DNA from: the human T2T-CHM13v2.0 reference genome, Homo sapiens | Assembly (NCBI GenBank): GCA_009914755.4 | Contig: CP086569.2 | Location: 1,952,001 to 2,016,000 of the forward strand | Direction: 5' to 3' | DNA: 64,000 nt | Part shown: piece after piece, positions 1-64,000 of the stretch | Position numbering within the stretch: position 1 is the first letter of the stretch | Layout of the letters: each line of letters opens with the position of its first letter | Notes under the pieces: generated by a model | What the model saw: only the letters and a program-made list of their open reading frames with translations | Database searches by the model: none | What the model was told of the DNA's origin: nothing | Made by a program: the position numbers and the translations under genes

Positions 1-122
1 ATTTTACTGGGGAGTGAACGCTCAGGGTCACAATCACATATTGTGCCTGAAGCAGTGAACACAGGTGAGGTGTATCCTGAACGGGAGGAGAAGGGAGAGT
101 TCTCCGCTCTCCAAGCGGAGGA

Positions 123-1740
123 GTGATGGGGATGAAAGGGCAATCAGAGAGAGAGAGAGGAGAGAGAGAGGGAGGGCAAAGAAGGAAGAGAGAAGGAGAG
201 GGAGGAAATAGGGAGAAAGAGAGACAAAGAGAGATGGAGAGGGAACAGGGAGAGAGAGGGAGGGCAAACGAGAGGGAGAGAGGAGGAGAGGGAGGAAATA
301 GGGGGAAAGAGAGAAAGAGAGATGGAGAGGGAACAGGGAGAGAGAGGGAGGGCAAACGAGAGGGAGAGAGGAGGAGAGGGAGGAAATAGGGGGAAAGAGA
401 GAAAGAGAGATGGAGAGGGAACAGGGAGAGAGAGGGAGGGCAAACGAGAGAGGGAGAGAGAAGGAAGAGGAGGAAATGGGGGAAAGAGAGAAAGAGAGAT
501 GGAGAGGGAACAGGGAGAGAGAGGGAGGGCAAACGAGAGAGGGAGAGAGAAGGAAGAGGAGGAAATGGGGGAAAGAGAGAGAAAGAGAGATGGAGAGGGA
601 ACAGGGAGAGAGAGGGAGGGCAAACGAGAGGGAGAGAGAAGGAAGAGGAGGAAATGGGGGAAAGAGAGAGAAAGAGAGATGGAGAGGGAACAGGGAGAGA
701 GAGGGAGGGCAAACGAGAGGGAGAGAGAAGGAGGGGAGGAAATAGGGGAAAGAGAGAGAAAGAGAGATGGAGAGGGAACAGGGAGAGAGAGGGAGGGCAA
801 ACGAGAGAGGGAGAGAGAAGGAGAGGGAGGAAATAGGGGGAAAGAGAGAAAGAGAGATGGAGAGGGAACAGGGAGAGAGAGGGAGGGCAAACGAGAGAGG
901 GAGAGAGAAGGAAGAGGAGGAAATGGGGGAAAGAGAGAGAAAGAGAGATGGAGAGGGAACAGGGAGAGAGAGGGAGGGCAAACGAGAGAGGGAGAGAGAA
1001 GGAAGAGGAGGAAATGGGGGAAAGAGAGAGAAAGAGAGATGGAGAGGGAACAGGGAGAGAGAGGGAGGGCAAACGAGAGGGAGAGAGAAGGAAGAGGAGG
1101 AAATGGGGGAAAGAGAGAGAAAGAGAGATGGAGAGGGAACAGGGAGAGAGAGGGAGGGCAAACGAGAGGGAGAGAGAAGGAGGGGAGGAAATAGGGGAAA
1201 GAGAGAGAAAGAGAGATGGAGAGGGAACAGGGAGAGAGAGGGAGGGCAAACGAGAGAGGGAGAGAGAAGGAGAGGGAGGAAATAGGGGGAAAGAGAGAAA
1301 GAGAGATGGAGAGGGAACAGGGAGAGAGAGGGAGGGCAAACGAGAGAGGGAGAGAGAAGGAAGAGGAGGAAATGGGGGAAAGAGAGAGAAAGAGAGATGG
1401 AGAGGGAACAGGGAGAGAGAGGGAGGGCAAACGAGAGGGAGAGAGAAGGAGGGGAGGAAATAGGGGGAAAGAGAGAAAGAGAGATGGAGAGGGAACAGGG
1501 AGAGAGAGGGAGGGCAAACGAGAGAGGGAGAGAGAAGGAAGAGGAGGAAATGGGGGAAAGAGAGAGAAAGAGAGATGGAGAGGGAACAGGGAGAGAGAGG
1601 GAGGGCAAACGAGAGGGAGAGAGAAGGAGGGGAGGAAATAGGGGGAAAGAGAGAAAGAGAGATGGAGAGGGAACAGGGAGAGAGAGGGAGGGCAAACGAG
1701 AGAGGGAGAGAGAAGGAGAGGGAGGAAATAAGGGGAGAGA
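123..1740. repeat. GA-rich tandem array, ~89-bp unit x ~18 with alternating unit variants (higher-order ~178 bp)
   Basis: The motif gagatggagagggaacaggg recurs at 231, 319, 407, 496, 587 and so on. The + strand is almost pure purine. Confidence 0.9.
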
Positions 1741-2440
1741 GAGAAAGAGACAGAGAGAAAGAGAGAAAGGGGGAGAGAAGGAAGGCAAAGGAGAGAGGAG
1801 GAGAGATGGGGGAAGGAGGAAAGAGAGAGAAGTGGGACACAGAGGAAGACAAAGGAGATAGAGAGACAAGGGGAGAGACAGGAAGAGAAAGGAGATAGGG
1901 AGAAGAGGGAGGGTGTGCGAGAGGGAAACAGAAAGGGAGAGAGAGAAGAAAGAGGGGAGAGAGAAGAAAGAGGGGAGGGAGAGAAGAAGGGAAAGGGAGG
2001 GAGAGAGGGAGAGAGAGAATGGGAGAAAAGGAGAGAGAGAAGAGGGGAGAAAGAGGGAGAGAGGGAAGGAAGGAGAGAGGGAGGGAGGGAGAGGGAGAAT
2101 GGGAGAGAGAGAAGAGGGGAGAAAGCGAGGGAGGGAGGGGGAGAGAGAGAAGAAAGAGAGAAGAGAGAAAGAGAGGGAGAGAGAGGGAGAAAGGGAGAGA
2201 GAGAAGGGAGAAGGGGAGAGAGAGGGGGAGAGAGGGAGGGAGGAGGGAGAAGGGAGGTCGAGAGCAAAATAGTAGAAGCGGGGATGGGGTAGACTGAGGA
2301 GAGAGAGAGACAGAGAGAAAAAGCAAAAGAGAGGAAAAGTGAGACAGTGAAGAGGTGGAAAGAGAGAATGACAGAGAGACGGGGAGAAGGAGGAGAGAGA
2401 GACAGAGAGTTACAGAAAGAGAGAGAGAGAGGAGAAAAGC
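1741..2440. repeat. degenerate polypurine (GA)n/(GGA)n/(GGGA)n simple repeat
   Basis: Continuous G/A-only sequence with no stable period; it ends at the unique sequence near 2440. Confidence 0.9.
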
Positions 2441-3074
2441 ATTTGAGTAACTGAAAAACCACTGCTTCTCAACCCACTTCCTAGAATCTCGGGAGGGCGG
2501 TGGGAAGGATGGAGCCAGTCCAGGGAGGCTATGGGACGGACGCCCTGAACATCTAGCCTTCTCTGGCAGGGAACAGCCTGCCGCAGAGTCACAACAGACC
2601 ACATCCCATGCTGCTGCCAACACCAACACTAAAAGAACATCCAAATGCCTCCTGTTCAGAGAAGGCGCCATCGGGAGAGGCAGAGGAAACCAGTACGGAA
2701 CAGAAAGCTACTCTATCCACAGGAGAGCAGCTCTGGAAGAGAAGCAAACAGAAGGCACGCAGAATAAATGGTCTACACCTGTGCAGACTCAAGGATCCGC
2801 TGACGAATGCATGCGCCGCGATGCAACACTTTCCGTCTTCCCGGGAGGGAGACCAGATGACTGTGGAGCCCGAGTCACATAGAAAATGCCAGGCGCCCAC
2901 AAAGACAGGAGATGGCTGCTCAGGTGTCCGTCCACCAAAAAGTGGGTCCTCAGTAAGGACCGGCTCCACTGCACCTCAGTCTTCTGTTGATGCAGAACTG
3001 CACACCTGGGCTTCCCCGAATGAATCTTCCTTAACTCTCATGGGTCTTGTAGGTGCCCTGTGCCCATTTGCTCA

Positions 3075-3762
3075 TTTGAATGAACTCATTAGAATTCATT
3101 CATTCATTTGATTCCATTCATTCATTTGCATCATTTGAATTCATTCCTTCTTTTGAATTCACTTGTTCCTTTGAATTCATTCATTCACTTGAATTTATTC
3201 ATTTAAATTCACTCATTTGAATTCATTCATTCATTCCTTTGAATTTGTTCATTCCTTTGAATTCACTCATTCCTTTGAATTCACTCATTCCTTTGAATTC
3301 ACTCATTCCTTTGAATTCATTCATTCATTCCTCTGAATTTATTCATTCCTTTGAATTCATTCGTTCCTTTGACTTCATTTGTTCATTCATTTGAATTCAT
3401 TCCTTCATTTGAATTTATTCATTCCCTTGAATTCATTCAGATTCACTCATTTGAATTCATTCATTCATTCCTTTGAATTCATTCCTTTGAATTCATACAT
3501 TCCTTTCAATTCCTTTAGTCCTTTGAATTCATTCGTTCCTTTGAATTCATTTGTTCATTCATTAGAATTCATTCATTCCTTAGAATTAATTCATTTGAAT
3601 TCATTTGTTCATTCCTTTGAATTCATTTGCATTCATTCATTCCTCTGAATTCATTCATTCATTTGAATTCTTTCATTCATTCAAATTCACTCATTTGAAT
3701 TCATTCAAGTGAATGAATGAATTTGAATGAATGAATGAATGAATGAATGGGTGAATGAAGAA
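3075..3762. repeat. satellite-like (TTCATTCA / GAATTCA)n array with terminal strand inversion to (GAATG)n at ~3708
   Basis: Units of ~23-27 bp each contain a GAATTC site. The palindromic junction tcattcaagtgaatgaatga sits at 3702-3720, followed by gaatgaatgaatg. Confidence 0.85.
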
Positions 3763-4359
3763 CTGTACCAAAAAACACGAGTCTTTAGGTCTCTGGCCAG
3801 GGAAGAATCATTGTTATTTTTCAGGGTCACCCTGTATCGTGGACGTATTTCTTTGGTGGTAGGAAAAATAATGCTTAGTAATTCATTATCTCAGAAAGAA
3901 ATTCATCCATTAGAGTTATGGGAAGATGGCTGACAAGGATAAATCTATAAATCCTCTGCATTATTAAAAATCTATCAATTTTCAGACATGGGGATGGGAA
4001 GCTAGATAAATACAATTTTGAAGTGAATAAACCATAAATACCGGCTCTGCAGGAGGTCTATTATTGATTTATTCTTGTGCTTGATAAATCATCGCGTTGC
4101 CTCTGAGCTTCCCACAGCAGCCAGACAGAGGCAGTCAGGTTCTATTTTCAACCCACTAGCAAATGAAAAAGATATTCTATGTCTGAAGTATTTAATGTTT
4201 GCAAAACCTTGATTGCTCTAAGAATAAAAAAAGAAAAGCACGAAGTGTAGCTCCTTCTTGCCTTGGAAGTCACCCTGGCTGAGCTCAGCTGGGGCTGTTT
4301 TCCATGAGACTTGAGGCACGTGGTTGACTAGCAGGAGTTTTGGAGGGAAGGTTCTGGGG

Positions 4360-5000
4360 AAATAGTTTAGGGCAGCAGTCTCCAACCTTTTTGGCACCAG
4401 GGACCACTTTTGTGAAAGACAATTTTCTGAAGACAGAAGGTGGAGGTGGAATGTGGGGATGGTTTTGGGATGATTCCGGGGCATGACATTTATTGTACAC
4501 TTTATTTGTATTATTATTACATTGTACTATATAATGAAATAATTCTACAAGTCGCCATCATATAGAATCAGTGGGAGCCCTGAGCTTGTTTTCCTGTGAC
4601 TAGACAGTCCCATCTGGGGGTGATGGGAGACAGTGACAGATCATCAGGAATTAGATTCCATAAGGAGCACACAACCTAGATCCTTCCCATGCACAGATCA
4701 TCAGGCTTTAGCTTTTCATAAGGAGTGCACAACCTAAGTCCCTCACATGCACAGTTCACAGTAGGGTTTGTGCTCCTATAAGAATCTAATGCTGCTGCTG
4801 ATCTGACAGGAGGCAGAGCTCAGGCAGTCATGTGAACAATGGGGAGTGGCTGTAAATACAGATGAAGCTTTGCTTGTTCACTTGCCACTCACCTTCTGCT
4901 GTGCGGCCGGTGTCCTAACAGGCCATGGACTGGTACTATGACCTGGGGGTTGGACAGCCCTGGTTTAGGGGTCTGCAGACCCCCTACTAGCCTCTTAGAC
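4360..5000 (+). mobile_element. old interspersed repeat, family not assigned (internal palindromic ggccatggactggtac...; possibly DNA-transposon/MER-type)
   Basis: A second, partial copy of the same 5' region (ttttggcaccagg.accggtttc.tggaagacaattttc) lies at 42650-42780. Confidence 0.45.
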
Positions 5001-5095
5001 ACTAAAAGTACCACCACTGGAGTCCTTCCCTGAGGCTGCCTATAAATAGAAACTCTATTTACATAAGTTGACACCAGCAATATCCCAAACATACA

Positions 5096-5745
5096 ATCCA
5101 GCAATCTCATTTGCACACAACGAAGAAGAATTCTGATGCACAAACCAACGAGAAAAATCCTTGATTTCTTCTCTAAGTCAAGGTACATCTGGCCCAAGCT
5201 TCAGCACACCAGCTGGTGATGAACCCATTCTCAGCGTTGACTGTATAGAATCCAGCCTTCTCATTTGCACACAACGAAGATGAATTCTGATGCATAAACC
5301 AAGGCATGCAACAAATGAGAAAAATCCTTTACTTCTTCTCTAAATCAACGTACATCTGGCTCAAGCCTCCAGCACAAGAGCTGGTGATGAATCCATTCTC
5401 AACGCTGACTGTGTAGAATCCAGCCTTCTCATTTGCACACCACGAAGATGAATTCTGATGCACAAACTAAGGCATGCAATAAATGAGAAAAATACTTTGC
5501 TTCTTCCCTAAATCCAGGTACATCAGACCCAGGCCTCCAGCACACGGGCTTGTGCTGAATCCATTCTCAGTGCTGACTGTATAGAATCCAGCCTCGTCAT
5601 TTGCACACCATGAAGATGAATTCTGATGCACAAACCAAGGCAAAAAATGCTTTACTTCCTCTCTAAATCAAGGTTCATCTGGCCCAAGCCTCCAGCACAC
5701 AGGCTGGTGATGAATCCATTCTCAGCATAGACTGTGCCATCTGGG
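5096..5745. repeat. tandem repeat, ~168-bp unit x ~4 (not alpha satellite)
   Basis: The motif aatccagcc(a/t)tctcatttgcacac recurs at 5096, 5249, 5417 and 5585. Confidence 0.85.
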
Positions 5746-6519
5746 CTACTTCTGGCTTGAGGAGCACTTATCCCTGCAGCTTTCCATCCACCCTGGGTAC
5801 CTCGGGAGGCCCCTTTCCAAGCCCATGGGCTTCACGAAGCTCCATGGTTCTGTTGCATTTCCAAGAGAACCAAGAGGATTTGTCAACAAGAGACTGCCTC
5901 TCTGCATTTCTGTCTTCTTGTGAAGAGTGGGCAATGGGTATTCAACACAGCCTCCAAAAGCGAAGTCTCCAGCTCTTTTCTAGAAGCTTCTGTCTGTACC
6001 CACAGAGGAAAAAAAAAAAAAATCCAGATCCTCTGCAACTGAGCTCTTCTCAACAGTGACCCCAGGGACAAGATGAACCTTAGTCAGCCACAAAAACCTA
6101 TAGGGAGTCCAGGAAAGCCACAGCCTGAGCAACCTCTTGAAAGATGTAGAACAAAAAGATAAAAGGAAGAAAGTGCAAAGTGTTATTTCAAGCCATCATC
6201 TTGTAACAAATGGATTCTCATTATCACCTCCTGGAAATGGTGTTCTGAGCAGCACAGGCTGGGGAATTCCAGGGAGGCGTGTGACTTGGGGTGCAATCTT
6301 CTCTGTACTTTACAAGACTGTGTTGTCACATTGCAAGAGGTGTGTTTTCTAAGGCAGAACATTTCACAGAATGATTATTGGTCCAATGTTTGTTTCCGTT
6401 GCTAAAGTATGATTTCTATGAGGTCAAGAATCTTGCTTATTATTTTATTTTTCCTGCAAGCGAAGTATGTGAAGGGCAGAGTAGGTAGGTATGGCAGGTT
6501 AAATAATGCACAACTCAAG

Positions 6520-7285
6520 ATGTCCAGGTCCACATTATTCATGTGGGAGACAGAATCATGACCCCAAAAATGCCCACACTGTAATCCCCATGTGGGAGAC
6601 ACAATAATGGCCCCAAAGATGTCCACATCCTAATCCTCAGGTGGAAGACAGAATAATGGCCCCAAAAATGTCCACATCCTAATCCTCATGTGGAAGACAG
6701 AATAATGACCCAAAGATGTCCACATCCCAATCCTCATGTGGAAGACAAAATAATGGCCCTGAAGATGTCCACATCCTAATCCCCATGTGGTAGACAGAAT
6801 AATGGCCCCAAAGATGTCCACATCCCAATCCCCATGTGGTACACAGAATAATGGCCCCGAAGATGTCCATATCCGAATCCCCATGTGGGAGACAGAATAA
6901 TGGCCCCGAAGATGTCCATATCCAAATCCCCATGTGGAAGACAGAATAATGGCCCCAAAGATGTCCACATCCTAATCCCCATGTGGAAGCCGAACAATGG
7001 CCCCAAAGATGTCCATATGTTAATTCCCATGTGGTAGATAGAATAATAGCCCCAAAGATGTTCACATTCTAATCCTCATGTGGGAAACAGAATAATGGCC
7101 CCAAAGATGTCCACATCCTAATCCTCATGTGGAAGACTGAATAATGGCTCTAAAGATGTCCACAGACTAATTCTCATGTGGTCGACACAATAATGACCCC
7201 AGAGATGCCCACAACCTATTCCCAATTTGGAAGAGTAATAACTCAAAAGATGAAAAAATGTCCATGTCCTCATCTCTGGAACACA
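6520..7285. repeat. 49-bp tandem array x ~15 (atgtccacatcctaatcctcatgtggaagacagaataatggccccaaag)
   Basis: Strict 49-bp periodicity; the unit is derived from the head of an adjacent MaLR-like repeat at 7255-7400. Confidence 0.9.
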
Positions 7286-7400
7286 TGAAAATGTGACTTT
7301 CACGGCAAAAGGGCCTTTGTAGATGTGAATTAGTGGAAGATCTTGAGATGAGGTGATTATCTGAGATGATCCTGGTGGGCCCCAAATAATCACAATGGTT
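7255..7400 (+). mobile_element. MaLR-type LTR fragment (tgtccatgtcctcatctc...; family uncertain)
   Basis: Related fragments at 9700-9850 and 16545-16600 share gtccatatcctaatctccagaa. Confidence 0.4.
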
Positions 7401-7429
7401 CTTCTACAAGGCAGGCAGAAGAACAAAAG

Positions 7430-7530
7430 TAAGTGAAGGAGATAAAAAAAAGAGAAGGCAAGATGAGAGAGAGAAAGAGAGAGAAGGGAAGAGAGGGAGA
7501 GAGAGAGAACAAGAAAGAGAGATTCAAAGG
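7430..7530. repeat. GA-rich simple repeat
   Basis: agagaaggcaagatgagagagagaaagagagagaagggaagagagggagagagagagaac. Confidence 0.8.
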
Positions 7531-7547
7531 TGTCTCATTGCTGGCTT

Positions 7548-7842
<295 letters not shown>

Positions 7843-8440
7843 CATTGCTGGCTTTAAGGCCGGGTTGGAGGCCATGGGTGAAGAAACGCTGACAGTCTTC
7901 TAAAAACTGGGGAAGGAAATACTCTCCTCTAGAACCAGTGTCAGCCATAGACTCAGGAATTTCACACTGGACTTACTGGCTTGAGGTGCCTCTGAGGCAT
8001 TGAGCGAAGGTAAAAGGTCTTAGCATGGAAGAAAGGTCTAGGTAAGTCTAGGAAGAAGTAAACCCAATATGTGCATGAGATTTTCTACAGAAGAGATAGG
8101 GTACAGAGACAATCCAACAACAAGACCCTTTTGATTCAAATTCAACCCTGTCCCAGTTTCCAGAATATTTTTGTTTGTTTCTGAGAGCCCTGTGTGCCTT
8201 GTTTAAAATCTGTTGAGAAAAGGAACAGAGGAGAATCCTAGGAATGCAATAGCCATTTCAAAAGGTAAACGTGGTGGTTGAGTGATGGAGTATACGCTGG
8301 TTAGCCTGTGTCAACTGGTGTTAGCCTGTATCCACTGTCACAGATGTGGTTCATATACACATTGCTCAGTAAAATTCTGCTCCCCCCAGAACACAGTAAG
8401 ATTCTGCTGGAGAAACATATCATATCTGACATTCCTAATT

Positions 8441-8733
<293 letters not shown>

Positions 8734-9310
8734 TGAGATTCCTAATTTTTTCTGCTTACTGGTGGATGCAAGCCCATACCAAATGGATGGAAGTAGTCGC
8801 ACAAAAGTCCTAAGAGGATGGACAGTTCTGTTTTGTGTGTCTCTGTGCAAGGGCACCATGTCATGTATGTATTTCCATCTCCAACTGCTCTGTGATAAAG
8901 TGCTCCCATTACTAATGAGTAAGGGTGTTACACAGAACGAGGAAATGAGACGTCGGGTCGTGTAGGATCTCCACAGTGCCTCTAAGTGGTCTCCACATTT
9001 GGTGACTTATAATGCTATAATTCTAATCACTTCTAATACTGATAGGTCTTCAGCAAAGGAAGTCCACACCCAGTGCTGAGACAGAAGATTCCAAATGGCT
9101 GCTGACTGGGAAATCATTTATGCCTGCGTAGAAACTTCAGATCCCACCAGGATGGCAAATCTGAAAAGTGTTATTGATCTCCAAAGAAGACACACAAAGT
9201 TAAAATTATTCCGGACCTTCCAACAGGAGCCACTAGCACTGATAATACGATGTTTCTTACCAGGCTAAGTACATGGAAATGGTGTTGTCTGTAGCTATTT
9301 GAGTGGCACT

Positions 9311-9437
9311 CACACATCATAGCTATGTCTGCACGTATTTTTATGCATAAATACATATACATCATACATCAAATACATATACAAATACATATGCACTCAC
9401 ACATAGCTATGTCTGTACAAATTTTTATGCATAAATT
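9311..9437. repeat. local ~85-bp tandem duplication (ctcacaca..tagctatgtctg.ac..atttttatgcataaat)
   Basis: Two similar copies lie head to tail in AT/CA-rich sequence. Confidence 0.6.
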
Positions 9438-10216
9438 GGCATCACACTCTATGTATAGTTTTATATCCCATGCTTCTCCTTTAAACTCTAGCATAATAAT
9501 TTCCAATTAAACAAGTGGGTTGAGGGGGAACCGTGGGTATCTCATCCACTTTCCTATCCTCCAATCCCATTAATGTTATACAAAAACACGAAACACATCA
9601 AGACAAAAAGAAAAAAAAATTAGATAGAAGCTACCACATCTTGGCAGCTGGAAACAGACAGGTATTACAACTTTAGTACAAAGAATAATGCTTTCTCCCT
9701 CCTTACAGACATGTCCATATCCTAATCTCCAGAATTTATGAAAATGGTACGTTAGGTAGCACAAGGGGTTTTGCAGAATTAAGAATCTTTAATGGTCTAG
9801 GTGGGTAATGGAGTAATTACATTGGGTAATCACAAGATCCTTTTGCTGATTTTTTTGTCTGCAATCTGAAGTGTCAATAACTTGATAAATATTTCATGTA
9901 TTTGGAAGGAATGTGCTGTCTTTATGGGCTCACTGTTTGACGTACGTCTGTTCTATCCACTGTATTAATGTCACTATTTATTTCCTCTCTGAATTTGCAT
10001 TTGGTCTCCATCTGTGAAAGTGATGCGTTAAATTCTACTAGCACACATGTTTGTTGGTGTATTTCTGAGACCTTTAGTTCTATGTATTTACTTAGTTTGG
10101 AGATGTCAATAACTGTACCTCCTCAGTGTGGAGGGTTCAGGTTAACTTTTATAAAAAATAAAATGGACTGCAGCAGGGGATGAGAGTAATGGGCATCAGT
10201 GTTACGAGGAGAAACA

Positions 10217-10336
10217 TTAAGTGTTGCAATGATCTTAAGCGCTCAGCGTGGCCCAAAGAAGGGCTCAAGGTCAACAGTAAGCGTTGCAATGACCTTAAGC
10301 ACTCAGCGAGGCTCAAAGAAGGGCTCAAGGTCAAGG
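10217..10336. repeat. 60-bp tandem duplication x2
   Basis: taag(t/c)gttgcaatga(t/c)cttaagc(g/a)ctcagcg(t/a)gg(c/t)ccaaagaagggctcaaggtcaa appears twice in a row. Confidence 0.85.
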
Positions 10337-10990
10337 GTAGTTTGTGTTGAAGATTGGCAGATGAGCAGATTGAAGGTGGGGAAGGGGAGATATTGACTCC
10401 ACCTATCTGGGTAAGAATGTTGAACAGGGGGTAAAATCAAGAGATAAATGGTAATGAGCTTCTAGTGCCCAAATAATGACTCTCAGGGGAATGTGGTGAT
10501 GGTTTTGTAAGATAACATTTGGGAAAACACCAACCCTTAGCATGTGCCTCATACCCTTTAGTCCAAGTGGACAAGTCAACGTGTCAACTCCATACAACAT
10601 GTCATCGCGTTTACCATTATTTCAAAGTAACATGCTAACAAGAATGATGCTCTTCCAAAGCTATCCGTGAAATGAAGCACTGACTAGAAATAGCAGGTAT
10701 GTTCAATAATTCCCATGGATATCCTGTTTTGCTGAGACACTTCTCCCGCATGAAAGCTAGAGTTCCTGTTTGCATTCAAATTAACCCCTGGCTTGCTGCA
10801 ATTTCACCAGGACTCACCATTGTTGATCAGGACATGGAGAGGAATCTTCTTCATCTTGAACTTCTGCACAAACTGCCGGATGGAAGTCATGGAAGCCAAG
10901 TCACAGTATAAAAATTCCACTGGAAAAGGACAACAACAAAAAATACCTGCTTATCTCCCAACCTATTTCAGAGATTAAGAAAATTTCTAA

Positions 10991-11412
<422 letters not shown>

Positions 11413-11774
11413 TAGGGAGATCAATGAGTCCCATCCTTGTATAGTCCCCTTTCCTTGAGTCTGTGTGGGACCTGTCATTCTCCTCCTGACCTTGATGTGA
11501 GCTGATGTTTTGTGAGAGCGCCTTGGGGCCAGAACCTGGGCATGGCCTCTCTAGGAGCTGACAGCAGCCCCTGGCCAAAAGCCAGCAAGATACTCAGATC
11601 CCCAGATCTGCAGCTTCCAGGAATTGGATTCTGCGTATAACCATGTGAATTTCGAAGATCCTGAGCTCCAGAGAGGACCTCAGGCCAGATGACACTTTGC
11701 TTATAGCCCAGTGAGACCCCGAAGAGAGAATGCAGTTACACCTGCCCAGATTCCTGACCCGCAGCAGCTGTGGG

Positions 11775-12260
11775 ATAGTAAGTATGAGCCCTTCCACGCT
11801 GCTGAGTCTGTGGGTTATTTTGTTACACAGCATATGTAACTGATACACAAAATGACTCAGAAGCAAGGACTTCCTTCTTCTGCAGTAGAGGAATATAGAA
11901 TATAGAATTTTATATAATAATCAAACAGGAAGCAATTTATGCATCCCCTGCTACAGATAGTAAGAAGTACGAGCCCTTCCACGTTGCTGAATCTGTGTTA
12001 TTTTGTTACAGGGCATATGTAACTAATACACAAAATGGCTCAGAAGCAAGGACTTCCTTCTTCCACAGGAGAATATAGAATTTTATATAATAATAAAAAA
12101 GGACGCCATTTATGGATCCCTTGCTACAGATAGTAAGTATGAGCTCTTCCACGCTGCTCAGTCTGTTATTTTGTTACACAGTATATGTAACTAATACACA
12201 AAATGACTCAGAAGCAAGGACTTCCTTCTTCTGCAGAAGAATAATAAAAGAAAGCATTTT
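11775..12260. repeat. tandem repeat, ~175-bp unit x ~2.8 (cttccacgctgctgagtctgtg..ttattttgttacac.gcatatgtaactaatacacaaaatgactcagaagcaaggacttccttcttc)
   Basis: Unit starts near 11775, 11950 and 12125. A further copy lies at 14990-15110. Confidence 0.85.
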
Positions 12261-12285
12261 ATTTTTTATTACATTTATGTTTTTG

Positions 12286-12400
12286 GAGACAGGGTCTCAC
12301 TATGTCCCCATGGCTGGTCTCGAACTCCTAAGCTCAAGTGAGCCTCCCACATCAGCCTCCCAAAGTGTTGGATTACAGGCGTGAGCAGCTGTGTCCAGCC
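12286..12400 (-). mobile_element. Alu monomer fragment (FLAM-like)
   Basis: ggagacagggtctcactatgtcc...cctcccaaagtgttggattacaggcgtgagc. Confidence 0.8.
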
Positions 12401-13289
12401 AAAGATGACATTTTTAGAGAGTGAATGACTCAGGGACAGCTTTATAACATCACATAGGTAGAGACGTAGACTTATGTCTATTGTATTCAGTATATCAACT
12501 TCGCTCTTTCTCTCTAAATTCCCAGTGGGTCTCCATCGCTAAAAGTGATGTGTTTGATTGTGTTAAAGCTGTTTTTTTTTTTTTTTCCCAGAAGGACTGA
12601 GGTTTTGGAGGGAGAGGAACTAGAAAGAAAAGCAAATTCACAGGTATATAATTCTGCCTCCAGGTCCATGGGTTCAAGGAGGTTGGGAGAACAATGCAAC
12701 AACCTAAAGTCAGACAGAACAAAATGCATGAAAACTAGCTATTACTTGCAGCAGAGACAGCAGATCTCTGAGGGAAGAAGCAAGTTCCCTTACATTGAGA
12801 TGGGAAGGTAATTTCTGGAGAGAGGTGGAAGGTATTGGGGGACACTGCCAGTGAGTTCTGAAAGGTGAGGATGGGGAATGGTGTGAGGTGGAAGAGCAAA
12901 TCACAGCATGTGTGCAGAGGTCAGAGACAGGAGTCCTCAGGGAGGGAGCGAGCAGAGGCTGGTTCTGGGCTGGCCGAGAAGAGAACAGCCTTGATCTGCA
13001 GGGCTGCTGGTGGTCAGTGTCATTTACAGCCTCCTCACTGGGGAGCCTCATAGGGGAAAATCATTACTGTAAAAGAACTGTTAATATTTTTATGAAGGCC
13101 ACATAGCTTTCAGAGGATAAGCAGTGTGTGTGTGTGGTGGGGGGAGGGGTCTGCCTGTGCCCCCCATGTCTGCACTGATGTGTAAAATGCCAGCAATCAA
13201 TTTTATGACAGACACACCTTGCTTAATAAGCTCTATGAGCCTTACTCTCCAAAACTATTACTGGAATGCTCATCATCATTCCAAAACGA

Positions 13290-13581
13290 AATGACTCTCC
13301 ACTCACCATCAGAGAGAGAGAAGAGACAGAGATGGAGTGTAAGAATGAGAAAGAGAGAGATAGAAAGATAGAAGCAGAGAGAGAGAGAGAAAGAGAGAAA
13401 GAAAGAAAGGCTAAGAGAGAAAGAGAAAAAAGGAGGGGGAGGAAAAGGGGAAGAGAGAAAAAACACACAGAGATAAAGACAAAGAGACACAGTGAGAGAG
13501 AGAAACAGAAAGAGAGAGAGGGACGGGAGACAGTAAAAGGGACAAAGAGAGAAAGGCAGACAGAGAGATACAAAGAAAGAG
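13290..13581. repeat. GA-rich polypurine simple repeat
   Basis: agagagagaagagacagagatgg...gaaagagagag. Confidence 0.85.
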
Positions 13582-14908
<1,327 letters not shown>

Positions 14909-14989
14909 AAGAAGAAAAGGAAATGGTATCTGGATTACTTTGACAGGACATAACTTTCTAAAACACGTCATTCTGGATAAAATATTACC

Positions 14990-15110
14990 AGGCTGTTAGG
15001 ACACGCTGCTGAGTCTGTGTTATTTTGTTACACGGCATGTGTAACTAATACACAAAATGACTCAGAAGCAAGGACTTCCTTCTTCTGCAGTAGAATAATA
15101 AAAGAGGGCT
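14990..15110. repeat. isolated copy of the 11775-12260 ~175-bp repeat unit
   Basis: cacgctgctgagtctgtgttattttgttacacggcatgtgtaactaatacacaaaatgactcagaagcaaggacttccttcttctgcagtag. Confidence 0.85.
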
Positions 15111-15774
15111 AGCACTTGCTTGTATTGACGGCTTGTATTTTCACGCGGTTCCGGCATGTGGCAATACCGAAGCACAAAGCTGGGGCGCATACGCACATTT
15201 ATTTTCTCATCGAAGACCATAAATAGTTCCCTTCCTCCCATACGTAGCCCATTCTCTTGACTTTCCTTTTCTGGGATGGACTGTGGGGTTCTCGCCGAGA
15301 GATGCTTGTGTGCCTCACTTGGGGATCGTAAACGCAAATGTGTCACCTCCTTCAGGAAGTTTTCCTGAACCCCAAGCCACGCCGGGCATCTCTAGATCTG
15401 GCTTCCGCAATCGCAACGACAGTACCCATCATTGCACCTCCTCACTTGCATGACCAGTATGTTTTTAAGCATGTCTCATATGCCTTGGATGCTACGTAAC
15501 TTTGGAACATACATTGAAATGATGCATCTTTGAGTGTCCAGAGCTAGGCTCTCTGGGCACACCCAGAAAAAAGTCAGCGGAAGAGGTAAAGGGAAGATGT
15601 ATGGGAGCTTGGGCCACGTCCTCTGCTGGCGCTCTGCCGCATGCCAGCTTCTGCCCCAGAGGGAGGGGAGGGAAGGAGAGGGAAAAAGAGAAAAGAAGAA
15701 AAGGGGAGAAAGGTGAAGTGAAAAATATCAGCATGAAGCAAAAATGTGTCCTCAGACAAAAAGGAAATGCATAG

Positions 15775-16125
15775 ACCCGAGGCAGACAGGAATAGGACCC
15801 AGGCAGATAGGAATAGGACCCAGGCAGATAGACCCAGGCAGACAGGAATAGGACCCAGGCAGATAGACCCCAGGCAGATAGGAATAGGACCCAGGCAGAT
15901 AGGAATAGGACCCAGGCAGATAGACCCCAGGCAGACAGGAATAGGACCCAGGCAGATAGGAATAGGACCCAGGCAGATAGACCCCAGGCAGATAGGAATA
16001 GGACCCAGGCAGATAGGAATAGGACCCGGGCAGATAGACCCCAGGCAGACAGGAATAGGACCCAGGCAGATAGGAATAGGACCCAGGCAGATAGACCCAG
16101 GCAGATAGGAATAGGACCCAGGCAG
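15775..16125. repeat. minisatellite, alternating 21-bp (cccaggcagataggaataggA) and 14-bp (cccaggcagataga) units
   Basis: About 20 units; the ORFs 15746..16108 and 15752..16129 are translations of this array. Confidence 0.9.
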
Positions 16126-16141
16126 GCACTGCAAGCTGTGA

Positions 16142-16522
<381 letters not shown>

Positions 16523-16699
16523 TAGGCTAAATGACGGTATCCTCCACTCCGTCCCTAAAAATCTCCTGGTCCTAATCTCTAGAACCTGTGAAAAGATTAC
16601 CTTGTATGAAAATAGGGTGTTTAGACATTAAAGGTTTTCAAATGAGGAAATTATCCTGTATTAGCCTAAATATAATGACAAAGATTTTTGTTTTTTGTT

Positions 16700-16811
16700 T
16701 GTTAGCTTTTATAGAGACAGGGGTCTCTCTATGTTGCCAAGGTAGGTCTCAAACTCCTGGCCTTGTTATCATACTGCTGCCCAAAATGCTAGGATGACAG
16801 GCGTGCGGAGT
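16700..16811 (-). mobile_element. Alu monomer fragment
   Basis: agagacaggggtctctctatgttgccaaggtaggtctcaaactcctggcc...gctaggatgacaggcgtgcgg. Confidence 0.7.
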
Positions 16812-17131
16812 TTTTTTTGTTTTGTCTTTTTGAGTTTTTTTTTTTTTTTTGACAAAGTCTTGCTCTGTCACCCAGGCTGGAATACAGCGGACAGATCTTG
16901 GCTGACTGCAACCTCCACTTCCCGAGTTCAAGTGATCCTCCCTTCCTCAGTCTCCCAAGTAGCTGGGATTACAGGCACCCGCCACCACGCCCGGCTTATT
17001 TTTGTATTTTTAGTAAAGATGGGGTTTCACCATGTTGGCCGGGCTGGTCTCAAACTCCTGACCTCAGGTGATCTGACCGCCTCGGCCTCCGAAAGTGCTG
17101 GGATGACAGGCATGAGCTACCACGCCTAGCC
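16812..17131 (-). mobile_element. Alu
   Basis: T-run then gacaaagtcttgctctgtcacccaggctgg...ggcatgagctaccacgcctagcc. Confidence 0.95.
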
Positions 17132-17675
17132 TGGGGTTTTTATAAGGAGGAGGAACAGGCATGCTTGAGACAGATGAGAGAAAATGATGATGTGAAGACA
17201 GAGGCAGAGACTGGAGTGATACAGCCACAAGCCGTGGGATGCCTGGAGCCCCCAGGAGCCGGGGGAGGCCAAAAGGATCCTCCCCTAGAGCGTCTGGATG
17301 GAGCTCAGCCCTGAGACACCTTGGATTTAAAGTCTTGTCCTCCAGACCTGGGAGAGGATATATTTCTATTGTGCAAGTTCCCCAGTTTTGGTGTTTTTTT
17401 TTTTTTTTTTGTTAGTTCAATATGATTTTATTCAAAAATGTATACAGCTGAAGGAGGGATCTGGTCTTTTGTTAAAAAAAAAAAAAAACAATTTTCACAG
17501 TATATATTTGGCCATTTTAGCTCTGTAGTGAACAATACCAGAAAAGGAAGTTTCTGTTCAAGATCCTGACTCCAGCACACTCAGCCAGGTTGCTTGGCAA
17601 GATGACACATTTCCTGGTCTGAAGCACACAGCCCATCCTCTCACCTAAGTGGAACAGCAGTTCTCCTGCAGGCGC

Positions 17676-17704
17676 GTGTGCACACACACACACACACACA
17701 CACA
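17676..17704. repeat. (CA)n microsatellite
   Basis: gtgtgcacacacacacacacacacacacacg. Confidence 0.95.
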
Positions 17705-17770
17705 CGAGGTCTTATTTTCACTGCTCTACACAGGGTCCTGAGAACCCTTACTTTTAAAGTTGGGAAAAAC

Positions 17771-18087
<317 letters not shown>

Positions 18088-18588
18088 GGAAAAATGTGGA
18101 AGGATTCCTTAACTCATTGTCTGCGACAAATCCAGCTGCCTTTTAACTCTTAGCAACTGCCAGTATCAAATACTTGAAAGTGACGAGATGCTCCATTTAA
18201 TGCAACAACTCAAATGCTAAGCAATTCGGTCAAGTCACATGCTTGAATATTTTTAAATGTCACTTAAAACTTATCGAGAGAAGATAAGATGTGCTTTTCA
18301 CAGTAACCCTAAGGAACTCACACAGAATAAAAATCTTAACCCTAACGGAGCGTGAATCCACAGTAACAAATGCCTTCTGTCACTGTGATTCTGACAGTGA
18401 GACAGTATCATATGAAGACGGGAGATTCACGCACCTGCTGTGTCTGATGCCCCTCTCGGCACCTAGCATGGTGAATGATGTCCACGCTTCCCGTAGCCCA
18501 CACACCACACCCTCCAATGCAGAAAGTGAGTCTACAATTCTCACTGTTGCTCTTGAGGCTGCCAATAACTCATCCAACTTTTCTTTTA

Positions 18589-19014
<426 letters not shown>

Positions 19015-19084
19015 TTAATGCTGCCCAAGAGATGAAGTCAACTGGAAAGACACAGAGGCATGTGTTGATAAATAGGGATCAAGA

Positions 19085-19320
19085 AGAAAAAAAAATTCCT
19101 TTTGTTTGGAGTTCTGGCAAATCGCCTGGTTTGGAGGAACTGAATTACCCCTTCTTCTTTGCGATAGAGAACATCATTATGGAATGAACTGTACCTCCCT
19201 AAAAAATCCTTTTGTCTGAGGCTCTGGCAAACCTCCTAATTTGGAGGAATTGAATAGTGCCTTCATTTTTTCTTTGCAATAGATATAGGACATCGTTATA
19301 GACTGAGCCGTGCCCTCCCT
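19085..19320. repeat. ~115-bp tandem duplication x2
   Basis: aaaaaat(t)ccttttgt(t/c)tg(g/a)g(t/g)tctggcaaa(t/c)c(g/t)cct..tttggaggaa(c/t)tgaat... is repeated. Confidence 0.7.
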
Positions 19321-19439
19321 CACTCATCATCAGAACCCTTAAACTCCAATGTGACTTTATTTGCAGACAGGGCCTGTAGGAGCTCAAAAGGGTGAGGCCC
19401 TCGTCCAGTAGGACTGGTGTCCTTATAATCAGAGAAACA

Positions 19440-19860
19440 CACACCAGGTGTGATGGTTAATGCCGAGTGTCAACCTGATTGGATTGAAGGATGCAAAGTA
19501 TTGATCCTGGGTGTGTCTGTGAGGGTGTGGCCAAACAAGTTTAACATTTGAGTTAGTGGGGTGGGAAAGGCAGACCCACCCTTAATCGGGGTGGGCACCA
19601 TCTAATCAGCTGCCAGCACAGCACATTCAAAAAGCAGGCAAAAGAATGTGAAAAGGTTAGACTGGCCTAGCCTCCCATGCTACAGCTTTCTCCCGTGCTG
19701 GATGCTTCCTGCCCTCAAAAATTGGACTCCAAGTTCTTCAGCTTTAGCACTCGGGCTGGCTTCCTTGCTCCTCAGCTCGCAGACAGCTTATTGTAGGACC
19801 TTGTGATCCTGTGAGTTAATACTGAATAAACCCCCCTTTATATATAGCTATTTATCCTGT
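19440..19860 (+). mobile_element. LTR-like interspersed repeat (tgtgatggttaat...ccttgtgatcctgtgagttaatactgaataaacccc), family uncertain
   Basis: Matches a common human LTR-type repeat: gtgggcaccatctaatcagctgccagcacagcac ... cttgctcctcagctcgcagacagc. Confidence 0.4.
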
Positions 19861-20200
19861 TAGTTATATCCCTCTAGAGAACCCTGGCCAACACAGGGTG
19901 CATCCCTCACCCCCTATATCTATCACCCTGCTGCCTGAGTTGATAGGAAAGCAGAAAGAGCCCCTTTTTAATGTTTAATTTTATTAAGTATGCAATTTCC
20001 CAGTGCCCAAACTCATGTTGATTTCAAAAACTGCCCTTTTAAAGCATGTGGACAGGGTAACAATTCATAGCAGGTGACAAAAATGTTTTATAAATAATAT
20101 CCACGGAAACAGAAGGTGTCACCGTCTGCAGAATGCAGCCAAAATATTCAGAAGATTTGTATCACTCTAAGTTCTCGTGCTAGTAAGAAATAAAAAAGCA

Positions 20201-20508
<308 letters not shown>

Positions 20509-20626
20509 TCATTAGATATTAGCCTTTCTTTGCTGAGCCTTGCACATTTCCACGAGGTGTCTCTGGAAGCAGGTTAGCTTTGGTCTTATTGCTGCGTGGA
20601 GCAGAGATGAGAGGGATGGGCCATGA

Positions 20627-21004
<378 letters not shown>

Positions 21005-21394
21005 TCATCTAGCTCTTGATGACATACTCAGACCAACCCGTGGGGTCCCGGGTCCCCAGAACAGAGGTGGACATGGCTCCGATATCACAAGAACTGGCGC
21101 TTCCTGCAGCACACACCTGAGGTTGAGACACAGTGATTAGGTTTTGTTTTATTGTGGCTGATCCAGGACACTTTAAATAACACAACATCCAAGAGTCAGC
21201 CAAACGTGGCAGCCAAAAGTGCTCCTGACCTTGTGATCTGAAATATATACTTTAACCTTCTCTTGGAAGGCATGTTTTAAGATAATATAACAGCTTCCTC
21301 ATCATGGAGAATGAAGCCCATCTGTACCAAGTCACCAGGCCATCAAGGAAAAGGAAATAAGTACTTTCAATATTTTCCTTAGAGAAATACAGTT

Positions 21395-21770
<376 letters not shown>

Positions 21771-22315
21771 TTACTGCAAGCTGTCTGTGGTGAGACATGT
21801 TCAGAAATTGAAAGTAAATGTTTAGAAACTTAAAAAATAATGACAGTCATTTAAGCTTTGTTCAATCCAATGACTTAAAAAAAACACACTGAGAGCTTCT
21901 AGTTTCCATGTTTCTTAAATGCATTTTTTTTAGTAATTCATTTTTATTGTATCTACGGCAGTTATCAATCTGCTGCAGATTAGGGGAGAGGCAGTTTTGC
22001 CATGGAGAGTTTAAAAGCGCTGATTCTGAGCACAGTGTCATCTGGATAGAAACTCCTGAGGTACTGCTGTAATTTTCCACAAAAACACTTGTGGGGATGT
22101 AAGAAAGAGGAAAACCCATACTACTGCTAATAATTGGAACCAGTGATCAAAGGATGGGTAAAAGCACAAGCTGAGCTTCCAAAAACAGCAGTGTGAATGG
22201 ATTTTTTTTAAAAAAACTAGAAGATGCATTTTTCTTGCTCCTTGAGAAAAAAGGCTTATAGCCACTAGCAACATGAACATCAGCATTCTATTGAGATCAC
22301 TGGCTTGCGAGGTGG

Positions 22316-22731
22316 TGATATAGTTTAGATCTGTGTCCCCACCCAAATCTCATGTTGAATTGTAATCCGCAGTGTTGGAGGAGTGGCCTGGGGAGAGGTG
22401 ATGGGATCATGGAGGTGGATTTCTCACGAATGGGTTAGCGCCATCCCCTTGGTGATGTTCTTGTGACCATGAATGAGTTCCCACAAGATCTGGTTGTTTA
22501 AAAGTGCACAGCACCTCCCCTCCACTCTTGCTCCTGCTCTAGCCATTAAGACGTGCTGGCTTCCACTTCACCTTCCATCATGATTGTAAGTTGCCTGAGG
22601 CCTCCCCAGAAGCAGAAGCTGCTCTGCTTCCTGTACAGCTTGCAGAACCATGAGCCAATTAAACCTCTTTTCTTTATAAATCATCCAATCTCAGGTACTT
22701 CTTTATAGCAATGCAAGAACAGACTAATACA
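22316..22731 (+). mobile_element. ERVL-MaLR-type solo LTR (MST/MLT-like), complete
   Basis: tgatatagtttagatctgtgtccccacccaaatctcatgttgaattgtaatcc...ccatgagccaattaaacctcttttctttataaatcatccaatctcaggtacttctttatagcaatgcaagaacagactaatacag. Confidence 0.7.
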
Positions 22732-23452
22732 GATGGATGCATGCATGGACGGATGGACGGATGAATTGATGGATGGGTGGAAGGATGGGTAGATGGATGG
22801 ATAGGTGGATGGATGGATGGATTGGATAGATGGATGGATAAATGGATGGATGGATGGATGGGTGGATGGGTGGGTGGGTGGGTGGATGGGTGGGTGGATG
22901 GGTGGGTGGATGGATGGATGGATGGATGGGTGGATGGGTGGATGGGTGGATGGATGGATGGATGGATAAATGGATGGATGGATGGATGGATGGATGGGTG
23001 GGTGGGTGGATCGATGGATTGATGGATGGATACATGAGAGGATGGGTGAGTGGATGGATGGATGAATTGATGGATGGACGGATGGATGAACTGATGGATG
23101 GATGGATGGATGGATGGATGGATGGATGGATGGATGGGTGGGTGGGTGGATTGATGGGTGGATAGATGGATGGATGGATAAATGGATGGATGGATGAATG
23201 GATGGATGGATGGATGGATGGATGAACTGATGGATGGATGGATGGATGGATGGATGGATAAATGGATGGATGGATGGATGGATGGATGGATGGATAAATG
23301 GATGGATGGATGGGTGGGTGGGTGGATGGATGGGTGGGTGGGTGGGTGGATGGATGGATGGATGAATGGATGGATGGATGGATGGATGAACTGATGGATG
23401 GATGGATGGATGGATGGATGGATAGATGGATGGATGAATTGATAGATGGGTA
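22732..23452. repeat. (GGAT)n/(TGGA)n microsatellite with GGGT/GAAT/AAAT variants, ~720 bp
   Basis: ggatggatggatgggtgg... runs between the two MaLR LTRs. The ORFs 22674..23480 and 22681..23484 are translations of it. Confidence 0.95.
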
Positions 23453-23453
23453 G

Positions 23454-23860
23454 TGATATGGTTTGGATCTGTGTCCTCATTCAAATCTCAAGTTGAATTG
23501 GAATCCCCAGTGCTGGAGGTGGACCCTTGTAGGGGGAGATTGGGTCACGGGGGTGGATGTCTCAGGAATAGTTTAGTGCCATCCCCTGGGTGCTGTGCTT
23601 GCAATAGTGAATGAGTTCTCGTGGCATCTGGTTGTTGAAAAGTGTGTAGCATCTCCCCAGCCCACCCCAACTGCACCTCTGTCTCTCCTTCTCTTGCTAG
23701 GGCCATGTAAGACACCTGCTTTCCTTCACTTTCCACTATGATTATGCATTTCCTCATGCCTCCCTAGAAGCAGAAGCTGCTCTGCTTCCCGTACAGCCTG
23801 CAGATCCATGAGCCAATTAAACTTCTTTTCTTTATAAATTACCCAGTCTCAGTGTAGCAA
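23454..23860 (+). mobile_element. ERVL-MaLR-type LTR (same family as 22316-22731), 3' end truncated
   Basis: tgatatggtttggatctgtgtcctcattcaaatctcaagttgaattggaatcc...ccatgagccaattaaacttcttttctttataaattacccagtctcag. Confidence 0.7.
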
Positions 23861-23861
23861 T

Positions 23862-24305
23862 TCCTCAAAGACCTAGAACCAGAAACACCATTTGACCCAG
23901 CAATCCCATTACTAGGTATATATCCAAATAAATAGAAATCATTCTATTATAAAGATACAGGCACACATATGTTCATTGCAGCACTATTCACAATAGCAAG
24001 GATGTGGAATCAACTCAAATGCCCAAGAATGATAGACTGAATTAAAAAAAATGGTACATATACACCGTGGAATACTATGCAGCCATAAAAAGGAACGAGA
24101 TCATGTCCTTTGCAGGGACATGGATGGAGCTAGAAGCCATTATTCTTGGCAAACTAATGCAGGAACAGAAAACCAAACACTGTACACTCTCACTCATAAG
24201 TGGGTGCTTAACAATGAGAACACATGGATACAGGGAGGGGAACAACACACACTGGGGCGTGTTGTGGGTGGGGGTCAGGGAGGGGGAGAGCATCAGGAAA
24301 AATAG
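23862..24305 (+). mobile_element. L1 ORF2 3' fragment
   Basis: ttcctcaaagacctagaaccagaaacaccatttgacccagcaatcccattactaggtatatatcc...ggaatactatgcagccataaaaaggaacgagatcatgtcctttgcagggacatggatgg. Confidence 0.85.
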
Positions 24306-25068
24306 CTAATGCCTGCTCAGTAGTGAAGTACAAATCAAAACCACAATGAGATACCACCTCACATCAGTTAGAAGGGCGATCATTAAAAAATCAGGAAACA
24401 ACAGATGCTGGAGAGGATGTGGAGAAACAGGAATGCTTTTACACTGTTGGTGAGAGTGGAAGTTAGTTCAACCATTGTGGAAGACACTGTGGCGATTCCT
24501 CAAGGATCTAGAACCAGAAATACCATTTGACCCAGCAATCCCATGACTGGGTATATACCCAAAGGATTATAAATCATCCTACTATAAAGACACATGCACA
24601 TGTGTGTTTACTGCAGCACTGTTCACAATATTAAAGACTTGGAACCAACGCAAATGCCCGTCATTGATAGACTGAATAAAGAAAATGTGGCACATAGACA
24701 CCATGGACTACTATGCAGACATTAAAAAGGATGAGTTCATGTGCTTTGCAGGGACACGGATGAATCTGGAAACCATCATTCTCAGCAAACTAACACAAGA
24801 ACAGAAAACTAAACACCACATGTTCTCACTCTTAAGTGGGAGTTGAGCAATGAGAACACAGGGACACAGGGAGGGGAACATCACACACTGGGGCCTGTTG
24901 GGGGGTGGGGGGCAAGGGGAGAGATAGCTTTAAAAGAAATACCTAATGTAGATAACGAGTTGATGGGTGCAGCAAACCACCATGGCACGTCTATACCTAT
25001 ATAACAAACCTGCATGTTCTGCACATGTACCCCAGAACTTAAAGTACAATAATAAAAAGAATAGCTAA
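24306..25068 (+). mobile_element. L1 3' end (ORF2 C-terminus + 3'UTR)
   Basis: caaatcaaaaccacaatgagataccacctcacatcagttagaagggcgatcattaaaaaatcaggaaacaacagatgctggagaggatgtggag...cctgcatgttctgcacatgtaccccagaacttaaagtacaataataaaaag. Confidence 0.9.
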
Positions 25069-25084
25069 CTCATGCTGGGCTTAA

Positions 25085-25235
25085 TACTTAAGTGATGGGT
25101 TGATAGGTGCAGCAAACCACCACGGCACATGTTTATCTATGTACAATCCTGCATATGTACCCGGAACTTAAAATTTTTAAAAATTACCCAGTCTCAGGTA
25201 TTTCTTCAGAGCAGTGTGAGAACGGAGTAATACAG
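25085..25235 (+). mobile_element. L1 3'UTR fragment fused to MaLR LTR 3' tail
   Basis: gatgggttgataggtgcagcaaaccaccacggcacatg...then aaaaattacccagtctcaggtatttcttcagagcagtgtgagaacggagtaatacagg. Confidence 0.6.
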
Positions 25236-25450
25236 GCAACCAACGGGCTTTGCTCATTCTTGCAATCAGCATCTTTTTTTTTTTGCATCCATTCAGGAGC
25301 TACCTCGCACCAAGAGAAACACTGGTAGGAAGGGTAAGGGGAACAGGGTATGGTTGGCATCACTAGGGGAAGATGAGCCGATACATCAAGCCCTGCAGCA
25401 GGGGAAGGCAGAATGCTCACTGGGTGCTAGAACTTGAACTTCACCCCTGA

Positions 25451-26050
<600 letters not shown>

Positions 26051-26099
26051 GAAATGAGTCTGTTCTGGATCTGATTTCTTCCTGATTCAATCTTGGGAG

Positions 26100-26965
<866 letters not shown>

Positions 26966-27424
26966 TCAGTGGCTGCGTTCACCTGGAACCTAACCCATGT
27001 AGGAGCTGCGTCCCTTTCCCAGGGCACCATGAGAGGGACCAGGGAACCGAACACAGGAGGATCTCCGGAAGACTTGAGATAGGTTTTTTCATTCCACCTG
27101 GAGTACCTTCAACGATACCTTCATTCTATTTAGATAATTTAGAGAAATGAAAGTTAGAGTGTTTGGGAGTATTTAACGCACTCCTAGGAGCTACGAAATG
27201 AGTGTCTGCCACGTAGCTCATGGAATAAGATGGAGTATACCAGTTATCCATGTGGCAAGAACAGAAAAGAAGCAGGAAGTACAGCTTCAGCCAACGAGGG
27301 CGCTCCCAGTTACTGGTCATGATATAAAGCCAAAATGGTGGCCTCCTACACTCAGAGCCTGTGAAAAAGGTGATGTCTGTATCTTGATGGTAAAGATACA
27401 GAGTATTAAAAAGGAGGAATTACA

Positions 27425-27495
27425 ATTGTTAAAACAACTGTTCGACAATTGTTCGACAATTGTTTTAACAATTGTTCAACAATTGTTAAAACGTT
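27425..27495. repeat. (CAATTGTT[CGA/TAA]A)n short tandem repeat
   Basis: gttcgacaattgttcgacaattgttttaacaattgttcaacaattgttaaaacg. Confidence 0.85.
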
Positions 27496-27789
27496 CACAT
27501 TTATCAGCCAAACAAGCAAAAACCAAGTAGAAATGGCCCTAGTCACACAAGACAGCAATGATTCAAGTCTAAAACGTTAATGGAACAAGGAGGATCATCG
27601 CCTATGAAGGCATGGTTTGGATCTGTGTAACCAACCTTGTAACCCAACAGGGCTAACTTGAAAATCATAAACCAAATGCTGAATTGAGATGAAGCTATAA
27701 TGTGCCATTTTCACAGCATTTTCTTCAGAATAACACAATATCCAAGTATATTTTTCAAGAATTCCTAGGTAGGCAGGGAGAAATGAACA

Positions 27790-27960
27790 AAATCAACATT
27801 GTGGGGGAAGGAGGAAAGGATGGGTGGAAAGAGGGAAGGGGAGGGGAGGGGAGGGAAGCAAGAATGAATGGAAGGAGGGAAGAAAGAAAGGGAGGGAGGG
27901 AGAAAGGAGGGAAGAAAGGGAAGGAGGAAAGGATGGGTGGAAACGGGGAAGGAAGGAAGA
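27790..27960. repeat. GGAA/GGGA-rich polypurine simple repeat
   Basis: ggaaggaggaaaggatgggtggaaagagggaaggggaggggaggggagggaagc... Confidence 0.85.
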
Positions 27961-28687
27961 AGGAGAAACAAGGTCCCAGAAAATACTGTCAATAATATAT
28001 TTAATGAGGCAGGAAATGCAAACTTACAAATAGGAAACACTGTACTGTATGAAAAAAGCTGTAAAATGATAGGTTTCTGTTTCTTAGTATCCTGATAATA
28101 TGTTACATTTGTAAGTAAAATGTGAAAATCTCGAGGAAATAATTTTCTCAGAGATACTAATTATCCCAATTCAATCAAGGAAATTAGGTCTAATCAGACC
28201 AATAGCTATAAGAAAAATAGAGAAGAATAATGAAAGAATGGCATGAAGAAAGGGTAGATGAGTGCAGAGGGTATTTTAGAAAATTCTTCTAGACTTTCAA
28301 AGAACAGATAAGTGCCCTGATACTGACTGGTTGGACAAAAAGAGTCTGAGGTGGTTTGTTTTGTGAAATTTATGCTGTTCTGATAGAAATTCTGAAAAAA
28401 GCATAGCAGAAGAAATTTGCTAGGAGGGCAGGAATTGCTTGATGAGTAACATTTATATATACAGAAGAAAAAAATCATAAAAATGTAAACTTAAAGAAGT
28501 CTTCCACTGAGACATACAAAAGCAAATGTATTTAATACTAAGAAAAAAATTTCCAGAAATGCTGTCCATTCTGAAATATTATTAAAGAGCTCCTAGAATA
28601 AATGTGATAAGTGTGTCCATAACCACTACCTGAAAATCAGATCTTAGTCAACCTTGTAACCCAACTGGGCTAATTTGAAAATCATCA

Positions 28688-28999
<312 letters not shown>

Positions 29000-29584
29000 C
29001 CCATCATTTAGACCAGGAGGCAGCGCTTGTGGAGAAGGCGTTCAGCTCAGAGCAGCAACAGCTTTCAAGCATCTACCAACAGCCAACACAGCCCCTGAAT
29101 CCGTCTGCACCTGCCCCGTCCCTACGCATCCTAATAAATTCACGAGTGTCCTGGTAAGCCAGAACCTCCGGGATCCAGGCAGCCAGAGGACAGTTCTTCC
29201 CGCACTTGTGGGTAGCAACAGCCGTCCTGCTACCCAAAAAGCCCAGTTCTTGGAGCCAAGAGCTGATGCGACCACAGCCTGCAAAGTCTTGAGCAGGGAC
29301 GAAGCTCATGATGGCTTCTGGCCTCTCTTCATTCAGGAGGGAAGGAACCCAGGTGCCCGAACTGCCGGAATTTGCCAAGAAGGAGGGCAGATTGGTTGTC
29401 ACCCCCTGCGTCTCTCATTTCTATATATTTATCAATTTAAAAATAAAGGTGAAATACCAGTATCTCTTAGTCGTTATGCAGGTATGGAGCGCCTCTCTGG
29501 AGACCTGAAATCCTATTTTCTTTGTATGAGGCAGCTATCCATCTGCCCCTAAGACCTACTGTGAAAGACGCTGCAGCGAGATTA

Positions 29585-30382
<798 letters not shown>

Positions 30383-31410
30383 TCATTGTGTTTACTACGA
30401 TGGCCCTCCTCTCCCTCTTGAGCACTTGAGATACATCACTACGAGAGAACTCAAGTTAAAACAATGCTCCTCGGATACACAGCTGTCCTCAGAAACCACC
30501 TTCAGGATAAACTCTGTAAATATTGTTGTCAGAATGGTAAAGTGTTCAGATAATTAAAGTTGTCCTCTGACTCCCAGGTCTAGTCTAGAAAAGAAGATTA
30601 AAATGAAAGCACCATTGACCCACCCGCGAGGCAAAGAGCAGATGCCCCAAAGAGCTTGTGTAAGTAAAGAGGAAAGAAAGGCTTTCGAAGACAAGGCACT
30701 ACCCAAGGGCGAGAAGTCAATCTTGATGTTGCCGTGGAAACGCGGACTTGTGAAGAGCTTTCAAGAACAATTCTGTCTCCAAGGAGGTAAATCGTCCTCC
30801 TGGGAATGCGTTGAAACCATTATCCACCCACAGGACTGGGCTAAAAGTAAACTTCAGGGTAGCTTGGATGAGCAGCATAGGTTGCTAATGAGCGTCGATT
30901 TAATGGTCTGAGTTGTTTATACATCAAAAAGAAGTTACCAAGGGTCTACCTGTCTGCTGTTTGGATACACTGGAAACCAGTTAAAACTTAATTCCTAAGA
31001 AGCTGTTTCCCACTGTGTTCAAATTTAAATGCTTCAAGAGTAATGCTTCTGGGCACAAAATGGAAAAAGTGGGGAAAATCCAACGGCATCAAAATCCCCA
31101 CGCCACCACCCATGCTGCAAGCACTGTAAGCTGTGATAGTATCTGTCTGCTAAAGGTGCTAAAGAGAAAGCTTGAGGAACTGAGACCGGGCAGGGACCCC
31201 TCTTAGGGGCAAACCAGGAAACTCTCTCCACCCCCGACCAAGCATGGAAATCAAGAGAAATCTTGAGTTCCTTCCAGGAAGGAAACTCCAGGCACTTCGC
31301 TGGCTGGGAGAAGTTAATGAGCAACTTGATGAAGAAGAAAGTCACAGTAGCTTAAAATAACAACCAAGGAAATTAGAGTCAGGGATGTTCGCTTCCCTAG
31401 AGCAACTAAT

Positions 31411-31790
31411 AAAGAAAATGTGGCACGTAGACACCATGGAATACTATGCAGCCATAAAAAAGGATGAGTTCATGTCCTTTGCAGGGACATGGATGAAGCT
31501 GGAAACCATCATTCTCAGGAAACTATCACAGGAACAGAAAACCAAACACTGCATGTTTTCACTCATAAGGGGGAGTTGAACAATGAGAACACATGGACAC
31601 AGGGAGGGGAACATCACACACAGGGGTCTTTCGGGGACTGGGGGACTAGGGGAGGGAGAGCATTAGGACAAATACCTAATGTAGATGATGGATGGCAGCA
31701 AACTACCATGGCACGTGTATACCTAGTAACAAACCTGCATATTCTGCACATGTACCCCAGAAGTTAAAGTATAATTAAAAAAAATAAAAG
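31411..31790 (+). mobile_element. L1 3' end fragment
   Basis: aaagaaaatgtggcacgtagacaccatggaatactatgcagccataaaaaaggatgagttcatgtcctttgcagggacatggatgaagctgg...catattctgcacatgtaccccagaagttaaagtataattaaaaaaaat. Confidence 0.9.
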
Positions 31791-32030
31791 AAACTCACAC
31801 CTCTACCCTATGGAATCCTCTGGCATGAAGACCTCAGACGTGGGAGAGCTAGGGACTGAACTCTGATCCCTGTTCCTTGTTTTAAATTTCTTCCTGAGGG
31901 TCCTGGAGGAGGTCCTGCCAATGGGCCAGATCCAATGTGCTTTTACTGCTGACCGCAAGTCTTAGACAAAGCTCCACTTCCTTAACCAATTGCAAGTCCA
32001 AAAGTCTTTGAATCCACCTTGTTCCTGTAA

Positions 32031-32367
<337 letters not shown>

Positions 32368-32424
32368 CCAAGATATCCCTTTTTAGGCCAAACCAACGTA
32401 TAGCTTCCATGTATTGATTTATGA

Positions 32425-32727
<303 letters not shown>

Positions 32728-32759
32728 GTGATTTATAATTGTTGATGAAAAGAGTCAAA

Positions 32760-33200
32760 CTCTGTAAAATATTTGAAGAGATTTATTCTGAGCGAAATAT
32801 GAGTGACCACGGCCCGTGACACAGCTCTCAGGAGATCCCGAGAACATGTACCCCAGGTGGTCGGGGTGCAGCTTGATTTTATATATTTTAGGAAGGCATG
32901 AGACATCAATCAAATACATTTCAGAAATACATTGGTTTGGTTCAGAAAGGTGGGACAACTCAACCTGGGGGCTGCCAGGCTATAGGTAAGTTTAAATATT
33001 TTCTGGTTGACAATTGGTTGAGTTTATCTGAAGACCTGGAATCAACAGAAAGGAAATGTCCAGGTGGAGATAAAGGATTGTGGGAACCAAGTTTTATTTT
33101 GCACAGGAAGCTCTCAGATAGCAGACTTCAGAGAGAACAGGTTGTAAAATGTTTCTTATCAGACCTAAAAGGGGGCCTGGCTCTTAGTTGATTATGTCCC
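32760..33200 (+). mobile_element. old interspersed repeat, family not assigned
   Basis: A paralogous copy lies at 59870-60100; both share tttata.attttagg.ag.catgagacatcaatcaa.ata. Confidence 0.4.
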
Positions 33201-33224
33201 AGATCTGGGAAGGAACAAAGGAAC

Positions 33225-34025
33225 AAAGGGAGGGACGGAAGGAAGGAGGGAAGGAGGGAAGGAAGAGAGGGAGGGAAGGAGGGAATGAAGGAGGGAATGA
33301 GGGAGGGAAGGAGGGAATGAGGGAGGGAAGGAGGGAGGCAGGGAGGGAAGGAGGGAGGCAGGGAGGGAAGGAGGGAGGCAGGGAGGGAAGGAGGGAGGCA
33401 GGGAGGGAAGGAGGGAGGCAGGGAGGGAAGGAGGGAGGCAGGGAGGGAAGCAGGGAAGGAGGGAGGGAGGGAGGGAAGGAGGGAGGGAGGGAGGGAGGGA
33501 AAGGAGGGAGGGAGGGAGGGAAGCAGGGAAGGAGGGAGGCAGGGAGGGAAGGAGGAAGGCAGGGAGGGAAGCAGGGAAGGAGGGAGGGAGGGAGGGAAAG
33601 AGGGAAGGAGGGAGGGAGGGAGGGAGGGAAAGGAGGGAGGGAGGGAGGGAAGCAGGGAAGGAGGGAGGGAGGGAGGGAAGGAGGGAGGGAGGGAGGGAAG
33701 GAGGGAAGGAGGGAGGGAGGGAGGGAGGGAAGGAGGGAGGGAGGGAAGGAGGGAGGGAGGGAAAGGAGGGAGGGAGGGAGGGAGGGAAGGAGGGAGGGAG
33801 GGAGGGAAGGGAGAGAGGGAAAGAAGGGAGGGAGGGAAAGAAGGAATGGAGGGAAGGAAGGAAGGGAAAGAAGGGAGGGAAGGAAGGAAGGGGAGAAGGG
33901 AGGAAGGAAGGGGAGAAGGAAGGAAGGAAGGGAGGAAGGAAGGGGAGAAGGAAGGAAGGAAGGGGAGAAGGAAGGGAGGAAGGAAGGGAGGAAGGGAGGT
34001 AAGGGAGGTAAGGGAGGGAGGGAGG
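33225..34025. repeat. (GGGAGGGAAGGA)n / GGAA-GGGA polypurine repeat, ~800 bp
   Basis: ggagggaaggagggaggcagggagggaagg... The ORF 33188..34117 is a translation of it. Confidence 0.95.
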
Positions 34026-34380
34026 AAAGGCTATTCTCTATAGAATGTGGATTTTTCCCACAAGAGACTTCTCAGGGCAATTTCAAGGTATGGCAAGGAA
34101 ATATATTTTGGGGTTAAATACATTGTTTTTCCTTGTCTCATTATGTTATGCCAGAGTCACATTGGAAAGTAAGTTACGATATATAGGGTTAAATAAAACC
34201 CATCTAATGAGAACTCATGGTTTGTAAAGAATGACTCCCTAGACCCTTTAGATAGGAATTTGGGCAAGATAAAAAAATCAGAACTTCGTCCTCATGATTT
34301 TGCCTGGAGCAGCTTCTGTCCTGAAATTTACCCGACTTGAAACACTATGGCTCGGAAGTCATTGAAAAGATTGGGTCTTA

Positions 34381-34689
<309 letters not shown>

Positions 34690-35361
34690 TTAAGCGTGAG
34701 CTGCCTGAGTCTCCTGGCTTGGTGCTGTCCAAATAAACACTATCCTTTCTCTTGCTGCAAAGCCTCATTGTGGAGGTTTGACCTAAGTGCACCAGGCAAG
34801 TGGACACCAGTCCAGTTTGGCAACAAAACAGGCATCAGTAACGTGGGGTACAGGGTGACAAAGGCCTACATCAGCAGCTTTTTATGAGATGAAAAGATTT
34901 CCTATCAGGAGAACATAAACAGACTTAGACTAAGGTGTTGGACTTCTGTTCGTCTGAGGATCCTGTTTCTTGCTGCCTGGTGAGAAGGTAGTGAGGTCAT
35001 TTGGGTATACATAGCAGCATTAACAGCTTGAACCTAGCGAATATAGATGCCCATCTGTCTGCAGAACTTGCCTCCCTCTGCCCTCAAATGAGCTGCTTAA
35101 GGAGCCATCCATCTTAGCTAGCTCTGCTGCGTAACAAAACGCCCCAAACGTAGTAGCTTAAAAAACAACACCCCTTTATGATCTCACAGTTCTGTAAGTC
35201 AGAAGATTGGGTTTAGATTAACAGGATGTCTCCATTTAGAGTCTCACAAGGCTGGAATTAAGGTGTCAGACAAAGCTGAGATGACATCTGTAGCTTAGGA
35301 TGCTCTTCCAGGCATGCTGAATTGGGAGGCAAAATTCAGCTTCTTGTGGTTGTGAGATTGA

Positions 35362-36143
<782 letters not shown>

Positions 36144-36448
36144 TCATCTCACCCTCTTTGAGGCAGGTCCAGCACAGATGATCTCTCCTTTGATTAAACC
36201 CACGTATGCCTAGTGTTCCATTATTGGAATGCTAAGCATGTGGAGTTATTTATATCCTACTGCTCAAGGTCATCGCCAAGATCTGATGGCAAAAATTCAA
36301 AAACTTGCAACTTCAGGCATAAATGGATTAACTCAAAGTTTTGAATCAAAGAAGATGAGTGAGGCAAGCCTCCATTAGTTTAGAGGTTAATTTTGCCACG
36401 GTTGAGAATGTGCCCCAGTCCAGGAAAAACAGACGCCAGTCACCATAG

Positions 36449-37169
<721 letters not shown>

Positions 37170-37580
37170 TAAAAGAGGCAAATGATTACATTCTTGTGAG
37201 TCTTTGATTGGCACTCTCTGAATACACATTTTACATGGCAAAGTGCGGGTAGAGGAACAGTCAATCACGCGTTCATTTCATGCACAGTAAATCCACTTTT
37301 GCATAAGACAAAGTCAACATACAGAAGAGGAAGATGTCAAACATGCATTTGTCTCAGGGTGGGCGGAGAGATCATTTCTAGTCTTATCTTTGTCCCACAC
37401 TTGTGAAGACAAGTTGTTAATTTACATTGTCAGGGAGAAATTCAACAGAACTCTGTTTTAGGGGAAAGATTTTGGAGCCCACAAGAAATTTCCTTATGAG
37501 CAATTTGTGAGAGCATCTCCGCTGGGGAGGGATGTGCAGAAATGAAGAGGCTACAACAAGTGTCTGAAGATAGTCCTGAA

Positions 37581-37883
37581 GGCCAGGTGCAGTGGCTCAT
37601 GCCTGTAATACCAGAGCTTTGGGAGGCTGAGGCAGGAGGATTGCTTGAGCCTAGCAGTTCGAGACCAGCCTGGGCAACATGGTGAAACCTCGTGTCTACC
37701 AAAAATACAGAAAAAAAAAAAAAAAAAAAGCAGCTGGGTGTGGTGATGGTGGTGCATGCCTGTAGTCCCAGCTACTTGGGAGGCTGAGGTGGGAGGATCA
37801 CTTGAGCTGAGAAGGTCAAGGCTGTGCCACTGCACTCCAGCCTGGGCAACACAGTGACAACCCAATCTCAAAAAAAAAAAAAG
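37581..37883 (+). mobile_element. Alu
   Basis: ggccaggtgcagtggctcatgcctgtaataccagagc..., a middle A-run, then ...gtgacaacccaatctcaaaaaaaaaaaaa. Confidence 0.95.
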
Positions 37884-38785
37884 ATACCCTTCCAGCCAGA
37901 TGAATGCACATGACCACTGGCATGAGAGGAGGTCGGCATTAAGATACAGGTCCTAAGGACCTTGTTGATAAAACAGGTTGTGGTAAAGAAGCTGGCCAAA
38001 CCCCATGCAAACCAAGATGGCGACGAGACTGACCTCTGGTCTTCCTCACTGTTCATTATACGCTAACTCTAATGCATTCGCTGCTAAAAGACACTTCCAT
38101 CAGCCTCATGGCAGTTTACAGATGTCATGGCAATGTCAGGAAGTTACCCTATAGGGTCTAAAAAGGGGAGGAACCCTCAGTTCCCAGAACCGCCCACCGG
38201 CTTCCCAGAAAACTCACGAATAATCTTTCCCTTGTTTCGCACAGAATCAAGAAATAACCATAAAAATCACCAACTGGCAGCCCTCGGTGCTGCTCTGCCA
38301 ATGGAGTGGCCACTCTTTATTCCTTTACTTTCTTAATCAACTTGCTTTCACTTTACTCTATGGACTCACCCCAAATTCTTTCTTGCACAAGATCCAAGAA
38401 CCCTCTCTTGGGGTCAGGATCAAGACCCCTTTCCAGTAAACAACGCCTCATGTTTTCTATAATAATTTCATTACTTTGTGTGCCCACTGACAATGGTAAT
38501 GGTCTAACCCGGGGTTGGTCAACTGCAGCCCTCTAGCAAAATCCAGCCCCTTGCCTATTTTTGTGCACCTTGTAAACCAAAAAACTATTTCCACATCTTT
38601 TAAACAGTGGGTTAAAAAAAATCAAAAGAAGGATAACACAGTTGACTGTTGGACAACATACATCTGAACTGAGCAGATTCACCCATTTGGACTTTCACCC
38701 GAGATGACTCCTCCTCCCTCTTCGTCCCCCCTCCTCCCCCCCTCCCTTCTCCTCCTCCCCTCCCCCTCCTCTCCCTACTCCTGCA

Positions 38786-39114
<329 letters not shown>

Positions 39115-39322
39115 TTAGTAAGTAGTAAAATATTTTCTCTTCTCTTCCTTAGCATTTTTTTTCTAGCTGACTTTATAATATACATAACATACAAACTATG
39201 TACTAATCGACTCTATGTTATGAATAAAGCTTCCGGTCAAGAGTACACTACCAGTATTTAACTTTTGGGGGAGTCAGAACCTATACATAGATTTTCAACT
39301 GCATAGAGGTCAGTACCCCTAA

Positions 39323-39648
<326 letters not shown>

Positions 39649-39764
39649 GGGTCAACTGTATTTTGTGCCACGTGATAAATATATACATTTACATCTCAGT
39701 GTCCCTCAAGATTCTTAGAACACAGAACTTGCCCATTCATTTACATATTGCGCTGTTGTGGTAG

Positions 39765-40116
<352 letters not shown>

Positions 40117-40274
40117 ACTACCCGACCTTGTAAGAAGTTTGTCCACCCCTGCTATGGTCAGAGCTCATAACTGGTACCTTGAAATCTGTCCGGTATGTTC
40201 TCATGCAGAACTTCAAGAGTTATACATTGTGCCAGTAGCGAAAAAAAAAAAAAAAAAAGAAAGAAAAAAAAAAG

Positions 40275-40570
40275 GGGCCAGGCATGGTGACTCACACCTG
40301 TAATCCCAACACTTTGGGAGGCTGAAGTGGGTAGACTATGAGGTCAAGAGTTCAAGACCAGCCTGACTAACATGGTGAAACGCTGTCTCTACTGAAAATA
40401 CAAAAATTAAGCGGGCGTGGTGGCAGGTGCCTGTAATCTCAGCTACTCAGAAGGCTGAGGCAGCAGAATCACATGAACCTGGGAGATGGAGGATGCAGTG
40501 AGCCAAGATCGTGCCACCGCACTCCAGCCTGGGCGACAGAGCAAGACTCTGTCTCAAAAAAAAAAAAAAG
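40275..40570 (+). mobile_element. Alu (unit 1 of tandemly duplicated Alu+flank)
   Basis: ggggccaggcatggtgactcacacctgtaatcccaacac...gaaacgctgtctctactgaaaatac...aatctcagctactcagaaggctgagg... Confidence 0.95.
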
Positions 40571-40649
40571 ATGAAGTTATGAAAATAATAAGTCCAAACA
40601 AATTTTGATTTTTGTCTTTATAGCATTATTCCTGGAGATTAAAAAAAAT

Positions 40650-40955
<306 letters not shown>

Positions 40956-41185
40956 TTATGAGATGACATTATGAAAATAATAAGCTCAAATGAACTAATT
41001 CTGATTTTTGTCTTTATAGCATTATTCCTGGACATTAAAAAAATGTGGAGGTGGCCAGTTATGGATACTAAGCACCCAGGCAGCCCCAGCCAGCACCCAA
41101 GTGGCCACTTGGAGGGTGAGAAATGAATAAAATGGCTAAGCTCTCCACAGGAGGCCGTAAGGTCCAAACACAACGGATCAGTTTG

Positions 41186-42655
41186 TGGGGGGAGGGGAGG
41201 GGGAGGGGGAGGGGGAGGAGGGGAGGGGGAGGGGGAGGGGGAGGAGGGGAGGGGGAGGGGGAGGAGGGGAGGGGGAGGAGGGGGAGGGGAGGGGGAGGGG
41301 GAGGGGGAGGGGGAGGAGGGGGAGGAGGGGGGGAGGGGGAGGGGGAGGAGGGGGAGAGGGGGAGGAGGGGGAGAGGGGGAGGAGGGGGAGAGGGGGAGAG
41401 GGGGAGGAGGGGGAGGAGGGGGAGAGGGGGAGGAGGGGGAGAGGGGGAGGAGGGGGAGGAGGGGGAGAGGGGGAGGAGGGGGAGAGGGGGAGGAGGGGGA
41501 GAGGGGGAGGAGGGGGAGAGGGGGAGGAGGGGGAGAGGGGGAGGAGGGGGAGAGGGGGAGGGGGAGGGGAAAGAGGGGGAGGGGAAGAGGGGGAGGGGAA
41601 AGAGGGGGAGGGGGAGGAGGGGTAGAAGGAGGGAGGAAGAGGGGGAGGAGGGGGAGGAGGGGGAGGGGAGGAGGGGGAGGAGGGAGGAAGAGGAGGAGGG
41701 AGAAGGGAGGAGGAGGGAGAAGGGAGAAGAGGGGGAGGAGGGAGAAGGGAGAAGGGAGAAGAGGGGGGAGGAGGGAGAAGGGAGAAGAGGGGGGAGGAGG
41801 GAGAAGGGAGAAGAGGAGGGGGAAGGAGGGAGAAGGGAGAAGAGGAGGGGGAGGAGGGAGAAGGGAGAGGAGGAGGGGGAGGAGGGAGAAGGGAGAGGAG
41901 GAGGGGGAAGGAGGGAGAAGGGAGAAGAGGAGGGGGAGGAGGGAGAAGGGAGAGGAGGAGGGGGAGGAGGGAGAAGGGAGAGGAGGAGGGGGAGGAGGGA
42001 GAAGGGAGAAGAGGGGGAGGAGGGAGAAGGGAGAAGAGGAGGGGGAGGAGGGAGAAGGGAGAAGAGGAGGGAGAAGAGGAGGGAGAAGAGGAGGGAGAAG
42101 AGGAGGGAGAAGAGGAGGGAGAAGAGGAGGGAGAAGAGGGGGAGAAGGGGAGGAAGGGGAGGGGGAGGGGGAGGGGGAGGGGAGGAGGGGGAGGGGAGGA
42201 GGGGGAGGGGGAGGGGGAGGAGGGGGGAGGAGGGGGAGGAGGGGGGAGGAGGGGGAGGAGGGGGGAGGAGGAGGGGGGAGGAGGGGGAGGAGGAGGGGGG
42301 AGGAGGGGGGAGGAGGGGGAGGGGAGGGGGGAGGGGAGGGGAGGAGGGGGAGGGGAGGGGAGGAGGGGGAGGGGAGGGGAGGAGGGGGAGGGGAGGGGGA
42401 GGGGGAGGGGAGGGGGAGGAGGTGGAGGGGAGGGGGAGGAGGTGGAGGGGAGGGGGAGGAGGTGGAGGGGAGGAGGGGGAGGGGAAGGGGAGGAGGGGGA
42501 GGGGAAGGGGAGGGGGAGGGGAAGGGGAGGAGGAGGGGACGGGGAGGAGGAGGGGAAGGGGAGGAGGAGGGGAAGGGGAGGAGGAGGGGACGGGGAGGAG
42601 GAGGGGACGGGGAGGTGAAGACGAGGAGGAGGGGACGGGGAGGAGGAAGGGGAGG
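41186..42655. repeat. G-rich polypurine (GGGGA)n/(GGAGG)n/(GGGAGAA)n compound repeat, ~1.47 kb
   Basis: Uninterrupted G/A sequence, ~65% G on the + strand. The ORFs 41068..42807(-), 41123..42721(+) and 41178..42674(-) are translations of it. Confidence 0.95.
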
Positions 42656-42771
42656 ACTTCCACCCTTTTGGCACCAGGAACCGGTTTCATGGAAGACAAT
42701 TTTTCCGTGGACCGAAAATGAGGGTAGATGGTTTCAGGATGATTTGCACACATTGCATTTATTGTACACTC
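42650..42771 (+). mobile_element. fragment of the interspersed repeat family seen at 4360-5000
   Basis: ccttttggcaccaggaaccggtttcatggaagacaatttttccgtggaccg...gcacacattgcatttattgtacactctattttt. Confidence 0.45.
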
Positions 42772-43062
42772 TATTTTTCTTTTCTTTTCTTTGAGATGGA
42801 CTCTCACTCTGTTGCCCAGGCTGCAGTGCAGTGGTGCAGTCTTGGCTCACTGCACCTCCGCTTCCTGGGTTCAAGCAATTCTCCTATCTCAGCGTCTTGA
42901 GCAGCTAGGATTACGAGTGTGTGCCACCACGTACAGCTAATTTTTGAACCAGGATTTCACCATGTTGGCCAGGCTGGTCTCGAACTCCTGACCTCAAGCA
43001 ATCTGCCCACCTTGGTCTCCCAAAATGCTGGGATTACAGGCATGAGCCACCGCACGCAGTCC
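42772..43062 (-). mobile_element. Alu (with internal deletion)
   Basis: ctttgagatggactctcactctgttgcccaggctgcagtgcagtggtgc...catgagccaccgcacgcagtcc. Confidence 0.9.
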
Positions 43063-43477
43063 TCGATTTTATTTTAAAGATTATTTCTTGAAGGAGCTGA
43101 ACTCCAGTGAGCACACCCTCCCCACAGTTTTCGTCTCTTTCGCTGTTTGGTATGTCATGAAAGGAAAGATGAAAAGATCCTAATGTTATTCGTTCCTCTG
43201 AGAAATGACCGTGCTCCTTGTCCGGAGGTGAACGCCTGGCGCTCAGCTGCACACCCCGGGGGCCTGATGTTCCGATCTGGGAATGAGGTCGCCGCATCTA
43301 TTCGGTAATGACTATCATCATTTTGTTAGGGTGCCACACCAATTTTCCGCATCGTCTTCCCTGGGGTCGTAAAGAACACATTCAGGTTTGGCAGAATCTG
43401 TTCATCAAAGCTGGTCAACCTTTTCAGAGAATACACGACATTGAGACAGAAAATTTGTTTTGTTTTTCTCCAGATGA

Positions 43478-43828
<351 letters not shown>

Positions 43829-44006
43829 TGGATTCCACTTATATGAGGACCCTAGAGTTGTCAAGTTTATACAAACAGAAAGTAGAATGGTAGGTACCAG
43901 TGGCTGGGAGGAACGGGGACATGTTGTTTACTGGGGACAGAGTGTTCTGGAAATGAATGTTGGTGATGGTCGCATCATTAACATGAATGTAGTTAATACT
44001 GCTGAA

Positions 44007-44358
<352 letters not shown>

Positions 44359-44671
44359 TTACTGCAAATACAAAAGAATAACTGTAAATAACTGTAAGCG
44401 AGTGCACGGCTAGTACAATGATCTGGCCGCCCACGGTATGACTGAGGATGTCCATTTTCAGACCCTCCACATTTGCTGAAAGCAGGAGCGATCCCCTGGA
44501 AACCCTCCCAGATACAGGTGGAGAAACGTTGGAGTCATGGACCGAGTCTTTGATCTCTAGCACAAAGACCTTATGTCAATCCATCAGCCAGGAAACACAG
44601 TTCTCATGAAGTTCACACACTGAAGAGGAGAGCTGTGTGCTCCATGAGAGACGGACAAGATCAATTGGTAA

Positions 44672-45256
<585 letters not shown>

Positions 45257-46589
45257 TGACTTTAAACCCATTCGGAAGAGTTTTCCTAGAATTGCTACAC
45301 TCGGAGACATGAGGCAATGCTTACTCTGACTTTTGACGTTTTCAAGTGTACAGTTGAAAGTCAACAACATGGGTGAATGTGGCAACCCCTCCTTACACAA
45401 TCAGAGACAGTCACTGCCAAGCCGCTTCGTGGATTGTCATTAGCTTCCAATGAGAAACAGGTGCACAATCAAGGTCTAAAGATAAAGAGGGTTAAGTGCA
45501 AGACAGCAGCCATGACGTGTCGGTCCACGTACAGCCTGTCTGCCTGAGGGCTCAGTGATCCAAAAAGACACTGCAGGTCAGCACTTCAGAGTGTTCGCAA
45601 CATCCGGGGTTACTTAACCCTGTGGCTTGACAAGCAGCAGAGATTTGCAAACAATGATAGCTTCTGTGCCACTTCAGCCGAACACTGGCTCTGAAAACAG
45701 CCTCAGTATCTGACAAGCTCTCATTCCTGGGCTTGTGGCGTGGCTGTCCATTGAGAGAGCCTAAGTATATCTTCATGCCGAGGGGATGGGAGCATTTATA
45801 TAAATAAATGTTTGCACTGATTACAGCACTGCTGCCAAAGAGCTTGATGGGCGATGATGATCCGATTTCGCCATGGCAGCTTATGTTTACAGAACCCGGC
45901 TCCATTGCAGACAGGACATCGAATGTGTAACGCAGTATTTAAATGTCCACTGACATTTACAGCTCGTGTCAGCCCAAGAGGGAAGAGGCGTTGGTGTCCC
46001 AGTCTGCCAAGGAGGGCTCCTGCTATGGAATGAATGGTGTCACCCCGAATCTCATGTGTGGAAACCCTAATGCCAAAGGGGATGGTATTTGGAGACGGAG
46101 CCTTTGGGAGATGATGATGTTTACATCAGGTCGTGAAGGTGGGATCCTTATGTTGGGATTCGTGCCCTTGTAAGAAGAGACACCAGGGCACACATGCTCC
46201 CTCGTGCTCCACCCCCCTCTCTCTCTGCCCTGCGAGACCATCCGTAAACCAAGAAGAGGAACCTCTCAAGTACCCAACCATGGTGCCACCTGGATGTAAA
46301 CATTTCTGCCTCCAGTACTATAGAGAAATAAATTTCTGTTATTTATGCCACCCCATCTATGGTCCAGTTAACCCTTAAACAACACAGGTTTGAATTGCAC
46401 GGGTCCACTTCTACAGGCATTTTCTTCTACCTCTGCCACCCCGGAGCCAGCAAGACCAATCCCTCCTCTCCGCTCTCATCTTAGGCTACTCAAGGTGAAG
46501 ACGATAAGGATGAAGACCTTCATGACGATCCACTCCCACTTCAGAAATAGTAAATATATTTTCTCTTCTCTATGATTTTTAAAAATTTA

Positions 46590-46888
46590 GTTTGGTGTCC
46601 TTTTTTGTTTTTAATTATCTTTCCATAAGTGATTGGGGTACTGGTGGTATTTGGTTACCTAAGTTCTTTAGTGGTGATCTGTGAGATTTTGGTACACCCA
46701 TCACCCGAACAGTATATACTGCACCCTATTTGTAGTGTTTATCCCTCACCCCCCTCCCACTCTTCCCCCCCAAGACCCCAAATTCCATTTTATCATTCTT
46801 ATGCCTTTGTGTCCTCATAGCTTAGCTCCCACGTAACACTGAGAACATACGATGTTGGTTTTTCATCCCTGAGTTACTTCACTTAGAA
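46590..46888 (-). mobile_element. L1 3' end fragment, antisense (inside Tigger2-like copy B)
   Basis: gtgattggggtactggtggtatttggttacctaagttctttagtggtgatctgtgagattttggtacacccatcacccgaacagtatatactgcaccc...tatgcctttgtgtcctcatagcttagctcccacgtaacactgagaacatacgatgttggtttttcatccctgagttacttcacttagaataa. Confidence 0.9.
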
Positions 46889-46902
46889 TAAAAGTTCCTT
46901 AT

Positions 46903-47203
46903 CAGGCGTGGTGGCTCAAGCCTGTAATCTCCACACTTTGGGACGCCAAGGCGGGTAGGTCACCTAAGGTCAGGAGTTCAAGACCAGCCTGACCAACGTG
47001 GTGAAACCCTGTCTCTACTAAAAATACAAAAATTAGCTGGGCGTGGTGGCGTGCACCTTTAGTGCCAGCTACTCGGGAGGCTGAGGCAGGAGAATCACTT
47101 GAACGTGGGAGGCGTAGGCTGTACTGAGCAGAGATCACACCACTGAACTCCAGCCTGACTCCAGGGCAACAGAGTGAAACTCCATCTCAAAAAAAAAAAA
47201 AAA
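46903..47203 (+). mobile_element. Alu
   Basis: atcaggcgtggtggctcaagcctgtaatctccacac...gtgaaactccatctcaaaaaaaaaaaaaaa. TSD aaagttccttat. Confidence 0.95.
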
Positions 47204-47239
47204 GAATGAAAGTTCCTTATGATTTTTGATTCTCAAAGT

Positions 47240-47312
47240 TCCTTATAAGGCGATTCTCCTGCCTCAGCCTCCTGAGTAGCTGGGATTACAGGCGTGCGCC
47301 ACCATGCCCGGC
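47240..47312 (-). mobile_element. Alu internal fragment
   Basis: ggcgattctcctgcctcagcctcctgagtagctgggattacaggcgtgcgccaccatgcccggctaa. Confidence 0.8.
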
Positions 47313-47547
47313 TAAAAAAAAAACAAACAGCATTTTCTTTTCTCTAGCATACTTTAATAATACAGTATACAATACATAAAACATACAAAATATATGTTAA
47401 TCGACTTTATGGTATTGATAAGGCTTCTGCTCAACAATAGGATATTCATAAGTTTTGGGTGAGTCAAAAGTTATCTTTGGATTTTCAACTGTGCCAGGGA
47501 CGTGTGTGGCGCCCCTAACTCCCACATTGTTCAAGGGTCAACTCTAG

Positions 47548-48115
<568 letters not shown>

Positions 48116-48120
48116 TTTTT

Positions 48121-48415
48121 GGCCAGACACGGTGGTACACGCCTGTAATCCCAGCACTTTAAGAGGCCCAGGTGAGAAGACTGCTGGAGGCCAGGAGTTT
48201 AAGACCAGCCTGAGCAACAGAGGAAGATCCCATCTCTACAAAATATTTAAAATATATACATAGCTGGGAATGATGATGCGTACCTACAGCCCCAGCTACT
48301 TTAGACACTGTGGTGGGAAGATCACTCGAGCCCGGGAGGCTGAAGCTGTCGTGAGCCACAGTCACACCACTGCACTCCAGCCTGGGTGACAGAGTGAGAT
48401 CCGGTCTCGAAAAAA
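48121..48415 (+). mobile_element. Alu (old, AluJ-like)
   Basis: ggccagacacggtggtacacgcctgtaatcccagcactttaagaggcccagg...gagtgagatccggtctcgaaaaaa. Confidence 0.9.
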
Positions 48416-48546
48416 TCATCATTATCGTCACAGTAATGAGAGGAATTTTAGGTGATAGGTGGTTACTAATTTCAAAAATAGGGGCTTCCGGTTTCTCCTC
48501 TAATGATACAGGGGTTAAGAAGAAATGACTTAAGCAGATAGTAAAA

Positions 48547-48713
48547 ATTAGCTGGGTGTGGTGGTGCACACCTGTCATCCCAGCTACTTGGGAGGCTGAG
48601 ATGTGAGGATCACCTGAGCCTCGGAAGTTGAAGTTGCAGTGAGCCATGATCACACCACTGCACTCCAGCCTGGGTAACAGATGGAGACCCTGTCTGGAAA
48701 AAAAAAAAAAAAG
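48547..48713 (+). mobile_element. Alu right-monomer fragment (FRAM-like)
   Basis: attagctgggtgtggtggtgcacacctgtcatcccagctacttgggaggctgag...gatggagaccctgtctggaaaaaaaaaaaaaaa. Confidence 0.85.
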
Positions 48714-49371
48714 ATTTTGCACAAAGTTTTACGATGACTCTGCTTTGTAATTAAAAGTAATTTCTGCTTTGTTGGTGATTTCTCACACATTTATCTGGTA
48801 GACCAGATACCTGCATGTGATAGGGTAAGAAGGACCCATTTCCCTCCAAGGAGAACAGCATTGCAAGGGGGTTGAGGACGCATGCATGTGGAATCCAAAC
48901 ATTGAATGCACTGAGACGGCGCTGCATGAAGCCTGTCTGTGAGTTTATGATGAAGCTGCACAGAGCTCCGTAGGCGGCTCTCACTCCTCTCTCTCAGCCT
49001 TTGGCTTCAGTTTAATTGCATACACACCCTTCAGAGCTGCTCGGGGCCCCCACTTCTTCAGCCTTCTGGCATTTTTCTAAGAAACACTAAACCTCTTTCC
49101 AACGTTGCCCTTGGATTTTGTGTGCACGTCTTCCAGCCCTTGAGCTGCTTGACCTGTGCTTGCAAGGGTTCCATAACACTGGATAGGACAGAAGCTCCGC
49201 CCAGCCCCAGGTGAAAGCTCTGTGCTCTTCAGGGACCATGTCCTATTCACACTGTCTCCCTCACATCTAATACAGTCATGATACTCGGCAATATAGTACT
49301 CCACCCAACAGGCAACTCAGAGTCTGCCAGTGATACAGGAGTTAAGAAGAAATCACTTAGGCAGACAGTAA

Positions 49372-49711
<340 letters not shown>

Positions 49712-49827
49712 AGCTTTTCTCTTTAACGAAAAGCAGCCCCAAGTCATTTTCTAACAATGAACAGCCTGTCAAGTCGAGCTGCAGACATACACAAGCCAGC
49801 TGGGAGCTTGTACGGGTGAATGTCGGG

Positions 49828-50120
49828 AGGACCTAGGGACTAGACACGTTCAAGATGGCGGCTCCATCTTCCCGGGAGGAACTAACGACTAGACACGTTC
49901 AAGATGGCGGCTCCATCTTCCGGGCAGGAACTAGGGACTAGACACGTTCAAGATGGCGGCTCCATCTTCCCGGCAGGAACTAGGGACTAGACACGTTCAA
50001 GATGGCGGTTCCATCTTCCCGGCAGGAACTAGGGACTAGACACATTCAAAACGGCGGCTCCATCTTCCCAGCAGGAACTAGAGACTAGACACGTTCAAGA
50101 CAGTGGCTCCATCTTCCCTC
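49828..50120. repeat. 49-bp tandem repeat x ~6 (ggactagacacgttcaagatggcggctccatcttcccggcaggaactag)
   Basis: gttcaag recurs at 49848, 49897, 49946, 49995, 50044 and 50093. Each unit has the inverted repeat AAGATGG-n7-CCATCTT. Confidence 0.9.
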
Positions 50121-50149
50121 CTCTTTGTCAGCCACATGTAAAGTAAGAA

Positions 50150-50560
50150 AAACAGGACCGAGAGCCCCGACCAACTACAAAGCCCATTTGCATAACCGAT
50201 TAGGGTGGGCAACCAGCCTTTCCTGTGGGCTATGTAAATGTCATGCTTGATGGAACCAATCTCTCGGAGAGCCCCGACCAACTACAAAGCCCATTTGCAT
50301 AAACGATTAGGGTGGGCAACCAGCCTTTCCTGTGGGCTATGTAAATGCCATGCTTGATGGAACCAATCTCTGAGCTCTATGTAAATGAGACACCGCCTCC
50401 TCAAACTGGACTATAAAATCCATCACATTTGGTGCCAGCTGGTCCTTTCCGCTCGGAGACCCCTTTCTCTATAGAGAAAACCATTTCTCTTTCTCTTCTC
50501 TTCTCCTGATTAAACTTCCACTCCTAAACTCCTCGTGTGTGTCTTTGTCCTAAATTTTCC
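50150..50560 (+). promoter_or_regulatory. retroviral-LTR-like promoter module (U3-R-like): 2 x 107-bp direct repeat, CCAAT (50366-50375), TATAAAA (50412-50418), ATTAAA (50508-50513)
   Basis: gagagccccgaccaactacaaagcccatttgcata..cgattagggtgggcaaccagcctttcctgtgggctatgtaaatg.catgcttgatggaaccaatctc is duplicated at 50160 and 50267. It is followed by ggactataaaatccatcac and ...cctgattaaacttcc. Confidence 0.45.
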
Positions 50561-50835
50561 TGATGCCCAATGACGAACCCCAGGGTATATACCCCAGACA
50601 ACGTAGCCACTTCACTAACATGTAGAGAGCTTGCGCATTTTAATTCCTATCCTCACAATAGGCAAAGAGCAGAACATACTGAAAATCAGCAACTCTGCGA
50701 TCCATCAGAAAATAGAGATCACAAGACGAAATGCTGCCTGAAGACTGGACAGACAGGTGGCAAGTGGAATTGTGCTTGTCTAGGAGTTCCTGCTGGAGCC
50801 AGCACCTGATGGACACATTTGCAGGGTAATTATTA

Positions 50836-51225
<390 letters not shown>

Positions 51226-51448
51226 TCACAAATTTTACCTCCGGGAGCTCCACCAGGTTCCCAGGGTGAAGATCAAAGAAATATCCAGTTGTGTGTTATT
51301 GGGGGAAAGTAACCACTTTGCAATATTCCTAGGGAGACAGTAGCATTTTGAAGTATGCCCAAAGCAATCCGTGTCCTCTCTGCCCTCAAAGTAAATTACT
51401 TTAGCGCAGTCAAAGTGACCTGGGGGAAGGGAAATCTTCTATTTCAGT

Positions 51449-51754
<306 letters not shown>

Positions 51755-51879
51755 CAGATTTCAGTTTCTATTAGCTTTCAACAACACTTTTCGTGCATGA
51801 GTGACGCTGGCGGCCATGTACTCAGCCATTCCATCAAGGTTCCAAGCAGCAAAGCTGCAAAATGGATCTGACTCCTTCA

Positions 51880-52080
51880 GTGAAGAAGAGTCTCCCTGAA
51901 TGCATTGGAAACACTCATGAGATGCTACTGAAGCAAGTAAGGGAAGCCTGACTGTGGACATGCTCTCTGTCTCTTAGGCTCACAGTACTCCAACCACAGA
52001 AACGAGATGCCTCAAGGGAGGCAGAGGCAGAAAGAAGCCATCACTATAAACCCAAGAATAAAGCCAGCAGAGCTACAGTG
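51880..52080 (+). mobile_element. old interspersed repeat (paralogue of 47880-48115)
   Basis: gaatgcattggaaacactcatgagatgctactgaagcaagtaagggaagcctgactgtggacatgctctctgtctcttaggctcacagtactccaaccacagaaacgagatgcctcaagggaggcagaggcagaaagaagccatcactataaacccaagaataaag. Confidence 0.45.
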
Positions 52081-52269
52081 ATGGCCTGTGTGCTGCAGGT
52101 GAGCATCACCTTGTTGTAAGGCCACAGGCTTTCCTGGCCACCCTGCTCAGTTGGCCTCGTGGTGGGAGTCACTAGACTCAAGATAGACCCAGCCAGACCA
52201 TCTGGTTAGAGCTACCCAAGGAAAAGCCATTGTCAGCACAAAGTCACTGGAGTCTTAGAATGCACAGCT

Positions 52270-53440
<1,171 letters not shown>

Positions 53441-54704
53441 TTTCATCCTGTTCCTTTCCTCAGGTGGTGTTGCAGAGTACCCCAGCATCTTTAGGTGGTG
53501 GTAGAAGAGACTCCAGCATCTGCCATAACCCCCGGAAGAGTGTTCTGTATGTTACACTGTGGGGAGGTTTTCCTCAAAGCATTAGAGTGATCTGAACAAT
53601 GGGAATCTTTGCACAGAGGAGGATGAGTTCTACTCGGGGATGGTACCTACTAAGAGAGACATGTTGTCTTCTCTTCAATTGCCCTTTAACGAAGAAATAA
53701 AAATTATTTAATTATTCGGTGAAGAAATAAAAAGAGTATTGCATTCTTTCAACAGAGATTCTGCACTTGTACTCCCAGGTATTTATGAAACCTCATGTTG
53801 ATGCCTGGTGCATAGGCCAGGCAGTGGGGCTCTACCTAAGTAATGCCTGGTGGTTGGCCATGGGTAGCTGGAGCACCAATAGCATACTCTAATAGTCCAT
53901 GACATCGGTCTACTCAAGGGCCATGGCTCAAATAGAAGGCTTTGTTTGGAGGAATTCAAAAGAGGTTCTACTGAGAAGGAACCTATGAATCAGTGCTGCC
54001 ACAATACTTTTGGATTGTGCGGTTCAAACGCCATATTGGTTTTCTTCCAGCTCTCCAGCTCCAGCAGCACTGAGGCAGATCTGAGTTTCTCGAAGCTGGG
54101 CCCATCACCAACAAGACAGTGATGGTGAAAGCAATGATAGAAGAGGTCGAATTTAGAGTAAGGATCAGGATGGACAGGTGGGTACATCTATGCAACCCTA
54201 ACCTTTCTGAAACTACTAGGCATAGATATTTTCCTGAAGACTAGTCTCAGCCTGCATGGATGGTCCCTCATGGCTACTGTCTCATTTGAAAAGTGAACCT
54301 ATGAAAAGAGGAAAACACTATGACATCCACCACTGTTTGGTCACACCAATTCTTGACATTAACTCTCTCGAAGGACATTAGTATGACCTTCAAATCCTAG
54401 CCCGCAGGAAAGCTTCACTTTAGTTGTTTGTTTCCTGGGTGTCCCTTCCTACAACCCACGAGGCAAATGCCACACACCCTCCTTACATGCATAAAACAGT
54501 GCTGATAATGGATGAAACACACAAGTATCAGCTCATGCCTGCACTTTCAGAGAAAACACTCTTGCTTAGACCATGGGTATGTCAAGCTGCCAAGGATACA
54601 AAAGGTAAAACAATCCAAGGGCAACAGATGGTTCATGACAAAGAACTAAGAGGGCAGCACTGCGATTCCAAAAATTTGGATATGGACGTCAATGAGAGTG
54701 AATG

Positions 54705-54880
54705 AGAGAGAAGGAGAGAGACAGAGGGAGAGAGGGGGGGGAGGGAGGGAGAGAGAGAGAGAGAGACAGAGAGAAAGGAAGGAGGAGGAGGAGAAAGGAA
54801 GGAGGAGGAGGAGAAAGAGGAGGAGGAGAAGCAGGAGGAGGGGGAAGAGGAGGTGAAGGAGAAGGGAAAAAAAAAGTAGA
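54705..54880. repeat. GA/GGA-rich polypurine repeat
   Basis: gagagaaggagagagacagagggagagagggggggg...aggaggaggaggagaaag... Confidence 0.9.
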
Positions 54881-54883
54881 AGG

Positions 54884-55500
<617 letters not shown>

Positions 55501-56071
55501 GGCCTCAGTAGAAGAAAAGAGAATGAGCAAAGAGCCTGGTCCAGGCCACTCTAAATGTCTCTCAAATGTTAAAGACTGATGAAGGAGGAGCAGGAAGACT
55601 TATCACACGTCCAAGGAGACAATGTTGAGCGACCCGCAAACTTAGCAGAAGGGAGAACAGGCTCTGGAGATGTCCAGTAATGGGGTAGAGCCCAGACTCC
55701 CACACTTGGTAGTTGTACCCTTCAACCTGGAGAGGCCTCAGTTTTCTCATCAGTGAAATGGGCCCAAGAATAGTATCTATCTCAAGAAACCATTTTCTCT
55801 GCTCCTTCATGAGAAGAAACTCCTCTTCCATTCCAGTTTTATCATGAGATTACAGGAGTTCAGTCCCATCTTCAACCTGCACCTTTACTTCTGCTATTTT
55901 CACCATAGCAGAAGTGACTTCCTCCACTGAAGTCTTGAACCCCCTCAATGTCATTCATGAATATTGGAATTCACTTTTTCCCGATTTCTGTTAATGTGGA
56001 TATCTTAACTTCCTGCCATGAATCACCAAGGTTCTAAATGGCATTCAGAATGAGGAATCCTTTCAGGAAGG

Positions 56072-56399
<328 letters not shown>

Positions 56400-57954
56400 T
56401 GACTCGAATTTTGAAAAAAGTTCTACTCTGGGTAAAACCCTATCAAACAGCATCGCTTGATACAGAAAAATCTTTCATGACAGAAAGGGTCAACTGATGT
56501 GACAAACATCACTGTTGTCTATTTTAAGAAATTGCCAAAGCACCCTCTACCCTCAGCAACCACCACCCTGATCAGTCCACAGCCAGCAACATTGAGGCAA
56601 GACTCTCCACCAGCAATAAGGTTTTGACTCGCGAAATGTTCAGATAATTGTTAGTATTGTTTACCAATAAAGTATGCTTAAATTAAAAAATATATATCGT
56701 TGGAATGGTGTATGGATACACCACAAAACAGTCTTAGCATAATGCTCACCATTCACTAAGTGCTCAATAACGACATTATTAACTTTGCCAATTCCTCTGT
56801 TTATTGCTCAGAAGGATGATGCATTTGTCAGGAGAAGCAAAGAAAAAGATTCTTGAAAAGATCATGGTGACATTGCTGAAAGGTCGGGGAGAAAACACAA
56901 ACAGACTGAATGGGTCCTGTGAAGCTCAAGGGTGTGGGTAGCTCGTAAGAAAGGCTATGAGCAGAGATTACGCTGGAGAAATATGCCAGGAAGGGAAGGG
57001 AAGGGATGGTCAGAAGCTAGTTAGTGTGTGCAGTGATATTTTCACAATGCTTTTGAAATCAGCGTGTTAATTGGCTAAATGAGCCACTGGCTGGATGACA
57101 GTATGTGAGCATTAGCTGCTCTATGTCAGCTGGGATTCTAGGAAAACAGATTGTGCCAAACATTTGGATATCCAGAGGAGGCACAACAACTGTGCATTAG
57201 AAATAGGACTTATGTTTCCCACCCAACTACCTCTCTCTGGGGCCTGACCTGCCGTCTAAAAACAGTCCACCCCAATGCAGCCTCCAGTCACTCTGCCAGG
57301 TATTGACCCAGAGTCTTGATTCTATGCAACAAATAAGATCTTTGCATTTTAACCCATTGAGTTTTAGTAAGAATCTTCGACAAGAAGATTTCTTCCAGAG
57401 AACCAAAGCAGGAGTTGCAAGATTGCAAAGGGCACACTGAGGTCTTAAATATCCATCTGATTTGGCCAGGAATGTGATCGATCAAAAACTCAGGAATTTT
57501 CCTGGTCATCGTTGTCTAACGTGTATTCAGAATGTACTCTGCGGTGAGTACCATTTTACGAAAAGACTCACTGGCCAAGACTATGGGCGTGAGGTAACTA
57601 ACAATCAGGGGGCTTGGTTTCATTTTGTTGAAAAAAAGTTCAACAAAGACATCCACAAAGAAATAGGTGATGGGCCTTTGCCTACTCATTTCTTTGCTCG
57701 TTTTGCTATTTACCCATTCCCCTGTTTTCTTGCCCTGTAAAATGGACACAATACTCAAGCTTCCCATTGGTGTCAATGTTTACATTCACGATGGGTAAAA
57801 AAAGGTATTTCATGATTTGAAAAGTGTGATGCATTTTATTCTTTTTTATAACTTTAACACCTTTTAATTTTTTGAACGTTTTTGAGTCATCATAACACAT
57901 AGCTTAAAACACATACACACGTGGTGCAGCTGTACAAACATGTATTTTTTTAAA

Positions 57955-58820
<866 letters not shown>

Positions 58821-59113
58821 TTTTTTTTTTTTTTTTTTTTTTGAGACACAGTCTTACTCTGTCACCCAGGCTGGAGTGCAATGGCATGATCTTGGCTCAC
58901 TGCAACCTCCACCTCCTAGGTTCAAGTGATTCTCCCTGCCTTAGCCTCCCAAGTAGCTGGAATTCTAGGCACCTGCCACCATGCCTGGCTAATATTGGTA
59001 TTTTTAGTAGAGACGGAGTTTCGCCATGTTCGCTAGACTGGTCTCGAACTCCTGACCTCAGGTGATTCGCGTGCCCTGGCTGGGATTACAGGCGTGAGTC
59101 ACCGGACCCAGCC
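58821..59113 (-). mobile_element. Alu
   Basis: A 27-T run then gagacacagtcttactctgtcacccaggctggagtgcaatggcatg...gcgtgagtcaccggacccagcc. Confidence 0.95.
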
Positions 59114-59134
59114 GCCTATTTTCTTTCTTTAAGA

Positions 59135-59395
59135 GATAAGGTCTTGGTCTCTCAGCCAGGCTGGAGTGCAGTGATTTGAGCACATCTCACTGCAGCCTCA
59201 AACTCCTGGGCTCAAGTGATCCTCCCGCCTCAACCTCCCCAGTAGCTGGGACCACATGCACACACCACCATGCCCAGCTATTTTTGAAAAATTTTTGTAG
59301 AAATGGCATCTTGCTGTGTTGCCCAAGCTGCTCTCAAAGTCCTGAGCTCAAAATAATCCTCCATCTTCTGAAAGCATTGCGATTATGGGTGTGAA
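59135..59395 (-). mobile_element. old diverged Alu (AluJ/FAM-like)
   Basis: ggtcttggtctctcagccaggctggagtgcagtgatttgagc...cctcccgcctcaacctccccagtagctgggaccacatgcacacaccaccatgcccagctatttttg... Confidence 0.7.
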
Positions 59396-59557
59396 GTTTC
59401 TTTGACTTTAATATTTTAACTTAATTTATAACAGTATTTTTGAATAAGGGACTCTATCCATCACTATTTAATTCTATAATTGTATATATTTGCAGGCCCC
59501 TCCAAGCCTTTGTGAACCCTGAATATCTGAGATGGTGTCAGTTAATTTAGAAAGTTA

Positions 59558-60428
<871 letters not shown>

Positions 60429-60529
60429 TAAAACGGGAGGCAAGTTTGCTCTGAGAAGTTCCCAGCTTGACTTTTCCCTTGAGCTTAGTGATTTGGGGAC
60501 CCCAAGATTTTCCTTTCAAACCTTCTTAA

Positions 60530-60968
<439 letters not shown>

Positions 60969-61257
60969 TGCAGTAGTGAGTCTTAGTCACTCACTGTGAA
61001 GTTCCCTGCAGTTTCTTTTTCAAAAGCATTTTGCTGTGGATAACGCATTCTCATTACGTCAGACATCTGCAGTAACATTTATCTAGCAACAAGGTTAACT
61101 GCCTTCACATCAACAAAAACAGGTTGTGTTGCCAGCAAAGAAGAATGCCAGTTCTCTTTTCCATCCCATAATACTTGTCATCAGTACTGGGGTATCCTGT
61201 TCACCTTCTCCCATGCTGTGAGATTAATTTAGAGAACATATTCACGGTATTTTGTTT

Positions 61258-61436
<179 letters not shown>

Positions 61437-61482
61437 TAAACTTGTTGTGGCTTTAAGACTTCCAAGTGTGTGGTCGTTTATT

Positions 61483-61511
61483 ACAGCAGCCCTAAGATAG
61501 ATAGATAGATA
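61483..61511. repeat. (GATA)n microsatellite
   Basis: cctaagatagatagatagatatagatagatttatt. Confidence 0.85.
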
Positions 61512-61640
61512 TAGATAGATTTATTTTACTTTAAGTTGCAAGATACATATGCAGAACATGCAGGTTTGTTACATAGGTATACATGTGCCATGCTGGTTTC
61601 CTGCACCCATCAACCCGTCATCTAGGTTTTAAGCCCTGCT
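61512..61640 (-). mobile_element. L1 3'UTR fragment, antisense
   Basis: tttaagttgcaagatacatatgcagaacatgcaggtttgttacataggtatacatgtgccatgctggtttcctgcacccatcaacccgtcatctagg. Confidence 0.85.
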
Positions 61641-61644
61641 TGCA

Positions 61645-61765
61645 TTAGAAATGGGGTTTCGCCATGTTGGCCAGGCTGGTCTTGAACTCCTGACATCATG
61701 ATCCACCCACCTCGGCCTCCCAAAGTGCTGGGATTACAGGCGTGAGCCACCGCGGCTGACCTTTA
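61645..61765 (-). mobile_element. Alu left-monomer fragment
   Basis: aatggggtttcgccatgttggccaggctggtcttgaactcctgacatcatgatccacccacctcggcctcccaaagtgctgggattacaggcgtgagccaccgcggctgacc. Confidence 0.85.
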
Positions 61766-62688
61766 TTGCTCTTTCTATGTAAAACCAGAAAAGCCAACAA
61801 AGCTATTTCCCGTAATGACATGCCCAAGTCCTAACCCCCAAACACCGTGAATGTGAACTGATTTGCGAATAGGGTCTTGGTAGATGCATTCTCGTTAAGG
61901 ATATCAGGACAGGATCATCCCAGGTTCAGGACTGATGGACACTTCAAACTTTCATTCTATATTCTTTCACACGAGTAGTGTTGTTTGGCTCTGAGAAGCA
62001 CTTTCATTTTTATTTCCAGGCAATTTCATATCGTTCTCTTCAATTCAGTGAGTGCAAAAGAAGCAAGACAGGGAGTGATATAAAATTACTGCTAATAGAA
62101 AATTCACTTTTAATCTTGCTTAAAACAAGTTTTTTTGTTTTTTGTTTTTTTGTAAAATGAAGGAGAGAGCTGAACTTCAAGGATGCGAATTTATTTCCAC
62201 ACAGGGGAGAAACACTGATTGGAGAAAATTTACAGTTGCTGTTTAGACACTTGAGCCTCAGGATCGAGAAAAGGTGCACCTCTTAGATGGGCCTTAAATT
62301 GGAGATGATGATATCTAACCACCTGGAGACGGGAAAGTAGGTGTCACTCAATGCTGAACGGTGCTACTCATCTGTGAGATTGTATAATGAAGTTTTGGAG
62401 ACTGAGCCTGTACCTTCATCTGTTCTTTAACCAATGCACACTTAACAAGCACGTCATGTTTAGCTGCTCAGCAGAGCTTCCTTCTTCAGAAACAGAGACG
62501 GGGTGCGGAGGCATTTTACAACCCAGGGGGCTCCAGCTTCATAGACTGTCTTGTGAGGATCTATGCTGTTACTCTGAGGATCAGCGTTGGTTTTCCAAGT
62601 CCTTCATGAACATAACAAGTCAATGATAAGACGACAAGTTCCACCGCTGTGCCTCAGCTGAGACAAAAAAAAAAAAAAGCTGGAATCA

Positions 62689-63111
<423 letters not shown>

Positions 63112-63129
63112 TCAGGTTAAAATGTAAGC

Positions 63130-63510
63130 CTCAGTGCTGGATGGGAGGTCGAATGGGAGGGGTTTGAGCAACGGACGATGGATTCTTCCTGAAGAGATCA
63201 ATGTCCTTTCTTGAAGCATGAGTGAGTTTTTACTCTATGAGTTCTCCACAGGCTGGTTGTTAAATAGAGCCTGGCGTCTCCCGTCTGTCTTCCCTCCTGT
63301 CTCTTCGTGTGGTCTCTGTACACATACCAGCTCCCCTTCCCGTTCCACCATGAGTGGAAGCCTCCTGAGGTCCTCAGCAGAGACAGATGCTGGCCCTGTG
63401 CTTCTTGTACAGCCTGCAGAATCATAACCCAAATAAACCTCTTTCCTCTATAAATTATCCAGCCTCCAGTGTTCCTTTCTAGTGACACAAAACCGACGAA
63501 GACACCCCAG
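63130..63510 (+). mobile_element. ERVL-MaLR MLT1-type LTR fragment
   Basis: ctggttgttaaatagagcctggcg...ccaccatgagtggaagcctcctgaggtcctcagcagagacagatgctggccctgtgcttcttgtacagcctgcagaatcataacccaaataaacctctttcctctataaattatccagcctccag. Confidence 0.65.
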
Positions 63511-63753
63511 CTCTCTCTACCATGGGGTATTTATGTCACTAGTGATGACCGTCCTGACAAGGGGCCAGCCCTGCAGTTCCCACGAGACCACCTACTTCCC
63601 ACTCCCCATATGAGCTCAGAAACTTCCGGAAGCTGGTACACTCATGGAATGATAATCCATATAATTTCCGCAACGAGATGTGATGTAGTATCATGCTTAC
63701 TTAAGTGATCCTGAATATACTCTTTTTGTGTGTTTTTCTTTAATTTTCCATAA

Positions 63754-64000
<247 letters not shown>

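What the first reader, a model, noticed from the sequence alone, without database searches (positions are those of the whole stretch)
41186..42655. 1.47 kb uninterrupted G-rich polypurine block (GGGGA/GGAGG/GGGAGAA)n
This is exceptionally long for a G-tract repeat, with hundreds of consecutive G3-5 runs all on one strand. Such tracts form G-quadruplexes and triplex (H-DNA) structures, stall replication and are length-unstable. Sub-periodicities change along the block: GGGGGA near 41200, GGGGGAGGAGGGGGAGA at 41350-41560, (GGGAGAA) at 42060-42130, and GGGGAGGAGGT near 42420. This suggests several expansion episodes. It is also the source of the longest spurious ORFs in the six-frame track.
Basis: seen in the sequence. 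Interest (0 to 1): 0.5.

Follow-up and report, generated by a model that had tools for sequence, protein, structure and literature searches.

The report
Long G-rich purine repeat, ordinary
This is a real 1.47 kb stretch of almost pure G and A on one strand of a primate genome, built from several short tandem repeats; it could fold into unusual DNA shapes, but it is a well-known kind of non-coding simple repeat and not a new element.

Summary
Window 41187-42655 (1469 bp) is 99.3% purine (G 1061, A 398). It is not uninterrupted: 10 pyrimidines split it into pure runs of 436 and 799 bp plus shorter ones. It has 177 G-runs of 3 or more. It is a mosaic of at least eight tandem arrays with periods of 6/20/26, 17, 15/29, 28 (85 bp higher order), 12, 19/32, 20 and 17 bp. 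Seven of the ten interruptions come from two point mutations that were copied along with their repeat unit, which shows stepwise unit duplication.

By sequence criteria it has strong G-quadruplex potential in the outer blocks, weak or none in the centre, and H-DNA mirror repeats with arms up to 52 bp. Its ORFs (579, 532 and 498 aa) are compositional artefacts and are not the longest in the window. It is not an immunoglobulin switch region, an SVA hexamer array, telomeric repeat, a retroelement tail or coding sequence.

Longer tracts of this kind are documented (PKD1 intron 21), and the same window holds a 2.3 kb and a 0.84 kb purine block. Polymorphism and in vivo structure formation could not be tested. 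Verdict: already known kind, low interest.

The parts
41187..42655 (+). Whole compound G-rich homopurine tract: 1469 bp, 72% G, 27% A, 10 pyrimidine interruptions
41187..41340 (+). Block A: GGGGGA/GGGGA/GGA mix, periods 6, 20 and 26; G4Hunter 3.09
41335..41561 (+). Block B: 17-mer GGGGGAGGAGGGGGAGA x13.9, 90% matches; holds the longest perfect mirror repeats (arms up to 52 bp)
41557..41700 (+). Block C: degenerate 15/29-mer region, 79% matches; a single T at 41623
41704..42060 (+). Block D: 28-mer AGGGGGAGGAGGGAGAAGGGAGAAGAGG x12.8 (92% matches) with an 85 bp higher-order period; G4Hunter 1.79; largely free of canonical G4 motifs
42056..42145 (+). Block E: 12-mer AGGGAGAAGAGG x7.6 (7 perfect copies); G4Hunter 1.36; no G4 in the predicted fold
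42146..42410 (+). Block F: 19/32-mer G-rich region (AGGGGAGGAGGGGGAGGGG); G4Hunter 2.90
42398..42470 (+). Block G: 20-mer GGAGGTGGAGGGGAGGGGGA x3.7 (98% matches); the same T recurs at 42423, 42443 and 42463
42472..42655 (+). Block H: decayed 17/51-mer region (GGAGGAGGAGGGGAAGG). The unit variant GGGGACGGGG recurs 4 times (C at 42540, 42591, 42608, 42636), plus single changes at 42616 and 42622. TRF places the 17-mer array itself at 42472-42615.
40661..40950 (+). Upstream Alu, sense orientation, with its A-rich tail; it ends about 237 bp before the tract, so the tract is not this Alu's tail
40951..41186 (.). Left flank with no other copy in the window; sharp boundary ...cagtttgt|gggggg; no target-site duplication with the right flank
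42662..42776 (+). Right flank: fragment of an old interspersed repeat, 71% identical to a second copy at 4385-4507 (E 2e-14). The tract abuts its 5' part.
42786..43053 (-). Downstream Alu, antisense orientation

Best explanation
The tract is a non-coding, compound purine microsatellite/minisatellite (a 'GA-rich' or '(GGGGA)n' simple repeat) in Alu-dense primate DNA.

How it arose. It grew through successive rounds of replication slippage and/or unequal exchange. Each round amplified a different short purine unit (6, 17, 28, 12, 19, 20 or 17 bp). Occasional point mutations were copied along with their unit. Nothing suggests that it encodes a protein or RNA, or that it belongs to a mobile element.

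Physical behaviour (inferred). Because one strand is nearly pure G+A, that strand cannot form Watson-Crick hairpins. When it is unwound, the G-dense outer blocks (41187-41700 and 42146-42655) can stack into tandem parallel G-quadruplexes. The mirror-symmetric stretches, above all 41390-41561, can form an intramolecular triplex (H-DNA) under negative supercoiling. The C-rich complement could form i-motifs.

Expected consequences. These are orientation-dependent pausing of polymerases, R-loop-prone transcription if the G-rich strand is the non-template strand, and raised length mutability. Any such effects would be by-products of a repeat that is most likely selectively neutral.

Shown here: composition, block anatomy, duplication after mutation, formal G4 and H-DNA motif content, and the spurious nature of the ORFs. 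Inferred: structure formation in vivo, stalling and polymorphism.
For: - Composition and extent: 99.3% purine over 1469 bp, with pure runs of 799 and 436 bp against at most 25 in shuffles.
- Eight sub-arrays with distinct units at 79-98% matches. The 12-mer occurs in 7 perfect copies.
- Seven of the 10 interruptions trace to two mutations propagated by unit duplication. Three T's sit at exact 20 bp spacing in an identical 25-nt context, and four C's sit in an identical context.
- G4 potential: 33 canonical motifs, G4Hunter mean 2.38. The Watson-Crick minimum free energy is 0.0 for every segment. With G4s allowed it is -72 to -191 kcal/mol per 120 nt, except for the 12-mer block.
- Mirror repeats with arms up to 52 bp, against at most 23 in shuffles.
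- No sign of coding or a structured RNA: no Pfam hit for the three long ORFs; no stop codons in 5 of 6 frames by composition alone; no Rfam family in the window; no Pfam domain in the window ORFs submitted, which were nearly all the non-repeat ORFs of 55 aa or more.
- The setting is about 50 Alus in 64 kb.
- Literature for behaviour. G-rich homopurine tracts block transcription when the G-rich strand is the non-template strand (PMC3561996, abstract). A PKD1 purine/pyrimidine tract forms both triplex and G4 and promotes instability (PMC9142560; PMC11667243). (GGGA)n forms parallel G4s (PMC12038398).
Against: - No allele or orthologue was obtained, so neither length polymorphism nor the lack of conservation that a neutral repeat predicts has been shown.
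- No experimental data exist for G4 or H-DNA at this locus.
- (GGGA)-type G4s were only weak blocks to replicative polymerases in vitro (PMC12038398), so 'stalls replication' may be overstated.
- All ten purine-rich segments of the window lie on the same strand. This hints at a regional, strand-asymmetric process that simple neutral slippage does not explain.
- The exact length could be imprecise. GA-rich sequence causes HiFi coverage dropout in human assemblies (PMC9186530).
Confidence: 0.85

Rival explanations
1. The tract is a functional non-B DNA or protein-binding element. It might be a replication-fork barrier, a recombination hotspot, or an array of sites for G-rich-motif binders (MAZ-like GGGAGGG) acting as a chromatin boundary. 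In that case its size would be maintained by selection.
For: - 49 overlapping GGGAGGG and 49 GGGGAGGGG motifs.
- Dense G4 and mirror-repeat content.
- Clusters of H-palindromes have been linked to recombination-active regions (PMC4538819). Polypurine tracts are enriched in human recombination hot spots (PMC1543642).
- All purine tracts of the window share one strand.
Against: - There is only 1 match to the PRDM9 13-mer inside the tract, against 10 in the minisatellite at 162-1822.
- The mosaic of young, nearly perfect arrays next to decayed ones is the signature of turnover, not of a conserved element.
- No conservation or occupancy data could be obtained.
- That GGGAGGG is a MAZ-like site rests on my recall. 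It was not tested.
Confidence: 0.08
2. The sequence, or at least its length and unit order, is an assembly or sequencing artefact of a hard-to-sequence GA-rich region.
For: GA-rich sequence causes HiFi coverage dropout, and in T2T-CHM13 the resulting gaps had to be filled from a nanopore-based assembly (PMC9186530). Such patches are more error-prone in low-complexity DNA (my knowledge).
Against: - The tract has crisp internal structure: 7 perfect 12-mers, 20-mers at 98% matches, and point variants recurring in identical 20-25 nt contexts. Random sequencing error would not create this.
- Both boundaries to the flanking DNA are sharp.
Confidence: 0.05
3. The tract belongs to a known composite element or specialised region. 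The candidates are the expanded A-rich tail of an Alu or L1, the (CCCTCT)n hexamer end of an SVA, an immunoglobulin switch region, or a low-complexity protein-coding exon.
For: - Three other purine tracts in the window do sit directly 3' of sense-oriented Alus: 14014-14215, 30115-30342 and 55137-55489 (the middle one passes only the 85% purine threshold).
- Long ORFs cross the tract.
Against: - The nearest sense Alu tail ends about 237 bp upstream, with other, non-repeat sequence in between.
- There are no tandem AGAGGG dimers, and no Alu-like, VNTR or SINE-R parts adjoin the tract.
- There are 0 AGCT and 0 GAGCT motifs, and no immunoglobulin domain in the window ORFs scanned.
- The ORFs have no Pfam match and are open only because the composition excludes stop codons.
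- No target-site duplication flanks the tract.
Confidence: 0.02

Closest known systems
PKD1 intron 21 polypurine/polypyrimidine tract (PyRE)
   Same: Both are kilobase-scale, nearly pure purine/pyrimidine tracts in primate non-coding DNA. Both are made of many mirror repeats, are G/C-rich, and can form both triplex and G4. The PKD1 tract is documented to stall replication and promote instability (PMC11667243; PMC9142560).
   Different: The PKD1 tract is 2.5 kb with 23 perfect mirror repeats and lies in a defined intron. For the tract here, the gene context and transcription direction are unknown, and the window's GC content (about 46%) is not that of the PKD1 region as I recall it. No experimental data exist for this locus. 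Its unit structure, clear tandem 12- to 28-mers, is more minisatellite-like.
Long uninterrupted homopurine/homopyrimidine (R.Y) tracts of the human genome (Bacolla et al. 2006 survey; H-DNA motif surveys of T2T-CHM13)
   Same: With pure runs of 799 and 436 bp it falls in the class of R.Y tracts of 250 bp or more. That paper's title and a citing paper (PMC4538819) place such tracts in clusters in the pseudoautosomal region and in brain-expressed genes. This window also holds a cluster of such tracts.
   Different: The survey paper itself could not be read, so its thresholds and counts are from my recall. Whether this window lies in the pseudoautosomal region was not established.
(GGGA)n microsatellite G4 motif
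   Same: It has the same motif family (G3-5 runs separated by a single A). That motif is abundant in the human genome, forms parallel G4s, and shows replication and transcription strand bias (PMC12038398).
   Different: The tract here is a 1.5 kb compound array with G5 runs and GGA/GAA spacers, not a short pure tetranucleotide repeat. Polymerase inhibition by (GGGA)n was reported as weak, and the behaviour of a 1.5 kb array is untested.
G-rich minisatellites (for example CEB25)
   Same: Both have tandem 10-30 bp G-rich units on one strand, with G4-dependent instability (CEB25 is mentioned in PMC12038398).
   Different: Classical G-rich minisatellites contain pyrimidines in their units and are not homopurine, so they lack H-DNA potential. 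Hypervariability is documented for them but not for this tract.

Membership tests
Long homopurine/homopyrimidine tract (H-DNA motif) | One strand essentially all purine over 100-250 bp or more | tested here: met
   99.3% purine over 1469 bp; pure runs of 799 and 436 bp
Long homopurine/homopyrimidine tract (H-DNA motif) | Mirror-repeat symmetry with a short spacer | tested here: met
   330 perfect mirror repeats (arm 10 or more, spacer 8 or less); arms up to 52 bp against at most 23 in shuffles; 70% coverage against 30-49%
Long homopurine/homopyrimidine tract (H-DNA motif) | Triplex actually forms under supercoiling (S1 or chemical probing) | not testable with these tools
   Needs an experiment
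G-quadruplex-forming sequence array | Four or more G-runs of 3 or more with loops of 1-7 nt; G4Hunter 1.5 or more | tested here: met
   33 non-overlapping motifs; 92% of 25-nt windows score 1.5 or more. It is not uniform: 41795-42128 has no canonical motif and block E scores 1.36
G-quadruplex-forming sequence array | G4 observed experimentally (G4-seq, CD, ChIP) | not testable with these tools
   Needs an experiment or an external track
Compound minisatellite / VNTR | Head-to-tail units of about 10-100 bp | tested here: met
   17-, 28- (85-), 12-, 19-, 20- and 17-mers at 83-98% matches
Compound minisatellite / VNTR | Copy number varies between individuals | not testable with these tools
   No allele or orthologue was retrievable
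Immunoglobulin class-switch region | Dense AGCT/GAGCT (AID hotspot) pentamers on the G-rich strand | tested here: not met
   0 AGCT, 0 GAGCT and 1 GGGGT in the tract
SVA retrotransposon hexamer end | Tandem (CCCTCT)n/(AGAGGG)n next to Alu-like, VNTR and SINE-R parts | tested here: not met
   0 tandem AGAGGG dimers. The left flank has no other copy in the window and the right flank is an unrelated old repeat
Retroelement poly(A)-tail-derived purine microsatellite (as at RFC1) | The array starts at the 3' end of a sense-oriented Alu or L1 | tested here: not met
   The nearest sense Alu ends at about 40950, some 237 bp upstream of the tract
Protein-coding low-complexity exon | An ORF with homology or a domain, open for reasons other than composition | tested here: not met
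   No Pfam family for the 579-, 532- and 498-aa ORFs. Five of 6 frames are stop-free by composition. The exact ORF products are absent from the gene-position collection

The most novel reading that the evidence does not exclude
The tract may be the largest member of a regional, strand-polar cluster. All ten segments of the window with 90% or more purine (about 6.1 kb, 9.5% of the 64 kb) lie on the + strand, and none lies on the - strand. Canonical G4 motifs run 90 to 4. This would mean that a fixed-direction process, such as unidirectional replication from a nearby origin or transcription through the whole window, drives or permits purine-repeat expansion on one strand only. The tract's block ages could then serve as a record of that process.
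Probability: 0.15. Interest if true: 0.4.

Novelty: already known. Interest (0 to 1): 0.15.

Why it matters
In practice, the tract is a likely site of read-depth dropout, mis-sizing and spurious ORF calls, so it should be masked in gene finding. It is also a plausible length-variable marker and a possible fragile point if it lies in a transcribed region with the G-rich strand as the non-template strand. Scientifically it adds one more example to a well-described class (long R.Y tracts, H-DNA and G4 arrays). It does not open a new question. The one feature worth a second look is the strict same-strand polarity of all purine tracts across the 64 kb window.

Tried and rejected
1. Fetching alleles or orthologues to test length variation. 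Exact-product look-ups found nothing for the 532-aa ORF across the tract and for a 95-aa ORF in the left flank. Exact left- and right-junction 30-31-mers found nothing in metagenome contigs or in prokaryotic genome contigs. The DNA collections on offer are not primate genomes.

2. Identifying the locus or gene. Rfam at gathering thresholds gave 0 hits. The non-repeat ORFs of 55 aa or more were joined into pseudo-proteins and scanned against Pfam. Nearly all of them were submitted; some, including the L1-derived ones, were left out. The scan gave 0 families. The locus therefore stays unidentified. The idea that it lies in the pseudoautosomal region is only a lead, based on the clustering of purine tracts.

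3. The Bacolla 2006 survey could not be opened by DOI or by PMC id.

4. PRDM9-motif clustering in the tract is rejected: there is 1 match only.

5. Switch region, SVA hexamer, telomeric repeat, Alu tail and coding exon are all rejected.

6. Target-site duplication around the tract: none of 7 bp or more.

7. The only 'proteins' here are compositional ORFs, and no outcome would have changed the verdict.

Full report
**What is there.** It is 1469 bp with G 1061, A 398, T 5 and C 5, which is 99.3% purine on the + strand. The tract is not strictly uninterrupted. Ten pyrimidines divide it into pure purine runs of 436 bp (41187-41622) and 799 bp (41624-42422), plus shorter runs at the 3' end. Chance is not an issue: in 50 shuffles of the rest of the window the longest purine run averaged 17.4 and never exceeded 25. 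There are 354 G-runs, of which 177 have three or more G and 140 have four or more. 'Hundreds of consecutive G3-5 runs' is therefore somewhat generous. There is no C-run or T-run of two or more.

**Setting.** The window carries about 50 Alu copies in both orientations, so it is primate DNA. The tract lies between two flanks.
- On the left is a 236 bp stretch with no other copy in the window (40951-41186). It follows a sense Alu (40661-40950).
- On the right is a fragment of an old interspersed repeat (42662-42776), 71% identical to a second copy at 4385-4507 (E 2e-14). An antisense Alu follows at 42786-43053.
- Both boundaries are sharp, and no target-site duplication flanks the tract.
- No Rfam family reaches its gathering score anywhere in the window.
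- The non-repeat ORFs of 55 aa or more that were submitted to Pfam, nearly all of them, match no family. The tract therefore looks intergenic or intronic. The locus could not be identified.

**Internal anatomy.** Whole-tract Tandem Repeats Finder output gives only blurred periods of 6, 9 and 17. Sliding autocorrelation and block-wise TRF resolve a mosaic.

| Block | Coordinates | Unit and copies | Matches |
|---|---|---|---|
| A | 41187-41340 | GGGGGA/GGGGA/GGA mix, periods 6, 20 and 26 | 81-85% |
| B | 41335-41561 | 17-mer GGGGGAGGAGGGGGAGA x13.9 | 90% |
| C | 41557-41700 | degenerate 15/29-mer | 79% |
| D | 41704-42060 | 28-mer x12.8, with an 85 bp higher-order period | 92% |
| E | 42056-42145 | 12-mer AGGGAGAAGAGG, 7 perfect copies | 98% |
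| F | 42146-42410 | 19/32-mer | 83-84% |
| G | 42398-42470 | 20-mer GGAGGTGGAGGGGAGGGGGA x3.7 | 98% |
| H | 42472-42655 | 17/51-mer, the most decayed part (TRF 17-mer array 42472-42615) | 84-90% |

The '(GGGAGAA)' and 'GGGGAGGAGGT' units are sub-strings of the true 12-mer and 20-mer.

**Evidence for stepwise expansion.** The interruptions act as markers.
- The three T's at 42423, 42443 and 42463 are exactly 20 bp apart and sit in an identical 25-nt context.
- The four C's at 42540, 42591, 42608 and 42636 share the context aggaggaggggaCggggagg.
- Seven of the ten interruptions therefore come from two point mutations that were later copied with their repeat unit. Only three (41623, 42616, 42622) are singletons.
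- Near-perfect young arrays (blocks E and G) lie next to decayed ones (blocks C and H).

They point to slippage or unequal exchange of whole units as the mechanism.

**Structural potential.**
- G-quadruplex: there are 33 non-overlapping canonical motifs. The mean G4Hunter score is 2.38, and 92% of 25-nt windows score 1.5 or more.
- The potential is uneven. The outer blocks score 2.4-3.1, block D scores 1.79 and block E 1.36. Positions 41795-41987 and 42018-42128 contain no canonical motif.
- With ViennaRNA (RNA parameters, so only indicative), every 120-nt segment has a Watson-Crick minimum free energy of 0.0, as expected for a homopurine strand. Allowing G4s gives -72 to -191 kcal/mol, except for block E, which stays at 0.0. 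Only 1 of 30 control 120-mers contained a G4 in its predicted fold.
- H-DNA: there are 330 perfect mirror repeats (arm 10 or more, spacer 8 or less). Arms reach 52 bp within 41407-41561, against at most 23 in shuffles of the tract. They cover 70% of the tract, against 30-49% in shuffles.

The formal sequence requirements for both G4 and H-DNA are therefore met. Whether either structure forms in vivo is not shown.

**The ORFs.** ORFs of 579 aa (-), 532 aa (+) and 498 aa (-) cross the tract. Five of the six frames contain no stop codon inside it. A G/A-only strand cannot spell TAA, TAG or TGA, and neither can its C/T-only complement. None of the three products matches a Pfam family, and the exact products are not on record. 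They are not the longest in the window, however: ORFs of 772 aa and 611 aa lie in another purine block at 34-2462.

**What it is not.**
- It is not an immunoglobulin switch region: 0 AGCT and 0 GAGCT motifs.
- It is not telomeric: 0 TTAGGG.
- It is not an SVA hexamer array: 0 tandem AGAGGG dimers and no adjoining SVA parts.
- It is not the tail of the upstream Alu, which ends 237 bp away.
- It is not a PRDM9-motif cluster: it holds 1 match, although the window has 25 against 3.4 expected, with 10 of them in the 162-1822 minisatellite.

**How it most likely works.** I commit to a selectively neutral, compound purine repeat whose only 'activity' is physical. When unwound, the G-rich strand can fold into tandem parallel G4s. 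Under negative supercoiling, the mirror-symmetric parts can form H-DNA.

Established work on related sequences predicts the following.
- Transcription blockage that depends on orientation, occurring when the G-rich strand is the non-template strand (PMC3561996, abstract).
- Fork stalling, checkpoint activation and breakage at the PKD1 tract (PMC11667243; PMC9142560).

A caveat is that (GGGA)n-type G4s, although they form parallel quadruplexes, were about 10-fold weaker blocks to Pol epsilon and Pol delta than (GGGT)n (PMC12038398). All of this is inference for the present locus.

**Comparison with what is known.** Kilobase-scale purine/pyrimidine tracts are well documented.
- PKD1 intron 21 has a 2.5 kb element with 23 perfect mirror repeats (PMC11667243).
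- The T2T genome has an H-DNA motif with 797 bp arms (PMC11879447).
- Clusters of H-palindromes occur in the pseudoautosomal region (PMC4538819, citing Bacolla 2006).
- From memory, unverified because the paper was not available: that survey counted several hundred human tracts with 250 or more uninterrupted bp. The present tract would be in that list.
- Within this window alone there are a 2.3 kb block at 94% purine (112-2409) and an 843 bp (AGGG/AAGG)n block (33198-34040).

The tract is long, but it is not exceptional and it is not a new kind of element.

**Reliability of the sequence.** GA-rich sequence causes HiFi coverage dropout in human assemblies (PMC9186530), so the exact length deserves a read-level check. 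The crisp unit structure and the recurring variants argue that the sequence is real and not noise.

**What could not be done.** It could not be run, because no primate genome collection is available in these tools and every indirect route failed.

**Verdict.** The tract is an already known kind of element and deserves low interest (0.15). The one thing worth following up is regional and not specific to this tract: every purine-rich segment in the 64 kb lies on the same strand, 10 to 0, and G4 motifs run 90 to 4.

Noticed in passing
window 1-64000: Strict strand polarity of purine tracts. Ten segments with 90% or more purine per 100 bp lie on the + strand (about 6.1 kb, 9.5% of the window), and none is pyrimidine-rich. 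At the 85% threshold the count is 11 to 1. Canonical G4 motifs run 90 (+) to 4 (-). Alus occur in both orientations, so Alu tails alone do not explain this.
   Followed up: partly
window 112-2409: A larger purine block than the one flagged: 2.3 kb at 94% purine. Its core (162-1822) is an 89 bp GA-rich minisatellite x18.6 with a 449 bp (5-unit) higher-order period at 96% matches. It has one G4 motif per unit and 10 matches to the PRDM9 13-mer CCNCCNTNNCCNC. It carries the longest ORFs of the window, 772 and 611 aa on the - strand.
   Followed up: partly
window 33198-34040: An 843 bp (AGGG/AAGG)n purine block (96% purine) with about 28 canonical G4 motifs. Its 5' part repeats a 28 bp unit with a recurring C (ggagggaggCagggagggaa), which again shows a mutation copied with its unit.
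   Followed up: partly
window 13308-14215, 29621-30342, 54678-55489: Three composites of the form 'GA-rich tract, sense Alu, GA-rich tract'. The first two are paralogous to each other (70-78% identity over about 850 bp). This fits Alu insertion into, or tail expansion within, purine-rich targets.
   Followed up: partly
window 22732-23449: A 718 bp (GATG)n tetranucleotide array, about 179 copies at 82% matches.
   Followed up: no
window 49824-50371: A 49 bp repeat x6 (92% matches) containing AAGATGGCGGC, which I recall as a YY1-type core (not tested). It is followed by a 107 bp unit x2 at 98% matches that contains ATTTGCAT. This may be a promoter- or LTR-like tandem structure.
   Followed up: no
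window 3086-3707, 5143-5726, 6540-7234, 11774-12243, 15774-16125, 52746-53417: The window is unusually dense in other tandem arrays, with periods of 18/172, 168, 49/244, 168, 21/57 and 235 bp. Such VNTR density, together with clustered purine tracts, is reminiscent of subtelomeric or pseudoautosomal DNA, but the locus was not identified.
   Followed up: no
window 4373-4900 and 42662-42776: Two copies of an old interspersed repeat that begins ...ttttggcaccagg(g/a)acc.... The copy at about 4.4-4.9 kb is longer and contains an internal 58 bp duplication (4636-4758). I could not name the family with these tools.
   Followed up: partly
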